Positions 1 through 20,317 of a DNA stretch of 20,317 nt are shown here, one piece after another (the first letter of the stretch is position 1; each line of letters starts with the position of its first letter). The translations under genes and the position numbers were made by a program. The notes under the pieces are model-generated. The model saw nothing but the letters and a program-made list of their open reading frames with translations. It did not search any database and was not told where the DNA came from. The stretch lies in UHGV virus genome UHGV-1756682. One strand, given 5' to 3'. This DNA comes from a virus.

Positions 1-226
1 CGGCGATGAATTCAGCATTGGCCTGCTGTTCCATTTGGAAATCTTCATCGAAACCGCTTTCAGGATGCGCTCCTTCAATTCTGCAAATGGGAATATATCC
101 AGCAGCCTCGCGATGAATTAGCGCATCATCACCATCAAATCGGCCCTCTCCATATTCGAGCGACCACTCACCACACGTTGCTTTTTCTGCCTTAGCACGC
201 AGTACCTGATAATCAATCTGGCTCAC
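1..226 (-). CDS. hypothetical early-left protein, N-terminal part (gene runs off the window start)
   Basis: Minus-strand frame opens at GTG 224-226 with GGAGG 7 nt upstream and has no stop before the window edge. Start overlaps the end of the upstream ORF. Absent from the ORF track because no in-window stop. Confidence 0.45.
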   Translation of the reverse strand, partial: MSQIDYQVLRAKAEKATCGEWSLEYGEGRFDGDDALIHREAAGYIPICRIEGAHPESGFDEDFQMEQQANAEFIA

Positions 227-467
227 TGGTTGCCTCCTGCTTTTCTGCCTTCAACACCATGCGAGAACCATCATCCAGCTCCCACGCGATCTCACCACCT
301 TCAGCCATGACCAGTCGCCACACCAATTGAGCAGCCTCATTGGTAACATCACGACCTGGATCATTGCCAACGCGCATACGTCCACCTTCAACATCGCGCA
401 TTTTTGCCAGCATGATAGTTTTTGATAGCGGTGAAAAACCAAGCTGTAGTCGTGCTGAATTACTCAC
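213..467 (-). CDS. hypothetical protein (~84 aa)
   Basis: Track ORF 213..488; preferred start is GTG 465-467 with AGGAGG 7 nt upstream. Translationally coupled to neighbours on both sides. Confidence 0.5.
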
Positions 468-631
468 TGGTTGCCTCCTTTGCGCCACATAGCATTCAGA
501 TATTTGTTGTCATTAACAGAACCGAAACTCTTTCTCTTAAGCAATTCCTCTCTCGATGGCATTGGCTTTACGCGTTGGCGAATAATCATTTCTGCCGGAA
601 GAATGCCGGGATTGTATGCAAGTCCTCTCAT
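464..631 (-). CDS. small hypothetical protein (55 aa)
   Basis: Hand-translated ORF not in track (<60 aa): ATG 629-631 with AGAGGA 8 nt upstream; stop TGA 464-466 overlaps the GTG start of the next gene. Confidence 0.3.
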
Positions 632-671
632 GGTAAATTCCTCTTTGTTAATTTATTCGTATGCCTGCTCT

Positions 672-962
672 TTATTCATCGAGTTTTTTTAGCTTGTATC
701 GCATAGCCCTTACTGAATAAATTGAGCGGCAGGTTGCAATTGCTATTTCTTCTGCGGAGAACTTACCGAAAAGTGATACTTCGGCTCTTGTCCATCGTCT
801 TCCACGAAGTCGGCTAACAATGTCAGCGCCAATCCTTGTTGCTTTCGCCATTACTGCTTTCTCAGTCCTTTCCAGTTTTTCAGCGATAACTTCAACTGGC
901 ATTGTCGCCGCTACTTCGCGCAAGAAGTCGACTTCCCATTTCTCCCATGGAGTCTTTTTCAT
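672..962 (-). CDS. hypothetical protein (96 aa)
   Basis: Track ORF, same strand and tightly packed with neighbouring early-left genes. No recognisable family. Confidence 0.45.
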   Translation of the reverse strand: MKKTPWEKWEVDFLREVAATMPVEVIAEKLERTEKAVMAKATRIGADIVSRLRGRRWTRAEVSLFGKFSAEEIAIATCRSIYSVRAMRYKLKKLDE

Positions 963-973
963 AGGCGATACCG

Positions 974-1456
974 TTATTTGATAAGAAGTGAAGGTTTCCC
1001 AACTTTGAGTTGAGCGCCGGGGATATTTATTCCTGCTTTTAGTTGGTGTTTGATTGCCAGTTTGTCGGCTTTAATTGTCGTTTCAAACTCAACGTATTCA
1101 GGAGGAAGGGCGCTTGAGTCGATGATTTCTACAATTTCTGACGGTTTGCGGATTGTTACCTGGTGAATACCTGCTCGAATATTTTTCTTGCCAACCATTT
1201 CAAGCGATGACGCTATATATGATTTGATGCTGTCAATCTTATTTTGAATTACTGAGGCTCGCTCATTCAGTGACTTTGCCTCTTCCTTGAGGCGTTCAGC
1301 ATAACCAGATTCATTTTTAATAATGGCAAGAAGTTGCTCTATTTTATCGGTGAATTCTCCTTCCATGCCTTCTATTGTGTCAGCAATCATCTCTGGCTCT
1401 AAATCTGAATCCATCAATTTTGCGTATTCATTGGCAATTTCATACAGTTTGCTCAC
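974..1456 (-). CDS. Siphovirus Gp157-family protein (commonly found next to phage recombinases)
   Basis: Translation (VSKLYEIANEY...LKEEAKSLNERASVIQNKIDSIKSYI...TIRKPSEIVEIID...PPEYVEFETTIKADKLAIKHQLKAG...PGAQL) fits the Gp157 pattern as I recall it. GTG 1454-1456 with GGAGG 7 nt upstream is preferred over the track TTG at 1460-1462. Confidence 0.65.
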   Translation of the reverse strand: MSKLYEIANEYAKLMDSDLEPEMIADTIEGMEGEFTDKIEQLLAIIKNESGYAERLKEEAKSLNERASVIQNKIDSIKSYIASSLEMVGKKNIRAGIHQVTIRKPSEIVEIIDSSALPPEYVEFETTIKADKLAIKHQLKAGINIPGAQLKVGKPSLLIK

Positions 1457-2351
1457 TGGCAACCTCCAGTTTCGCTTTGCATTCTATGTAAATGGCTTGT
1501 ACGTTCTGCTGCAATTTCATTCCAGATGTCAGGCGATATGCTTCTGCAAAATATCGCTTCAAATCATCCATGTTTTCTGCCTGAGCCATTTCATCGCAAA
1601 GAAGTTGTGCTTTATCCATTATTTCCTGCTGGCGTTTCCGTTCATCTTCGCGGATATCTTCCTCTGATTTGTGCGGCATAACTGGTTCAGTCCACACACC
1701 TTCTTCTTCGTTTAGTACGTGAATAGCACTATCAAGACGTGATGCCTTAGGCCAATACTTGCTTGCACGCTTTACGACCGTCTTTCGCGCCATCTCATTC
1801 CAGTGATTTACCCATGGTCCTTTATCGCTGAATGCTGCCTTGCTTGTTTTCCTTACAGCCTCAATTTCAGCCAGACTCATCTCTTCCGTTAGATAATCAC
1901 CTGCCGGCGTCTTAACTGTGCAGTAAACGCCAACGATATCACCACGATCACCGAAGGCGTTGTATTTATGGGTTGGTGCTTTATCAAGCCCGTTTGACTC
2001 ATAAGTATCGTTAGCATGAACAAGCTTTGCCTGACCCCATGAGATAACACCAGACTCCATTGCAATATGTAGCAATCCCATATAGCTGATATCAAGGCAC
2101 ACCATGCCGTCGCGCGGAACCAGATAAGCCAGTTTGCTAGCCGGGTTTAAGGTGATGCCGATCGCTGCAACATTGATGATGGCGTTCTGTGCGCTGGTTG
2201 GATTTGCCAGTGCCGTTTTAGCCAGGTAATCATTTTTCTGGAAATACTGAATTGCAAACTGGCTTTCCTTAGCCCATGTCACCGTCTGTTCAGTCAATGC
2301 TCCGCAGAATAACTGCTCTTGCTGTTTAACGAATTCAACGATATTGCTCAT
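1440..2351 (-). CDS. recT: RecT-family single-strand annealing recombinase
   Basis: 303-aa ORF with RecT-like sequence (LAYLVPRDGMVCLDISYMGL...WNEMARKTVVKRASKYWP). ATG 2349-2351 with GGAG 8 nt upstream; overlaps the Gp157 gene start. Confidence 0.85.
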   Translation of the reverse strand: MSNIVEFVKQQEQLFCGALTEQTVTWAKESQFAIQYFQKNDYLAKTALANPTSAQNAIINVAAIGITLNPASKLAYLVPRDGMVCLDISYMGLLHIAMESGVISWGQAKLVHANDTYESNGLDKAPTHKYNAFGDRGDIVGVYCTVKTPAGDYLTEEMSLAEIEAVRKTSKAAFSDKGPWVNHWNEMARKTVVKRASKYWPKASRLDSAIHVLNEEEGVWTEPVMPHKSEEDIREDERKRQQEIMDKAQLLCDEMAQAENMDDLKRYFAEAYRLTSGMKLQQNVQAIYIECKAKLEVASEQTV

Positions 2352-2659
2352 GCTGCTTCTCCAAAAATGTGTCTGCGTTTGAATATTGCGAAGGCATATT
2401 CAGCCTTAACTCTTTCGGTTATTGCATCCCAGAACCATTCAGCGGCTTTTTCCTGATAGTTACAGTCATCATCTTCCAGCCAGTCGATAGCGTCCTTAGT
2501 GTGTTCATCTGGTTTATATGAGCGAAGCATTTCGCTTATTGGGTCGCAACGTTTGCAGAGGCGATCAACTTCACTGTTGATTCGCTCGTAATCTTCATCA
2601 GTAAAACTTGCGATTATTTGCGATATTTCACGCTTATCATTCAGAGTCAGAATCATCAT
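2348..2659 (-). CDS. hypothetical acidic protein (103 aa)
   Basis: Track ORF with AGGAG upstream of ATGATG at 2654-2659; stop overlaps the recT ATG (ATGA). Sits where lambda has gam/kil, but I see no similarity to lambda Gam. Confidence 0.55.
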   Translation of the reverse strand: MMILTLNDKREISQIIASFTDEDYERINSEVDRLCKRCDPISEMLRSYKPDEHTKDAIDWLEDDDCNYQEKAAEWFWDAITERVKAEYAFAIFKRRHIFGEAA

Positions 2660-2744
2660 CTTTCTCCTGTTCTTTGTGCTGATTGAGCATTTTGTTCATC
2701 TGACGAATGAATTCTTCGTCTGACCAGTTATCTGTAAAACTCAT
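2637..2744 (-). CDS. small acidic hypothetical protein (35 aa)
   Basis: Hand-translated ORF MSFTDNWSDEEFIRQMNKMLNQHKEQEKDDDSDSE. ATG 2742-2744 overlaps the cIII-like stop (ATGA coupling). Not in track (<60 aa). Confidence 0.3.
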   Translation of the reverse strand: MSFTDNWSDEEFIRQMNKMLNQHKEQEKDDDSDSE

Positions 2745-2911
2745 GGACGGCCTTGTTGTTTCAAAATATCCCAAAGCTTTTCGAGCAAACTTTTCGTTCT
2801 TGGTTGTTTAAAGTCTGCTCCGGTTAAAATGTTTTTTCGTGAATGCTGTACCGATAAAATCGGGTTGAAAGGGCGAACCGATGCCGCCCCTGCAATAGCG
2901 AACTGTTGCAT
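2741..2911 (-). CDS. cIII: CIII-like regulator (lambda CIII family, protects CII from FtsH)
   Basis: 56-aa product MQQFAIAGAASV...KSLLEKLWDILKQQGRP resembles lambda CIII (MQYAIAG...LLERITRKLRDGWKRLIDILNQPGVP, from memory). ATG 2909-2911 with AAGGAG 6 nt upstream. The longer track ORF 2741..3016 would span an intrinsic terminator, so the internal start is preferred. Confidence 0.6.
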   Translation of the reverse strand: MQQFAIAGAASVRPFNPILSVQHSRKNILTGADFKQPRTKSLLEKLWDILKQQGRP

Positions 2912-2976
2912 AGGATGCTCCTTCTGTTTGATTGCATAACGAAAACGCCTCGAGTGAAGCGTTATTGGTATGCATA

Positions 2977-3001
2977 TAAAAAAGCCCTCACACTGGAGGG
3001 C
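2977..3001 (-). terminator. rho-independent terminator on the leftward transcript
   Basis: Minus-strand sense reads GCCCTC-CAGTGT-GAGGGC followed by TTTTTTT: a 6-bp GC-rich stem (plus 2984-2989 and 2996-3001) and a 7-T tract (plus 2977-2983 as A). Confidence 0.7.
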
Positions 3002-3105
3002 AAAGAAGATTTCCAATAATCAGAACAAGTCGGCTCCTGTTTAGTTACGAGCGACATTGCTCCGTGTATTCACTCGTTGGAATGAATACACAGTGCTTCT
3101 CTGTG

Positions 3106-3303
3106 CTAAATAATTAAATCATATTCTGATTTTGTTAGTTTATAAGTACCTCCTCTGGTGTAATATGCAAATCTGTCTTTGCTTCCATCAGAATTGTATA
3201 CCCATCCACCAAATGGAAAGATAGTGTCTATTTCTCCAATATCTTTTTCACAACTAAATGTCTTTCCATTTTTAGTTGAATATGCCTTTCCAACTGTCAA
3301 CAT
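3106..3303 (-). CDS. small hypothetical protein (65 aa), AT-rich moron-like gene
   Basis: Track ORF; ATG 3301-3303 with AGAGG 5 nt upstream. DNA is visibly AT-richer than the flanks (not computed). Bracketed by two terminator-like hairpins. Confidence 0.5.
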   Translation of the reverse strand: MLTVGKAYSTKNGKTFSCEKDIGEIDTIFPFGGWVYNSDGSKDRFAYYTRGGTYKLTKSEYDLII

Positions 3304-3320
3304 CTTCGCCTCTGTTGTTT

Positions 3321-3350
3321 ATGACAAAAATGAAGGCCGACTATGCGGCC
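3321..3350 (-). terminator. tL1-like terminator candidate after the N-proximal gene
   Basis: Minus-strand sense GGCCG-CATAGT-CGGCC followed by TTCATTTTTGTCAT (stem plus 3335-3339 and 3346-3350). The stop codon of the 207-aa gene lies in the loop. Confidence 0.5.
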
Positions 3351-3964
3351 TCGGAAGGAAGTCCAATCATCTTATTCAAATCTTCTACCCGTAAAGCAGG
3401 AAGTGCTGTACTTGCTTTATCTGCTTCTTTTGGTAGCAACTCTTTGCTTTCAGGCCAAACTTCAATAAGTCGCTTAACTGTTGTGACTGAGTTCAAAGCA
3501 GCCCATACATTTGATTCGATATCCTTTTTCTTGGCTTCAAGTTTTTGTTGCAATGCGCAGATTTCATCAAACCTTTTTGTTATTTCGTGTTCTGCGTCAA
3601 ACATGCATTTATCTTTTTCTGGGGTGGGTAGCAATATATCTTCGCCGTTGCCGTCTTTCCCATATGAATACCAGCCAACCCTTCTGCCAGATACAGTCAG
3701 ATAAATTGAAGTAGAACGAACATCGCATGAGTAAAATGAACATCCCATCTTTTCAAGTTCTTCACTTATAGCTACTAACTTGGATGATAACTGATCCACT
3801 TCCTCAGTTTTCTTTTTCCCGCCAAACGCAACAACTCTGGCGTCAAGTGCAAGCTGATTCTTTAACTTTGTTACTTCTTCAAGTTCAATGAAAACCCCAG
3901 ACTTAATTAAAGCGTTACGAGCGATTTTCTCTTTCATTCTCGTAGTTAAGCGGATTGATGACAT
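3341..3964 (-). CDS. hypothetical protein (207 aa), first gene after N in the PL operon
   Basis: Track ORF 3341..4024; preferred start ATG 3962-3964 with GAGAGG 7 nt upstream. No TM segments seen and no family recognised. Confidence 0.6.
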   Translation of the reverse strand: MSSIRLTTRMKEKIARNALIKSGVFIELEEVTKLKNQLALDARVVAFGGKKKTEEVDQLSSKLVAISEELEKMGCSFYSCDVRSTSIYLTVSGRRVGWYSYGKDGNGEDILLPTPEKDKCMFDAEHEITKRFDEICALQQKLEAKKKDIESNVWAALNSVTTVKRLIEVWPESKELLPKEADKASTALPALRVEDLNKMIGLPSEAA

Positions 3965-3975
3965 ATTAATTCCTC

Positions 3976-4275
3976 TCAAATAAGTGGTTTGCTGCCTAAT
4001 TTCATTTTCTGGCGACCAACACAAGTCACACCAATTTCACTGCGTGGCTTGCGGTAGTAAATACGGTTCTGTTTACGCTCGACTTCTTCTGCCTTCTTGC
4101 AGCGAAGGCTTCCGAGTGATGCTGCTTTGTCTGCTCTGACGCAACCAGAGAGCTTTAGCGCAATTTTTCGCGCCAGTCGCTGCTCTTGCATTGCCTGCTC
4201 ACGTTGAGCCTGTCTGCGTGCTCTGCGGCGATTTCTGGCGTTATCGTCAGCCAGATATGTAATGACTACTGCCAT
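3976..4275 (-). CDS. N: N-type transcription antiterminator
   Basis: C-terminus NRIYYRKPRSEIGVTCVGRQKMKLGSKPLI closely matches lambda N (...TWYSKPGERGITCSGRQKIKGKSIPLI, from memory). N-terminal arginine-rich motif NARNRRRARRQAQREQ. ATG 4273-4275 with GGAGG 5 nt upstream. Confidence 0.85.
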   Translation of the reverse strand: MAVVITYLADDNARNRRRARRQAQREQAMQEQRLARKIALKLSGCVRADKAASLGSLRCKKAEEVERKQNRIYYRKPRSEIGVTCVGRQKMKLGSKPLI

Positions 4276-4381
4276 GTTGACCTCCGATGATTGACTTTGG
4301 CGGTGACGCGCCGGGTGCTTATCTTTCGGTTGCCGTCATGCAGCTGCACTTCACGTCACCCCAAAGCCAACTACTCTTTGG

Positions 4382-4424
4382 TTCCCGCATTTCGGCGGGA
4401 CAATCCCATCAATGTTAAAGAGCC
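4382..4424 (-). promoter_or_regulatory. nutL (boxA plus boxB)
   Basis: Minus-strand sense GGCTCTTTAAC (boxA, plus 4414-4424), a 13-nt spacer, then TCCCGCCGAAATGCGGGAA (boxB hairpin, plus 4382-4400). Both elements recur identically at nutR. Located between PL and N. Confidence 0.7.
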
Positions 4425-4469
4425 TGCCAATCTGTTCCGTTTGGCTTCCAGCGTCCTGCTGATGGCTAA

Positions 4470-4556
4470 AGAATACTGTAGGTATTTTATTGTGTAAATA
4501 CCCAAGGTATTTATTTTTGGTGAAATAATGATAAGCAAATGAATACAAAGGATATT
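4470..4556 (-). promoter_or_regulatory. OL operators and PL promoter
   Basis: Three 15-bp AATAC-N5-GTATT palindromes: OL1 4472-4486, OL2 4497-4511 and a weaker OL3 4542-4556. Candidate PL on the minus strand: -35 TTTACA (plus 4493-4498), 17-bp spacer, -10 TATTCT (plus 4470-4475), overlapping OL1 and OL2. Confidence 0.6.
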
Positions 4557-4643
4557 TATTTTTTCGGTGTCTTCTTGTTCAGTGTTTTTTTATGCGGGAT
4601 ATGTGAAGTGGATCCCGATAGCTATTGCTGCCGGGATTATGGG

Positions 4644-5012
4644 TTAGTCAGCGAAGGTTAAGACGAGAATTACCTTAATGATGTCTGCTACAACAGACAC
4701 GGCCATAGATAAACCAAAGACGATCCAAGCCATAGAGATGTCTTCACTACCATCGTATAGCGTTCCGTAATCACTGGTGTAAGGCGTAAATGTCGCGCCT
4801 TGATACAACAGGTATAAGCTTGAACCATAGAGGATAAATGCAGATATCCATTGTATTGCTATGATCACCAGAATCATGAAACGAGCTGATCTATGCGCCC
4901 AAGCCTGGCTTATTTTTTCTGATAGAGATTTCGCAATAAAAGCATGCGCTAAGCCGTAAATTGTCGATATTGCCAACATCCCCAAAAAGCTTGCTATAGC
5001 GGTTCCAACCAT
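4644..5012 (-). CDS. small integral membrane protein in the rex position (candidate lysogen-expressed exclusion or conversion protein)
   Basis: Track ORF 4644..5033; preferred ATG 5010-5012 with AAGGGG 6 nt upstream, 18 nt after the cI stop on the same strand. Three long hydrophobic segments. No similarity to lambda RexB seen. Confidence 0.6.
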   Translation of the reverse strand: MVGTAIASFLGMLAISTIYGLAHAFIAKSLSEKISQAWAHRSARFMILVIIAIQWISAFILYGSSLYLLYQGATFTPYTSDYGTLYDGSEDISMAWIVFGLSMAVSVVADIIKVILVLTFAD

Positions 5013-5029
5013 ATTCGCCCCTTGCGTGA

Positions 5030-5746
5030 TCAAACCAGCCTTAGTTTTGTCTCAATTGCAACGCCTATAATCTTGCAGTTTCCATTGATTGGCACGAGAG
5101 GCCATGCAGGATTAAGTCCCTTGAGGTATTTATTTCCGCCGTCGATTATCAGCTTCTTGAATGTTGCTTCGTTAGAGTCAGAAAGTTTTGCTATGACCAA
5201 GCTGCCGTTGATCGCCTCCCTTCCGGTATCGAAAAGAACGAATGTTCCCTCTGGAATGCTTAACCCAACCGGTGCCGTCATTGAATCACCTTCCACTTTA
5301 AGCCAGAACGCATTACCTTGAATATGCGCGTCAGACTCAAGCCAAACATCTATGTCTTTAATGGTGTATGGTTCGCATGCTTCACACCACGAGCCAGCCT
5401 GGATACTGCTTAACACCGGATACCTCTTTCCTGCTCTGTATTCCCCTGCATACCTTACGTTGGCATCGCTCTTAAGGCTTTCTGCCTGTTCTGCAACCTT
5501 GGCAGCAATTGACTGGCTAAAATCAGCAATTGAGACTTGCAACAATCGTGCAAAACCAGATGCAACCTCAACGTTTAGCGCGTTTCTGCCATTAAGATAA
5601 TGCCCTACCGCTCCTTGGGTGATACCCAGTTCATCAGCAATTGAGTATTGGGTTATTCCCAATTCTTTCTTTTTTGACTCATACAAAGCCTTAAGCCGCT
5701 TAGCGTCTTCCAGCTGTTCTGTCGTCAGTGATTTTTTATTTTCCAT
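5030..5746 (-). CDS. cI: CI repressor (HTH plus LexA-like S24 autopeptidase domain)
   Basis: N-terminus MENKKSLTTEQLEDAKRLKALYESKKKELGITQYSIADELGITQGAVGHYLNG parallels lambda cI. C-terminal domain has the Ala-Gly site (SSIQAGSW), GDSM serine and FKKL lysine. Confidence 0.9.
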   Translation of the reverse strand: MENKKSLTTEQLEDAKRLKALYESKKKELGITQYSIADELGITQGAVGHYLNGRNALNVEVASGFARLLQVSIADFSQSIAAKVAEQAESLKSDANVRYAGEYRAGKRYPVLSSIQAGSWCEACEPYTIKDIDVWLESDAHIQGNAFWLKVEGDSMTAPVGLSIPEGTFVLFDTGREAINGSLVIAKLSDSNEATFKKLIIDGGNKYLKGLNPAWPLVPINGNCKIIGVAIETKLRLV

Positions 5747-5752
5747 AGCTTA

Positions 5753-5823
5753 ATTCTAATAGCTAAGGTACTTAAACTAAAAATACCCTGAGTATTGATT
5801 GCTTTTAATACCTGTAGTATTCT
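5753..5823. promoter_or_regulatory. OR operators with divergent PRM and PR
   Basis: OR2 5782-5796 AATACCCTGAGTATT, OR1 5807-5821 AATACCTGTAGTATT, weaker OR3 5758-5772. PR candidate: -35 TTGATT 5795-5800, 17-bp spacer, -10 TATTCT 5818-5823. PRM -10 candidate TAGAAT on minus (plus 5753-5758), only about 7 nt from the cI ATG, which suggests a leaderless cI mRNA as in lambda. Confidence 0.6.
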
Positions 5824-5852
5824 TTGTTCATGGTTAATAACGGAGAGTGCAT

Positions 5853-6047
5853 ATGATTCGAATGACACTTGCCGATTACGCCAAAATCCATGGACAGGCT
5901 AAAGCAGCCAGTGACTTTGGTGTAATCCAGTGCGCTATCAGCAAGGCCATTCTGGCAGGCCGTAACATCATGGTTACGGTAAAGCCTGATGGCAGTGTGA
6001 TTGGAGAGGAAGTTCGTCCTTTCCCAAGCAACAAGAAAAACAAATAG
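5853..6047 (+). CDS. cro: Cro repressor
   Basis: [64 protein letters not shown] parallels lambda Cro. ATG 5853 with GGAG 7 nt upstream; the track GTG at 5847 sits inside the SD. Confidence 0.85.
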
Positions 6048-6053
6048 TAACAC

Positions 6054-6098
6054 CGCTCTTTAACAGTCATGGTCCTCATTCCCGCCGAAATGCGGGAA
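6054..6098 (+). promoter_or_regulatory. nutR (boxA plus boxB)
   Basis: CGCTCTTTAAC at 6054-6064, a 15-nt spacer, then TCCCGCCGAAATGCGGGAA at 6080-6098 (stem TCCCGC/GCGGGA, loop CGAAAU). Identical to the nutL elements. Confidence 0.7.
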
Positions 6099-6155
6099 TA
6101 CAACGCGCATAAGTTGATGCTCATAACTTCTTATTTGTTAAGGAAATACTTACAT

Positions 6156-6434
6156 ATGGAACTTACAAGTACTCGCAAGAAAGCGAATGCAATTACAAGC
6201 AACATCCTGAATCGAATTGCTGTACGTGGTCAGCGAAAGGTTGCCGACGCGTTAGGGATTAATGAATCGCAAATTTCGCGATGGAAAGACAGCTTCATCC
6301 CAAAAATGGGAATGCTTCTGGCTGTTCTTGAATGGGGTGTTGAAGACGAGGAGTTGGCGGAACTGGCTAAGCAAGTAGCCAGAATGCTGACAAAAGAAAA
6401 AGCCCCGAAGAACGGCGAATTCTTCGAGGCCTGA
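6156..6434 (+). CDS. cII: CII transcriptional activator
   Basis: ESQISRWKDSFIPKMGMLLAVLEWGV closely matches lambda CII (KSQISRWKRDWIPKFSMLLAVLEWGV). Start ATG 6156 with AAGGAAA 9 nt upstream is preferred over the track start at 6069, which lies in the nutR/tR1 region. Confidence 0.85.
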   Translation: MELTSTRKKANAITSNILNRIAVRGQRKVADALGINESQISRWKDSFIPKMGMLLAVLEWGVEDEELAELAKQVARMLTKEKAPKNGEFFEA

Positions 6435-6468
6435 TGTAGAAAGACTGGATCAATCCACAGGAGTAATT

Positions 6469-6630
6469 ATGACAAAACGTCGTAAGAAATACCAGGAAAA
6501 AGAAGAGATTCGACACCCTGATTCACCTGAGGGATTAGTGGTAGCCGCAGCAAATAACAGGGCGTTCGCAGAGCGCCTTGTTGGTGTTTACAGACTAGCC
6601 AAAGCAGGAGTGAAACATGGGCGTCGTTAA
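6469..6630 (+). CDS. small basic hypothetical protein (53 aa)
   Basis: Hand-translated [59 protein letters not shown] 6469 with AGGAG 5 nt upstream; overlaps the O start by 14 nt. Not in track. Confidence 0.35.
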   Translation: MTKRRKKYQEKEEIRHPDSPEGLVVAAANNRAFAERLVGVYRLAKAGVKHGRR

Positions 6631-7447
6631 GTTAGCTGATTACAGGCCTCAACTGGAGGTCGTGGAGCATCGCGTGGCAGAACTCGAAGATGGCTACACT
6701 CGGACTGCAAACACACTGTTAGAAGCCGCCATGCTTTCTGGACTTACTCTACATCAGTTACTGATTGTTATGGCTGTGTGGCGCAAGACATACGGTTACA
6801 ACAAAAAAATAGATTGGATCGGAAACGAACAGTTCGCTGAACTCACTGGCATGGCGCCAACCAAATGCTCTACCGCCAAAAACGAGCTTATCAGAATGGG
6901 AGTTCTCATTCAGGTGGGGCGTCAAGTTGGTATGAATACAAACATTTCCGAGTGGAAAACGAAAGTTAACGGATTCGGTAAAACATTTACCAATTCGGTA
7001 AAACAAACCTTCACCAAATCGGTAAAAAGCAATTTACCGAATCAGTCAAACACAAAAGACAATATACAAAAGACAATAAATACAAATACCCCCTTACCCC
7101 CTAACGGGGGCGGCGATGGGCAGGTTAAACCTGAACGTCGCAAGGCAGAACGAATCGACTACGAATCCTTCCTGAACGCTTACAACACCGAAGTCGGTGA
7201 CAGACTGCCACACGCTGTTGCGGTCAACGAGAAACGCAAACGCCGCCTGAAGAAAATCATCCCGCAACTGAAAACGCCAAACGTGGACGGTTTCAGAGCG
7301 TATGTCAGGGCGTTTGTACATCAGGCCAAGCCGTTTTACTTCGGAGACAACGATACGGGCTGGACGGCTGATTTTGATTACCTGCTGAGAGAAGACTCGT
7401 TAACGGGAGTTCGGGAAGGGAAGTTTGCAGACAGGGGGATTGCATGA
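6617..7447 (+). CDS. O: replication initiator, lambda O-like (origin-binding)
   Basis: N-terminal region ([16 protein letters not shown]...[46 protein letters not shown]) parallels lambda O. Iterons lie inside the gene. ATG 6617 with AGGAG 6 nt upstream. Confidence 0.85.
6971..7110. repeat. replication origin: iteron array, AT-rich tract and GC palindrome inside the O gene
   Basis: ATTCGGTAAAAC at 6973-6984 and 6993-7004, AATCGGTAAAAA at 7017-7028, inverted TTTACCGAAT at 7033-7042. Followed by an AT-rich tract 7048-7089 with the direct repeat ACAAAAGACAATA twice, then CCCCC-TAAC-GGGGG at 7097-7110. Confidence 0.6.
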
Positions 7448-8820
7448 AACAGGATATCGAAGCGAGCGTTATCGGTGGCCTGCTGATTGGTGGATTAACA
7501 CCAACCGCCAGCGACGTTCTGGCAACGCTAGAGCCGGAAGCGTTTTCAATTCCGCTCTACCGGAGAGCCTTCGAGGTTATCCGCAAGCAGGCGCGAAACA
7601 GAAACCTAATCGACGCGCTGATGGTTGCCGAGGCGTGCGGAGAGGAGCATTTCACGTCAATCCTGATGACCAGCAAAAACTGCCCGAGTGCCGCAAACCT
7701 GAAGGGATATGCCGGAATGGTCGCGGATAACTATCACCGCCGTCTGGTGCTGGAAATCATGGATGAAATGCGTGAACCAATTCAGAGTGGAACCATCGAC
7801 GCATCGAGTCAGGCGATGGATGAACTTGTAAAGCGTCTCTCAGCCATCAGAAAGCCCCGTGACGAGGTTAAACCGGTACGCTTAGGGGAAATCATCGCCG
7901 ACTACACTGACACGCTTGACAGGCGTCTGAGGAACGGAGAAGAGTCCGATACCCTGAAGACCGGAATCGAAGAACTTGATGCCATCACCGGAGGGATGAA
8001 CGCGGAAGACCTGGTGATAATCGCTGCTCGTCCTGGTATGGGGAAAACAGAGCTGGCGCTGAAGATTGCTGAAGGCGTTGCAAGCCGCGTTATTCCCGGT
8101 TCTGACGTCCGGCGCGGAGTGTTGATTTTCTCGATGGAAATGAGCTCATTGCAGATTGCAGAGCGAAGCATTGCCAACGCCGGGAGGATATCGGTTAGCG
8201 TACTGCGAAATCCTGCATCGATGGATGACGAAGGCTGGGCGCGTGTTGCTAACGGCATGAGTCAGCTTGCAGATTTGGATGTATGGGTAGTCGATGCCTC
8301 GCGGTTATCGGTCGAAGAAATACGCTCAATCGCAGAACGGCATAAACAGGAAAATCCAAACCTGTCACTCATCATGGCGGATTATCTTGGCCTGATTGAG
8401 AAGCCGAAAGCAGATCGCAACGACCTCGCAATTGCTCACATCACCGGAAGTCTAAAAGCGATGGCGAAAGACCTGAAAACGCCTGTTATCTCCCTAAGTC
8501 AGCTTTCGCGCGATGTTGAGAAGCGACCAAACAAACGCCCGACAAACGCAGATTTGCGTGATTCAGGAAGCATTGAGCAGGACGCAGACTCAATCATCAT
8601 GCTCTATCGGGAAGCGGTATATGACGAGAACAGTAGCGCCGCGCCATTTGCTGAAATCATCGTGACGAAAAACCGTTTTGGCTCACTTGGTACGGTTTAC
8701 CAGCGGTTCTGCAACGGACACTTTGTTGCATGTGACCAGGATGAAGCCAGACAGATTTGCACAGCATCAAATGCACCCGCTGCACGTGGCAGGAGATATG
8801 CACAAGGGGCTGACGTATGA
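7444..8820 (+). CDS. DnaB-family replicative helicase (P22 gene 12-type, in place of lambda P)
   Basis: 458-aa ORF with an N-terminal DnaB-like region and a RecA-like core (Walker [13 protein letters not shown]; [12 protein letters not shown]; [11 protein letters not shown]). ATG overlaps the O stop (ATGA). Confidence 0.85.
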
Positions 8821-8843
8821 CCATCTATATCACTGAGCTGATA

Positions 8844-8874
8844 GCAGGCCTGCTGGTAATCGCAGGCCTTTTTA
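8844..8874 (+). terminator. rho-independent terminator (tR2-like) between replication and nin genes
   Basis: Perfect 8-bp stem AGGCCTGC (8846-8853) / GCAGGCCT (8862-8869), 8-nt loop, followed by TTTTT. Confidence 0.7.
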
Positions 8875-8892
8875 TTTGGGGGAGAGTAAATC

Positions 8893-9099
8893 GTGGTTGA
8901 GTTGATTTTTTCTGCATTGAGGATTCTCGGTGCTATGTGGATGGTGGCGACGTTCATTGTGGTTGCCAGCAGTTTTGTCCGGCTGGTAGGCGAAGGTAAA
9001 GACCTGGTTGGTGTGCTTTTCGGTAGCATTTTCCTGTGGGTGATTATCGGTGTTATGCCTGTTGTCGTAGCAAAAGTGGCGTGGCGTTTTGTGAGTTGA
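8893..9099 (+). CDS. small hydrophobic membrane protein (68 aa)
   Basis: Track ORF with GTG start 8893 and GGAGAG 6 nt upstream. Two hydrophobic helices. Occupies the position of lambda ren. Confidence 0.5.
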   Translation: MVELIFSALRILGAMWMVATFIVVASSFVRLVGEGKDLVGVLFGSIFLWVIIGVMPVVVAKVAWRFVS

Positions 9100-9106
9100 G
9101 GTAACG

Positions 9107-9517
9107 ATGAAGCAAACAATCTTCCTCCGAACTAAGCAACAACAGCAATCCGCAATCAACGCCATCCTCGCAACACCACTCGATAAAGACAAGCCAGTCA
9201 CCATCCGCATTACTGACTACAAGCGCAACCTTGACCAGAACGCAAAATTTCACGCGATGCTGGCGGATATCGCACGTCAGGTTAAATGGTGCGATAAGTG
9301 GTTAAAACCAGAACAATGGAAGGTTTTGTTGATAAGCGGTCATGCAGTGGCTACAAAGCAGGAAGCTGATGTTTTGCCCGGGCTTGAAGGCGAATACGTC
9401 AACATTCGCGAAAGCAGCGCGCAGATGAGTGTGAAGCGTATGGCAAGTCTGATTGAGTACACGACAGCCTGGGCTATTGGTCAGGGTGTCAGATTTACCG
9501 ACAGGAGGTATGAATGA
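9107..9517 (+). CDS. ninB: NinB (Orf-family recombination mediator)
   Basis: [21 protein letters not shown]...[22 protein letters not shown] parallels lambda NinB (...RNRSLDQNRKLWACLGDVSRQVEW). Confidence 0.85.
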
Positions 9518-9690
9518 GGCGACAGCGACGAAGTTTCACCGACATCATCTGCGAAAACTGCAAATACCTTCCAACGAAACGCTCCAGAAATAAACGCAAG
9601 CCAATCCCAAAAGAATCTGACGTAGAAACCTTCAACTACACGGCTCACCTGTGGGATATCCGGTGGCTAAGACATCGTGCGAGGAAATGA
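9514..9690 (+). CDS. ninE: NinE-like small basic protein (58 aa)
   Basis: Hand-translated [64 protein letters not shown] 9514 overlaps the ninB stop; AGGAGG 5 nt upstream. Matches my recollection of lambda NinE. Not in track (<60 aa). Confidence 0.6.
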
Positions 9691-9692
9691 CG

Positions 9693-10637
9693 ATGACTGC
9701 GTATTACAACGAAATAGATCCGTATGCAGCGCAATGGCTGCGTAACTTAATTGACGCTGGAGAAATTGCCCCCGGTTATGTAGATGAAAGGAGTATTGAA
9801 GATGTCACACCAGGTGATTTGCGAGGATTTACCCAGCACCACTTTTTTGCAGGAATCGGAGTTTGGAGCTATGCACTTAGAAAAGCAGGATGGCCAGACA
9901 ACAAGAGTATCTGGACAGGAAGTTGCCCATGCCAACCTTTCAGCTCGGCAGGCAAAGGAAAAGGGGTTGATGACGAGCGGCACTTATGGCCGGCATTCTT
10001 CTGGCTTATTGAAAAATGCAATCCTGGCATCGTTATTGGCGAACAGGTTGCAAGCGCAGACGGCCTCGCTTGGCTCGACCTTGTACAAACTGACTTGGAA
10101 GGTGCGAACTACACCTCTGCAGGTACCGATATTTGCGCTGCGGGCTTCGGTTCTCCGCACATTAGGCAGCGATTGTATTGGGTGGCCTACTCCAACGACA
10201 AATATCAACTTTCAGCCAGAGACGCGCAGGGGAATTCAGAACCTATCTGGATGCGTGAGACTAGCGGGATGGCAAACTCCTTTAGCGAACGATGCAACAG
10301 GTTCAACGCATTGCTACAGCGGAAAAGACAAGAGCGGAACCCCAAGAATCTGCTTGAAACTTCCCGGGACGGTGAAGCTATGTACCCATTACCGGTTAAC
10401 GGCTTCTGGAGAGATGCAGACTGGCTTTACTGTAGAGATGAAAAATATCGTCCAGTTAGACCCGGCTCATTCCCGATGGTTAATGGCATTGCCAAAAGCT
10501 TGGGACGAGGCAAGTCCACACTGGGAAGAATGGCAAAGCGCAATCAAGATCAGCGAATTATTGGATATGGAAACGCAATCAATGCAGAAGTAGCAACGGC
10601 ATTCGTGAAAGTTTGTATGGAGGTTGTTAATGCTTAG
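9693..10637 (+). CDS. orphan DNA cytosine-5 methyltransferase
   Basis: Frame-0 translation carries C5-MTase motifs: I-like FFAGIGVWS, IV GSCPCQPFSSAG, VI-like GEQV, VIII HIRQRLYW, X GYGNAINAEVATAF. Start ATG 9693 (GAGGA 7 nt upstream); ATG 9687 overlapping the ninE stop is an alternative. No adjacent restriction endonuclease gene. Confidence 0.75.
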   Translation: MTAYYNEIDPYAAQWLRNLIDAGEIAPGYVDERSIEDVTPGDLRGFTQHHFFAGIGVWSYALRKAGWPDNKSIWTGSCPCQPFSSAGKGKGVDDERHLWPAFFWLIEKCNPGIVIGEQVASADGLAWLDLVQTDLEGANYTSAGTDICAAGFGSPHIRQRLYWVAYSNDKYQLSARDAQGNSEPIWMRETSGMANSFSERCNRFNALLQRKRQERNPKNLLETSRDGEAMYPLPVNGFWRDADWLYCRDEKYRPVRPGSFPMVNGIAKSLGRGKSTLGRMAKRNQDQRIIGYGNAINAEVATAFVKVCMEVVNA

Positions 10638-10806
10638 CCCATCCCAATCCATTCAATACCAGAAAGAAAGCGTCGAGCGGGCTTTAACGTGCGCTAACTG
10701 CGGTCAGAAGCTGCATGTGCTGGAAGTTCACGTGTGTGAGCACTGCTGCGCAGAACTGATGAGCGATCCGAATAGCTCAATGTACGAGGAAGAAGACGAT
10801 GAGTGA
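10630..10806 (+). CDS. ninF: NinF-like protein (58 aa, Cys-rich)
   Basis: MLSPSQSIQYQKESVERALTCANCGQKLHVLEVHVCEHCCAELMSD matches my recollection of lambda NinF. ATG 10630 with GGAGG 6 nt upstream. Confidence 0.7.
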   Translation: MLSPSQSIQYQKESVERALTCANCGQKLHVLEVHVCEHCCAELMSDPNSSMYEEEDDE

Positions 10807-11068
10807 TTTCTCTGAGCTTATTTCCTTCAAAAAAGACAGAGAAGAAATGCAGACTGAATCTGTCTATTACGTTCAACACCGGAATAAACGCTCGGTGCTT
10901 GATCAGGAGCTGGTTATTACCGGAGACCTGGCATTCAGAACATATAAGGCCAGAATGGAAATGAAGGATTTCCCTAAATGTGGTTCTGAAAGAGAAGCCG
11001 CGTTAAAGCTGGCAGAGTGGATGCAGAGAATGGCTGCTGCAATTGAGAATTACTGGAGCGAACCATAA
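10799..11068 (+). CDS. hypothetical protein (89 aa)
   Basis: Track ORF; start overlaps the ninF stop and its stop overlaps the ninG ATG (TAATG). Confidence 0.5.
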
Positions 11069-11679
11069 TGGCTAAACCAGCGCGAAGACGATGTAAAAAC
11101 GATGAATGTCGGGAATGGTTTCACCCTGCATTCGCTAATCAGTGGTGGTGCTCTCCAGAGTGTGGAACAAAGATAGCACTCGAACGACGAAGCAAACAGC
11201 GCAAAAAAGCGGAAAAAGCAGCAGAGAAGAAACGACGACGAGAGGAGCAGAAACAGAAAGATAAACTGAAGATTCGAAAACTCGCCTTAAAGCCCCGCAG
11301 TTACTGGATTAAACAAGCCCAACAAGCCGTAAACGCCTTCATCAGAGAAAGAGACCGCGACTTACCATGTATCTCGTGCGGAACGCTCACGTCTGCTCAG
11401 TGGGATGCCGGACATTACCGGACAACTGCTGCGGCACCTCAACTCCGATTTGATGAACGCAATATTCACAAGCAATGCGTGGTGTGCAACCAGCACAAAA
11501 GCGGAAATCTCGTTCCGTATCGCGTCGAACTGATTAGCCGCATCGGGCAGGAAGCAGTAGACGAAATCGAATCAAACCATAACCGCCATCGCTGGACTGT
11601 CGAAGAGTGCAAGGCGATCAAGGAAGAGTACCAACAGAAACTTAAAAAACTGCGAAATAGCAGAAGTGAGGCTGCATGA
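11068..11679 (+). CDS. ninG: NinG/Rap-like recombination protein
   Basis: 203-aa ORF with Cys clusters ([34 protein letters not shown]) and basic linker, as in lambda NinG. Confidence 0.85.
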
Positions 11680-12545
11680 CGTTCTCAGTAAAAACCATTC
11701 CAGACATGCTCGTTGAAGCATATGGAAACCAGACAGAAGTAGCACGCAGACTGAAATGTAGTCGCGTTACGGTCAGAAAATACGTTGATGATAATACGTT
11801 GATGATAAAGACGGGAAAATGCACGCCATCGTCAACGACGTTCTCATGGTTCATCGCGGATGGAGTGAAAGAGATGCGCTATTACGAAAAAATTGATGGC
11901 AGCAAATACCGAAATATTTGGGTAGTTGGCGATCTGCACGGATGCTACACGAACCTGATGAAAAAACTGGAGACGATAGGATTCGACACCAAAAAAGACC
12001 TGCTTATCTCGGTTGGCGATTTGGCTGATCGTGGTGCAGAGAACGTTGAATGCCTGGAATTAATCACATTCCCCTGGTTCAAAGCTGTACGTGGAAACCA
12101 TGAGCACATGATGATTGATGGCTTATCAGAGCGTGGAAACGTCAATCACTGGCTGCTTAATGGCGGTGGCTGGTTCTTTAATCTCGATTACGACAAAGAA
12201 ATTCTGGCTAAAGCTCTTGCCCATAAAGCAGATGAACTTCCGTTAATCATCGAGCTGGTGAGCAAAGATAAAAAATATGTCATTTGCCACGCCGATTATC
12301 CTTGTAACGAATACGAGTTTGGAAAGCCAGTTGATCATCAGCAGGTAATCTGGAACCGCGAACGACTCAGCAACTCACAAGACGGGATCGTGAAAGAAAT
12401 CAAAGGCGCGGACACGTTCATCTTTGGTCATACGCCAGCAGTTAAACCACTCAAATTTGCCAACCAGATGTATATCGATACCGGCGCAGTGTTCTGCGGA
12501 AACCTCACATTGATTCAGGTACAGGGAGAAGGCGCGTGGGCATAA
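11676..12545 (+). CDS. ninI: NinH-NinI fusion ORF; C-terminal 224 aa is a NinI-type Ser/Thr protein phosphatase
   Basis: N-terminal 37 aa match lambda NinH; from [24 protein letters not shown]...GNHEHMM the sequence is a lambda-PPase-like metallophosphatase. The two are joined in one frame by a 14-bp tandem duplication at 11781-11808. NinI keeps its own ATG 11874 with GGAG 8 nt upstream. Confidence 0.75.
11781..11808 (+). repeat. perfect 14-bp tandem duplication (TACGTTGATGATAA x2) inside ninH
   Basis: Read directly: 11781-11794 and 11795-11808 are identical. Confidence 0.9.
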
Positions 12546-13054
12546 GAGAACTAAACCTCACCAAAGAACAGCATGAGTGGCTGAATGGCTGGCTTGAACT
12601 GTGGGGCGCATGGGTTTATTCAGGTCGTCTGGAAAAGCGCATGAGCAGCGTAATAGCGAAGTTCATGGAGAGCGTAGAGCCGGGAAGAGTTATGACAAGG
12701 CCAATGTGTAATGATGATGATGGAATGTTGATTTCTCAGGTCGTCGATTCCGTCATGTACATTGACAAGAAAGCCTTTGGCATCCTCCTCAGCTACTACG
12801 CTCATGGTTCATCTAAGCGAGCAATTGCATCCTACTATCACGCGACTGCAAAGCCACGCAAGATGTGTGGACGTGGTGGCGAGGGATGGAGAAAACCTTC
12901 ACTGGCAACCTGTAGAAACGAAATTGACGACATCCTGAAAGCGTCGTTATTTGTTTTGTACCAGCCAATGCAAAATGCTTTCAAAATGCGTAAACGTGTT
13001 GAGAAAGTTAAGCATGTTGCTGTTAAAAGCCTTGACATGCAATTATCCATTTAG
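12536..13054 (+). CDS. Q: late antiterminator Q (QuuD/phage 82-like type)
   Basis: Position immediately before PR' and the lysis genes. Shares ELWGAW..., CNDDDGM and SYY features with E. coli QuuD as I recall it. GTG start 12536 overlaps the ninI end. Confidence 0.75.
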
Positions 13055-13061
13055 CCATAAT
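13032..13061 (+). promoter_or_regulatory. candidate late promoter PR'
   Basis: TTGACA 13032-13037, 18-bp spacer, CATAAT 13056-13061, overlapping the Q stop as in lambda. Confidence 0.4.
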
Positions 13062-13072
13062 TAGAAGGTAAG

Positions 13073-13113
13073 CTACCGTTAGTGACTCTTAAGTTGCAAC
13101 GGTGGCTTTTTTT
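13073..13113 (+). terminator. PR'-proximal intrinsic terminator (tR'-like)
   Basis: Stem ACCGTT 13075-13080 / AACGGT 13098-13103, extendable with a G-U pair, then a 7-T run 13107-13113. Downstream sequence (GCACAACAGGTAAGAGCATTGA...) resembles the lambda tR' region from memory. Confidence 0.5.
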
Positions 13114-13533
13114 GTTTGCACAACAGGTAAGAGCATTGAACCCTCAGACCTCGCGGAATTGGTGAAAGGTGCCGCGCAGTGCTCTTATCGTTGTGGTGAA
13201 TGCACAGGCTGATGTGTAAGGGCAAGAATCTTTCGCTGGATTCGGTGTGGCCACGTAGCCCGCTGTAGGCAGTTGCAGCAAACCGGAGATCAGCACCGGT
13301 CGCCACAATCCAAACTGAGCCGTAGCCACTGGCTATCCTGAACTCATCAGTGATAGTTATGCTGCGGCCTTCTACATATGACCTTCGTGAAAGCGGGTGG
13401 CAAGAGGCTGCGCTAACAACCTCATGCCGTTTTGCCCGTGCATATCGGTCACGAACAAATCTGATTACTAAACACAGTAGCCTGGATTTGTTCTATCAGT
13501 AATCGACCTTATTCCTAATTAAATAGAGCAAAT

Positions 13534-13547
13534 CCCCTTATTGGGGG
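13534..13547 (+). promoter_or_regulatory. sdi-like hairpin masking the S ribosome-binding site
   Basis: CCCC-TTATT-GGGGG immediately upstream of the Met1-Lys-Met3 dual start of S. Confidence 0.5.
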
Positions 13548-13553
13548 TAAGAC

Positions 13554-13877
13554 ATGAAGATGCCAGAAAAACATGACCTGTTATCCGCCATTCTCGCGGC
13601 AAAGGAACAAGGCATCGGGGCAATCCTTGCGTTTGCAATGGCGTACCTTCGCGGCAGATATAATGGCGGTGCGTTTACAAAAACAGTAATCGACGCAACG
13701 ATGTGCGCCATTATCGCCTGGTTCATTCGTGACCTTCTCGACTTCGCCGGACTAAGTAGCAATCTCGCTTATATAACGAGCGTGTTCATCGGCTACATCG
13801 GCACTGACTCGATTGGTTCGCTTATCAAACGCTTCGCTGCTAAAAAAGCCGGAGTAGAAGATGGTGGAAATCAATAA
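13554..13877 (+). CDS. S: holin S (class I, dual-start holin/antiholin)
   Basis: [64 protein letters not shown]... is near-identical to lambda S. Confidence 0.9.
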
Positions 13878-14337
13878 TCAACGTAAGGCGTTCCTCGATA
13901 TGCTGGCGTGGTCAGAGGGAACTGATAACGGACGTCAGAAAACCAGAAATCATGGTTATGACGTCATTGTTGGCGGAGAGCTATTCACTGATTACTCAGA
14001 TCACCCTCGCAAACTTGTCACGCTAAACCCCAAACTCAAATCAACAGCAGCCGGACGTTACCAGCTTCTTTCCCGTTGGTGGGATGCCTATCGTAAGCAG
14101 CTTGGCCTGAAAGACTTCTCTCCCAAAAGCCAGGACGCTGTTGCGCTGCAGCAGATTAAGGAGCGTGGCGCTTTGCCGATGATTGATCGCGGTGATATCC
14201 GTCAGGCTATCGACCGTTGCAGCAATATCTGGGCTTCACTGCCGGGCGCTGGTTATGGTCAGTTCGAGCATAAGGCTGACAGCCTGATTGCAAAATTCAA
14301 AGAAGCAGGCGGAACGGTCAGAGAGATTGAGGTATGA
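13861..14337 (+). CDS. R: endolysin R (lytic transglycosylase)
   Basis: [59 protein letters not shown]... is near-identical to lambda R. Overlaps the S end. Confidence 0.9.
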
Positions 14338-14771
14338 GCAGAGTCACCGCGATTATCTCTGCTCTGGTTATCTGTATCATCGTCTGCCTGTCATGGGCTG
14401 TTAATCATTACCGTGATAATGCAATCGCCTACAAAGAACAGCGCGATAAAGCTACATCCATCATCGCTGACATGCAGAAGCGTCAACGTGACGTAGCAGA
14501 ACTCGATGCCAGATATACAAAGGAGCTTGCTGATGCTAACGCGACTATCGAAAGTCTCCGTGCTGATGTTTCTGCTGGTCGTAAGCGCCTGCAAGTCGCC
14601 GCCACCTGTGCAAAGTCAACGACCGGAGCCAGCAGCATGGGCGATGGAGAAAGCCCAAGACTTACAGCAGATGCTGAACTCAATTATTACCGTCTCCGAA
14701 GTGGAATAGACAGGATAACCGCGCAGGTTAACTACCTGCAGGAGTACATCAGGACTCAGTGCCTGAAATAA
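14334..14771 (+). CDS. Rz: spanin inner-membrane subunit Rz
   Basis: [34 protein letters not shown]... matches lambda Rz. ATGA overlap with the R stop. Confidence 0.85.
14533..14709 (+). CDS. Rz1: spanin outer-membrane lipoprotein Rz1, embedded in Rz in the +1 frame
   Basis: ATG 14533 with GGAG 7 nt upstream. Signal peptide and lipobox ([20 protein letters not shown]), then a proline-rich segment ([13 protein letters not shown]). Confidence 0.7.
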
Positions 14772-14802
14772 TTTTTTTGCAAATCACAAAGTCCATTTAA
14801 TG

Positions 14803-14827
14803 AGCCTCGCGATGCGGGGCTTTTTTA
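14803..14827 (+). terminator. intrinsic terminator after the lysis cassette
   Basis: GC-rich stem GCCTCGC 14804-14810 / GCGGGGC 14814-14820 with one G-U pair, followed by TTTTTT 14821-14826. Confidence 0.6.
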
Positions 14828-14973
14828 TGTCCGCAGTAAACGCGCTTCACACGCGCGACTTATGAACACAGAACCTTTCAGGATGACCCTTGAGGATGCC
14901 GGTTTGGTGATCGGTACCTTTCTGTGGGCCGGAATCCTGTGTGACAAGGTTCATCACTAAAAGGTAATTACTG

Positions 14974-15504
14974 ATGAAGTACCCAACAGTTATTGTCAAT
15001 GGTGTGTCCGTTCGTGTTGATGAGGATGGACGCTACAACTTAAACGATCTCCATGCAGCAGCAGTTGCAAATGGAGAGGCTACAGAGTAACAGCGCCCAA
15101 GCCAGTTTTTGCGTAGCGCGCAGATAAAACGCTTCATCAAAGCACTGGAGGCCAAAGTGCAAAAAAGCACTTTGGAACAAATTCAACCACTTAAAATAAT
15201 CAAAGGTGGTGCAGAACCAGGTGTGTGGGGTGTTGAACTTCTGGCAATCAGATATGCAGCATGGATTAAGCCGGAATTTGAAATCGAAGTTTATGAAGTT
15301 TTCAAAACGGTTGTCCGTCTCGGCGTTGGCGCAATGTCCCGTCTGAATAGAATCGATCACATCATCAATACTGAAACCAAAGCGATAAGCCAGTGCGCAA
15401 GACAAATGGCTAAGTGGGGTGTTGGTGGGCGAAAAAGATTGCTTCATGTTGCACGTGAGAGAGCGGCAAATGAAGTGCAAATGTATTTGCCCGGGATGGT
15501 GTGA
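14974..15504 (+). pseudogene. KilA-N domain gene interrupted by an in-frame TAA (ochre) at codon 39
   Basis: From ATG 14974: MKYPTVIVNGVSVRVDEDGRYNLNDLHAAAVANGEATE, then TAA at 15088-15090, then the same frame continues without an ATG through ...GVWGVELLAIRYAAWIKPEFEIEVYEVF... to the stop at 15502-15504. Both halves belong to one KilA-N domain. Confidence 0.6.
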
Positions 15505-15609
15505 TTTCGCAGGTTAATCCGAGCAGTCCTTCAGTGAGGCTGCAATAATGCTTTATTCGTATGAAGACGAAGGGTAATCTGTAGACTCTGATTATCTAAT
15601 GGAAGGTTT

Positions 15610-15816
15610 ATGATGGACAATTATTTTAAATCTGGCGATAACCGAGTATCTGATTCTGAGCACCAGCGTTTAGTGGCTACCAAAGCAGCTCTTGAAATTA
15701 TCAAGGCCGCCGTATCTGCCCCTACTCATGCGAAAAACGTGTCTTATGATTTGGAGGAGGCAATAAAATATCTTCCACGGTTGACTGATGCTATTCAGGA
15801 AACGATTGGCAAATAG
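15610..15816 (+). CDS. hypothetical small helical protein (68 aa)
   Basis: Track ORF with GGAAGG upstream of the ATGATG start. Followed by an AU-rich hairpin plus T-run at 15869-15891. Confidence 0.5.
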   Translation: MMDNYFKSGDNRVSDSEHQRLVATKAALEIIKAAVSAPTHAKNVSYDLEEAIKYLPRLTDAIQETIGK

Positions 15817-15956
15817 CATTTGATTTTAGTTTTATTATCTCACCTTAAATATGAGTGAGATTAATACAAAGCTACCTACGAGTAGCTTTTTAATGGCTTG
15901 TACCTTACACGGGATAACTTAACTGATATCCCCACAAGCGGATAAAGAGATTCTCA

Positions 15957-16082
15957 ATGTCCAACATCTACCAAATCACGTTAACCACCCAAACAGGCGA
16001 AACCGTTACGAGCAAGACGTCACGATTTCAGCATGAGTTGGTTAACGGCTTTGTGCCGCTTGTGATCGAGACGGGAGAGTGA
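15957..16082 (+). CDS. small ORF (41 aa), possibly the 5' part of an opal-interrupted 63-codon gene
   Basis: ATG 15957 with AAGAGA 6 nt upstream. After the TGA at 16080-16082 the frame stays open for 21 more codons (LYFSPDNVKRIQFTPELNDEA) to the TGA at 16146-16148. Confidence 0.3.
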   Translation: MSNIYQITLTTQTGETVTSKTSRFQHELVNGFVPLVIETGE

Positions 16083-16212
16083 CTGTATTTCTCTCCCGAC
16101 AATGTGAAGCGCATACAGTTCACGCCAGAATTGAATGATGAAGCGTGATAAGTGGCTATTTTGTGGTATAGGTTTATGCGCTAAAACAATCAATTAGCTC
16201 AGTCAATGATCT

Positions 16213-16737
16213 CTATTGTCCTGCAACTTGTTTAGTGAGTCTTAGGATGATGCTGCCAAGAATAGCTATGAATTTTTCACGATTATTGGCATCTGGACGG
16301 TTAAGATTCAGCTCAATGTCTCCAACTTTTATGCCGAATCTTGCTGAGTTAATGAGATCTTCCTGACCACCTCGGCTAATAAATGTTCGTAATGATTCAA
16401 TTTCTGCGTCAGTTATTTCCGGGTTGTCTATTTGATGAGAGCGAACATTTCTTATTCTATTTAGGCGTTTAAGTTCTGCGACGGAGTGTTCATTTAGGCC
16501 GAGGTTGGCAGCTAGCTGAATTTTTGCGGCATAGGTCATGGTTAAGATTTCACCAAATCCATCAAATAGATTTTGGTTACCTACAGCGGCGCAACAAAAT
16601 GCCTCAATCATTGCTTCTGTAATCAGATGTACTCTTAAAACCAAACCAATATCATCTTCAGTATTTACTAACCTTTCAATTCGTTGCCAAGTTGCTTCGT
16701 TCATTATGAACTTTGATTCAAAAATTTCAGGATTCAT
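16213..16737 (-). CDS. hypothetical protein (174 aa), antisense moron between lysis and packaging genes; HEPN-like R-x4-H motif (speculative)
   Basis: Track ORF on the minus strand. ATG 16735-16737 with AAGGT upstream. Only 27 bp separate its start from the divergent terS start. DNA visibly AT-rich. Contains LNRIRNVRSHQ. Confidence 0.6.
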   Translation of the reverse strand: MNPEIFESKFIMNEATWQRIERLVNTEDDIGLVLRVHLITEAMIEAFCCAAVGNQNLFDGFGEILTMTYAAKIQLAANLGLNEHSVAELKRLNRIRNVRSHQIDNPEITDAEIESLRTFISRGGQEDLINSARFGIKVGDIELNLNRPDANNREKFIAILGSIILRLTKQVAGQ

Positions 16738-16764
16738 TTATTTACCTTATCAGCAGGGGAAAAT

Positions 16765-17292
16765 ATGGCGCTCACTGACAAACAAGAAATGTTCTGTCGC
16801 GAGTACCTCATCGATTTAAACGCCACGCAAGCGGCTATTCGGGCGGGGTACAGCGCAAAAACAGCCAACCGTACTGCGTCCGAAAACATGTCAAAACCTG
16901 ACATACAACTCAGAATCTCCGAATTGAAAGCACAACGCAATGACTCTGTTGGAATAAATGCAGAATATGTACTTAATCGCCTTATTGAAATCGACCAGAT
17001 GGATGTGCTCGACATTCTCCTGCAAAACGGTGAGTTAAAGCCCATTAAAGACTGGCCTAAGGTATGGCGCACAACGTTATCAGGAATGGATGTTGTGGAG
17101 ATGGTATCCGCAGATAGTGCAGCACTCCTGAAGAAAATCAAATGGCCTGATAAGGTTAAAAACCTCGAACTTCTTGGTAAGCATGTTTCTGTTCAGGCGT
17201 TTAAAGAACAAGCTTCTCACGAACTAACAGGCAAAGACGGCGGCGCAATCCAGATTGAAACATCACCGATGAGCACTCTATTCGGAAAATGA
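16765..17292 (+). CDS. terminase small subunit
   Basis: MALTDKQEMFCREYLIDLNATQAAIRAGYSAKTANRTASENMSKPDIQLRISELKAQR is a typical terS HTH N-terminus. Directly precedes terL with an ATGA overlap. Confidence 0.85.
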   Translation: MALTDKQEMFCREYLIDLNATQAAIRAGYSAKTANRTASENMSKPDIQLRISELKAQRNDSVGINAEYVLNRLIEIDQMDVLDILLQNGELKPIKDWPKVWRTTLSGMDVVEMVSADSAALLKKIKWPDKVKNLELLGKHVSVQAFKEQASHELTGKDGGAIQIETSPMSTLFGK

Positions 17293-18701
17293 CCTCGATT
17301 AATCCTATCTTTGAACCGTTCATTGAGGCGCATCGCTACAAAGTCGCCAAAGGCGGTCGAGGTAGCGGTAAGTCATGGGCAATTGCGAGGCTTCTTGTTG
17401 AAGCGGCGCGTCGGCAGCCTGTGCGTATTCTTTGCGCTCGTGAGCTGCAAAACAGTATCAGCGATTCGGTAATCCGGTTGCTTGAAGACACCATCGAGCG
17501 TGAAGGATATTCGGCTGAGTTTGAAATTCAGCGTTCCATGATTCGTCATCTCGGAACGAATGCTGAATTCATGTTCTACGGCATCAAAAACAACCCGACG
17601 AAGATTAAATCGCTCGAAGGCATTGATATCTGTTGGGTGGAAGAAGCTGAAGCGGTAACGAAGGAATCATGGGATATCCTGATACCAACCATCCGCAAGC
17701 CATTTTCCGAAATATGGGTGAGCTTCAACCCGAAGAACATACTCGACGATACCTATCAGCGGTTCGTCGTAAATCCTCCTGATGATATTTGCCTGCTGAC
17801 GGTGAACTACACCGACAACCCGCACTTTCCTGAAGTTCTCCGTCTGGAGATGGAAGAGTGCAAACGCAGAAATCCGACACTGTATCGTCACATCTGGCTT
17901 GGTGAGCCAGTAAGCGCAAGTGATATGGCAATCATCAAACGTGAATGGCTTGAAGCCGCAACCGATGCGCACAAGAAACTCGGATGGAAAGCGAAAGGCG
18001 CTGTTGTTTCTGCACATGACCCGTCAGATACAGGGCCAGATGCTAAAGGTTACGCATCGCGCCACGGTTCGGTAGTTAAGCGCATTGCCGAAGGTCTGCT
18101 GATGGACATCAACGATGGTGCTGACTGGGCTACTTCGCTGGCGATTGAAGACGGCGCTGACCACTACCTGTGGGATGGTGATGGTGTTGGTGCCGGGCTA
18201 CGCAGACAGACAACGGAAGCGTTCTCCGGCAAGAAAATCACCGCCACGATGTTCAAGGGCAGCGAATCGCCGTTCGATGAAGATGCACCGTATCAGGCCG
18301 GAGCATGGGCTGATGAAGTCGTGCAGGGCGACAACGTTCGCACTATTGGCGATGTGTTCCGCAATAAGCGAGCGCAATTCTATTACGCGCTGGCTGACAG
18401 GCTGTATCTGACATATCGGGCGGTTGTCCACGGTGAGTATGCAGACCCCGACGACATGCTGAGTTTCGACAAAGAAGCGATAGGCGAGAAGATGCTGGAG
18501 AAGCTGTTTGCAGAACTGACGCAGATTCAGCGCAAATTCAATAACAACGGGAAGCTGGAGCTTATGACTAAGGTCGAAATGAAGCAGAAGCTCGGTATTC
18601 CATCTCCTAACCTGGCTGATGCGCTGATGATGTGTATGCATTGCCCGGCATTGGTCCGCGAAGAAACAGAAATATACGTTCCCTCATCCTCCGGTTGGTA
18701 A
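17289..18701 (+). CDS. terminase large subunit (ATPase/nuclease)
   Basis: 470-aa ORF with Walker A (VAKGGRGSGKSWA) and Walker B-like (IDICWVEEAE) motifs and a C-terminal nuclease-like region. Confidence 0.9.
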   Translation: MTSINPIFEPFIEAHRYKVAKGGRGSGKSWAIARLLVEAARRQPVRILCARELQNSISDSVIRLLEDTIEREGYSAEFEIQRSMIRHLGTNAEFMFYGIKNNPTKIKSLEGIDICWVEEAEAVTKESWDILIPTIRKPFSEIWVSFNPKNILDDTYQRFVVNPPDDICLLTVNYTDNPHFPEVLRLEMEECKRRNPTLYRHIWLGEPVSASDMAIIKREWLEAATDAHKKLGWKAKGAVVSAHDPSDTGPDAKGYASRHGSVVKRIAEGLLMDINDGADWATSLAIEDGADHYLWDGDGVGAGLRRQTTEAFSGKKITATMFKGSESPFDEDAPYQAGAWADEVVQGDNVRTIGDVFRNKRAQFYYALADRLYLTYRAVVHGEYADPDDMLSFDKEAIGEKMLEKLFAELTQIQRKFNNNGKLELMTKVEMKQKLGIPSPNLADALMMCMHCPALVREETEIYVPSSSGW

Positions 18702-18703
18702 AC

Positions 18704-20317
18704 ATGGCAGAGACATTAGAGAAAAAACATGAGCGGATCATGCTCAGGTTTGACCGCGCCTATTCTCCACAGCAGGAAGTGCGCGAAAAGTGCATTGAAG
18801 CTACGAGGTTTGCTCGTGTCCCCGGAGGTCAATGGGAAGGAGCAACGGCGGCTGGAACTAAGCTTGATGAGCAGTTCGAGAAGTATCCTAAGTTTGAAAT
18901 CAATAAGGTAGCAACTGAACTTAACCGCATCATTGCAGAATACCGCAATAACAGAATCACTGTTAAGTTTCGTCCTGGTGACAGAGAGGCAAGCGAAGAG
19001 TTAGCCAATAAATTAAATGGTCTGTTCCGTGCTGACTACGAAGAAACTGATGGCGGTGAGGCTTGCGATAATGCATTTGACGACGCTGCTACTGGTGGTT
19101 TCGGTTGCTTCCGTTTGACGTCGATGCTGGTCAATGAATACGACCCCATGGACGATCGTCAGCGTATTGCTATTGAACCAATATACGACCCGTCGCGCTC
19201 TGTGTGGTTTGACCCTGACGCTAAGAAGTACGACAAATCTGACGCGTTGTGGGCGTTCTGCATGTATTCGTTGTCACCTGAAAAATATGAGGCTGAATAC
19301 GGAAAGAAACCTCCTGCTTCTCTGGATGTAACGTCTATGACCAGTTGGGAATATGACTGGTTTGATGCAGATGTTATTTACATAGCGAAGTATTACGAAG
19401 TTCGTAAAGAGTCTGTTGACGTCATCAGTTATCGACATCCAATCACTGGAGAGATTGCAACATACGACAGTGATCAGGTTGAAGATATTGAAGATGAACT
19501 GGCAATAGCTGGATTTCATGAAGTGGCAAGGCGCTCAGTGAAGCGCCGTCGTGTGTATGTATCCGTAGTGGATGGTGATGGTTTCCTTGAGAAACCTCGA
19601 CGTATTCCTGGTGAACATATCCCCCTCATCCCGGTTTATGGAAAACGCTGGTTCATTGATGACATTGAGCGTGTCGAAGGGCATATTGCAAAAGCAATGG
19701 ATCCACAGCGTTTGTACAACCTTCAGGTATCAATGCTGGCTGATACTGCAGCGCAAGACCCCGGTCAGATCCCTATAGTTGGCATGGAGCAAATTCGTGG
19801 ACTTGAGAAGCACTGGGAGGCTCGCAACAAGAAACGACCAGCGTTCTTGCCGTTGCGCGAAGTGAGAGATAAATCTGGCAACATCATCGCTGGAGCTACC
19901 CCGGCAGGATATACACAGCCCGCGGTTATGAATCAGGCATTGGCTGCATTACTACAGCAAACCAGTGCTGATATTCAGGAGGTTACAGGCGGCAGTCAGG
20001 CCATGCAGCAGATGCCAAGTAATATTGCTCAGGAAACGGTTAACAACTTGATGAACAGAGCAGATATGGCTTCGTTTATCTATCTGGACAATATGGCGAA
20101 AAGTCTTAAACGCGCTGGTGAAGTATGGCTGTCAATGGCTCGTGAAGTGTACGGTTCAGAGCGTGAAGTGCGCATCGTTAACGAAGATGGAAGTGATGAT
20201 ATCGCTGTCCTGAGCGCACAGGTTGTTGACAGGCAAACAGGGGCTGTTGTTGCGTTAAATGACCTTTCTGTCGGTCGATACGATGTGACGGTTGATGTTG
20301 GACCAAGCTACACAGCA
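18704..20317 (+). CDS. portal protein, P22 gp1-like (3' end beyond window)
   Basis: Frame open from ATG 18704 to the window end (538 codons). Translation parallels P22 portal as I recall it (EHIPLIPVYGKRWFIDD... versus EHIPIVPVFGEWGFVED...; ...GRYDVTVDVGPSY versus ...GRYECYTDVGPSF). Absent from track because no in-window stop. Confidence 0.85.
   Translation, partial: MAETLEKKHERIMLRFDRAYSPQQEVREKCIEATRFARVPGGQWEGATAAGTKLDEQFEKYPKFEINKVATELNRIIAEYRNNRITVKFRPGDREASEELANKLNGLFRADYEETDGGEACDNAFDDAATGGFGCFRLTSMLVNEYDPMDDRQRIAIEPIYDPSRSVWFDPDAKKYDKSDALWAFCMYSLSPEKYEAEYGKKPPASLDVTSMTSWEYDWFDADVIYIAKYYEVRKESVDVISYRHPITGEIATYDSDQVEDIEDELAIAGFHEVARRSVKRRRVYVSVVDGDGFLEKPRRIPGEHIPLIPVYGKRWFIDDIERVEGHIAKAMDPQRLYNLQVSMLADTAAQDPGQIPIVGMEQIRGLEKHWEARNKKRPAFLPLREVRDKSGNIIAGATPAGYTQPAVMNQALAALLQQTSADIQEVTGGSQAMQQMPSNIAQETVNNLMNRADMASFIYLDNMAKSLKRAGEVWLSMAREVYGSEREVRIVNEDGSDDIAVLSAQVVDRQTGAVVALNDLSVGRYDVTVDVGPSYTA

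Follow-up and report, generated by a model that had tools for sequence, protein, structure and literature searches.

An optional AT-rich gene placed in front of the PreS/tL2a element in the early-left operon of a lambda-like phage

The window analyzed here is a stretch of 20,317 nucleotides from the virus genome UHGV-1756682. It represents a lambdoid, HK620/P22-like phage or prophage of Escherichia coli, and its closest DNA matches are vB_EcoP-611R6, Kapi1, and HK620. The early-left operon lies on the minus strand in the order pL-like promoter with operators, boxB-like hairpin, N-like gene, Nmad5-family gene (nucleotide modification associated domain 5), a 65-aa ORF (here ORF65), cIII-like gene, kil-like ORF, RecT, and further genes (Table 1). 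A gap of 9 nt separates the Nmad5 gene from the N-like gene that precedes it, and a scan for hairpins with T-runs found no terminator between the two, including any of the tL1 type. In other phages, the position of Nmad5 is taken by Ral or other small genes. Elsewhere in the window, a 129-aa ORF at 4644-5033 on the minus strand directly follows the cI-like repressor, at the place of rexB. It is hydrophobic by eye and apparently membrane spanning, and neither PADLOC nor NCBIfam has a significant match; it may be an exclusion or defense gene expressed from the prophage.

Table 1 Features of the early-left operon around ORF65, with positions in the window
Feature	Position	Strand	Description
pL-like promoter	4498-4470	minus	TTTACA-17-TATTCT; operator-like inverted repeats on the flanks, ~4470-4520
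boxB-like hairpin	~4385-4401	minus	CCCGC-CGAAAT-GCGGG; upstream of the N-like gene
N-like antiterminator gene	3976-4275	minus	phrog_271
Nmad5-family gene	3341-3964	minus	PF18757, E = 6.6e-71; upstream neighbor of ORF65
Upstream hairpin	3333-3352	minus	GAGGCCG-CATAGT-CGGCCTT, 7-bp stem; T5 at 3326-3330 after CA
Shine-Dalgarno sequence of ORF65	3309-3313	minus	AGAGG, 5 nt before the ATG; read from the sequence
Optional segment	3097-3311	minus	Shine-Dalgarno sequence, ORF65, and 9 nt past the stop; from alignments with HK542, 2G7b, lambda, and Stx2a phage
ORF65	3106-3303	minus	65-aa protein, 7.3 kDa, pI 7.8; phrog_15499 member; predicted SH3/Tudor-like small beta-barrel
PreS module	2977-3096	minus	12-bp hairpin (3064-3091), PreS/LPR1 body, and tL2a
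Downstream terminator	2984-3001	minus	GCCCTC-CAGTGT-GAGGGC, 6-bp GC stem-loop; T6 at 2978-2983; homologue of lambda tL2a, 3' end of PreS
Third backbone hairpin with T-run	2944-2963	minus	Just upstream of the cIII-like gene; lambda counterpart at 33493-33512
cIII-like gene	2741-2911	minus	56 aa; phrog_550, E = 2.3e-21; HK542 annotation; downstream neighbor of ORF65

ORF65 had been noticed in a sequence-only reading of this DNA, which placed it between the N-proximal gene and cIII, in the most AT-rich stretch of the left arm, and described its product as rich in Gly, Tyr, and Thr and probably in beta structure. This description holds throughout. The coordinates and the translation given for the ORF are exact, its neighbors are the Nmad5 and cIII-like genes, and the 65 residues of its product include 8 Gly, 7 Thr, 7 Lys, and 6 Tyr, with an all-beta secondary structure predicted. 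The comparison of composition with the flanks that the same reading proposed reveals a clear difference: the GC content of ORF65 is 31.3%, against a window mean of 46.6% (sd of 5.0% over 198-nt windows; about -3.1 sd), and its GC3 is 19.7%, against 34 to 45% in neighboring genes. Only 0.03% of all 198-nt windows are as GC poor, every one of them overlapping ORF65, so that the minimum of the entire 20.3-kb window, rather than that of the left arm alone, falls on this gene.

ORF65 belongs to phrog_15499, a family already catalogued in PHROGs v4 without an assigned function. Its residues 1 to 65 align with profile positions 1 to 65 at an E value of 2e-48, and the profile is matched by all 27 aligned sequences, ORF65 and 26 homologues. 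A word-indexed protein search with ORF65 returned one cluster only. When 1.8 billion representatives were searched exhaustively with HMMER, 31 matches were obtained, about 26 of which are small homologues of 53 to 102 aa and 34 to 69% identity with the common motif GKxY..(K/R)NG ... YPFxG.V...DG..DR(I/F)AY(Y/F)T..G.Y....S.YD. Conserved positions include Y8, D43-R44, Y54, and D62. The long matches (P0011 with SPRY repeats, P0026 with Rib repeats, P0024, and P0025) were judged to be repeat artefacts, each containing 5 to 7 matched stretches, and their domains are either unrelated or not significant. No match to ORF65 was found in Pfam, in NCBIfam, or, at E values up to 1, in PADLOC, and a PDB profile search with the family was empty. 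PDB entry 6xi1 was rejected as a homologue, its E value of 1.5e-4 being the sum of four repeats of ~6 bits (a GxWxYNxD beta-hairpin motif), none of which is significant singly. All homologues examined lie in phage early regions amid small accessory genes, with repressor/Cro, ERF, SSB, AAA_24, CsrA, and methylase or deoxyribosyltransferase genes nearby. The GC content of the distant homologues tracks that of their own genomes, for example 55% in a Pseudomonas prophage of 59% and 28% in a contig of 29%. A locus search based on ORF65 among species-representative genomes found nothing, and one based on the homologue P0003 recovered only ORF65-like copies in viral contigs.

The fold of the product was modeled with AlphaFold2. 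The model built on the 27-sequence alignment of the family has a pLDDT of 97.6 and a pTM of 0.84 and was used instead of the poor single-sequence model (pLDDT of 48). According to this model, the ORF65 product would be a single-domain small SH3/Tudor-like beta-barrel, a fold class that is clear in the prediction and from which a function cannot be read. The model resembles GK0453, YfhH, the Tudor domain of SETDB1, PsaE, HspQ, VapX, and SPbeta YorP in fold class, as well as the RNA-polymerase-binding C-terminal Tudor domains of UvrD/PcrA, the CarD RID, the Dda SH3 domain, and the NusG/Spt5 KOW domain. With the SH3-like small beta-barrels compared (UvrD/PcrA Tudor, CarD RID, NusG/Spt5 KOW, PsaE, YfhH/GK0453, and YorP) it shares 6 to 21% identity, a resemblance of fold class only, with no testable functional residues in common. 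None of the SH3-like families reached significance in the profile search or in Foldseek against the PDB, and these searches gave no close solved relative. The structural neighbors of ORF65 in BFVD include many uncharacterized phage proteins of the same fold, with TM scores of up to 0.79.

Alignment with related phages places ORF65 in a sharply bounded segment of 215 nt that begins 8 nt before the ATG and ends 9 nt past the stop. In lambda, HK542, and Stx2 phage, about 10 nt (AATAAACACT or AATAAATACT) replaces this segment, and the window shares the sequence on either side with lambda, HK542, and Stx2a phage; the upstream conserved part starts inside a hairpin, at the 3' arm GGCCTT(C/T)ATTTTTG. 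These alignments and the base composition mark the ORF65 segment as an optional insert of foreign composition that occupies a fixed slot between backbone elements. Since the homologues have about the GC content of the genomes that carry them and ORF65 has only 31%, it was probably acquired rather recently, from a phage of low GC content. A direct repeat, ACAGAG, is present at both ends of the insert (3311-3317 and 3098-3103, minus strand). A simple deletion between the repeats would not give the exact lambda-type filler, and the event could have been either an insertion or a deletion.

How widespread is this arrangement? The PreS module that follows ORF65 (described below) occurs at 3,199 places in 2,237 of 5,426 complete E. 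coli genomes and in about 325 phage records, four of which carry ORF65. A DNA-level search of the same 5,426 genomes, which is unbiased as to the protein, found the ORF65 segment in 8 genomes, at full length in six and truncated by IS3 in two. In E. coli CE10 (NC_017646.1, ~831325-832705), an IS3-family element lies in ORF65 and the first 77 nt are gone; strain N32 is alike. With a quarter of the E. coli copies cut in this way, the gene is evidently dispensable for prophage maintenance. The protein-level search recovered ORF65 in phages 2G7b and PhiR11_1, and 842 indexed blocks of wider assembly collections contain the exact protein, against 221 with its A7S variant. The surroundings of the gene vary greatly. 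Upstream, ORF65 is preceded by Nmad5, Ral, or proteins of 83, 107, or 149 aa; downstream of PreS follow cIII-like, Ea10/DUF2528, TolA-like, or sie-like genes or proteins of 82 or 138 aa; and immunity and recombination modules also differ among the loci. The distance from the ORF65 stop to PreS is the same in all 24 full-length loci examined, 10 nt to the searched region and 9 nt to the module as defined here. This pattern fits one ancestral insertion that would then have spread by homologous recombination via the conserved flanks. ORF65 is thus a rare accessory early gene of lambda-like phages.

Both structures that the sequence-only reading had seen around the ORF, a hairpin with a T-tract upstream and a strong terminator downstream, are present, the former at 3333-3352 and not at 3321-3350. 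The upstream hairpin has a predicted energy of -11 kcal/mol (z of -3.0 against shuffled sequences). The TAG stop of Nmad5 falls in its loop and its 5' arm within the Nmad5 coding sequence. It should be weak as a terminator because two bases (CA) separate the stem from the T-run, and a ribosome terminating on Nmad5 should hinder its folding, so it is probably a weak terminator that is sensitive to translation. Both lambda (34068-34084) and 2G7b have a closely similar hairpin with an identical 3' arm behind ral, and HK542 and Stx2 phages, which have no ORF65, keep the hairpin. Seeming compensatory changes between the Nmad5 and Ral contexts may reflect homology rather than selection for pairing, as the arms are mostly alike.

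The downstream terminator corresponds to lambda tL2a, whose stem-loop lies at 33933-33950 in lambda and at whose site a terminator is annotated in the HK97 and HK106 records. The ral-ea10 interval of lambda encodes an Hfq-dependent sRNA, LPR1, now renamed PreS, of ~88 nt, which is processed to ~68 nt and expressed in the lytic cycle; it raises dnaN translation and aids phage DNA replication, and its 3' hairpin and U-tract constitute the early-left termination site tL2a (10.1101/2024.10.31.621285). The strong terminator next to ORF65 is therefore this already known PreS/tL2a element. Over 119 nt (3095 to 2977), the window has 3 differences from the lambda ral-ea10 intergenic region. Counting 88 nt back from the U-tract would put the PreS/LPR1 body at ~2978-3065, with the 12-bp hairpin just 5' of the 88-nt RNA, and the fold of the module has a z of -5.4. 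The copy in the window is complete, with the tL2a terminator, a single-stranded seed region, and the 12-bp hairpin. In lambda the module comes after ral and the 10-nt filler, whereas in the window Nmad5 takes the place of ral and ORF65 lies between it and the module, without forming part of PreS. Rfam has no family for PreS. An Rfam search of the whole window gave no family at gathering score, and the matches near ORF65 were all at chance level, the RyhB match (16.5 bits) being the terminator itself.

The third hairpin with a T-run, just upstream of the cIII-like gene, has a lambda counterpart that we take to lie near tL2b on the lambda map. It may be tL2b or a piece of the regulatory structure of cIII mRNA. 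As for the two hairpins that flank ORF65, the comparison with other phages identifies both as elements of the backbone, present without the gene.

How, then, is ORF65 expressed? A simple consensus scan for sigma-70-like promoters on the minus strand at 3304-3700 found none, although weak or non-sigma-70 promoters may escape such a scan, and neither a promoter nor a terminator of its own was found inside the insert by the scan and the insert boundaries. We propose that ORF65 is a horizontally acquired accessory gene of the lambdoid pL operon that is read from pL (probability about 0.7); its status as a gene and the architecture of the operon, taken for themselves, are highly likely. The AT-rich segment of 215 nt would sit between the hairpin that ends the upstream gene and the PreS module that ends at tL2a. 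Transcription would start at pL, run through the N-like gene and Nmad5, and reach ORF65 once RNA polymerase has passed the weak upstream hairpin, most likely with the help of N; transcripts stopping or processed at tL2a would carry PreS as their 3' end. A dependence on N is plausible because, after N, the hairpin just upstream of ORF65 is the first element that resembles a terminator, with tL2a second. Being read from pL past this hairpin and having no transcription signals of its own, ORF65 would be expressed early in lytic growth and not in lysogeny.

Three other explanations deserve consideration. Is ORF65 a gene at all? It is short, has no Pfam family, and was left unannotated by PGAP in four of the six full-length copies from complete E. 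coli genomes, as might be expected of a chance ORF inside AT-rich non-coding filler. This explanation is effectively refuted by the pattern of conservation. Eight copies selected at the DNA level (the window, phage 2G7b, and the six full-length E. coli copies) all retain an intact frame and an invariant AGAGG Shine-Dalgarno sequence. Substitutions among them are biased to third positions, eight of the 10 variable sites being synonymous third-position changes and the other two conservative replacements (A7S and T53A), an excess of synonymous changes with P of ~1e-4 to 8e-4 against an expected synonymous fraction of 21 to 27%. The chance-ORF explanation also leaves unaccounted for a diverged protein family in genomes of 28 to 59% GC and a very confident fold prediction from co-variation. 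The gene is intact in every full-length copy examined, in at least six flanking contexts, and the outcome that the sequence-only reading had named as speaking against it, an ORF absent or disrupted in all related phages, is not what is found. From the sequence evidence, ORF65 is a real gene. A second explanation, favored by the sequence-only reading, is a classical autonomous moron, that is, a gene with its own promoter and terminator that is expressed from the repressed prophage and confers a fitness or exclusion trait. The concept of the moron, or accessory mosaic insert, reportedly goes back to comparative genomics of HK97 and HK022, and ORF65 resembles morons in being an extra gene of strongly deviant composition between elements that are contiguous in relatives and in its sporadic occurrence across many otherwise unrelated mosaic backgrounds. 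Hairpins with T-runs on both sides of it, and the presence of exclusion genes such as sieB in the N-cIII interval of lambdoid phages, also speak for this explanation. However, both hairpins occur in lambda, HK542, and Stx phages without ORF65, the downstream one belongs to PreS/tL2a, the coding strand has no promoter-like site upstream, the insert holds the Shine-Dalgarno sequence and ORF65 only, and PADLOC has no match. Because the flanking hairpins are pre-existing backbone elements, ORF65 is not insulated by signals of its own, and it differs from morons in lacking its own promoter and terminator, in lying inside the pL operon on backbone signals, and probably in lytic-early expression. An autonomous moron is hence quite improbable. 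What survives of that claim is the foreign, optional gene, borne out by its composition and by the 10-nt filler in relatives, and not the terminator casing; similarly, of the two modes of expression suggested for it, antitermination by N remains plausible, and a promoter of its own finds no support in the scan.

A third explanation is that ORF65 and PreS form one functional module in which the barrel binds RNA or the sequence or translation of the ORF modulates the maturation or activity of PreS. One ancestral insertion event suffices to explain the constant spacing between the two. Lambda PreS works without ORF65, more than 99% of PreS modules have no ORF65 beside them, and distant homologues of ORF65 exist in unrelated phages, which may or may not have PreS. 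In addition, the protein has no sequence relation to Hfq (hhalign probability of 0.07%), and the predicted duplex between PreS and ORF65 mRNA is no better than with shuffled sequences (p = 0.26). A joint module is therefore very unlikely, and an accessory gene read from pL is the explanation that we retain.

What might such an accessory gene do? Ral, Gam, Kil, and CIII, effectors of the lambda pL operon, act by binding host proteins. ORF65 is like them in operon, timing, and similar size, but unlike them in that it has no sequence or family relationship with any of the four. Its most likely mode of action, proposed tentatively, would be similar: the small protein would bind or inhibit a macromolecule of the host or of a defense system, stoichiometrically and during early lytic growth. 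Small size, a single compact SH3-like barrel, a place in the early operon by Ral or Nmad5, patchy occurrence, and a lack of enzyme-like features point to a binder. A bolder version of this proposal, which we regard as unlikely, is that ORF65 founds a phage-wide family of 7-kDa SH3-like barrels (phrog_15499 and structural relatives) that serve as early inhibitors in anti-defense or host takeover, and that in E. coli phages it may be functionally tied to PreS, for instance through binding to Hfq, RNA, or RNA polymerase, the ORF65 mRNA being the precursor of PreS.

On its own, ORF65 is an instance of ordinary lambdoid mosaicism, and its overall value is modest. The locus carries a warning: small ORFs in this region that look flanked by terminators may simply sit among the backbone terminators of the tL2 cluster. 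The small proteins of phrog_15499 form a family that is evolutionarily validated and confidently folded in prediction. Because ORF65 lies where host-takeover and anti-restriction genes are most concentrated in phages, it would be reasonable to include the family in anti-defense screens. The insertion of ORF65 also serves as an experiment of nature, showing where the PreS module begins on its 5' side (3096 downward, including the 12-bp hairpin). As the insertion point coincides with the 5' limit of the conserved module, it suggests that PreS needs no promoter immediately upstream, which would fit processing of PreS from the pL transcript.

Follow-up and report, generated by a model that had tools for sequence, protein, structure and literature searches.

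An Nmad5-family gene in the N-proximal cassette slot of a lambdoid early-left operon and its plausible role in counter-defence

The window, that is, the whole 20,317-nucleotide stretch of UHGV virus genome UHGV-1756682 analysed here, carries a lambdoid early-left operon on its minus strand, and the segments with matches (35 to 65% of the window) are 96 to 97% identical to HK620-like and related lambdoid coliphages. Genes for a LexA-type repressor, Cro, and cII mark the immunity region (Table 1). The order on the minus strand is repressor, 129-aa open reading frame (ORF), PL-like promoter, nutL-like site, antiterminator gene N, and the ORF under study, which encodes a protein of the Nmad5 family. 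The nutL-like site is so called for its resemblance to lambdoid nut sites. N was assigned by its PHROG match; the Pfam N_peptide profile matched it weakly and below the cut-off (E 0.0011). Other window genes encode RecT, Gp157, O, a DnaB-type helicase, NinB, NinG, a NinH-phosphoesterase fusion, Q, holin, and terminase.

Three further frames deserve mention. The fusion is a 289-aa frame (11676..12545, plus strand) with a NinH domain at residues 1 to 40 and a calcineurin-like phosphoesterase domain at residues 80 to 254; ninH and ninI are separate genes in lambda. A 269-aa ORF in the nin region (9784..10593, plus strand) has no Pfam match. Segments of the 129-aa ORF next to the repressor gene are strongly hydrophobic, with a 19-residue hydropathy of up to 2.28, and the ORF is a candidate lysogen-expressed membrane exclusion protein.

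Table 1. Features of the early-left operon and immunity region, with positions in the window
Feature	Position	Strand	Remarks
cII	6156..6434		Marks immunity region
Cro	5847..6047		Marks immunity region
LexA-type repressor	5030..5746		Marks immunity region
129-aa ORF	4644..5033	minus	phrog_6534 (unknown); directly downstream of cI-type repressor, rexAB position
Operator-like near-palindromes (two)	4496..4512, 4472..4487		Flank PL-like promoter; read from sequence
PL-like promoter	4498..4470	minus	TTTACA, 17 nt, TATTCT; promoter scan and sequence
nutL-like site	4383..4424	minus	boxA-like GGCTCTTTAAC (4414..4424); boxB-like hairpin TCCCGCCGAAATGCGGGA (4383..4400)
Antiterminator N	3976..4275	minus	99 aa; phrog_271 "anti-termination protein N-like", E 1.2e-35
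Shine-Dalgarno site	3972..3977	minus	GAGAGG, read from sequence; 7 nt before ATG; overlaps TGA of N (3976..3978)
Nmad5-family CDS	3341..3964	minus	207 aa, 23.2 kDa, pI 6.65; PF18757 and phrog_1965 matches, AF2 model
Terminator-like hairpin and T-rich tail	3323..3352	minus	Hairpin 3333..3352, tail 3323..3332; consensus scan
orf65	3106..3303	minus	65 aa; phrog_15499 (function unknown); GC 31%; no Pfam match
Terminator-like hairpins after orf65 (two)	3001..2984, 2963..2944	minus	Consensus scan
56-aa ORF, cIII position	2741..2911	minus	Label by position alone; no Pfam match

The Nmad5 gene begins 11 nt after the stop codon of N. Its ATG at 3964, found both in the ORF list and by reading the sequence, was preferred over an upstream TTG because the homologues likewise start MSSIRL. 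The consensus scan found no terminator-like site on the minus strand between the PL-like promoter and position 3352, and the promoter scan found no promoter-like site between N and the ORF or within N. Because no terminator-like site intervenes, the gene is predicted to lie on the first PL transcript and should be transcribed early, together with N. The ORF has a GC content of 40.1%, compared with 50.0% for N and 46.6% for the whole window. A hairpin, GAGGCCGCATAGTCGGCCTT, lies at its end (7 bp, with the TAG stop codon in the loop) and is followed by CATTTTTGTC; it has a folding energy of -11 kcal/mol (z = -2.55 relative to shuffled sequences). An earlier note on this DNA had described an ORF directly after N that is AT-richer than N and has a strong Shine-Dalgarno site and a terminator-like hairpin over its stop codon, and its description is borne out on all these points.

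The encoded protein is balanced in charge (33 K+R against 33 D+E), and the median pI of the family is 7.65. The DNA mimics Ocr and ArdA, in contrast, are strongly acidic, with a pI of about 4, and the equal counts of acidic and basic residues together with the near-neutral pI rule out a DNA mimic here. Hydropathy reaches a maximum of 0.61 (19-residue Kyte-Doolittle window), so the protein has no membrane segment, and a membrane exclusion protein was ruled out on the same measure.

Beyond the Nmad5 hairpin comes a second cassette position, occupied by orf65 and closed off by two more terminator-like hairpins; the first of these (3001..2984) has an energy of -11.1 kcal/mol (z -3.68). orf65 is also found downstream of Nmad5 in Escherichia coli MS20659; a two-gene cassette of Nmad5 and orf65 was considered and dropped, as orf65 is absent from 80 IMG/VR relatives. 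The 56-aa protein encoded further downstream follows Nmad5 in 21 related loci, and its identification as cIII found no support in Pfam.

The family name stands for "nucleotide modification associated domain 5." Membership was judged by a score above the gathering cut-off (27) across the whole domain of PF18757, and residues 4 to 203 of the window protein match profile positions 1 to 206 of 206 with 239.5 bits (E 4.7e-71). By sequence, its place in the Nmad5 family is beyond doubt, and the statement in the earlier note that no family could be recognised was mistaken. The protein also matches phrog_1965, whose function is unknown. Besides Nmad5, the Pfam scan gave a sub-threshold P4Ha_N match and nothing else, with no match to the Ral profile (PF11058). 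No NCBIfam model matched the protein, no defence-protein model of PADLOC-DB 2.0 matched it at E <= 0.1, and a sequence search of the PDB yielded no relative (best E 0.17). Neither the protein nor the name Nmad5 was found in the supplements of Silas et al.

Proteins 94 to 95% identical to it bear the NCBI name "Nmad5 family putative nucleotide modification protein," and Nmad5 DNA under the RefSeq name occurs in 211 of 5426 complete E. coli genomes. The copy in a prophage of E. coli MS20659 is 99.3% identical to that of the window, and mEp235_037, annotated as hypothetical, is 97% identical to the window protein. A profile search of 1.84 billion representatives returned 2295 matches at E <= 0.001 (representatives at 50% identity), and stand-alone proteins of about 200 aa make up almost the whole of the best-scoring 150. 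Given the Pfam E value and the number of matching cluster representatives, the ORF is not a chance frame. The window gene is an ordinary member of a family already described and annotated, and the gene itself is not new.

A confident AF2 model built with 19 homologues as input (pLDDT 84 overall) has three N-terminal helices, followed by a small region of beta hairpin, one long helix (residues 127 to 158), short C-terminal helices, and a tail (residues 183 to 207) of low pLDDT. Foldseek found no PDB structure at E <= 0.001 for this model. In BFVD, no significant match had a characterised function; the matches at E <= 0.001 (E 1.5e-12 to 5.5e-4, best TM 0.75) are Nmad5-annotated or unnamed phage proteins, and the predicted fold is shared with other members of the family.

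Positions conserved in at least 70% of 148 diverse members, conserved also in the enterobacterial set and all present in the window protein, are R5, N17, K21, R43, G48-G49, G93, T162, K164, L166, W170-P171-E172, E175-L176, P178, L188-P189, L196-N197, and G201-L202-P203. The residues conserved across the family are mostly R, K, N, G, P, L, and W, and as read from the alignment they form no obvious catalytic set. The C-terminal signature is T-x-K-[KR]-L..WPE..EL[LI]P....LPA..V..LN..IGLP. The tail overlaps this most conserved motif, yet it is poorly placed in the model, and the coincidence of low pLDDT with the highest conservation suggests that the tail is a partner-binding peptide or module. 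The signature, as TxK[KR]L..WPE..EL[LI]P..LPA..LN..IGLP, is shared with the family, whose members include gp15 of Pseudomonas phage YuA (45% identity to the window protein over the C-terminal 88 residues) and the Nmad5 protein of SM_S22 (CDS0006; 31% identity over 100 residues). At 254 to 334 aa, the Dhillonvirus proteins exceed the window protein in length, and their N-terminal halves have no BLAST-detectable similarity to the window protein.

Exchange of genes at the position after N was surveyed in 68 usable loci from viral contigs with the same N allele as the window. A gene for a 156-aa protein (phrog_1636; 21/68 loci) is the most common in first place. The others are ral (PF11058, E 4.3e-48; 15/68), a gene for an 83-aa protein (10/68), Nmad5 (7/68), genes for a 140-aa membrane protein (4/68) and a 107-aa very acidic protein (phrog_1372; 3/68), and six other types (8/68); this single N allele is followed by at least 12 different cassettes. 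The 107-aa protein could itself be a DNA mimic. Most cassette types have a common left joint, consisting of the last codons of N, TGA, a Shine-Dalgarno site, and ATG (CCACTTATTTGAG followed by the Shine-Dalgarno site and ATG). At the ral loci, ral itself comes second, behind a short acidic frame (MEEEFEEFEEH...) that starts at the joint.

At the other end, many cassettes behind the same N allele stop at a common hairpin followed by TTTATTTTTGGCATAAACAACAG, and in some the last codons (K/E-A-A-stop) form the 5' arm of the hairpin. The same or an equivalent hairpin with TTTATTTTTGG stands after ral and several other cassettes, regardless of the preceding gene. Its recurrence behind varied cassettes indicates that the hairpin belongs to the slot and not to Nmad5; on sequence comparison it is the right-hand boundary of the cassette slot, and it is likely the equivalent of tL1. 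A variant hairpin, GAGGTCGCATAATCGTCC, with both arms changed and a T-T mismatch, occurs in 13 of 80 close relatives, and the terminator may be weakened in that lineage because the energy is -4.9 rather than -11 kcal/mol.

Ral of lambda, which counters restriction by enhancing type I modification, has the same position as Nmad5, with its joint after the same N allele and an equivalent hairpin at its end, with the same TTTATTTTTG run behind it, although Ral has 66 aa and no sequence relation to the 207-aa Nmad5 protein. The earlier note had assigned the gene to a slot equivalent to that of ral and sieB; the comparison of loci directly supports the ral-equivalent position, and the part of the proposal concerning sieB-like exclusion fares badly, as discussed below. 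In a second set, of 80 close IMG/VR relatives selected for Nmad5, the upstream gene is N (several alleles) or Nun in most loci. The downstream genes vary, and so does the recombinase type (RecT with Gp157, Erf, or Rad52-like with SSB). ral accompanies Nmad5 in 10 of these 80 loci; Nmad5 is therefore not simply a replacement for Ral, the idea of a functional substitute is weakened, and the two are probably not redundant.

In distant lineages, the commonest context of Nmad5 is a replication module consisting of genes for a 300-aa protein, a DUF2800 PD-(D/E)XK nuclease, an Enc34-type SSB, Nmad5, and PolA; in some lineages, Nmad5 heads this operon instead. Gaps are mostly 2 to 54 nt between SSB and Nmad5 and range from -4 to 74 nt between Nmad5 and PolA. 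In SPN3UB, Nmad5 lies within the nin region, and in Dhillonvirus a lone Nmad5 gene stands within the head module, on the strand opposite to it. A second survey, of loci fetched via the Enc34-type SSB, gave 62 modules with full flanks. Nmad5 is present in only 17 of them, and PolA often follows SSB directly, so Nmad5 was rejected as an obligate part of the module. Where Nmad5 is lacking from the SSB-PolA slot, in unrelated prophages, the slot is empty or holds a gene for a 500-aa SIR2_2 protein, a DUF2303 protein, or small ORFs. In some SSB modules, a gene for a CAP12/Pycsar TIR-domain protein follows PolA. By their domains, the SIR2_2 and TIR genes look like prophage-borne defence genes inside the replication module. 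The 17 of 62 modules and the variable slot contents together indicate that Nmad5 is an optional insert at variable positions of early operons and not a core replication gene.

Nmad5 is also broken in some phages. In the Stx2a-converting phage LC616075 (2529..4525), an IS3-family element has split it near codon 55, with transposase ORFs at 2738..3628 and 3625..3951 on the strand opposite to Nmad5. One record was inspected in detail; in the other Stx2a phage records listed, the match is likewise truncated and in two parts. This split and the viability of a Dhillonvirus deletion mutant, described next, indicate that Nmad5 is dispensable.

The experimental literature found on the family consists of a single study, that of Yamashita et al. 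(2025; PMC11846954), in which Dhillonvirus mutants escaping Tmn carried K296E or K216E in Nmad5, and sensitivity to Tmn returned when the escape mutation was reverted. Deletion of nmad5 left the phage viable and gave no escape, only a gain-of-function mutant helped the phage, and attempts to clone nmad5 failed, apparently through toxicity (PMC11846954). The nmad5 gene of that study is CDS0006 of SM_S22 (PP627283), and K296 aligns with R165 of the window protein, which falls inside the invariant T-x-K-[KR]-L motif. A 2026 preprint (PMC13001434) reports that Tmn recognises RIIB in phage T2.

Taken together, cassette slots common to ral and defence-type genes, predicted early transcription, dispensability, apparent toxicity, the lack of enzyme-like features, and an escape mutation in an invariant motif point to an accessory protein that acts by binding to the host or its defences. 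The protein is soluble and probably non-enzymatic. The best explanation, tentatively held and somewhat short of an even chance, is an early-expressed, dispensable, non-enzymatic protein that binds a host or host-defence protein in counter-defence or host takeover. On this view, the first slot of the PL operon holds Nmad5 as a self-contained cassette, which PL would transcribe together with N in the opening minutes of infection or induction, at a stage that does not yet call for antitermination. Basic phage growth would not depend on the protein, which would most likely bind a conserved host protein or a host-defence protein through its invariant C-terminal module, and the outcome would be counter-defence or host takeover and not base modification. 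Both the protein-binding mode and the counter-defence outcome are inferred from these features; an anti-defence role is made plausible by where the gene lies, by its predicted early expression and its dispensability, and by the published link to Tmn. T7 Ocr is likewise a first or early expressed accessory gene, as Nmad5 is predicted to be.

Several points weigh against counter-defence. Most known anti-defence proteins are much less widespread and less well conserved than this family. The PADLOC and NCBIfam searches, moreover, came up empty. A common slot does not imply a common function, most slot neighbours being uncharacterised and ral occurring alongside Nmad5 in the 10 loci noted above. 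In addition, several lineages pack Nmad5 tightly among genes of DNA replication and nucleotide metabolism, which a role in DNA metabolism fits equally well. The main rival explanation starts from this packing and holds that Nmad5 assists phage DNA replication or recombination as an accessory factor, such as an adaptor between SSB, nuclease, and polymerase or a protector of intermediates, its place in the PL operon being merely upstream of recombination genes. The short gaps in the order DUF2800 nuclease, Enc34-type SSB, Nmad5, and PolA recur in several lineages, the Nmad5 gene of Acinetobacter phage Scuro overlaps the start of PolA, that of Klebsiella phage Pylas (Schitoviridae, N4-like) has thymidylate synthase on one side and exonuclease, primase, Sak4, and SSB on the other, and the window gene heads an operon with RecT and Gp157. 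Against this rival, Nmad5 is found in only 17 of 62 Enc34-type modules, accompanies RecT, Erf, or Rad52-type recombinases alike in lambdoid phages, stands in the head module on the opposite strand in Dhillonvirus, and is dispensable. The replication reading is on balance unlikely.

Two further explanations fit the data poorly. The family name, which reportedly goes back to comparative genomics by Iyer and colleagues in 2013, implies a part in nucleotide or DNA base modification. It stems from phages of the YuA and M6 type, in which the homologue adjoins a kinase, a hydroxymethylase, and PolA. In YuA, gp15 has a putative kinase and gp14 on its upstream side and a dUMP hydroxymethyltransferase on its downstream side and precedes PolA, and Nmad5 is listed in an M6-type thymidine hypermodification cassette in the SN1 genome announcement (PMC9476957). 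Unlike the loci of YuA and M6, which have modification genes nearby, the window holds standard lambdoid genes only, with no kinase, aGPT-pyrophosphorylase, hydroxymethylase, or methylase, and mEp235 and the MS20659 prophage likewise have no such modification-enzyme neighbourhood. Neither an enzyme-like fold nor an obvious set of catalytic residues is found, and the association in YuA may come from a place next to PolA, an arrangement that phages with no modification gene among the neighbours checked show as well. Given the lack of modification enzymes nearby, the label "nucleotide modification associated" is doubtful for the window protein, and base modification is a very improbable role. A prophage exclusion or defence protein that protects the lysogen would suit the N-proximal PL region, where lambda and P22 carry sieB, as well as the SIR2_2 and CAP12-TIR defence-type domains in neighbouring variable slots of other prophages; the apparent toxicity that kept the Dhillonvirus gene from being cloned (PMC11846954) would also fit. 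SieB and Nmad5 share little beyond position, however: Nmad5 has neither a hydrophobic segment nor a promoter-like site of its own and lies downstream of the repressible PL, whereas the former is a membrane protein expressed in the lysogen. The PADLOC search gave no match either. Members of the family occur in Schitoviridae and Dhillonvirus phages, which are taken here to be virulent, and if they are, a lysogen-expressed role is unlikely for Nmad5. Superinfection exclusion of the sieB kind is thus unlikely, and lysogen protection in general is likewise very improbable.

For the family as a whole, it is possible, if doubtful, that Nmad5 is misnamed and is a very widespread non-enzymatic protein of counter-defence or host takeover that docks, by means of its invariant C-terminal module, on a conserved protein of the host or its immunity, with the Tmn-escape residue on the interface, and that the N-proximal position, from the N stop codon and Shine-Dalgarno site to the shared hairpin, is an exchange hot spot collecting ral, Nmad5, and at least 10 uncharacterised others. 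With its conserved joints, this slot offers a practical handle for mining accessory genes of lambdoid prophages. The Nmad5 family of phages is large, at 2295 clusters (50% identity), and its function is worth testing since it occurs here without modification partners, is exchanged as a cassette at two unrelated variable slots, one of them shared with ral and the other with a SIR2-like gene, and has an escape mutation in its conserved motif. On these three results, Nmad5 is a reasonable and cheap candidate for an anti-defence screen, and its RefSeq product name needs to be used with caution.

Follow-up and report, generated by a model that had tools for sequence, protein, structure and literature searches.

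HK620-type nut sites and a candidate N-boxB specificity pair in the early region of virus genome UHGV-1756682

The early region of virus genome UHGV-1756682 carries the same small hairpin on both of its arms. This raises the questions of whether the two hairpins belong to nut sites and, if so, whether the N protein encoded nearby is paired with a boxB of its own kind. The stretch of DNA that was analyzed, called the window here, is 20,317 nt long. An earlier note on this DNA, made from the letters alone, had described identical nut sites on both arms with a boxB unlike that of lambda, and had suggested a distinct N-boxB specificity pair. The main elements of the early region are the following.

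4470 to 4498, minus strand: pL-like promoter (TTTACA, 17-nt spacer, TATTCT) from the promoter scan, coinciding with the annotated pL and OL1 of HK620
3976 to 4275, minus strand: N gene, 99 amino acids, a three-part mosaic
5030 to 5746, minus strand: cI repressor of the HK620 type (HTH_3 and Peptidase_S24)
5853 to 6047, plus strand: cro (Pfam Cro, E = 3.6e-26)
6156 to 6434, plus strand: cII (Pfam Phage_CII, E = 1.1e-42), the first gene 3' of nutR
8846 to 8869, plus strand: intrinsic-terminator-like site after the P/DnaB gene, in the tR2 position (terminator scan, consensus match only)
3333 to 3352, minus strand: intrinsic-terminator-like site in the pL operon, downstream of N (terminator scan, consensus match only)
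2984 to 3001, minus strand: second intrinsic-terminator-like site in the pL operon (terminator scan, consensus match only)

The terminator tR1, between nutR and cII, was transferred from the HK620 annotation.

The hairpin lies within a 19-mer, TCCCGCCGAAATGCGGGAA, and the motif search proposed in the earlier note was run on the window. Exactly two copies were found, at 4382-4400 (minus strand) and 6080-6098 (plus strand), with no further match at up to three mismatches; two matches occurred in 0 of 100 shuffles. The 8-nt core of the 19-mer, CCGAAATG, was restricted to the same two sites. Exact matches to the boxA GCTCTTTAAC were found at 4414-4423 (minus strand) and 6055-6064 (plus strand), and each copy of the 19-mer stands 13-15 nt 3' of its boxA when read along the pL or pR transcript. 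The earlier claim that both elements are sense-oriented, downstream of PL as well as of cro, is thereby confirmed, with the left site between the pL-like promoter and N and the right site between cro and cII. No third nut site was found in the window by the 19-mer, core, or boxA searches. An extra GCTCTTTA occurs at 667-674, where it is antisense to the pL transcript. The parts of the two sites are given below.

4414 to 4423, minus strand: nutL boxA, exact GCTCTTTAAC, with flanking bases GGCTCTTTAACA; identical in HK620, mEpX2, and phage 21
4401 to 4413, minus strand: nutL spacer, 13 nt, ATTGATGGGATTG, read from the sequence
4382 to 4400, minus strand: nutL boxB hairpin (5' arm 4400-4395, loop CGAAAU 4394-4389, 3' arm 4388-4383), within the annotated nutL of HK620
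6055 to 6064, plus strand: nutR boxA, GCTCTTTAAC, with flanking bases CGCTCTTTAACA, starting 8 nt past the cro stop codon
6065 to 6079, plus strand: nutR spacer, 15 nt, AGTCATGGTCCTCAT
6080 to 6098, plus strand: nutR boxB hairpin (loop 6086-6091), within the annotated nutR of HK620

The only parts shared by the two sites are the boxA, GCTCTTTAACA (11 nt), and the boxB (19 nt). The description of the sites as identical therefore stands for these two elements and not for the spacers, which are unlike in both length and sequence. Both sites have the makeup of a nut site: a boxA of the form CGCTCTT(T)A lies 5' of a hairpin, the stem-loop follows within about 8-20 nt, and the two sense copies fall in the pL-N interval and the cro-cII/tR1 interval, a layout that agrees with the annotation of HK620, phage 21, and lambda. 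The order of boxA, spacer, and hairpin also matches P22-type phages. No family reached its gathering score in an Rfam scan of the whole window.

Much of this could be anchored in a known phage, since coliphage HK620 matches the region at 98% identity. The GenBank record of HK620 (AF335538) marks a putative nutL and nutR as well as pL, tR1, N, and the operators OL1-3 and OR1-3; the source is Clark et al. (2001, J Mol Biol 311:657), as cited in that record and in PMC2629481. The HK620 nutL and nutR features map to 4383-4424 and 6054-6099 of the window with identical sequence, supporting the earlier identification of these elements as nut sites, and the mEpX2 GenBank record labels the nutL boxA sequence as a putative boxA. 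HK620 and the window are the same in boxA, spacers, and boxB on both arms, in the arginine-rich motif (ARM), and, at 97% identity, in N residues 1-64; cI, cro, cII, pL, and the operators are of the same type. They differ at the C-terminus of N, which is of the H-19B/933W type in HK620 (CLPNVAIYAAGYRKSKQLTAR) and of the phage 21/lambda type in the window (GVTCVGRQKMKLGSKPLI), and in the genes downstream of N. Judged by sequence, the two sites are the ordinary nutL and nutR of the HK620 type, annotated in HK620 since 2001, and they very probably serve an HK620-type N antitermination module. What the present comparison adds is support for a distinct specificity, with N-boxB binding as a putative function. 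In the searchable literature, we found no biochemical study of the HK620-type ARM/boxB class and no paper printing or testing its boxB or ARM peptide.

The boxB is predicted to form a G+C-rich stem of 6-8 bp with a 6-nt loop, and at nutR the stem can be extended to 8 bp (6078-6085 with 6092-6099). For a 21-nt hairpin, the folding energy was -10.5 kcal/mol (z = -3.8), a value reached by none of 200 shuffles. The 66-nt contexts of the sites were unremarkable (z = -0.3 and -0.9), so that only the isolated hairpin stands out. Between the arms, boxA and boxB are 100% identical not only in the window but also in every close relative, as they would be if a recent duplication or gene conversion had produced the likeness and the hairpin were not under selection. 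We consider this highly improbable. Spacers and flanks are not the same on the two arms, the boxB is invariant across about 150 copies in close relatives despite variable adjacent bases, and distant relatives have unlike stems on their two arms with the same loop, which is the pattern expected under selection on structure and loop.

Because the boxB of close E. coli relatives never varies, evidence for covariation rests on more distant loci. Among 19 distinct hairpin variants, 94.7% of the cells were paired, and changes on both sides were seen in five of the seven pairs. Double-change cells numbered 26, compared to 8.9 in shuffles, and the observed score was reached by 0 of 500 shuffles, while register-slid controls were only 35-62% paired. 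Compensatory stem substitutions were found in relatives from Cronobacter, Serratia, and Pantoea. All relatives identified through protein homology had the same loop, C-CGAAAU-G. Many of the distant covariation loci were found by DNA patterns that fix the loop and the closing pair, and one such pattern also fixed the A-U pair adjoining the closing pair. The matches listed for the genome-wide pattern GCTCTTTAA-N9-21-RCCGAAATGY numbered at least 120 and were mostly due to chance, in phyla unrelated to the hosts of such phages; once a hairpin and a phage context were required, at least seven loci were left that were judged real, in Escherichia, Serratia, Pantoea, two Rosenbergiella, one MAG contig, and one contig without an N gene. 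Four matches to a pattern with a changed third stem pair were judged to be chance and were excluded from the covariation set. The earlier note had named loss of the hairpin in related phages as evidence against its reading; the hairpin is instead kept as a structure, and its loop is invariant in the relatives identified through protein homology.

At the DNA level, the arms of the stem are a perfect inverted repeat of 6 bp, and the hairpin is G+C-rich in the manner of a terminator stem. On these grounds, the hairpins might be palindromes in the DNA to which a protein of the phage or host binds, or might serve as terminators or attenuators, and not be RNA bound by N, a reading to which we give very little credence. 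As terminators they were rejected because neither copy is followed by a T-run and neither was called by the terminator scan. As for a DNA palindrome, the loop is asymmetric and the order of boxA, spacer, and hairpin is kept in the transcription sense on both arms, and the HK620 repressor operators (OL1-3 and OR1-3) lie elsewhere. Also, 12 G-U wobble cells occur among the stem variants; they can pair only in RNA of the sense strand and fit a hairpin of such RNA.

If the hairpin is the target of N, the N protein should be considered alongside it. N is an intrinsically disordered protein. In the window, its reading frame starts 107 nt downstream of boxB and has three parts: an ARM module (residues 1-33), a middle region (34-64) common to phage 21, VT1-Sakai, and HK620, and a C-terminus of the phage 21/lambda type (65-99). 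The last 35 residues are 57% identical to lambda N, which agrees with the lambda-like C-terminus proposed earlier. The ARM is indeed a different one, DNARNRRRARRQAQREQ compared to DAQTRRRERRAEKQAQW in lambda. It contains DNARNRRRARR, and the N proteins found to carry the core DNARNRRRA[RK]R have C-termini of at least three unrelated types. The features of this segment are as follows.

4177 to 4248, minus strand: ARM codons, residues 10-33, DDNARNRRRARRQAQREQAMQEQR, from the translation
4276 to 4371, minus strand: N leader, predicted to fold with a long-range stem of about 20 bp
4176 to 4411, minus strand: specificity cassette (boxB, N leader, and ARM codons), the sole block diverging from phage 21 in the pairwise alignment

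The left arm was compared to that of phage 21. Phage 21 has a gene order like that of the window, its pL transcript start region and boxA are identical, and GCTCTTTAAC is its annotated boxA-L and boxA-R. Positions 4473-4412 of the window, which include boxA, are 100% identical to phage 21, and 4174-3976 are 98% identical; between these flanks lies the cassette of about 235 bp. The N leader within it is homologous (about 75% identical to phage 21) and has GGCTTTGGGGTG in common with the lambda N leader. The window N and phage 21 N agree at about 95% identity over residues 34-99, and at 95% over residues 37-99. In contrast, the phage 21 boxBs are unrelated to those of the window (nutL CUCAAC-CUAACC-GUUGAG; nutR UCACC-UCUAACCG-GGUGA), and its ARM, GTAKSRYKARRAELIAERR, is in detail unrelated as well. 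The window thus differs from the phage 21 boxB class, defined by a loop with CUAACC(G) together with the ARM GTAKSRYKARRAELIAERR, in both loop and ARM. The comparison amounts to a clean natural experiment on nutL-N specificity: since boxB and the ARM are the sole differences in a near-identical nutL-N segment, the specificity determinants would be narrowed down to some 20 nt in the RNA and some 25 residues in the protein.

ARM and boxB types were then compared across loci. All 75 distinct loci with an HK620-type ARM had HK620-type boxBs on both arms, and all 60 loci with a phage 21 ARM had phage 21 boxBs on both arms; no mixed locus was found among the 75 and the 60. Seven loci with the HK620-type ARM had no rightward boxA of any kind in the sequence covered, suggesting that nutR is out of range or that the prophage is rearranged, and none of these seven had a foreign boxB. 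The interval between the two boxBs, 1.1-2.8 kb, holds at least seven different immunity regions. BoxB type follows the N ARM and not the cI/cro type, which is a further argument against a DNA palindrome. This co-occurrence without exception on both arms, together with the precise swap of boxB and ARM relative to phage 21, supports the suggestion of a distinct N-boxB specificity pair. The ARM/boxB unit appears to move between phages as the cassette of about 235 bp plus a matching right-arm boxB, possibly recombining at the conserved boxA.

The loop places the window near lambda and P22. It is most likely a GAAA (GNRA) tetraloop with a C on its 5' side and a U on its 3' side that are unpaired or mismatched, and most likely a sibling of the GNRA-like pentaloops of lambda (GAAAA/GAAGA) and P22 (GACAA), unlike the loop of phage 21. 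Indirect support for the tetraloop comes from a Rosenbergiella prophage with a C-GAAA-U nutR, in which the nutL is predicted to fold as a 7-bp stem with a GAGA tetraloop closed by C-G. Lambda is like the window in its boxA-spacer-boxB architecture, in the place of the sites after pL and cro, and in the GAAA loop core, and the two ARMs have an A-x-x-RRR-x-RR core in common. The boxBs differ as the earlier note had claimed: those of lambda are GCCCUGAAGAAGGGC and GCCCUGAAAAAGGGC, with five loop bases (GAAGA or GAAAA) closed by U-A, whereas the window has four (GAAA) between C and U. The lambda class, a GNRNA pentaloop with U-A closure, does not describe the window boxB, in which C-GAAA-U is set between C-G pairs with no fifth base. 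Lambda boxA is CGCTCTTA, while the window has the longer GCTCTTTAACA form; Trp18 of lambda N aligns with Ala; and the window N has an 11-residue N-terminal extension absent from lambda. The N protein of P22 (gene 24 protein) starts with MTVITY, similar to MTVVITY/MAVVITY of the window class, and both contain an N-A-[KR]-x-R-R motif. In the P22-type nutR, C-GACAA-C, a GNRA-like core is likewise flanked by non-pairing bases. However, the P22 loop has five bases (GACAA), its ARM continues differently (RRHERRRKLAIERD), and its N middle region and C-terminus are unrelated to those of the window. The window also falls outside the P22 class (GACAA with the ARM GNAKTRRHERRRKLAIERD), as its loop core is GAAA and its ARM differs after RR.

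These likenesses bear on whether the sites have a separate specificity at all. Lambda or P22 N might cross-react with them, making the window boxB a variant of the same recognition class. The window ARM aligns with those of lambda and P22, with the Ala and all the RRR-x-RR arginines in common, the N-terminus of the window N resembles that of P22 N, and the GAAA core conforms to the GNRA consensus, which is mimicked by the pentaloop of lambda (PMC12027372). Partial recognition by lambda or P22 N is possible since the ARM keeps the lambda core and the loop keeps GAAA. In addition, the C-GAAA-U nutR of the Rosenbergiella prophage stands alongside a different ARM, suggesting that this loop can occur with more than one ARM. 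Lambda N, however, recognizes a GNRA-like fold and requires the U7-A13 closing pair, contacting directly U7, the 5' base of that pair, and it prefers a five-base GNRNA loop (PMC12027372); here the 5' base is C, the 3' base is U, and the core has four bases. The Ala aligned with Trp18 is a second point against cross-reactivity, and so is the lack, among the loci compared, of any that combines an HK620-type ARM with another boxB type. Every locus identified through protein homology keeps the C and U around GAAA, which suggests that both are read. Overall, we think it unlikely that the sites lack a separate specificity. The stronger proposal, that the HK620-type ARM (DNARNRRRA[RK]R...QRE) reads a GAAA tetraloop with its invariant C and U as a fourth natural N-peptide/boxB pair, orthogonal to those of lambda, P22, and phage 21, is put forward tentatively, as a possibility with nearly as much for it as against it.

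A mechanism for the HK620-type module can be proposed on the model of characterized N proteins, in which the ARM binds boxB, NusB/E bind boxA, and the C-terminus of N enters RNA polymerase (PMC8632103). Nascent pL or pR RNA would expose the linear boxA, GCUCUUUAACA, to be bound by NusB/S10, along with the boxB hairpin and its C-GAAA-U loop. The arginine-rich helix of N (residues about 10-33) would bind this hairpin, the middle region would recruit NusA, and the lambda/21-like C-terminus would reach RNA polymerase. The resulting complex would be expected to read through tR1 and downstream terminators on both arms; the site at 8846-8869, in the tR2 position, is one that N-modified polymerase would need to pass. 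Specificity would reside in the pair of ARM and boxB loop, with the left arm inheriting the cassette and the right arm a matching boxB after the conserved boxA.

The annotation of the genome is unchanged by these findings, as nut sites of this kind are expected in the early region of a lambdoid phage. An orthogonal pair could provide a compact peptide-RNA tethering tool beside lambda N/boxB, and would be a natural case of an ARM recognizing a true GNRA tetraloop. The annotation of this N class could also be improved, since the RefSeq name of the HK620-type N in most E. coli genomes is "hypothetical protein" and Pfam N_peptide scored 19.8 bits on the window N, under its cut-off of 27.9. The HK620-type ARM/boxB class is common in E. 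coli, with the cassette present in 510 of 5,426 complete genomes (about 9%).

The window has a standard lambdoid immunity region, as seen from its ORFs and Pfam hits. It contains the following features:

3976-4275, minus strand: N, 99 aa
4382-4400, minus strand: boxB 19-mer TCCCGCCGAAATGCGGGAA, exact match
4414-4423, minus strand: boxA GCTCTTTAAC
4498-4470, minus strand: pL-like promoter
4644-5033, minus strand: small hydrophobic ORF, 129 aa, like HK620 hkaS, no Pfam hit
5030-5746, minus strand: cI
5853-6047, plus strand: cro
6055-6064, plus strand: boxA GCTCTTTAAC
6080-6098, plus strand: boxB 19-mer TCCCGCCGAAATGCGGGAA, exact match
6156-6434, plus strand: cII
after cII, plus strand: O and DnaB-type P

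The hydrophobic ORF between cI and pL occupies the position of lambda rexB and other lysogen-expressed accessory genes. Taken as a whole, the window is mosaic and P22-like (best match vB_EcoP-611R6, 65% coverage), and the 2.6 kb around the nut sites are 98% identical to coliphages HK620, HK630, HK140 and mEpX2 and several Stx phages. The HK620 GenBank record, AF335538, annotates pL, OL1-3, OR1-3, tR1 and N, and also 'nutL; putative N-utilization leftward' and 'nutR; putative N-utilization rightward'. In an alignment with the window, both sites come to lie at 4383-4424 and 6054-6099 and are identical in sequence. The element was therefore already recognised in 2001, at coordinates nearly equal to those of the earlier note; it is an ordinary, previously annotated pair of nut sites, the presumed landing sites for N on the pL and pR transcripts.

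On both arms, boxA, spacer and hairpin follow each other 5' to 3' along early transcription, which bears out the sense orientation described in the earlier note. Its term "identical nut sites" holds for boxA and boxB but not for the spacers, which measure 13 and 15 nt and are unlike each other in sequence; identity between the arms is limited to boxA (11 nt, counting the A after it) and the 19-nt hairpin. A search for further copies of TCCCGCCGAAATGCGGGAA with up to three mismatches, a check the note had proposed, turned up none in the rest of the 20.3 kb, and two matches did not occur in any of 100 shuffles. The hairpin alone folds at -10.5 kcal/mol (z = -3.8), while the z-scores of its 66-nt contexts were unremarkable, as expected for such a small element. 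A terminator or attenuator would be another reading of the hairpins, but neither copy is followed by a T-run and the terminator scan made no call at them.

The 18-nt boxB core was invariant in about 150 copies from close E. coli relatives, although neighbouring bases vary. Divergent relatives found by protein homology had altered stems and the same loop:

Cronobacter prophages, nutL: UCCCGC-CGAAAU-GCGGGG
metagenome contig L166, nutR: CUCCGC-CGAAAU-GCGGAG
E. coli prophage L167, nutR: CUCCAC-CGAAAU-GUGGAG

Scanning by DNA pattern extended the set with variants in Serratia fonticola, Pantoea piersonii, Rosenbergiella and many IMG/VR contigs. In three of the patterns, loop and closing C-G pair were preset, in one of them also the adjacent A-U pair, and thus loop invariance is independent evidence only in the protein-found loci; the outer five stem pairs were free in every pattern. 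When 19 distinct variants were scored against a 7-pair helix, 94.7% of cells were paired and five of the seven pairs had changes on both sides. Double-change cells numbered 26, against 8.9 ± 2.6 in shuffles (0 of 500 reached the observed value), and register-slid controls paired in only 35-62%. The hairpin is conserved in these related phages, as the note's proposal requires: the protein-found loci keep the loop, and the stem covaries. Twelve cells were G-U wobbles, which fit a sense-strand RNA rather than a DNA palindrome. A DNA operator is further contradicted by the asymmetric loop, by a hairpin orientation that follows transcription and by a boxB type that goes with N and not with cI/cro. 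Neutral duplication of the two copies is likewise opposed by distant relatives, which carry different stems on the two arms with the same loop. An unexpected internal mismatch was conserved in one nutR variant, GCTCCCAC-CGAAAT-GTCGGAGC, which has C-C at the third stem pair in more than 36 copies (L288, L290-L334); a Pantoea nutR (L289) has C-A there.

The segment from pL to N was aligned with phage 21 (OL657228, a record that annotates boxA-L, nutL, boxA-R and nutR), giving the following comparison:

4473-4412: transcript start region and boxA, 100% identity
~4411-4381: remainder of spacer and boxB hairpin, replaced
4380-4276: N leader, about 75% identity
4275-4176: codons of the arginine-rich motif (ARM), about 50% identity, gapped
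4174-3976: remaining N, 98% identity

The divergence is a single contiguous block of ~235 bp comprising boxB, leader and ARM, and phage 21 has CUCAACCUAACCGUUGAGAC where the window carries GUCCCGCCGAAAUGCGGGAAC. In many IMG/VR loci, the right arm has a cro end and boxA like those of phage 21 (CGGCATAAGCAAATTGCTCTTTAACAGT), and the spacer and boxB that come immediately after are of HK620 type instead of phage 21 type. Since the junction lies immediately after boxA on both arms, the conserved boxA may serve as a homology patch where modules recombine.

The N leader (4276-4371, minus strand), which runs from nutL to the start of N, folds into a long-range stem of ~20 bp. It shares GGCTTTGGGGTG with the lambda N leader, differs from phage 21 by compensatory changes and looks like the counterpart of the lambda RNase III/N-autoregulation stem. 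Among IMG/VR loci L003-L082, nutL boxB and ARM are 131 nt apart in the window type and 218 or 335-355 nt apart in others, which have leader insertions, some with an extra hairpin (GCCCCTC-AGTTC-GAGGGGC).

N itself is a three-part mosaic. It has residues 1-33 (MAVVITYLADDNARNRRRARRQAQREQAMQEQR) in common with HK620 N, and residues 34-64 (LARKIALKLSGCVRADKAASLGSLRCKKAEE) with N of HK620, phage 21 and VT1-Sakai. Residues 65-99 are of phage 21 type and share homology with the C-terminus of lambda N (35 residues, 57% identical), whereas HK620 and VT1-Sakai N end in the H-19B/933W-type CLPNVAIYAAGYRKSKQLTAR. The three parts correspond to the accepted layout of an RNA-binding ARM, a NusA-binding middle and an RNA-polymerase-binding C-terminus (PMC3526286; PMC8632103). 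The lambda ARM aligns through A-x-x-RRR-x-RR, with Ala in place of lambda Trp18, and P22 N has a similar N-terminal extension. A different ARM with a lambda-like C-terminus, as the note had it, is thus what the protein has. The ARM core [IY]L[AV][DS]DNARNRRR[AVI][RK]R recurs on N proteins whose middle regions are of several unrelated kinds and whose C-termini are of at least three types (...GRQK.K..S.PLI, ...CLP..A.Y.AG.RKS...TAR and ...VRKD..HIIK). With the more distant ARM SPNSRTRRKARRATQRE, CGAAAU loops are still found on both arms.

Co-occurrence was scored in an IMG/VR sample with 80 loci each for window N and phage 21 N, with distinct loci typed by ARM and each arm's boxB. The HK620-type ARM had HK620-type boxBs on both arms in 75 distinct loci, the phage 21 ARM had phage 21 boxBs on both arms in 60, and no classified distinct locus was mixed. 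A few loci had no detected nutR; these are not counterexamples because the rightward boxA, when searched for, was also missing from their available DNA. In one IMG/VR locus, L033, the N frame continues upstream (MPFCTISDGCATYKAAPSEVNMTVVITY...) and 3 kb contain neither nutL nor nutR; this locus looks like a rearranged or truncated prophage. N lies about 1.3 to >2 kb from nutR, and the DNA from one boxB to the other, 1.1-2.8 kb long, forms at least seven clusters by sequence. The pairing therefore spans different cI/cro regions and is not mere hitch-hiking with a single immunity type. On the window N scaffold, nearly all N-termini in the best 120 of 322 protein matches belong to the two ARM classes, and the few exceptions appear truncated or mis-started.

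Lambda N reads a GNRNA pentaloop, which has one extruded base and adopts a fold resembling the GNRA tetraloop, and requires a closing U-A pair, with direct contact to the U (PMC12027372). The loop contexts compare as follows:

lambda: U-GAAGA-A and U-GAAAA-A
P22-type nutL: U-GACAA-A
P22-type nutR: C-GACAA-C
window element, both arms: C-GAAA-U

The window boxB is thus unlike lambda's, and its loop is most simply read as a true GAAA tetraloop whose flanking C and U cannot pair standardly. This reading is supported by Rosenbergiella collisarenosi L276, which combines a C-GAAA-U nutR, ~1.4 kb to the right of N, with a nutL predicted to fold as a 7-bp, C-G-closed stem around a GAGA tetraloop. L276 N has a different ARM (NAKKRCKQRRIERRKLERE; MNAKKRCKQRRIERRKLERE), making this the sole case of a C-GAAA-U loop untied from the HK620-type ARM; it may be a second ARM class reading true GNRA tetraloops. 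The window pair almost certainly has a specificity separate from that of phage 21, and likely, though less surely, one separate from those of lambda and P22. The earlier note's observation is confirmed, and comparative sequence evidence supports its proposal of a distinct N-boxB specificity pair.

The nut sites were already known from the HK620 record, and the ARM/boxB class is common in E. coli, with the 250-bp cassette present in 510 of 5,426 complete genomes. In E. coli RefSeq genomes, PGAP mostly names this N 'hypothetical protein', and Pfam N_peptide scores 19.8 bits, below the 27.9 cut-off, indicating that a common N class is under-annotated. An Rfam scan gave no family for the element, and no paper printing the boxB or ARM sequence was found in the searchable literature.

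The pL operon continues immediately downstream of N with an Nmad5 gene (nucleotide modification associated domain 5; PF18757, E = 4.7e-71; 3341-3964, minus strand), whereas HK620 has a different gene, hkaQ, at this place. A near-consensus promoter at 13032-13061, plus strand (TTGACA, 18-nt spacer, CATAAT; 11/12 match), is probably the late promoter pR'; it lies at the end of ORF 12536-13054, which lies where a Q gene would be expected. Strong terminator-like hairpins at 14802-14822 and 8846-8869, both plus strand, follow lysis-region ORFs and the P/DnaB gene.

What the first reader, a model, noticed from the sequence alone, without database searches (positions are those of the whole stretch)
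4644..5012. Small multi-pass membrane protein co-transcribed with cI in the rex position
Seen in sequence: a 122-129 aa ORF starts 18 nt after the cI stop on the same strand (ATG 5010-5012, AAGGGG 6 nt upstream) and has three long hydrophobic segments. There is no second partner gene before OL. Established knowledge: in lambda this slot holds rexA/rexB, expressed from PRM in lysogens and conferring exclusion; other lambdoid phages carry different exclusion or abortive-infection genes there. Inference: a lysogen-expressed exclusion, defence or conversion factor of unknown family. I could not match it to RexB or any named family.
Basis: partly seen in the sequence, partly recalled or inferred. 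Interest (0 to 1): 0.6.

Follow-up and report, generated by a model that had tools for sequence, protein, structure and literature searches.

The report
Orphan membrane gene hkaS after cI
The ORF is real: it is hkaS, a small three-helix inner-membrane protein of unknown function. It always sits directly behind the repressor gene of HK620-type lambdoid prophages, in a slot where related phages carry anti-phage defence genes, so it is a sensible but untested exclusion candidate and not a surprise.

Summary
Window 4644-5012 (- strand) encodes a 122-aa protein. It starts 17 nt after the cI stop, has its own AAGGGG ribosome-binding site and three hydrophobic helices, and has no partner gene before OL.

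It is gene hkaS of coliphage HK620 (97.5-98% nt identity), annotated 'unknown' since 2001 and filed as PHROG 6534 (unknown function). It is a true orphan: Pfam, NCBIfam, PADLOC, PDB sequence and fold searches all gave nothing, and an exhaustive HMM search of 1.84 billion proteins found one full-length cluster.

The gene is under purifying selection (dN/dS about 0.15). It is intact in 80 of 80 viral contigs and present in 146 of 5426 complete E. coli genomes. In every lineage examined (E. coli, Hafnia, Salmonella, Buttiauxella, metagenomes) it lies 17-21 nt after an S24 repressor.

In relatives of this repressor the same slot holds RexA, BstA, Hex-like proteins and several PADLOC candidate defence proteins, so the slot is a defence and accessory-gene hotspot.

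My best reading, at 0.45, is a lysogen-expressed inner-membrane factor that excludes other phages. Expression and function are inferred, not shown. Rivals are a modulator of the lysis-lysogeny switch (like RexB or Hex) and a host-fitness factor. It is not a member of the RexB, SieA, Imm or holin families.

The parts
4644..5012 (-). hkaS coding sequence: 122 aa, three transmembrane helices, predicted N-terminus out and C-terminus in
   Evidence: ORF list. 97.5-98% nt identity to HK620 hkaS. PHROG 6534, E 2e-77. AlphaFold2 pLDDT 91.4. dN/dS 0.15.
5018..5023 (-). Shine-Dalgarno AAGGGG, 5 nt before the hkaS ATG
   Evidence: Read from the sequence. AAGGA is at the equivalent place in the Salmonella and Hafnia loci.
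5030..5746 (-). cI repressor (HTH_3 + Peptidase_S24), first gene of the presumed PRM operon
   Evidence: Pfam. HK620 cI annotation. 99.6-100% aa identity in 79 of 79 hkaS-bearing IMG/VR loci that include the upstream region.
5753..5781 (-). Putative PRM: -35 TTTAGT (5781-5776), 17-nt spacer, -10 TAGAAT (5758-5753). The -10 ends 6 nt before the cI ATG and the -35 abuts OR2.
   Evidence: Read from the sequence, by analogy with lambda PRM. Inference only: it falls below the threshold of the promoter scan.
4612..4637 (-). Hairpin just after the hkaS stop (AUCCCGG...UCGGGAU, centroid -13.7 kcal/mol), without a U-tract. It is a candidate end or processing site of the cI-hkaS transcript.
   Evidence: RNA fold (z -1.74, weak on its own). 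An equivalent hairpin is present in the Hafnia and Salmonella loci, and a canonical terminator in Buttiauxella L040.
4542..4556 (.). Third left operator-like site (AATAT-N5-GTATT)
   Evidence: Motif search: 5 hits against 0.5 expected. Conserved in the Salmonella and Hafnia loci.
4472..4511 (.). OL1 (4472-4486) and OL2 (4497-4511), with pL (-35/-10 at 4498-4470 on the - strand)
5782..5821 (.). OR2 (5782-5796) and OR1 (5807-5821)

Best explanation
hkaS is the second and last gene of the repressor operon of an HK620-immunity lambdoid prophage.

**Inferred from layout.** It would be transcribed with cI from PRM in lysogens, and from PRE during establishment, and translated from its own ribosome-binding site.

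**Predicted from the sequence.** The product is a 122-aa integral inner-membrane protein with three helices.
- The N-terminus faces the periplasm.
- A basic amphipathic loop (residues 28-44) and the invariant C-terminus (D110, K113, VLTFAD) face the cytoplasm.
- A Tyr-rich acidic beta-hairpin (residues 75-88) faces the periplasm.

**Inferred function.** It is most likely a single-protein accessory ('moron') factor that protects the lysogen from other phages at the inner membrane. It would do this in one of two ways:
- blocking genome entry, as P22 SieA, T4 Imm and HK97 gp15 do;
- collapsing the membrane on infection, as a RexB-like effector would.

I lean slightly toward an entry block, because there is no cytoplasmic sensor partner and only about 25 residues are exposed to the cytoplasm.
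For: **Real, selected gene.**
- dN/dS is 0.147 at dS 0.71, the same dS as the adjacent cI (0.74), so the two genes diverged together.
- The ORF is intact in 80 of 80 viral contigs.
- It is present in 146 of 5426 complete E. coli genomes.

**Operon layout is conserved in every lineage.** The gene starts 17-21 nt after an S24 repressor and precedes OL and N. This holds in E. coli, Hafnia, Salmonella, Buttiauxella and two metagenome lineages. No promoter or terminator is called between cI and hkaS. In Buttiauxella a canonical terminator follows the gene.

**Membrane protein.** Hydropathy and the AlphaFold2 model (pLDDT 91.4) agree. Loop 28-44 carries K28, K33, R41 and R44. Loop 71-92 carries D81, D87, E90 and D91. 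By the positive-inside rule this gives N-out, C-in.

**The slot is a defence hotspot.** Of 43 ORFs of at least 90 aa found just after cI relatives, about 10 match PADLOC families at E <= 1e-5. These are RexA, BstA (2), PDC-M63A (2), PDC-M03A, PDC-S42, PDC-S43, capP and RmrA.

**Published precedents for PRM-operon exclusion genes.**
- Lambda rexAB, 933W stk and 434 hex (PMC3564112).
- BTP1 bstA, and the cI-N region described as a mosaic hotspot (PMC8585504).
- A small three-helix inner-membrane protein, SieA, is sufficient to block DNA injection (PMC10883804).

**Travels with the immunity module.** The gene occurs in both a Lederbergvirus (HK620) and a Lambdavirus (HK630), so it moves with the immunity region and not with a virion type.
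Against: - There are no expression data and no phenotype anywhere. Function rests on position and architecture alone.
- There is no detectable homology to any exclusion or defence protein.
- There is no sign of positive selection or an arms race. The protein is simply less constrained than cI (omega 0.15-0.2 against 0.01-0.03).
- The best-conserved parts are the cytoplasmic loop and the cytoplasmic end of helix 3 (mean pairwise identity 0.67 and 0.77, against 0.60 for the periplasmic loop). That does not favour a periplasmic target.
- The gene has never been found apart from this cI clade. That fits a function tied to the repressor as well as it fits defence.
- A PADLOC match of about 23% in the slot also means most cargo there is not known defence.
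Confidence: 0.45

Rival explanations
1. Switch modulator tied to its own repressor. HkaS would use its conserved cytoplasmic loop and C-terminus to bind or localise cI, or a protease or RecA-related step. It would tune prophage stability or induction, as reported for 434 Hex and lambda RexA/RexB.
For: - In every one of more than 100 loci, hkaS is adjacent to one cI clade (64-100% aa identity) and shows matching synonymous divergence.
- The cytoplasmic face is the most conserved part of the protein.
- 434 Hex, in the same slot, lowers spontaneous induction about 30-fold in recA+ hosts (PMC3564112).
- The membrane protein RexB interacts with CI in a two-hybrid assay, and Rex alters induction (bioRxiv 10.1101/2021.04.19.439022).
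Against: - Only about 25 residues face the cytoplasm.
- Other members of the same cI clade (65-76% identical) do without hkaS and carry unrelated cargo. Phage P22 has nothing in the slot. So cI does not need it.
- The Buttiauxella homologue sits beside a cI that is only 64% identical and has different operators.
Confidence: 0.15
2. Host-fitness (lysogenic conversion) factor. A small membrane protein that changes envelope physiology, for example tolerance to bile, acid, antimicrobial peptides or pore-forming colicins, or that modulates a host inner-membrane transporter or sensor. It would have no direct role against phages.
For: - It is maintained intact in 2.7% of complete E. coli genomes from human, pig, poultry and wastewater sources.
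- Selection is moderate and purifying, with no arms-race signature.
- Three-helix proteins of about 110 aa are the architecture of E1/Ia-type colicin immunity proteins (my own knowledge; no homology found).
- The slot also holds non-defence-looking membrane cargo: DUF1275 and an MscS-like channel.
Against: - There is no homology to any such factor.
- The characterised genes in this slot have phage-related phenotypes.
- Distribution is strictly limited to prophages.
Confidence: 0.2
3. RexB-type effector of a two-component system. HkaS would be a channel that depolarises the cell when triggered by a sensor encoded elsewhere in the prophage or host.
For: - It has the same position as rexB.
- It is multi-pass, with an invariant intramembrane D110/K113 pair and invariant Q54, which could line a pore in an oligomer.
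- RexA occurs in the same slot in a related prophage (L016).
Against: - No RexB or RexA profile match.
- Three helices, not four.
- No second gene in the operon in any lineage.
- No gene is constantly linked to it apart from cI.
Confidence: 0.08
4. Non-functional or mis-called ORF in the 3' untranslated part of the cI transcript.
For: No experimental evidence of a protein; the family is tiny.
Against: - dN/dS is 0.15 or less.
- There are no nonsynonymous changes at dS 0.13 between two Salmonella alleles.
- The 122-codon length, start codon and SD are conserved across alleles only 54-60% identical.
- The AlphaFold2 model is confident.
Confidence: 0.02

Closest known systems
HK620 HkaS (AAK28867; PHROG 6534)
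   Same: This is the same gene. It has 97.5-98% nt identity, the same length, and the same position between cI and OL.
   Different: There are a few substitutions. W55 in this window replaces the G55 found in most alleles. No function has ever been assigned.
Lambda RexB (with RexA)
   Same: An inner-membrane multi-pass protein encoded after cI in the PRM operon and ending before OL. RexA occurs in this very slot in a related prophage.
   Different: RexB has four helices with both termini in the cytoplasm, needs RexA, and has its own pLIT promoter. HkaS has three helices, no partner and no profile match.
P22 SieA
   Same: A small prophage-expressed inner-membrane protein with three predicted helices. 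On its own it is sufficient to block DNA injection (PMC10883804).
   Different: SieA is 162-164 aa and carries the cytoplasmic motif FxRYPxEAxxFNK. It lies between genes 16 and 9 of P22-like virion modules. The hhalign probability against HkaS is 0.25%.
Phage 434 Hex
   Same: A single gene directly after a cI that is 52% identical to this one, co-transcribed from PRM. It excludes P22 and affects prophage stability (PMC3564112).
   Different: Hex is a 134-aa protein with a signal-peptide-like N-terminus and no further membrane helices. It is unrelated in sequence.
BstA (BTP1) and other cargo of the cI-N hotspot
   Same: Same genomic slot and the same presumed promoter (PMC8585504). BstA was found here after cI relatives (L019, L054).
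   Different: BstA is a soluble protein of about 300 aa that acts on DNA in abortive infection and has an aba self-immunity element.
T4 Imm and HK97 gp15 (membrane proteins that block DNA entry)
   Same: Small inner-membrane proteins that block genome entry without a partner (cited in PMC10883804).
   Different: No sequence relationship: there were no Pfam or PHROG hits at E <= 1 other than PHROG 6534 and two chance-level hits to other unknown-function families. They sit in different genomic locations.

Membership tests
HkaS / PHROG 6534 | Full-length profile match and near-identity to HK620 hkaS | tested here: met
   PHROG 6534 E 2.1e-77 over residues 1-122 of 122. 97.5% nt identity to AF335538 hkaS.
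cI-operon accessory gene (rex-slot moron) | Same strand as cI, immediately downstream, with its own SD and no promoter or terminator in between. The transcript ends before OL. | tested here: met
   17-nt spacer and AAGGGG. No sites called between the genes. Hairpin at 4612-4637. Canonical terminator in the Buttiauxella homologue.
cI-operon accessory gene (rex-slot moron) | The slot is variable among phages with related repressors | tested here: met
   80 loci with cI relatives carry RexA, BstA, PDC families, Hex-like proteins, membrane proteins or nothing.
cI-operon accessory gene (rex-slot moron) | Expressed in the lysogen from PRM | not testable with these tools
   No transcript data are available. 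A putative PRM is at 5753-5781, by inspection only.
Lambda RexB (PF15968) | Sequence match to the RexB profile | tested here: not met
   No Pfam family at E <= 1. No PADLOC family at E <= 10.
Lambda RexB (PF15968) | Four transmembrane helices with both termini cytoplasmic, and a rexA partner upstream | tested here: not met
   Three helices. cI is directly upstream, with no rexA.
P22 SieA | Conserved cytoplasmic motif FxRYPxEAxxFNK and sequence similarity | tested here: not met
   The motif is absent from the sequence. hhalign probability 0.25%.
P22 SieA | Located between the homologues of P22 genes 16 and 9 | tested here: not met
   The gene lies between cI and OL. P22 sieA is at 36811-37305, next to gene 16.
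T4 Imm (PF14373) and SieB (PF14163) | Profile match | tested here: not met
   No Pfam hit at E <= 1. No PHROG hit other than 6534 and two chance-level ones.
434 Hex | Homology to Hex (signal-peptide N-terminus, CWIV motif, about 134 aa) | tested here: not met
   The Hex translation shares no architecture with HkaS. Hex homologues found after other cI relatives (L068, L077) are distinct from HkaS.
Class I holin | Three helices N-out/C-in, plus a charged C-terminal tail, located in the lysis cassette | tested here: not met
   The topology is similar. But the protein ends ...VLTFAD with no tail, sits in the immunity operon, and has no holin profile hit.

The most novel reading that the evidence does not exclude
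HkaS could be a minimal one-protein system that links the cell membrane to the lysis-lysogeny switch. In this reading a three-helix protein has co-evolved with its repressor and senses envelope perturbation, such as another phage puncturing the membrane. Through its invariant cytoplasmic loop and C-terminus it would then either depolarise the cell or alter cI stability. One 122-aa protein would combine what lambda divides between RexA and RexB.
Probability: 0.1. Interest if true: 0.7.

Novelty: new member of a known kind. Interest (0 to 1): 0.35.

Why it matters
If hkaS excludes phages, it would add a very small, partner-less membrane protein to the set of prophage defences. It comes from a family with no relatives among 1.84 billion cluster representatives, yet it is present in about 1 in 37 complete E. 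coli genomes, including Stx2c-converting phages.

It is easy to test: it is a single 369-bp gene, and K-12-infecting phages that carry it are available (mEpX2, HK630, HK140).

The survey of the slot behind this repressor clade also gives a short list of uncharacterised cargo worth screening. Even so, a positive result would extend a known pattern and would not change how prophage defence is understood.

Tried and rejected
- **Family searches.** Pfam, NCBIfam and PADLOC gave nothing. PHROGs returned only its own unknown-function family.
- **Word-indexed search of 5.8 billion proteins.** It found 11 clusters, all enterobacterial and all hypothetical.
- **Exhaustive profile search of 1.84 billion representatives.** It found one full-length cluster, one fragment, and a repeat hit in a 5949-aa Rhs-like protein that I judge to be chance.
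- **Rfam on 3900-6500.** No match.
- **SieA relationship.** Rejected.
- **Relationship to another 122-aa three-helix protein after cI in Ewingella (L085).** Rejected.
- **The 40-aa antisense ORF at 4539-4661 as a partner.** Rejected, because it is not conserved.
- **The 129-aa TTG start.** Rejected.
- **Positive selection.** Not supported. The low HkaS identity next to a near-identical cI (67% against 98%) comes with saturated synonymous divergence.
- **'The periplasmic loop is the functional face'.** I dropped this idea after region-wise conservation showed the cytoplasmic face is at least as conserved.
- **Literature.** No paper on hkaS function was found. The first search on 'hkas' returned only irrelevant hits.

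Full report
**What is there**

The window's left immunity region reads, on the - strand:
- cro on the opposite strand (5847-6047);
- OR;
- cI (5030-5746; HTH_3 + Peptidase_S24);
- a 17-nt spacer containing AAGGGG;
- a 122-codon ORF (4644-5012);
- a hairpin;
- three operator-like sites and pL;
- nutL;
- an N-like antiterminator (3976-4275).

**Identity**

Megablast against GenBank phages gives 97.4-98% identity over the whole 4300-5100 stretch in 13 phage records: phi296, phi367, mEpX2, HF4s, HZ41, HK620, HK630 and HK140, some deposited twice. Three more records, vB_EcoP-611R6 and two Stx2c-converting phages, cover 90-93% of the stretch.

In the HK620 record the ORF is gene hkaS, product 'unknown'. 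It lies between cI and the annotated tIMM and OL3-OL1. HK630 annotates it as 'HkaS protein'. So the gene has been catalogued since 2001, with no function assigned.

Full-text searches found no paper that discusses it.

**Is it a real gene?**

Yes.
- Against the Hafnia allele (81% aa identity), dN/dS is 0.147 at dS 0.71. The adjacent cI has dS 0.74 and dN/dS 0.030, so the two genes diverged together.
- Two Salmonella alleles differ at dS 0.13 with no amino-acid change.
- All 80 IMG/VR loci recovered carry an intact 122-codon ORF. There are 25 protein variants, mostly conservative substitutions.
- 146 of 5426 complete E. coli genomes carry it at 95-99% nt identity, always full length and always chromosomal.
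- The ATG start is fixed by conservation of M-V/I/M-G, by an in-frame TAA directly upstream in the Salmonella allele, and by an SD-like AAGGA/AAGGGG in all lineages.

**The protein**

Hydropathy shows three segments. AlphaFold2, with only six sequences, gives pLDDT 91.4 and pTM 0.78. The model has:
- helices at 2-29, 41-74 and 89-121;
- a short helix at 31-38;
- a small beta-hairpin at about 78-86.

Loop 28-44 carries K28, K33, R41 and R44. Loop 71-92 carries D81, D87, E90 and D91 and five tyrosines. By the positive-inside rule (established knowledge) the N-terminus and the Tyr-rich hairpin face the periplasm, while loop 1 and the C-terminus face the cytoplasm.

Across six alleles down to 54% identity the invariant positions include:
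- the QAW-H-ARF stretch entering helix 2;
- Q54;
- Y67, Y70, Y82, G83, Y86 and G88 in the periplasmic cap;
- W96;
- D110 and K113 inside helix 3;
- the C-terminal VLTFAD.

Region by region, the cytoplasmic end of helix 3 (0.77) and the cytoplasmic loop (0.67) are at least as conserved as the periplasmic loop (0.60). Conservation therefore does not point to one face.

**Family**

It is an orphan.
- No Pfam, NCBIfam or PADLOC match.
- Only PHROG 6534, of unknown function.
- 11 clusters in a 5.8-billion-protein collection, all Enterobacteriaceae.
- An exhaustive profile search of 1.84 billion representatives found a single full-length cluster, a fragment, and a nine-fold repeat hit in a giant Rhs-like protein. 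That hit matches only the hairpin motif, and I treat it as chance.
- No PDB sequence hit.

**Context across lineages**

Every homologue whose neighbourhood I could read sits 17-21 nt after an S24 repressor and before OL and N. This covers:
- Salmonella (four contigs);
- Hafnia and metagenomes (four contigs);
- two further divergent alleles;
- a Buttiauxella genome, where the repressor is only 64% identical, the operators differ, and a canonical terminator follows the gene;
- 79 of 79 IMG/VR loci that include upstream sequence, with cI 99.6-100% identical.

The gene occurs in a Lederbergvirus (HK620) and a Lambdavirus (HK630). It therefore travels with the immunity module and not with a virion type.

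**What else occupies this slot**

I fetched 80 genome loci with relatives of this cI (40-76% identity) and listed the first ORF after each. The slot is hypervariable. It holds:
- RexA (L016; PF15969, E 1e-96);
- BstA (L019, L054);
- PDC-S42, PDC-M03A (HipA-like) and PDC-M63A;
- an NYN nuclease;
- an HATPase protein;
- Hex-like proteins that overlap the cI stop (L068, L077);
- a lipoprotein;
- DUF1275 and MscS-like membrane proteins;
- tiny hydrophobic ORFs;
- or nothing.

About 10 of 43 ORFs of at least 90 aa match PADLOC families at E <= 1e-5. P22 itself has an empty slot.

This agrees with the literature:
- The cI-N interval is a known mosaic hotspot that houses rexAB and bstA (PMC8585504).
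- 434 hex and 933W stk are co-transcribed with the repressor and exclude other phages (PMC3564112).

**How it most likely works**

Shown:
- it is a selected gene;
- it is a three-helix membrane protein by prediction;
- it is embedded in the repressor operon layout;
- it occupies a slot enriched for defence genes;
- it has no partner gene.

Inferred:
- Transcription from PRM. A TTTAGT-17-TAGAAT element at 5781-5753 abuts OR2 and ends 6 nt before the cI ATG, a lambda-like geometry, but it falls below the scan threshold.
- Expression in lysogens.
- A protective function at the inner membrane.

The closest working model is P22 SieA. SieA is a three-helix inner-membrane protein that, on its own, blocks DNA injection (PMC10883804). 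HkaS is not a SieA family member, however:
- it lacks the FxRYPxEAxxFNK motif;
- it has a different location;
- hhalign probability is 0.25%.

A RexB-like depolarising role is the other membrane-level option. HkaS fails every RexB membership feature except position. I give 'phage exclusion at the membrane' 0.45 overall.

**Rivals**

- **Switch modulator (0.15).** The same slot also encodes proteins reported to tune the genetic switch. Hex lowers spontaneous induction about 30-fold (PMC3564112). RexA and RexB alter induction, and RexB binds CI in a two-hybrid assay (bioRxiv 10.1101/2021.04.19.439022). The unbroken linkage of hkaS to one cI clade and its conserved cytoplasmic face fit such a role.
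- **Host-fitness factor (0.2).** The lack of any arms-race signature is consistent with this.
- **RexB-type effector needing a partner (0.08).**
- **Spurious ORF (0.02).** Effectively excluded.

**Verdict**

The gene is a long-annotated orphan. If it does defend, it is a new member of a known kind: prophage repressor-operon accessory genes and membrane exclusion proteins. Interest is moderate to low. It is cheap to test and fairly common in E. coli, but it would not surprise a specialist.

Noticed in passing
window 4542-4556 (compare 4472-4486, 4497-4511, 5782-5796, 5807-5821): The operator motif AATAC-N5-GTATT occurs five times with at most one mismatch, against 0.5 expected. The fifth site (4542-4556) lies 45 bp beyond OL2 and is conserved in the Salmonella and Hafnia loci. 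The HK620 record instead places OL3 at about 4518-4534, and places 'tIMM' over this very site. The third left operator and the terminator may be mis-annotated there.
   Followed up: partly
window 3341-3964 (- strand): The gene right after N encodes an Nmad5 (nucleotide modification associated domain 5) protein (PF18757, E 5e-71). It replaces hkaQ and hkaP of HK620. It has no PADLOC match.
   Followed up: partly
window 4612-4637 and 4590-4612 (- strand): Three segments (AUCCCGG, UCGGGAU, AUCCCGC) after the hkaS stop could form two alternative hairpins. Neither is followed by a U-tract. The first hairpin is conserved in Hafnia. How the cI-hkaS transcript ends is unclear: it could be Rho-dependent, a processing site, or a roadblock by repressor bound at 4542-4556.
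   Followed up: partly
protein P0014 (5949 aa, Rhs/YD-repeat protein from the representative library): Nine repeats containing 'ATFQTYSSGYTTLYEW' match the HkaS periplasmic hairpin (residues 71-96), with a summed E of 8e-7. This is probably a convergent beta-hairpin motif, not homology.
   Followed up: no
L013 2109-2513 (lambda imm434 hex); L068 and L077, ORF overlapping the cI stop: 434 Hex begins with a signal-peptide-like N-terminus (MIRIAALLSILLTTSANSEC...). It has homologues in the same slot in Erwinia dacicola and Citrobacter prophages. An exported protein is hard to reconcile with the published model that it blocks RecA-mediated repressor cleavage in the cytoplasm.
   Followed up: no
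L038 3385-4611; L018 3332-4111; L085 2991-3356: Other membrane cargo sits directly after cI relatives: an MscS-like mechanosensitive channel (409 aa), a DUF1275 protein (260 aa), and an unrelated 122-aa protein with three hydrophobic segments and a zinc ribbon. Membrane proteins recur in this slot.
   Followed up: partly
L003 versus L177 (Salmonella-type loci): cI is 98% identical in protein while the adjacent HkaS is 67% identical. Nucleotide identity falls in steps from the 5' end of cI (98-100%) to its 3' end (about 80-86%) to hkaS (58-72%). This suggests recombination breakpoints inside cI.
   Followed up: partly
window 4539-4661 (+ strand): A 40-aa hydrophobic antisense ORF overlaps the hkaS 3' end and the hairpin. 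Some phage records appear to annotate an extra hypothetical protein here. It is cut to 10-12 codons in the Salmonella and Hafnia loci, so it is probably spurious.
   Followed up: yes

Follow-up and report, generated by a model that had tools for sequence, protein, structure and literature searches.

The methyltransferase locus of a lambdoid prophage was found to contain two long reading frames on the same strand, one nested within the other. Both ORFs are conserved and under purifying selection, which forms a mosaic along the overlap, and the start of the inner ORF, beta, is conserved as well; an overlapping-gene reading of the locus is strongly supported. Together with the outer ORF, alpha, beta probably makes up a two-polypeptide phage C5-cytosine methyltransferase encoded by one DNA stretch in two frames, in which alpha would be the catalytic chain and beta would contribute target recognition and a motif-IX-like segment. 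In bacteria and phages, long genes that overlap on the same strand are seldom found and are frequently contested. The present overlap spans about 800 nt; the selection acting on each frame can be read from the sequence, and the non-overlapped flanks of the gene serve as internal controls.

Organization of the locus and its copies

The window, the whole stretch of 20,317 nucleotides that was analyzed, is a lambdoid prophage, and the methyltransferase locus lies in its nin region, where the neighboring genes encode NinB (9107-9517), NinE (9514-9690), and NinF (10630-10806). The alpha ORF (9693..10637, plus strand) encodes 314 amino acid residues, and frame 0 is open already from 9621. The alpha ATG at 9693 comes 2 nt after the NinE stop codon (TGA 9688-9690), and the NinF start (ATG 10630) is overlapped by the end of alpha (stop codon TAG 10635-10637). 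The methyltransferase gene is a tight insertion between ninE and ninF, which are themselves neighbors in many lambdoid phages. The beta ORF (9784..10593, plus strand; stop codon TAG 10591-10593) lies wholly within alpha in the +1 frame and encodes 269 residues from the ATG at 9784 or 263 residues from the ATG at 9802. In the +2 frame, stops occur all along, and the longest run between them is 48 codons. The first-pass annotation had reported two long overlapping same-strand frames, the inner one of 269 codons, with methyltransferase-like motifs in each; re-examination confirmed both frames, and the motif coordinates in both were all correct.

A 100% identical copy was present in E. coli FDAARGOS_1256, where the annotation gives it as an intact 'DNA cytosine methyltransferase', the RefSeq name of alpha (WP_077635079.1); the PGAP annotation of this record contains alpha and omits beta. 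Copies with at least 99% identity, also annotated as intact, were found in ten more complete E. coli genomes (11 in total), and identical or near-identical copies occurred in five IMG/VR contigs. Under the match in the 11 E. coli genomes, no second CDS was listed except NinF. A search for plasmid copies linked to restriction-modification (R-M) systems found no restriction-enzyme feature among the features lying under any match, and the plasmid matches were annotated as 'DNA cytosine methyltransferase' or 'Uncharacterised protein' or were unannotated. The enzyme is a phage orphan with no R-M partner.

The appearance of methyltransferase-like motifs in two frames had led the first-pass annotation to suggest, as one option, paired compensating frameshifts in this copy; on such a reading it would be a pseudogene or a sequencing artefact. 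That first impression is the only point in favor of the suggestion, and its probability is negligible given the intact copies in the 11 E. coli genomes and the five contigs and the occurrence of the same two-frame layout in every homologue, including all those with 37-57% identity. A recent pair of compensating frameshifts was excluded by the intact E. coli copies and by the layout of the homologues.

Alpha is a catalytic core of the C5-methyltransferase family

Alpha belongs to the C5-cytosine DNA methyltransferases (PF00145) by both its motifs and its Pfam match. PF00145 matched frame 0 at residues 73-200 (E 6e-14; 52.5 bits against a cut-off of 22), covering profile positions 64-196 of 324, and did not match the +1 frame; alpha also matched phrog_363 (7e-91). 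Motifs I, IV, VI, VIII, and X were represented on the plus strand by FFAGIGVW (9843-9866), SCPCQPFS (9921-9944), GEQV (from 10038), PHIRQRLYWVA (10155-10187), and GYGNAINAEVA (10563..10595), respectively, and the beta tail is unconstrained at the position of motif X. Across alpha homologues, catalytic motifs I (FxGxG), IV (PCQ), VI (ENV-like), VIII (QxRxR), and X (GNxI/V) were invariant. The reading of motif I as GIGVW instead of the canonical GIGG, remarked on in the first-pass annotation, is correct as a sequence, but it is a family trait and no defect of this copy, because GIGVW and GIGGW alternate among the homologues.

A tblastn search with frame 0 gave single-piece full-length matches with 50-56% identity to many phage methyltransferases, which shows that the gene has no frameshift relative to its relatives. 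The conserved parts of alpha were motifs I-VIII and a C-terminal block, 'NGFWRDADWLxCRDGKWRPVEPGTFPL...RVGRLRxYGNAI'. Between motif VIII and this block lie about 100-130 hypervariable residues of low complexity, in which the alignment collapses. Alpha residues ~166-235 were 22% conserved, showed 6% synonymous changes, and had pLDDT values below 50. The AlphaFold2 model of alpha had a pLDDT of 49.2, with residues 170-294 below 50 and predicted to be disordered, and this low-confidence model superposed on M.HhaI and M.HaeIII only in the core (110-160 columns). No conserved target-recognition domain (TRD) or motif IX was found between motifs VIII and X in the frame of alpha. Since alpha is only 22% conserved and predicted to be disordered at 10180-10399, where the wobble pattern is that of the beta frame, it has no conserved recognition domain of its own.

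In the epsilon15/PAT1-like group and in this copy, alpha carries an insertion of about 16 codons before motif X ('SLGRGKSTLGRMAKRNQDQRII'). Methyltransferases of Mycobacterium and Gordonia phages were also considered as comparators; they share only motifs IV-VIII with alpha and hence belong to other subfamilies and were uninformative.

The +1 frame is open and conserved across homologues

When frame 0 was shuffled among synonymous codons, a +1 ORF of 269 codons was reached in only 1 of 2000 trials, and for 7 of 10 loci the observed +1 length was reached in 0-4 of 2000 trials. GC-rich homologues were less extreme, with 296 of 2000 trials reaching the +1 length for locus L006. The number of +1 stops is limited by the alpha amino acid sequence alone, the shuffles giving only ~4 extra. 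The comparison was extended to 90 homologous loci, 10 of them from GenBank phages or genomes and 80 from IMG/VR contigs, with alpha identities of 37-100% and GC contents of 49-66%. In all 90 loci, the open run in the +1 frame spanned 216 codons or more (median 299), and the longest +2 open run had a median of 53 codons.

A tblastn search with the +1 translation found these phage genes again, now through their +1 frame, with 32-52% identity over ~240 residues and E values down to 3e-77. The hosts of these matches include Escherichia, Salmonella, Klebsiella, Erwinia, Edwardsiella, Vibrio, Pseudomonas, Xanthomonas, Burkholderia, and Rhodobacter. The +1 identity exceeded that of the synonymous-shuffle null by z = 18-23 and was also above that of the +2 frame. 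In a large protein collection, beta matched 2,744 called proteins; among the 120 matches listed, there was no Pfam domain, and the few that were named were called 'hypothetical' or 'uncharacterised'. A beta profile matched 16,070 representatives of 50%-identity clusters, with a Pfam domain in none of those scanned. Beta matched phrog_1008 and phrog_31772, and the PHROGs label of the beta families is 'DNA methyltransferase'. The first-pass annotation had held that full-length frame-0 alignment of homologues, combined with a +1 translation devoid of significant hits, would speak against its proposal. The homologues did align over their full length in frame 0, but the thousands of significant +1 matches are the opposite of the second part.

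Conserved content of beta

The first conserved blocks of beta are 'ANLSARQAKE.GL.TSGTYG' and 'GSTLYKLTWK..TP....LRASV.RTS....GWPTPTA.D', followed by 'LAGWPTPTA.D..G' and then 'RLTASGEMLTGS.A.M..GGQLNPAHSRWLMGLP.EWD'. The corresponding elements on the plus strand of the window include GWPTPTT (10180-10200), AGWQTPLANDATG (10264-10302), and LDPAHSRWLMALPKAWDE (10456-10509). Insertions and deletions in beta comprise whole W-x-T-P modules, the number of which ranges from ~1 to 8 per protein and the order of which also varies. A segment of the form 'L-N-P-x4-W-L-M-G-x-P-x2-W' ('LNPAHSRWLMGLP..W') resembles motif IX and occurs at the position expected for it; it is a candidate motif IX by resemblance of pattern. 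The conserved core of beta as a whole is placed where the TRD and motif IX fall in a canonical gene. The beta tail reads 'SPHWEEWQSAIK...' in this copy and in the epsilon15/PAT1-like group, as against 'DDCAPT...SRK' in most homologues.

Searches for a known domain gave no link. Pfam and NCBIfam scans of beta and a comparison of the beta profile with PDB sequences yielded no match, and an hhalign comparison between the beta profile and E. coli Dcm gave a probability of 0.08, which is not significant. Pfam scans of a 0/+1/0 hybrid and of a mini construct joining motifs IX and X showed no gain over alpha alone. The AlphaFold2 model of beta had a mean pLDDT of 44.7 with an alignment of 30 sequences; this low value could reflect folding only in a complex, or just the shallow alignment. 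The models of alpha and beta are too uncertain for detailed structural conclusions.

These results bear on the possibility that beta is a real overprinted protein whose function is unrelated to methylation, such as regulation, anti-defence, or another kind of DNA binding, with alpha working or failing without it. Selection and ORF conservation establish no more than that selection acts on beta as a protein, none of the Pfam, PDB-profile, Dcm, and hybrid comparisons ties it statistically to a methyltransferase domain, and beta is not predicted to fold by itself. Nevertheless, alpha has no conserved segment between motif VIII and its C-terminal block and therefore needs a recognition module from elsewhere, and the beta core, with its motif-IX-like segment, occupies the canonical TRD/IX position. 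Moreover, every alpha homologue examined, from phages of Proteobacteria to those of Paenibacillus, contains beta, and M.EcoHK31I (described below) is a precedent for a nested beta linked to methylation. We consider an unrelated function unlikely, although it deserves some weight, and beta is probably the DNA-recognition partner of alpha.

Selection along the overlap

The share of changed codons that were synonymous was calculated in each frame from 272 locus pairs with 80-97% nucleotide identity. At 9784-9929, the shares for alpha and beta were 0.90 and 0.04, respectively, indicating selection on frame 0 only. Both frames were selected at 9930-10179 (0.49 and 0.34), whereas only the +1 frame was selected at 10180-10399 (0.06 and 0.53). 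Both were again selected at 10400-10511 (0.26 and 0.41). In the beta tail at 10512-10590 (0.46 and 0.29), both frames vary and alpha is better conserved, so that selection is mainly on frame 0. The gene is therefore a mosaic of segments selected for alpha only, both, beta only, both, and then mainly alpha. This per-segment pattern supports the frame switch near 10180 anticipated in the first-pass annotation and the renewed relevance of both frames after ~10400.

Divergence at the 4-fold sites of alpha, compared among 466 locus pairs with 80-97% nucleotide identity, was 0.49 upstream and 0.54 downstream of beta, as against 0.22 and 0.21 within the overlap. The synonymous sites of alpha thus evolve more than 2-fold slower under the beta overlap; they are most conserved at 9787-9804. 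The drop begins at the Shine-Dalgarno (SD) sequence and ATG of beta, and divergence returns to the baseline after ~10510. The N-terminal leader of beta (approximately residues 8-49; 9805..9929, plus strand) is open and weakly constrained, with a 4-fold divergence of 0.37-0.39. In the first doubly constrained segment (9930..10179, plus strand), which contains alpha motifs IV-VIII, the divergence was 0.01-0.25, and beta reads 'ANLSARQAKE.GL.TSGTYG' and 'GSTLYKLTWK..TP....LRASV.RT'. The beta-only segment (10180..10399, plus strand) contains two W-x-T-P modules (GWPTPTT... and AGWQTPLANDATGSTHCYSGK...), and identity there was 22% for alpha and 34-39% for beta. The wobble pattern moves to the beta frame in this segment, with substitution rates of 0.21, 0.17, and 0.42 at beta codon positions 1, 2, and 3, respectively. 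In the second doubly constrained segment (10400..10511, plus strand), alpha reads 'NGFWRDADWLYCRDEKYRPVRPGSFPM' and beta reads 'RLTASGEM...QLDPAHSRWLMALPKAWDE', which includes the motif-IX-like element; identity was 67% for alpha and 61% for beta, and the 4-fold divergence was 0.02-0.06 at 10443-10502.

The first-pass annotation had also allowed for coincidence, which is excluded by the shuffling trials, the openness of all 90 loci, the z values, and the reduced 4-fold divergence in the overlap. A related explanation is that the +1 frame is untranslated and that its openness and conservation are by-products of constraints on alpha, such as composition and codon bias, or of a nucleic-acid element. 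The alpha amino acid sequence by itself does restrict +1 stops, long +1 ORFs are not rare in the shuffles of GC-rich L006, and the first 49 codons of beta show no constraint at the protein level. On the other hand, constraints on alpha cannot yield the pattern at 10180-10399, where alpha is free to vary and the wobble belongs to the +1 frame. The +1 identity also lies beyond that of the shuffle null and the +2 frame, the insertions and deletions follow the beta modules, and the two-frame architecture persists from 49% to 66% GC. We regard an untranslated +1 frame as extremely unlikely.

Start site of beta and the question of frameshifting

Two in-frame ATG codons are present near the beginning of beta: that at 9784 directly follows TAG 9781-9783 (TAGATG), and that at 9802 has a strong SD sequence. 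The putative internal start (9787..9804, plus strand) consists of the SD sequence AAAGGAG (9787-9793), an 8-nt spacer, and ATG 9802-9804. The codons GAA AGG AGT ATT GAA GAT GTC, encoding ...ERSIEDV in alpha, hold both elements; the ATG at 9802 is built from the alpha codons GAT GTC, and the SD sequence uses AGG. AGG is a rare arginine codon, and it is kept in enteric and Vibrio homologues. An ATG was present at this site in 77 of the 90 loci, with a GGAG-type SD sequence in 64. At 30-nt resolution, the 4-fold divergence of alpha was 0.14 at 9783-9812, as against 0.45-0.57 before it. These features point to translation of beta from its own internal start. Database gene calls of beta begin at 9802 (P0001, 263 aa).

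Programmed frameshifting, with a shift out of frame 0 into +1 near 10180 and perhaps a return near 10520, would instead give a single canonical-looking methyltransferase with motifs I-VIII, the TRD, and motifs IX and X. The selected frame does pass from 0 to +1 near 10180, and in the window the hybrid would set the IX-like motif ~17 codons before motif X. In most homologues, however, the IX-like motif overlaps 'RVGRLRAYGNAI', so that almost no room would be left before motif X in the hybrid; the Pfam score of the hybrid was no better than that of alpha alone. Two shifts would be needed, and no X_XXY_YYZ slippery heptamer in the alpha register was found anywhere in the gene. In all loci, the +1 frame already stays open over ~130 codons upstream of the proposed switch, and frame 0 is open across the entire variable region. 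Beta has a conserved SD sequence and ATG, and its residues 50-132 are constrained. A frameshift gene is expected to have a conserved slippery site at the junction and no separate start for the second frame, and neither holds here. The absence of a slippery heptamer, the conserved start, and the tiny IX-X spacing make programmed frameshifting highly unlikely. The first-pass annotation had coupled it with an overprinted gene, and it is the latter that received strong support; the first-pass interpretation as a whole was partly supported.

Comparison with known methyltransferases

The enzyme M.EcoHK31I was reportedly the subject of a study by Lee, Kam, and Shaw in 1995. It is a heterodimeric C5-methyltransferase with the target YGGCCR, the beta ORF of which sits wholly within the alpha gene but is read in another frame (PMC2836561, PMC3404938). 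Its alpha chain contains motifs I-VIII together with motif X as well as the predicted TRD, and its beta chain contains motif IX; activity depends on both chains, and it is kept when about 41 residues are removed from the N-terminus of beta (PMC2836561, PMC3404938). The likeness of the present locus to M.EcoHK31I, which is based on the published description and not on a sequence alignment, includes a second ORF fully nested on the same strand in another frame (90 of 90 loci here) and a large chain holding motifs I-VIII and X, with alpha lengths of 309 aa in M.EcoHK31I and 314 aa here. The ~41 dispensable residues of its beta also resemble the first ~49 unconstrained residues of beta here. In contrast, beta has 176 aa in M.EcoHK31I and 263-269 aa here, reaching ~500 aa in relatives, and consists here of a variable array of W-x-T-P modules. 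The TRD of M.EcoHK31I has been placed in alpha, whereas here only the beta frame is under selection across the variable region, and M.EcoHK31I belongs to an R-M pair, whereas the present enzyme is an orphan in the nin region of a lambdoid prophage.

M.AquI is a natural C5-methyltransferase split in the variable region into two polypeptides, both of which are needed (PMC3404938). Its small subunit holds motifs IX and X, whereas motif X (GYGNAI) stays in alpha here, and it is described as two polypeptides and not as nested ORFs (PMC3404938), unlike beta, which is nested over ~800 nt. The multispecific C5-methyltransferases of Bacillus phages (SPR, phi3T, and rho11s type) are orphans with several tandem recognition modules in the variable region (PMC12707154). 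The variable module number of beta is reminiscent of these enzymes, a likeness by description only, but they are single polypeptides in one frame, whereas two frames are used here. Alpha has its catalytic motifs in common with the canonical monomers M.HhaI, M.HaeIII, and Dcm (PF00145), and the core of M.HhaI and M.HaeIII can be superposed on its model; unlike these enzymes, it lacks a conserved TRD or motif IX within frame 0. The nested two-chain C5-methyltransferase is a known but obscure kind of enzyme, and in the present case selection across the variable region falls on the beta frame.

Annotation of relatives

Both ORFs have been listed independently by the annotators of two phages. In phage K1ind2 they appear as 'C-specific methylase' and an embedded 'Mte8-like protein'; no functional information on 'Mte8' was found in the literature. 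In Paenibacillus phage Jacopo (L092:1249-2304), both are listed as 'DNA cytosine methyltransferase'. The Jacopo locus has the same nested layout, so the architecture extends to phages of Firmicutes; its alpha has the canonical motif I FSGIGG, and its beta ends with 'LNPDWVECLMGFPIGWTD', which is nearer to the textbook motif IX than the enterobacterial form is. Only the beta frame is annotated, and the catalytic alpha is omitted, in Xanthomonas phage PhiXhv-2 (L009:1186-1992; 'cytosine-specific methyltransferase') and Burkholderia phage vB_PL1 (L006:1384-2151; 'hypothetical protein'). A distant homologue in a metagenome contig (L093:1287-3593; ENA ERZ25074695 ctg336376) has an alpha frame open for 768 codons, which reads through an HNH-endonuclease-like ORF in another frame (2965-3441) inserted between the 'FWRPVE' block and motif X; its beta has 502 aa with 8 W-x-T-P modules. 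A literature search for nested phage methyltransferase ORFs returned nothing relevant beyond M.EcoHK31I and M.AquI, and no paper describing a widespread nested-methyltransferase architecture in phages was found.

Proposed two-chain enzyme and its implications

Considering that alpha has no conserved recognition segment, that the beta core lies at the TRD/IX position, and that M.EcoHK31I provides a precedent, we read the locus as an alpha/beta methyltransferase. In the proposed mechanism, alpha would be the catalytic core, in which a poorly conserved and probably disordered linker replaces the usual target-recognition domain. Beta would be made independently from the internal SD sequence and ATG at 9787-9804 and, judging from its sequence, may supply the missing small domain through its tandem W-x-T-P recognition-like modules and its motif-IX-like 'LNPAHSRWLMGLP..W' segment. 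Joined to alpha, it would form an active, sequence-reading enzyme that methylates the phage DNA, presumably for anti-restriction. We infer that beta is translated, that it binds alpha, that target recognition and motif IX reside in it, and that activity requires the two chains together.

The locus belongs to a very large family, the second chain of which is largely unannotated. It is conceivable, though we put the chances at somewhat less than even, that these loci represent a very large and essentially unannotated class of phage C5-methyltransferases whose recognition domain is provided in trans from the +1 frame as a shuffled array of 1-8 W-x-T-P modules, which would make them anti-restriction methylases of modular build and perhaps of several specificities. 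With more than 16,000 clusters at 50% identity, and a Pfam domain in none of those scanned, beta would in that case rank with the largest and longest families of same-strand overlapping genes in prokaryotic viruses; M.EcoHK31I would be one long-known representative, and the placement of its TRD in alpha may need revision.

In databases, beta is 'hypothetical' or missing, and some phage records annotate it instead of alpha. If beta is the recognition subunit, thousands of 'DNA cytosine methyltransferase' entries cover half an enzyme, and specificity tests with alpha alone would fail. The module array could then explain the evolution of new or multiple specificities, and the family would offer a natural platform for the engineering of split methyltransferases, as M.EcoHK31I already has.

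Follow-up and report, generated by a model that had tools for sequence, protein, structure and literature searches.

A 14-bp tandem duplication truncates NinH and opens its reading frame into the NinI phosphatase gene in an Escherichia coli prophage lineage

The window, by which we mean the whole 20,317-base stretch of DNA that was analysed, spans a lambdoid prophage from its early-right to its late region. Gene calls on the near-identical locus L001 give the order cI, cro, cII, O, a DnaB-type helicase gene, ninB, ninE, a C5 methylase gene, ninF, ninG, ninH-ninI, Q, the lysis genes and terminase. The ninG stop overlaps the ninH start (ATGA), and the start of Q overlaps the ninI stop by 10 nt (GTGGGCATAA); the features around ninH are collected in Table 1. 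Elsewhere in the window, the gene for an O-type replication initiator (6617-7447) contains short tandem repeats at 6981-7102 (periods 24, 14, 7 and 8), which resemble, as at the lambda ori, a set of origin iterons with an AT-rich repeat next to it. Between ninE and ninF, where lambda has no such gene, lies a C5 cytosine DNA methyltransferase gene (9651-10637; Pfam DNA_methylase), whose product is 314 aa long with the ATG at 9693 as start and 328 aa with the GTG at 9651, and an 89-aa ORF with no assigned function occupies 10799-11068, between ninF and ninG.

Within ninH, the 14-bp unit TACGTTGATGATAA occurs twice in perfect tandem, and Tandem Repeats Finder reports the repeat as 11779-11808 (period 14, 2.1 copies, 100% matches). 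The two extra bases in this interval are an AA microhomology, and AA also ends the 14-bp unit. A script found no other perfect tandem duplication with a period of 10-40 across the window, for which the analytic chance expectation is 8e-5 at period 14 and 0.027 over periods 10-40; 30 dinucleotide shuffles produced one such duplication in total. The original prediction placed a perfect 14-bp tandem duplication at 11781-11808 and held that its length carries the NinH frame into that of NinI, giving a single 289-aa ORF at 11676-12545; the repeat is confirmed by the sequence, the script and Tandem Repeats Finder, and the ORF by the ORF list. Its further proposals, that a single copy would end NinH near the NinI start as in lambda and that NinI retains its own ATG at 11874 with a GGAG Shine-Dalgarno sequence, also hold: one copy gives a 68-aa NinH with its stop 20 nt past the NinI ATG, and both initiation signals are present in the sequence. 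The former ninH stop, TGA at 11894-11896, is out of frame in the two-copy allele. The description of the event as fusing NinH to NinI stands only in part, since the ORF is indeed continuous but just the first 39 residues of NinH are joined, through 27 junk residues, and for this reason the two-copy allele is a truncating ninH frameshift rather than the joining of two intact proteins.

Table 1. Coordinates of the features at and around the ninH-ninI locus, as positions in the window.
Feature	Position	Strand	Basis or remark
ninG, 203 aa, Rap-type junction endonuclease	11068..11679	+	Pfam NinG E 2.5e-91; ORF list
Fused ORF, ATG start, 289 aa, 32.8 kDa	11676..12545	+	NinH(1-39) + 27 frameshifted residues + NinI(1-223)
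ninH codons 1-39, helix-turn-helix part	11676..11792	+	38/39 identical to lambda NinH (G31V)
Copy 1 of TACGTTGATGATAA	11781..11794	+	sequence, Tandem Repeats Finder, script
Fusion codons 40-66	11793..11873	+	ninH C-terminal DNA in NinI frame; junk linker, 27 residues
Copy 2 of the 14-bp unit	11795..11808	+	insertion vs lambda, L004, L005, L008, L010
Displaced coding for NinH residues 40-68 and TGA stop	11807..11896	+	now out of frame
NinI ribosome-binding site GGAG 11862-11865, 8-nt spacer, ATG 11874-11876	11862..11876	+	now internal to fused ORF
ninI, lambda-type PPP-family Ser/Thr phosphatase, 223 aa, 25.4 kDa	11874..12545	+	PDB 1g5b, Pfam Metallophos
Q-type antiterminator, 172 aa, GTG start	12536..13054	+	Pfam Phage_antitermQ E 1.1e-25

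To assess the direction of the change, we compared the locus with its relatives. Aligned with lambda and four other loci, the window differs by a clean insertion of 14 bp and by no other indel; the insertion is also present in the independent assemblies L001 and L003 and absent from lambda and from the complete E. coli genomes of strains M15 and SW07096, and either of the two copies may be the newer one. Lambda NinH (43040-43246, 68 aa) and NinI (43224-43889) overlap by 23 nt. All 30 phage records among the matches listed align 856 bases to the 870-base query. With a 120-bp probe, every full-length match carries the 14-bp gap, as read from the 80-90% identity band of the matches, both among 50,697 phage records (41/41) and among 5,426 complete E. 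coli genomes (408/408). The NinH family keeps a frame of 64-68 aa with a conserved C-terminal block. Because lambda and the 41 phage and 408 E. coli matches are all single-copy and the NinH family keeps its frame, the sequence comparison identifies one copy as the ancestral state and two copies as the derived one. None of the relatives encodes the 289-aa protein without the repeat, and single-copy alleles were found, which agrees with the original prediction.

One relative is the sister prophage at locus L008, which is nearly identical to the window and single-copy; its ninH lacks the 14 bp, is otherwise the same base for base, and specifies a NinH of the normal 68 aa. Besides the 14 bp, 10 SNPs in 4.5 kb separate L008 from the window, of which six lie together at the 3' end of Q, and past Q the two diverge (97.4%). 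Judged by these 10 other sites and by this divergence, L008 is a close relative and not a simple revertant. The exact NinG protein was looked up and occurs on 25 contigs, of which 20 carry the duplication, four have one copy (the L008 type) and one has a different mutation (L010), and the L010 type is present in two samples. We also considered the G31V substitution of the window as a sign of ninH decay and rejected it: that exact V31 NinH (P0139) occurs on 621 contigs, and the family varies at position 31, where G, V, C, N, A and D occur naturally.

The two-copy allele is well represented in public assemblies, although exact searches for the 28-bp repeat found no match in the contig collections of species-representative genomes, viruses and metagenomes. 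By exact-protein look-up outside those three collections, the 289-aa product is present on 45 contigs from NCBI, Logan and ENA, and the exact 223-aa NinI of the window on 34 NCBI-annotated contigs, where the one such locus read (L003) has the duplication. The six duplication-bearing loci read (L001, L002, L003, L007, L009 and L011), a sample of the roughly 80 contigs carrying either product, are all at least 99.98% identical to the window, from which they differ by one or two bases over 5.5-12.9 kb; the repeat occurs in GCA_046707425.1, GCA_017319385.1, GCA_958337785.1, GCA_038404345.1, ERR9845884 and SRR18428606. Since these loci come from different samples and are nearly identical to the window, their sequences point to a single recent origin of the allele and its inheritance with the prophage. 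The window itself has a private G at 9625, where L001, L003, L007, L008 and L010 have A, changing NinE residue 38 from K to E, and L002, L009 and L011 each have one mismatch to the window, presumably also at 9625.

This distribution also bears on whether the repeat might be a sequencing or assembly artefact, with a true sequence of one copy, as the absence of the allele from the 50,697 phage records, the 5,426 complete E. coli genomes and the three contig collections might suggest. Such an artefact is next to inconceivable, because the exact 289-aa product comes from three independent sources, because loci from different samples and assemblers have the repeat in common, and because reads are far longer than a feature of 28 bp, which makes assembly collapse or expansion impossible. 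The question of whether the repeat is real is thus answered by the many independent assemblies that carry it. Gene callers treat the locus differently: the NCBI annotation of L003 and L009 gives NinI alone, 223 aa from its own ATG, with no product between ninG and ninI, whereas other callers report the 289-aa ORF at the two-copy locus.

The N-terminal part of the chimera matches lambda NinH (UniProt P03771; PF06322), a Fis-like nucleoid-associated DNA-bending homodimer, in 38 of its first 39 residues, and ninH has the same placement between ninG and ninI in lambda, with its start overlapping the ninG stop. Unlike lambda NinH, the chimera has residues 40-68 replaced by out-of-frame sequence followed by the 223-aa phosphatase. 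The Pfam Phage_NinH profile reflects this difference, matching positions 1-40 of 60 with 88 bits in the chimera (residues 1-40) as against positions 1-60 with 147 bits in L008, so that the chimera gives only a partial match to the 60-position family PF06322. The contact residues of the Fis-like helix-turn-helix (N18, R30, T32, R34 and K35) are all present in chimera residues 1-39, while H45, H55 and R56 of the C-terminal hairpin are absent, everything after D39 having been replaced. In the family alignment H45, A46, N49, V51, L52, V54, H55 and G57 are nearly invariant, and the chimera has lost this whole 45-57 block. AF2 predicts wild-type NinH with a mean pLDDT of 85, as a strand at 5-6, three helices and a hairpin at 45-54 (pLDDT about 80-90). 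For the chimera, AF2 confidence is low over residues 1-67, with pLDDT <50 over 28-67, but the alignment there is about 3-4 sequences deep and on account of this shallowness we regard the predicted N-terminus as uninformative and give it little weight.

Published work on lambda NinH describes a Fis-like homodimer in which N-terminal residues about 6-37 form the helix-turn-helix and C-terminal residues are required for dimerisation (PMC7166090). Deletion of residues 44-68 leaves the protein insoluble and non-toxic, and neither R56A nor H55A/R56A binds DNA (PMC7166090). As residues 40-68, including the hairpin on which dimerisation, DNA binding and solubility depend, are gone from the chimera, NinH activity has probably been lost, by extrapolation from these lambda mutants. 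A precise ninH deletion in lambda results in small plaques and no more (PMC7166090).

The phosphatase part, by all sequence measures, is complete, with all catalytic motifs kept. Chimera residues 67-287 align ungapped with residues 1-221 of the lambda phosphatase chain (PDB 1g5b, E 3.4e-147), and Pfam Metallophos covers chimera residues 80-254. NinI contains the PPP-family motifs GDLHG, GDLADRG (V to A) and GNHE and belongs to that family; in fusion numbering, H88, D115, D118, R119, N141, H142, H205 and H252 show no variation among 44 homologues, and D86 almost none. The window protein thus matches the lambda enzyme (NinI / ORF221; 1G5B), a PPP-family Mn-dependent Ser/Thr/Tyr phosphatase, over its full length and shares GDLHG, GNHE and the metal-ligand histidines, and ninI keeps its own Shine-Dalgarno sequence and ATG, with Q overlapping its stop; unlike the lambda enzyme, it can carry an N-terminal extension of 66 residues. 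Since its GGAG and ATG are intact, free NinI of 25.4 kDa may be made alongside the 32.8-kDa chimera. We would expect no polar effect on Q, because there is no early stop and translation is continuous to the Q start.

Some further differences in NinI and Q may be recorded here. In the GDxVDRG motif, the A51 of the window (12024-12026) is the sole A among 44 cluster representatives, of which 24 have V and 19 have I, and NinI also has R70K (12081-12083) and Q78H (12105-12107). Relaxed selection on ninI after the fusion was considered and is unsupported: relative to L008 there is one non-synonymous difference (R70K) and one at a third position, and A51 is older than the duplication, because single-copy L008 also has it. 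The NinI of L010 has V51. The Q gene (12536-13054) is of the short 172-aa PF06530/DUF1133 type, unlike the Q of lambda, which has 207 aa. No similarity to lambda, M15 and SW07096 extends beyond 12535, the boundary of ninI and Q, and the lambda record carries an annotated recombination point at its own ninI/Q boundary (43884-43885); the boundary looks like a mosaic joint.

Other mutations have also joined the two frames. Upstream of the NinI ATG, the single-copy sequence has 35 codons without a stop in the NinI frame, and hence a net shift of -1 or +2 anywhere after about codon 27 of ninH results in a fusion. At L010 (3109-3963; GCA_000194475.2), which belongs to the same prophage family, the C of the NinI ATGCGC is deleted (equivalent to window 11877), giving an in-frame NinH(1-62)-NinI of 284 aa with NinH almost complete and the NinI start codon lost. 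In three further proteins (P0001, P0002 and P0003, of 284, 282 and 272 aa), one A has been lost in GGGAAAATG (equivalent to window 11815-11818), creating a common out-of-frame linker; these come from Logan assemblies, as singletons or a five-member cluster, and may be real mutants or homopolymer errors. The recurrence of fusions is explained by the geometry of the genes, with no need to invoke selection. Another ninH allele, encoding a 74-aa NinH homologue (P0159), repeats 10 residues (KEGKRHAIVN) once in tandem and in frame at this part of the gene, and from its sequence this stretch of ninH appears prone to slippage duplications. A literature search found no paper describing a NinH-NinI fusion.

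We propose that, in a lambdoid E. coli prophage with a P22/Sf6-like nin module, replication slippage (slipped-strand mispairing) between two AA dinucleotides 14 bp apart would have duplicated TACGTTGATGATAA in ninH. The net +2 shift after NinH codon 39 would bring ribosomes into the NinI frame, which is open, so that translation could reach the NinI stop and yield a 289-aa chimera that keeps the NinH helix-turn-helix and loses the hairpin of residues 40-68. NinI would then be made as an N-terminally extended chimera and probably also in free form from its own GGAG and ATG. The nin genes are silent in a repressed lambda prophage. They are also non-essential and dispensable for plaque formation (PMC10695390). 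An allele of genes that are both dispensable and silent in the lysogen would be near-neutral there and would be passed on clonally with the prophage. Taken together, we consider it very probable that the duplication is an ordinary slippage frameshift in which NinH has most likely been lost, near-neutral and clonally inherited, and that no new functional module has arisen. Among the loci and databases compared there was no sign of selection, spread or phase variation.

Selection, instead of clonal sampling, could in principle account for the occurrence of the allele on roughly 80 contigs, and it is this number, along with at least three other independent mutations that fuse NinH to NinI (the A loss in P0001-P0003, and L010) and the retention of the contacts N18, R30, T32, R34 and K35, that would speak for an adaptive fusion, in which the NinH helix-turn-helix anchors the phosphatase on DNA or the nucleoid, or for some other selected bifunctional protein. 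We nevertheless regard adaptive fusion as very unlikely, because recurrence is expected without selection where the NinI frame is open so far upstream, the other fusions are singletons or near-singletons, and the 14-bp allele occurs in one prophage background, at least 99.98% identical across loci; moreover, the linker is out-of-frame sequence and the dimerisation region on which DNA binding depends is lost (PMC7166090). The bolder version of this idea, that the overlapping layout, in which the NinI frame stays open over those 35 codons, repeatedly yields a helix-turn-helix-tethered phosphatase with a selectable activity by which the 14-bp allele has expanded, strikes us as very improbable; if true, the activity might be, for example, nucleoid-targeted dephosphorylation or an altered translational coupling to the Q antiterminator.

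Little probability, of the same small order, attaches to phase variation, in which the 14-bp unit would toggle between one and two copies, so that NinH would be switched on and off and the form of NinI would alter. The slippage that creates a perfect tandem duplication can also remove it, and one- and two-copy forms of nearly the same nin module do exist (L008 and the window), but the one-copy form, with its 10 other differences and its 97.4% identity downstream of Q, is a relative rather than a revertant. All six near-identical loci read, out of the roughly 80 contigs, have two copies and are otherwise almost unchanged, the nearest one-copy locus being the one with 10 other differences. No three-copy allele was seen, a unit of 2 x 14 nt is unlike the long tracts of 1-7 nt in known contingency loci, and ninH is not expressed in the repressed prophage, leaving no obvious target for switching. 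That the duplication acts on DNA or RNA instead of protein, by creating a promoter, terminator or binding site, is less credible still: the junction does make GATAAT, a 5/6 match to the -10 consensus, but it has no acceptable -35 or TG extension upstream, and a scan of 11500-12100 found neither a promoter-like site on the + strand nor any terminator-like site at or near the repeat. The ordinary frameshift, with NinH most likely lost, remains the reading that we prefer.

Both genes and the type of mutation are well known, and the allele is already in public assemblies. The duplication serves as a clonal marker for one prophage lineage of E. coli and carries little biological weight. It does provide a clean natural case of a microhomology-flanked tandem duplication that joins two overlapping genes, and it has value for annotation, given that callers disagree between a 289-aa 'NinH+Metallophos' protein and the 223-aa NinI without ninH given by NCBI; such chimeras should not be taken for a new domain architecture. 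Were the chimera active, it would represent a natural NinH truncation together with an N-terminally extended lambda phosphatase.

The allele may be compared with three known systems. In slipped-strand contingency loci, the copy number of a tandem repeat sets the reading frame; here, by comparison, a 14-nt unit is present in one or two copies, and the loci of the lineage that were read have no copy-number polymorphism. Programmed frameshift fusions in phages, such as lambda G/GT, extend an upstream ORF into an overlapping downstream frame and can give two products. The outcome at ninH-ninI is alike, but here the change is a mutation hard-wired in the DNA, with no slippery heptamer or stimulatory structure and absent from relatives: the 14-bp DNA insertion is missing from lambda, the 41 phages and the 408 E. 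coli genomes, and the fusion does not classify as a programmed ribosomal frameshift. A third parallel is the stf frameshift of laboratory lambda PaPa, in the account of Hendrix & Duda (1992) as relayed in PMC10695390, which is likewise a small indel in an accessory gene, clonal, that alters ORFs and leaves viability unaffected. The two differ in that the stf frameshift splits one gene into two ORFs, whereas the ninH duplication joins two overlapping genes.

Follow-up and report, generated by a model that had tools for sequence, protein, structure and literature searches.

KilA-N genes and P22-like prophages

Phage P1 carries the host-killing gene kilA, from which the KilA-N domain takes its name. 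The domain itself is poorly characterised and is viewed as a putative DNA-binding module (PMC8585504; Iyer et al. 2002, cited there). The P22-like Salmonella prophage BTP1 encodes BstA, a two-domain protein of abortive infection in which a KilA-N-like domain occupies residues 32-147 (PMC8585504). Here we describe a KilA-N gene that is interrupted by one stop codon in the viral genome UHGV-1756682, and we compare it with intact and broken copies of the same gene elsewhere. The whole stretch of DNA that was analysed, 20,317 nucleotides in length, is referred to below as the window. In our assessment the interruption is very probably a recent, lineage-specific nonsense mutation, and the locus a young pseudogene of a dispensable accessory gene.

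The window covers the early and late region of a P22-like (Lederbergvirus-type) lambdoid prophage of E. coli. Its genes encode a RecT recombinase, a cI-type repressor, CII, a replication protein and a DnaB helicase (the last two as called in the carrier locus L088, described below), NinB, a C5 methylase, NinG, NinH and a NinI-type phosphatase. They are followed by the genes for the Q antiterminator, holin, lysozyme and Rz, the KilA-N gene, two small genes of no assigned function, and the genes for the small and large terminase subunits. The same order runs on into the P22 portal, scaffold and coat genes, which are annotated in E. coli SW4848 and are also present in L088. One feature between Rz and the KilA-N gene bears on how the latter may be transcribed:

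14802..14831, plus strand: terminator-like hairpin (9 pairs, 6 of them G-C; 14802-14822) with a run of T residues, lying after Rz and upstream of the KilA-N gene; a putative terminator

No promoter-like site was found between this hairpin and the ATG of the KilA-N gene. Because the gene also lies downstream of Q and the lysis genes, it is probably part of the late operon, as far as gene order can tell.

Several other reading frames of the window deserve mention in their own right. A frame at 14772-14960, which encodes 32 amino acids from its ATG (phrog_16173; a 54-aa gp30 in phage UPF_BP1), runs through the 14802-14822 hairpin, and since it does so its conservation may be due to the terminator and not to a protein product. 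Between the KilA-N gene and the terminase genes, on the opposite (minus) strand, lies a 174-aa ORF at 16213-16737 (phrog_5483) for which no match was found in Pfam, PADLOC or NCBIfam. This ORF has a nonsynonymous change at 16547 that is private to the window, which encodes Ile64 there; the residue is Asn in L071 (the nearest relative of the window with an uninterrupted KilA-N gene) and in 9 of the 10 fetched contigs that share the interruption. A 227-aa ORF on the minus strand at 3341-4024 matches Pfam Nmad5 (nucleotide modification associated domain 5) with 239 bits; it lies downstream of the repressor gene (5030-5746), which is encoded on that strand too, and it has no PADLOC match. The C5 cytosine DNA methylase ORF at 9651-10637 (plus strand) matches its Pfam profile over residues 87-214 only (profile positions 64-196 of 324), and public calls give it 314 amino acids.

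The interrupted gene

The KilA-N gene occupies one reading frame on the plus strand, 14974..15504, which on translation consists of 38 sense codons from the ATG, TAA at 15088-15090, a further 137 sense codons, and TGA at 15502-15504. The TAA is the sole interruption of the frame. Its parts are as follows:

14974..15090, plus strand: N-terminal remnant of the KilA-N gene, from the ATG through 38 sense codons to the ochre stop; predicted product MKYPTVIVNGVSVRVDEDGRYNLNDLHAAAVANGEATE; a 38-aa product recorded on 23 contigs
15088..15090, plus strand: ochre codon TAA, produced when a C-to-T transition at 15088 altered CAA (Gln39); the only difference in 551 nt from the copies in E. coli EC931 and SW4848
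15091..15504, plus strand: remainder of the ancestral frame, codons 40-176 and TGA, encoding the last two thirds of the KilA-N domain and the C-terminal region

When the frame is read through the stop, the joined translation matches Pfam KilA-N (PF04383; gathering score 23.8 bits) with 64 bits and E = 1.3e-17, over residues 9-113 and profile positions 6-104 of 107. Taken separately, the N-terminal piece gives 14.6 bits over profile positions 6-28, which is below the cut-off, and the piece after the stop, begun at a TTG, gives 35.5 bits over positions 38-104. The TAA at codon 39 thus breaks the domain near profile position 30-37. Because the two matches are consecutive on the profile and lie in the same frame, the pieces are successive parts of one domain, and a chance arrangement is excluded. 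The initial annotation had described 14974..15504 as one frame encoding the N- and C-terminal parts of a KilA-N domain and interrupted by the TAA alone, and the score of the joined frame, set against those of its halves, bears this out. Its further statement that no in-frame ATG follows the stop has to be amended, since ATG occurs at codons 121, 145, 170 and 175; all four lie past the KilA-N domain, and the first possible restart is, as had been said, the TTG at 15109. The window does not encode an uninterrupted KilA-N domain, whereas all of the relatives that we examined outside the lineage carrying the TAA do so.

The intact protein matches phrog_129, "transcriptional regulator", at 4.6e-60, and DNA binding by the KilA-N domain is a predicted property of the 176-aa product. 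The C-terminal 60 or so amino acids of the 176-codon frame lie outside this domain and contain no recognised domain of their own. Comparison with solved structures (PDB, by sequence) gave no meaningful match, and a literature search on KilA-N genes in P22-like prophages yielded no paper. With regard to a role in defence, no PADLOC-DB v2 model matched at E <= 0.01 (the presence of a BstA model in that set being unconfirmed), and there was no NCBIfam match.

The ancestral codon and the intact gene

In the prophages of E. coli EC931 and SW4848, the corresponding 551 nt differ from the window at one base (99.8% identity), namely C for T at 15088, which makes codon 39 CAA (Gln). The gene is annotated there as a 531-nt CDS for a "KilA-N domain-containing protein", WP_000877023.1. 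Among the 79 complete E. coli genomes that hold the gene, a 61-mer containing CAA is matched exactly in 70 and the equivalent 61-mer containing TAA in none; the other nine have some other mismatch and match neither 61-mer exactly. A search of IMG/VR, metagenome and fetched loci with the variable base set to N gave 84 matches, every one of them with C; among them, C is found at this base in each of the 67 contigs from IMG/VR and the 13 metagenome contigs, 80 copies in all. The same pattern had no match in the species-representative genome collection. Codon 39 is CAA in EC931, SW4848, TW10598, MG40 and ST104, and TCT (Ser) in UPF_BP1 and ST64B. Alignment with intact homologues, which had been proposed as the way to identify the ancestral codon, thus identifies it as CAA (Gln39), and the change is a single C-to-T substitution at 15088.

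The gene is found uninterrupted well beyond E. coli. In the Salmonella phages ST104, MG40 and UPF_BP1 the orthologue is annotated as 531 nt, or 176 codons, without a break and in the same slot between Rz and terminase, and in Salmonella phage SE1 a KilA-N gene lies beneath the same full-length match. More distant homologues in 171 phage records, including those of P1 KilA, SfV, mEp460 and APSE-2, align over residues 6-114 without a break. When the repaired window gene is compared with the Salmonella phage orthologues, Nei-Gojobori dN/dS is 0.10-0.12 over the gene as a whole; when the gene is divided at codon 39, codons 1-38 give 0.05-0.3 and codons 40-176 give 0.09-0.12. Because homologues are uninterrupted and both sides of codon 39 show a low dN/dS, the intact gene is normally maintained as one unit under purifying selection. 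The initial annotation had reasoned that its view of a broken gene would fail if homologues ended naturally at this position and were followed by a conserved downstream gene with its own start. The homologues do not end at codon 39, no such separate gene is conserved, and the view of a broken gene has survived this comparison. A naturally split gene was considered and rejected on similar grounds: the phage orthologues are all single ORFs, the other truncations that we have found break the gene elsewhere, and the GGAGG-GTG motif described below, from which a second product might start, is not conserved.

Distribution and age of the TAA allele

Gene calls on 23 contigs (NCBI, Logan and ENA), from isolates and metagenomes that are independent of one another, include the exact 38-aa product of the window. 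The sources of such contigs include the NCBI isolate assembly GCA_046707425.1 (on a 93-kb contig), five Logan SRA runs and four ENA metagenome assemblies. All of the ten carrier contigs that were fetched have the TAA; they are 99.8-99.99% identical to the window and do not differ from it at any position within 14974-15504. The closest record, L088 (contig JBJLPV010000015.1 of GCA_046707425.1), has 2 mismatches to the window in 15.3 kb. Because the phage sits within far longer DNA in the carrier contigs, of which the longest is 93 kb among those with the 38-aa product and 1.16 Mb among those with a 115-aa product from the other side of the stop, the carrier phage is an integrated prophage.

These records also decide whether the T at 15088 might be an error of sequencing or assembly in a source that truly has CAA. 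Such an error could be suspected from the single-base difference between the window and the nearest intact alleles, and from the absence of the T from the complete E. coli genomes, IMG/VR, the metagenome contig set and the phage collection. Against this, the 23 contigs with the 38-aa product come from independent projects and assemblers and all represent the same near-identical prophage. Sequencing error is effectively refuted by them, and we consider its probability negligible.

Among relatives with CAA the nearest is the IMG/VR contig L071, which over 9514-19021 has 99.68% identity to the window, and the C-to-T change is the sole difference between the two from 13585 to 15725. Within the TAA clade the broken gene has accumulated no further substitutions, and 15091..15504 is identical across all TAA carriers and the intact EC931 and SW4848 alleles. 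Intact products are found on more than 1000 and on 419 contigs, as compared with 11-23 contigs for the 38-aa product. Because the stop is the only change in this interval relative to L071, has been followed by no other substitution in the gene and is recorded on few contigs in comparison with the intact alleles, the TAA allele is both young and rare, and the last 137 codons are still pristine because the mutation is recent.

The sequence of events would then be a simple one. A 176-codon accessory gene with an N-terminal KilA-N domain, situated in the slot between lysis cassette and terminase of a P22-like E. coli prophage, would have undergone a C-to-T change at 15088 that made a TAA out of the CAA (Gln) at codon 39. 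Translation begun at the ATG (14974) would now stop after 38 residues, about one third of the way into the domain, and the full-length protein would be lost, since the frame contains a stop codon and no suppressor was found. If the gene does belong to the late operon, any polar effects of this on the terminase and head genes would be limited by antitermination, to judge from the biology of lambdoid phages.

Possible readthrough of the stop or internal restart

An intact frame downstream of a stop might also mean that the stop is regularly bypassed, and the initial annotation had offered suppression or readthrough as its second explanation. Full-length protein would in that case be made by means of an ochre suppressor tRNA or of the TAA-C context. 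Besides the fully intact frame, the 91 nt from the stop onward speak for such a mechanism to the extent that they fold modestly better than shuffled sequences (z = -2.5). However, the sequence around and downstream of the stop is identical in the CAA alleles, and because they share it the fold cannot have evolved for the stop; nothing has evolved around the stop. The stop is not conserved among homologues, being confined to a lineage whose members are 99.8-99.99% identical and absent from all other copies. No tRNA gene was detected by ARAGORN in the window, L071 or the carrier loci L088-L090, a scan confined to part of the prophage, and no Rfam family matches the window. Both release factors of E. 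coli recognise UAA, and very little natural readthrough of this codon occurs. A following C does not give UAA its strongest termination context in this species, and trace readthrough of the TAA-C could still occur. The intactness of the downstream frame is accounted for by the youth of the mutation. With the stop restricted to one tight lineage and neither a tRNA nor a recoding element to be found, the suggestion of a gene that needs suppression or readthrough does not hold up, and programmed bypass of the stop seems to us very improbable.

A different possibility is that translation restarts within the gene, that a C-terminal fragment of 131 or 115 amino acids is useful, and that the allele is a neomorph and not a null. 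Two sites come into question:

15109..15111, plus strand: TTG, codon 46, the earliest codon beyond the stop (by 18 nt) at which translation could restart in frame; not preceded by a Shine-Dalgarno sequence
15147..15159, plus strand: GGAGG, a 5-nt spacing and an in-frame GTG (codon 62) at 15157; the start chosen by gene callers for the 115-aa fragment on public contigs

In favour of a functional fragment, the second of these has GGAGG placed 5 nt before the GTG and is the start that callers choose. In addition, C-terminal fragments of 110-126 amino acids recur in the databases, and the C-terminal 60 residues of the protein lie outside the KilA-N domain. On the other side, the 115-aa product would lack over half of the KilA-N domain. 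In the predicted fold, the GTG at 15157 is base-paired within an 8-bp hairpin formed by 15153-15160 and 15167-15174. The orthologues of UPF_BP1 and ST64B encode ALKAKAQK here and lack the GGAGG-GTG motif, and since they do without it the motif is not a conserved internal start. As for the TTG, it has no Shine-Dalgarno sequence, and no gene with the 131-aa product that would start from it was found among the contig records. The recurrent fragments begin at whatever start a caller can find after lesions of various kinds, as the debris of pseudogenes would, and the TAA clade is too young to show selection on a fragment. A C-terminal fragment might be made at a low level, and nothing indicates that it is functional; we regard a useful split product as improbable.

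Independent disruptions and dispensability

The KilA-N gene has also been broken in other prophages, at other positions and by other kinds of lesions. The ST64B orthologue, sb54, has a stop of its own at codon 140; two IMG/VR contigs (L061 and L064) share a 25-nt deletion that leaves a 66-aa N-terminal fragment; and a metagenome contig (L075) has a 14-nt deletion. Protein clusters contain N-terminal fragments of 42, 44, 46 and 55 amino acids, with varying endpoints, and C-terminal fragments of 110, 115 and 126 amino acids from E. coli, Shigella and Salmonella; the 110-aa fragments are found on 133 and 109 contigs. In a sample drawn without regard to the allele, 72 of 75 full-length copies were intact. 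The loss of the gene would be tolerated because the gene appears to be dispensable, copies in E. coli, Shigella and Salmonella prophages having been broken independently elsewhere. For an accessory gene of a prophage it is ordinary to be disrupted in a few percent of copies. Two protein families may also have arisen from such copies. Of the intact protein, phrog_18199 matches residues 2-72 only and phrog_10441 residues 68-176 only, boundaries that do not coincide with codon 39, and these families were probably built from fragments of disrupted copies (e.g., the 66-aa N-terminal and 110-126 aa C-terminal fragments) and not from separate genes.

The recurrence of such disruptions might be taken as a sign that loss of the gene is advantageous, either because the intact KilA-N protein harms the lysogen, in the manner of host-killing by P1 kilA, or because it triggers a host defence. 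Several disruptions are independent and some of them are common, as the contig counts of the 110-aa fragments show, and the domain bears the name of a host-killing gene. These points are outweighed by others. Besides the large majority of intact copies in the independent sample, intact products are recorded on well over 1000 contigs, and a dN/dS of about 0.1 indicates that the gene is normally kept. If it belongs to the late operon, as gene order makes probable, it would be silent in the lysogen, and the observed rate of disruption is unremarkable for a gene of this class. Adaptive loss is accordingly an explanation to which we give little credence. On a broader reading, the many independent N-terminal truncations in E. 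coli, Shigella and Salmonella prophages would not be neutral decay: they would reflect selection to drop the DNA-binding half and keep a C-terminal fragment, which in the window would start from the GGAGG-GTG, or selection to silence a host-toxic or defence-triggering protein. This too we consider unlikely.

The window has a second lesion, in ninH. A 14-bp tandem duplication (AATACGTTGATGAT, present twice) at 11779-11806 shifts the frame of ninH after codon 39 and joins it to the downstream frame of the NinI-type phosphatase. The resulting fused ORF, 11676-12545 on the plus strand, encodes 289 amino acids that match NinH positions 1-40 and then Metallophos; with one 14-bp copy removed, the sequence again encodes a normal NinH of 68 amino acids. 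The duplication is common to the window and L088 and is absent from L071 and from the three complete E. coli genomes that span this segment in full. Two independent lesions of different type in accessory genes fit slow decay of the prophage. The first explanation offered by the initial annotation was that an accessory gene, decaying within an otherwise intact-looking prophage, had recently acquired a nonsense mutation. The first part of this agrees with a single C-to-T change, with CAA in the relatives and with confinement to one tight lineage; the impression of an otherwise intact prophage is at odds with the frameshift in ninH.

Implications for annotation

The nonsense mutation at codon 39 is an event of an already known kind, a textbook single-base change in one narrow lineage, and its biological weight is small. 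Its practical value lies in annotation: the locus is best recorded as one pseudogene and not as two CDSs, and the "KilA-N domain-containing" products of 38, 115 and 131 amino acids are calls of fragments. The C-to-T at 15088 and the 14-bp duplication in ninH also make a handy pair of markers with which this prophage lineage can be traced across isolates and metagenomes.

Comparison with known systems

The closest counterparts of the window gene are the E. coli copies encoding WP_000877023.1 and the genes orf45 of ST104, "KilA" of MG40 and gp31 of UPF_BP1. All are the same 531-nt gene in the slot between Rz and terminase of P22-like phages; at the nucleotide level the E. coli copies are 99.8% identical to the window gene and those of the Salmonella phages 87-94%. 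They differ from it in having CAA (Gln) or TCT (Ser) at codon 39 and an uninterrupted product of 176 amino acids, where the window has TAA. The ST64B gene sb54 resembles the window gene in being an orthologue that is also shortened by a nonsense mutation (it is annotated as 420 nt). The event is nonetheless an independent one, a change from Gln to a stop at codon 140, by which the protein loses only its C-terminal tail and keeps a complete KilA-N domain.

P1 KilA, with which the KilA-N domain was founded, is homologous to the window protein in its N-terminal domain, with 33.7% identity over residues 7-110 (tblastn); this is the domain in which the window protein matches PF04383. The likeness is limited to this domain, or 59% of the query, and the settings of the genes differ: the P1 match lies under kilA next to repL features, whereas the window gene lies in a lambdoid late region. 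Host killing is a trait of P1 kilA, and the resemblance of the window protein to it is one of N-terminal domain sequence. BstA shares with the window protein its origin in a P22-like prophage and an N-terminal KilA-N or KilA-N-like putative DNA-binding domain. It differs in that the window protein, when intact, has 176 amino acids in all and matches nothing in PADLOC or NCBIfam. This suggests, as a weak form of negative evidence given that a BstA model in PADLOC-DB v2 is unconfirmed, that the window KilA-N protein is not demonstrably a member of the BstA family.

Follow-up and report, generated by a model that had tools for sequence, protein, structure and literature searches.

The DNA analyzed here, UHGV virus genome UHGV-1756682 (20,317 nucleotides; referred to throughout as the window), represents an E. 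coli prophage of the lambdoid, P22-like kind. The window encodes RecT, a CI repressor, O, DnaB, and Q, and its terS-terL junction shares 96 to 99% identity with HK620, Sf6, and CUS-3. Strains EC931 and SW4848 contain DNA with 99.8% identity; the EC931 prophage is located between ybhC and ybhB, with ejection-protein, Arc, and tailspike genes as its terminal genes.

A minus-strand gene between the lysis genes and terS

Past the Q antiterminator gene (positions 12536-13054), the credible genes of the window are those for holin, endolysin, spanin, a KilA-N protein, a 68-amino-acid (aa) open reading frame (ORF), terS (Terminase_2), and terL (Terminase_3), all on the plus strand. The KilA-N reading frame is interrupted by a stop codon, which is recorded here as a pseudogene observation. 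Scans of the window for Rfam families and tRNAs gave no matches. One further ORF, on the minus strand, lies immediately upstream of terS, and the following features describe it and its divergent neighbor.

16213-16737, minus strand: ORF of 174 aa with an ATG start, annotated by PGAP as WP_001067622.1, "hypothetical protein"; belongs to phrog_5483; predicted stand-alone HEPN protein and distant HepS-like homolog
16738-16764, no strand: divergent spacer of 27 bp, read from the sequence, containing both ribosome-binding sites
16765-17292, plus strand: terS (Terminase_2; Pfam E value of 1e-39), the divergent neighbor, with its ATG at 16765

The start of the 174-aa ORF is the earliest possible one after the upstream stop, and the N terminus is kept in all homologs. 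Shine-Dalgarno sequences were found for the minus-strand gene (AAGGT, 16744-16748, minus strand) and for terS (AGGGG, 16755-16759, plus strand). Further minus-strand ORFs of at least 90 aa past Q run antisense within KilA-N, terS, and terL, and we take them as spurious, which leaves the 174-aa ORF as the sole credible gene on that strand from Q to the terminase genes. Its GC content is 0.385 (0.466 for the window), its GC3 is 0.291 (0.39 to 0.55 in neighboring genes), and its AT richness is matched by only 1% of 525-bp windows. The original prediction had described the sole minus-strand gene of the late region, about 27 bp from a divergent terS and AT-richer than its flanks, and it was accurate in each respect, the spacer being exactly 27 bp long.

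Eight full-length homologs with 52 to 87% identity could be aligned from M1 without frameshifts, and seven of these eight are 174 aa long. In comparisons with orthologs at 72 to 76% protein identity, synonymous sites were saturated (pS of 0.77 to 0.86) while pN was 0.15 to 0.21, and dN/dS was 0.22 in comparison with an ortholog at 89% identity. These substitution patterns indicate that the ORF is a real protein-coding gene under purifying selection. Of 5,426 complete E. coli genomes, 2 carry the gene, whereas 850 have matches to parts of a 1.9-kb region containing terS.

Relatives of the gene were placed in 4 genome loci and 42 viral-contig loci, plus phage FSL SP-016 (58% identity) and phi80 gp52 (30% identity). 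In the 47 related loci in which the ORF was called, it lies antisense between lysis and packaging genes, and 348 of the 384 flanking ORFs of at least 100 aa (~91%) are on the opposite strand. Recurrent neighbors on the convergent side are spanin, endolysin, holin, Q, and KilA-N genes; those on the divergent side are either terS, HNH, and portal genes or genes for a 111-aa protein, an N15 gp59-like protein, and a glycosyltransferase-like protein. All contexts are phage. Since no same-strand neighbor recurs across the 47 loci, the gene stands alone.

The same position holds other genes in related prophages. T28R, which has the same flanks, carries a 182-aa antisense protein that is unrelated; a divergent allele was considered for this occupant and ruled out (BLASTP E value of 7.2). 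TUM12357 has an antisense 72-aa protein in the slot, and PK6 has a YodC-family protein, an IS3 element, and a DUF6953 protein, also antisense. On the right-hand side, homology to the window restarts at 16765 (T28R), 16764 (TUM12357), and 16760 (PK6), in each case no more than a few bases from the terS ATG; on the left-hand side, it stops at 15898 (T28R) and 16127 (TUM12357). These breakpoints place the right-hand recombination boundary of the cargo slot at the terS ATG, and they define two segments.

15899-16764, no strand: whole variable cargo segment in comparison with prophage T28R, from BLAST breakpoints between the same flanks
16128-16212, minus strand: 3′ flank specific to the HEPN cassette and absent from TUM12357, from BLAST breakpoints

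The closest orthologs (Mixta-, Enterobacter-, and Kluyvera-type contigs) show ~70 to 85% DNA identity through both the HEPN gene and terS. Because the two have codiverged to this extent, their pairing is old in that lineage rather than the product of a recent insertion. The gene is present or absent between conserved flanks and has an atypical base composition, as expected of a moron. The earlier proposal of a horizontally acquired moron in a known cargo slot was therefore upheld for the slot, which is polymorphic in T28R, TUM12357, and PK6, and has to be qualified for the acquisition: the link to this terS family is old, although E. coli prophages exchange the contents of the slot. The survey of this position in related prophages that had been suggested alongside it returned the 47 antisense loci and the unrelated occupants described above.

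Active-site motif, family profile, and predicted fold

The sequence LNRIRNVRSHQ, at residues 92 to 102 of the 174-aa protein, had drawn attention to the HEPN superfamily, with the caution that an R-x4-6-H motif is too short to prove membership. This caution was justified: the bare R-x4-6-H pattern occurred in 49% of shuffles of the 174-aa protein, i.e., not beyond chance. The narrower pattern RN-x3-H occurred in 1.9% of shuffles, compared with 139 of 143 full-length family representatives. The family itself was delimited by an exhaustive profile search of 1.84 billion representatives, which gave 190 clusters at E values up to 0.001, mostly of 160 to 210 aa. Four residues, E41, R96, N97, and H101, are the only ones invariant in a 94-sequence family alignment, in which column identity averages 21%; H37 and K72 are almost invariant. 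Most homologs have K at the R94 position, and since only R96 is invariant, R96 rather than R94 is predicted to be catalytic.

16435-16452, minus strand: predicted catalytic motif R96-N97-V98-R99-S100-H101 (Rx4H with a polar N after the R), from invariance and the HepS alignment
16615-16617, minus strand: codon for E41, which is invariant and is predicted to be the acidic residue upstream in the HEPN active site, from invariance and its alignment with the Glu of HepS "LIHEN"

HEPN proteins have been defined by Rx4-6H with a polar residue (N, D, or H) after the R and by a second conserved upstream acidic residue, typically within Ex3[KR] (PMC3710099). The family contains the Rx4-6H element (R96/H101), the polar residue (N97), and the upstream acidic residue (E41); the K/R of Ex3[KR] is absent from the 174-aa protein, in which position 45 is E. 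The 174-aa protein is also predicted to adopt the all-alpha helical-bundle fold of HEPN domains.

Database matches gave little by way of function. PHROGs assigned the protein to phrog_5483 (E value of 2.4e-49), for which function is not assigned; Pfam gave only a subthreshold match to DUF6548 (E value of 0.029), NCBIfam gave no match, and PADLOC-DB v2.0.0 (2023; predating HepS and Tha) gave 0 families at E values up to 10. Weak Pfam matches of family members were mostly to HEPN families, namely, HEPN_RiboL-PSP (17 of 94), Abi_2, DUF4145, HEPN_Cthe2314, and HEPN_Apea. The Abi2/AbiD/AbiF profile (PF07751) was not matched by the 174-aa protein and was matched weakly by 6 of the 94 members (best E value, 0.0031).

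The relative that emerged from both structure and profile comparisons was HepS (STM14_3211) of the Salmonella Typhimurium prophage Gifsy-1 (PDB 9oij and 9oik; Sargen et al., Nature 2026, PMC13043305). This lone HEPN protein is constitutively expressed, is nontoxic alone even when overexpressed, and forms an inactive tetramer. Its trigger lies in J, the tail-tip protein of siphoviruses, and comprises 32 residues (902 to 933), of which F924 is key. The J segment (lambda J 902-933) binds the N- and C-terminal tails of HepS, forming a beta-sheet with S13, D15, S202, and T203, and this binding opens two composite R100/H105 sites. Activated HepS cleaves the anticodon loops of tRNA-Thr and some other tRNAs, leading to abortive infection, and RNA cleavage needs R100 and H105. 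Gifsy-1 escapes self-killing via a nontriggering J variant. The same study reported 393 stand-alone HepS homologs, from Bacillaceae to Enterobacteriaceae, often in prophages and without partner genes, selected by the rule that they be stand-alone proteins of <250 aa with no extra domains (PMC13043305).

AlphaFold2 models of the 174-aa protein reached a pLDDT of 82.8 with the 8-sequence alignment and of 93.8 (pTM of 0.90) with the 94-sequence alignment, and all five models agreed. In Foldseek searches with the predicted structure, the top four matches were the four HepS chains; MtlR/YggD was the second-best structural match, and HepS scored clearly higher. The 94-member profile matched HepS over residues 25 to 132 with an E value of 5.8e-15, and single members also matched it (P0099, 1.4e-6; P0119, 5e-6). 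The narrow 8-sequence profile gave borderline values (0.049 by HMM; 1.1e-4 with 57% probability by hhalign), with an alignment that spans the motif exactly. A homology search starting from the HepS core returned only three partial Salmonella fragments, too few for a reciprocal HepS-family profile, and a 55-aa HepS fragment had no match in the phage collection. The HMM and structure searches against HEPN and Abi families proposed with the original prediction thus yielded a predicted HEPN fold with HepS as the top match by Foldseek and profile. The assignment follows from motif invariance, fold, and profile homology taken together, not from the motif alone, and we regard the HEPN fold and the relationship to HepS as near-certain.

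In the alignments, R96, N97, and H101 correspond to HepS R100, N101, and H105, and E41 corresponds to the Glu of "LIHEN." The conserved residues I103, F58, and L79 correspond to the HepS switch residue I107 and the tetramer interface residues F66 and L83, a mapping that assumes that the PDB chain index equals the published number plus 2, as is true for the R and H. HepS K71 (tRNA contact) and K78 (tetramer interface) correspond to M67 and Q74 and are not conserved. Identity to HepS is 17 to 20% over aligned residues, and at 174 aa the protein is ~36 aa shorter than HepS (~210 aa). Significant alignments end at HepS residues 24 to 35 on the N-terminal side and 128 to 133 on the C-terminal side, with the trigger-binding residues S13, D15, S202, and T203 lying outside them. 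Because the trigger-binding parts of HepS have no sequence match here, a different trigger is expected, and the RNA target may differ as well; we do not carry the J trigger or the tRNA-Thr target of HepS over to the 174-aa protein.

One ortholog has lost both predicted catalytic codons. In Enterobacteriaceae bacterium ATCC 29904 (locus L011, protein P0009; 89% identity), two single-base changes convert the R96 codon to a stop (AGA to TGA) and the H101 codon to Tyr (CAT to TAT). This double knockout, in a gene that purifying selection otherwise maintains, hints at an activity that may be costly to its carrier; it is a single case and anecdotal.

Expression signals and proposed role

A promoter for the HEPN gene must lie antisense within the 5′ part of terS because the 27-bp spacer is too short to hold one. 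A relaxed scan of the antisense strand from 16738 to 17000 for sigma-70-like sites with 16- to 18-nt spacers found none scoring at least 8/12, and the promoter scan returned promoter-like sites only inside the ORF, downstream of its ATG. One weak candidate, which falls outside the limits of the scan tool (16- to 18-nt spacers only), was seen by eye.

16868-16894, minus strand: weak candidate promoter inside terS, with a −35 element TTGACA (16894-16889), a 15-nt spacer, and a −10 element TACGGT (16873-16868)

Conservation of this candidate is uninformative because it lies within conserved terS coding sequence. A terminator scan found no intrinsic terminator 3′ of the gene; the 3′ region (16040-16215) forms a stable fold (z = −3.06) with a GC-rich hairpin at 16072-16098 that lacks a U tract.

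In lambdoid phages and P22, Q-dependent read-through from PR′ crosses the lysis genes into the packaging genes. From this established biology, late transcripts would be expected to run antisense through the HEPN gene. In line with the original prediction, we infer a promoter inside terS and silencing of the gene by late antisense transcription, as suggested by the conserved antisense orientation and by the precedent of Tha/Ith in Staphylococcus aureus, where antisense transcription switches a prophage HEPN defense between its lysogenic and lytic states via polymerase collisions (PMC11087260). Antisense transcription cannot remove protein made beforehand in the lysogen, and alone it would not prevent self-targeting. 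Since silencing of synthesis leaves existing protein in place, absence of the trigger from the carrier phage would still be required. The self-avoidance of HepS through a J variant is inapplicable here because the carrier is a P22-like podovirus without a J tail tip; absence of the trigger from a podovirus is plausible, speculatively, if the trigger is a siphovirus protein.

Modeled on HepS, the following mechanism can be proposed. The nuclease would be made in the lysogen as an inactive oligomer. A late-made protein of an infecting phage would bind it and open composite R/H sites between protomers, and the opened enzyme would cut RNA, probably in tRNA anticodon loops. Translation would then halt, and the infected cell would be sacrificed before the invader's cycle is complete (abortive infection). 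The antisense placement in the late operon would lower new synthesis once the host prophage goes lytic. That the 174-aa protein is an active RNase is very likely, and a role against phages is likely. As a whole, the chain that we favor, with moderate confidence, makes the protein a HepS-like solo HEPN nuclease that acts by abortive infection, responds to a trigger different from that of HepS, and is encoded by antisense cargo between the lysis genes and terS of a P22-like prophage. The original prediction is upheld in its main points.

Other roles for the gene were weighed against this one. The gene is labeled "hypothetical" in every database, neither a promoter nor a terminator was found by the scans, and very few E. 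coli genomes carry it, all of which would suit an AT-rich spacer that holds a chance ORF or what is left of a decaying gene; the saturated synonymous sites with low pN, the orthologs that keep their length without frameshifts down to 52% identity, the 190 clusters with an invariant catalytic set, and the very confident predicted fold effectively refute that reading. If the protein is functional, it could be a noncatalytic HEPN regulator of the MtlR/YggD type, binding an RNA or protein partner and regulating phage or host genes. MtlR-type proteins conserve the motif in only ~60% of cases (PMC3710099), whereas R96, N97, H101, and E41 are invariant in 94 sequences; the context is prophage cargo, not a mannitol operon, and HepS, which scored clearly higher in structure, is also matched by sequence. 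We consider a noncatalytic role very improbable, and an MtlR-like regulator as such was rejected on account of the invariant motif and the wrong context.

Two further readings assign the protein another purpose, and both appear improbable to us. The protein could be a HEPN RNase toxin of an addiction or persistence module that stabilizes the prophage or answers host stress rather than sensing a foreign phage. Neither an MNT gene nor any other candidate antitoxin is seen, no same-strand neighbor recurs in the 47 loci, and the gene itself fills the cassette, with only 27 bp upstream. Furthermore, its best structural and sequence match, HepS, is nontoxic when overexpressed and requires a phage trigger (PMC13043305). 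A HEPN-MNT toxin in particular was rejected, there being no adjacent co-oriented MNT gene and both neighbors lying on the other strand. The long stay of the gene beside the packaging genes, where it has codiverged with terS, and the frequency of the wider family in phage contigs would instead suit an RNase or exclusion factor of direct benefit to the phage, acting by trimming of host or competitor RNA at establishment, by superinfection exclusion without death, or in counterdefense. The antisense orientation relative to ~91% of flanking ORFs argues against expression in the lytic cycle, and the closest characterized relative works by abortive infection.

The favored abortive-infection reading can be extended to a more specific model. 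In that model, the protein would be a sensor-swapped HepS-type nuclease that keeps the core for catalysis and oligomerization and uses its own C-terminal half (~125-174, including a beta-hairpin at 135-144) together with its N terminus to sense a different phage protein. The antisense embedding would serve as an autoimmunity switch, with late transcription of the carrier colliding with and shutting off nuclease synthesis, unlike the J variant used with HepS. In siphovirus carriers (the phi80 and FSL SP-016 group), the linked, free-standing protein with a lambda-J tail-tip domain would act as a functional partner, as decoy or tuner of a nuclease that senses tail tips. We offer this combination tentatively and think it rather unlikely to be correct in full.

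Significance and comparison with known systems

The description of HepS in January 2026 revealed that sensing of a phage structural protein and killing by tRNA cleavage can be combined in one small HEPN protein. Prophage HepS homologs are known as a class; new here are a subfamily that is without annotation in the databases examined and a sensor region that is different. This family of ~190 clusters is still "hypothetical protein" in RefSeq and has no significant Pfam, NCBIfam, or PADLOC match, and one of its members, phi80 gp52, is carried by widely used laboratory strains such as DH10B. A literature search found no mention of WP_001067622, phrog_5483, or the phi80 and SP-016 accessions. With HepS as a relative, an unnamed PHROG acquires a concrete function that can be tested. 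Because the catalytic core is kept and the sensor termini of HepS are not, the family may offer a natural series for trigger specificity in solo HEPN sensors. The antisense late-operon position conserved at 47 loci would provide a clean system in which to ask if a prophage is shielded by late transcription from the abortive-infection gene that it carries.

Like HepS, the 174-aa protein is stand-alone, <250 aa, prophage-borne, and without a partner gene, has no other Pfam or NCBIfam domain, and retains RX4-6H. The carriers differ: Gifsy-1 has a J variant, and the P22-like podovirus genome has no J tail tip.

Two members from named phages occupy the same slot. Both phi80 gp52 (YP_007947985.1; ACB02449.1 in DH10B; 30% identity) and SP016_00215 of Salmonella phage FSL SP-016 (58% identity) belong to the family and lie in a post-lysis slot, antisense to late genes. 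Both are "hypothetical," are found in siphoviruses, and occur together with an N15 gp59-like protein with a lambda-J tail-tip domain, whereas the window has no such protein; in phi80, the J-tail-tip-like protein is gp49. The gp59-like protein is linked to lambda J only by the Pfam Phage_Tail_Tip profile, the pairwise BLAST match being not significant (E value of 0.41).

Tha-1 and Tha-2 with Ith, from Staphylococcus aureus prophages (Rostol et al., Nat Microbiol 2024, PMC11087260), are likewise a prophage HEPN RNase defense triggered by the tail protein of an incoming phage, and antisense transcription within the operon couples their activity to the lysogenic or lytic state. Tha needs the inhibitor Ith, the product of an antisense gene; here, no inhibitor gene is evident, and the putative defense gene is itself antisense. 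Tha is also a nonspecific RNase encoded in the lysogeny module, and the gene described here is in the lysis-terS slot.

MtlR/YggD proteins have a mannitol-operon context, have often lost the catalytic motif, and are regulatory, none of which applies here. HEPN-MNT toxins, PrrC, and RloC have the HEPN Rx4-6H active site in common with the 174-aa protein, and the latter two are anticodon nucleases that cleave tRNAs in the anticodon loop when a phage infects. Unlike these systems, the gene in the window lacks an MNT antitoxin, an ATPase or ABC domain, and a restriction link, and its product is a single small domain. In genome position, a parallel is bor of lambda, a moron expressed in the lysogen that is antisense to the late operon and lies between the lysis genes and the packaging end of the lambdoid genome. 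Its product, an outer membrane lipoprotein for serum resistance, differs from the 174-aa protein in both sequence and function.

Inactivated and retained copies of the HEPN gene

The predicted catalytic residues of the window HEPN protein, R96 and H101, are lost in one orthologue, and an intact copy of the gene persists in one decayed prophage:

L011 (viral contig) 7286-7303, R96-H101 codons of an 89%-identical orthologue (P0009; IMGVR_UViG_2648501357_000002, Enterobacteriaceae bacterium ATCC 29904)
L003 (NZ_CP049118.1) 4201192-4219365, prophage of E. coli EC931

In the orthologue, R96 is replaced by a stop codon (AGA to TGA) and H101 by tyrosine (CAT to TAT). The loss of both catalytic residues in one gene suggests selection for switching off the nuclease in that lineage. 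The EC931 prophage carries IS5 and IS1 insertions, its holin and excisionase genes are partial, and its entire immunity-to-Q region is absent. The HEPN gene of this strongly decayed element is intact and 99.8% identical to the window gene, which fits the keeping of a useful gene by a decaying prophage.

The slot at the terS ATG and its left side

Three E. coli prophages with the same flanks carry other genes in this slot:

L050 (T28R) 1996-2544, minus strand, gene for a 182-aa protein
L051 (TUM12357) 2851-3069, minus strand, gene for a 72-aa protein
L052 (PK6) 1261-2979, genes for YodC- and DUF6953-family proteins with an IS3 element

Neither the 182-aa nor the 72-aa protein had a match in Pfam. 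The slot is antisense and abuts the terS ATG, and its genes in T28R, TUM12357, and PK6 are candidate cargo or defense genes. To the left of the HEPN gene, the window contains the following:

14974-15504, plus strand, KilA-N gene with a stop codon at 15088-15090
15868-15889, palindromic hairpin AAAGCTAC-N6-GTAGCTTT, then T-rich sequence on the plus strand
15957-16082, plus strand, 41-aa ORF preceded by a plausible ribosome-binding site
16072-16098, GC-rich hairpin CGGGAGAG-N11-CTCTCCCG, overlapping the end of the 41-aa ORF

Relative to an intact 176-aa homologue in L010, another of the compared loci, KilA-N codon 39 is a premature stop (CAG to TAG). This copy is probably a pseudogene, since its frame is open only across 15109-15504, a TTG-initiated remnant of 131 aa. 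The palindromic hairpin lies directly 3′ of a 68-aa ORF, and ~10 bp past it, at 15898, is the left breakpoint of homology to T28R. The hairpin was not flagged in a terminator scan; it may act as a terminator, weak or bidirectional, at the edge of the cargo region. Between this hairpin and the HEPN gene, the coding status of the 41-aa ORF is doubtful, because in TUM12357, which is 77% identical to window positions 15875-16127, the corresponding frame is stopped at codon 17.

Other genes of the window

3341-4024, minus strand, gene for a 227-aa Nmad5 protein, in the AT-rich stretch at ~2700-3700
11676-12545, plus strand, single 289-aa ORF with NinH and calcineurin-like phosphoesterase matches

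The 227-aa protein is a full-length Nmad5 ("nucleotide modification associated domain 5") match (E = 6.6e-71). Its gene, possibly a further piece of accessory or conflict-related cargo, is located near RecT in the early-left region, in the window's other strongly AT-rich patch (GC down to 0.37). The 289-aa ORF matches NinH at residues 1-40 and the phosphoesterase at residues 80-254. This arrangement reflects either a fusion of NinH with a phosphatase or an artifact of first-start-codon choice.

HEPN family members in phi80 and other siphoviruses

Family cluster P0023 corresponds to phi80 gp52 (ACB02449.1 in E. coli DH10B), which one source calls "DUF4145 domain-containing," DUF4145 being a HEPN-clan family. 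It occurs in >1000 contigs, among them laboratory strains with phi80 remnants, so widely used cloning strains may be making a HepS-like nuclease.

Siphovirus carriers also encode a divergent, free-standing protein of ~250 aa, "similar to N15 gp59," one gene from the HepS-like gene:

L001 (FSL SP-016) 2695-3468, minus strand, gp59-like protein
L002 (phi80) 71-799, minus strand, gp59-like protein gp49

This linkage recurs in 22 of the related viral loci. It could be functional or a chance co-residence in a cargo region; N15-type gp59 proteins without a HEPN gene probably exist too, because the HEPN gene is in three phage records only. Pairwise BLAST of the gp59-like protein against lambda J gave no significant match (E = 0.41). 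In Pfam, the protein matches fn3 as well as Phage_Tail_Tip, the latter at E = 1.7e-13 for FSL SP-016 and E = 5.7e-5 for phi80 gp49 (profile positions 74-106). In lambda J, the Phage_Tail_Tip domain spans residues 845-972, and the peptide that triggers HepS (902-933) lies inside it.
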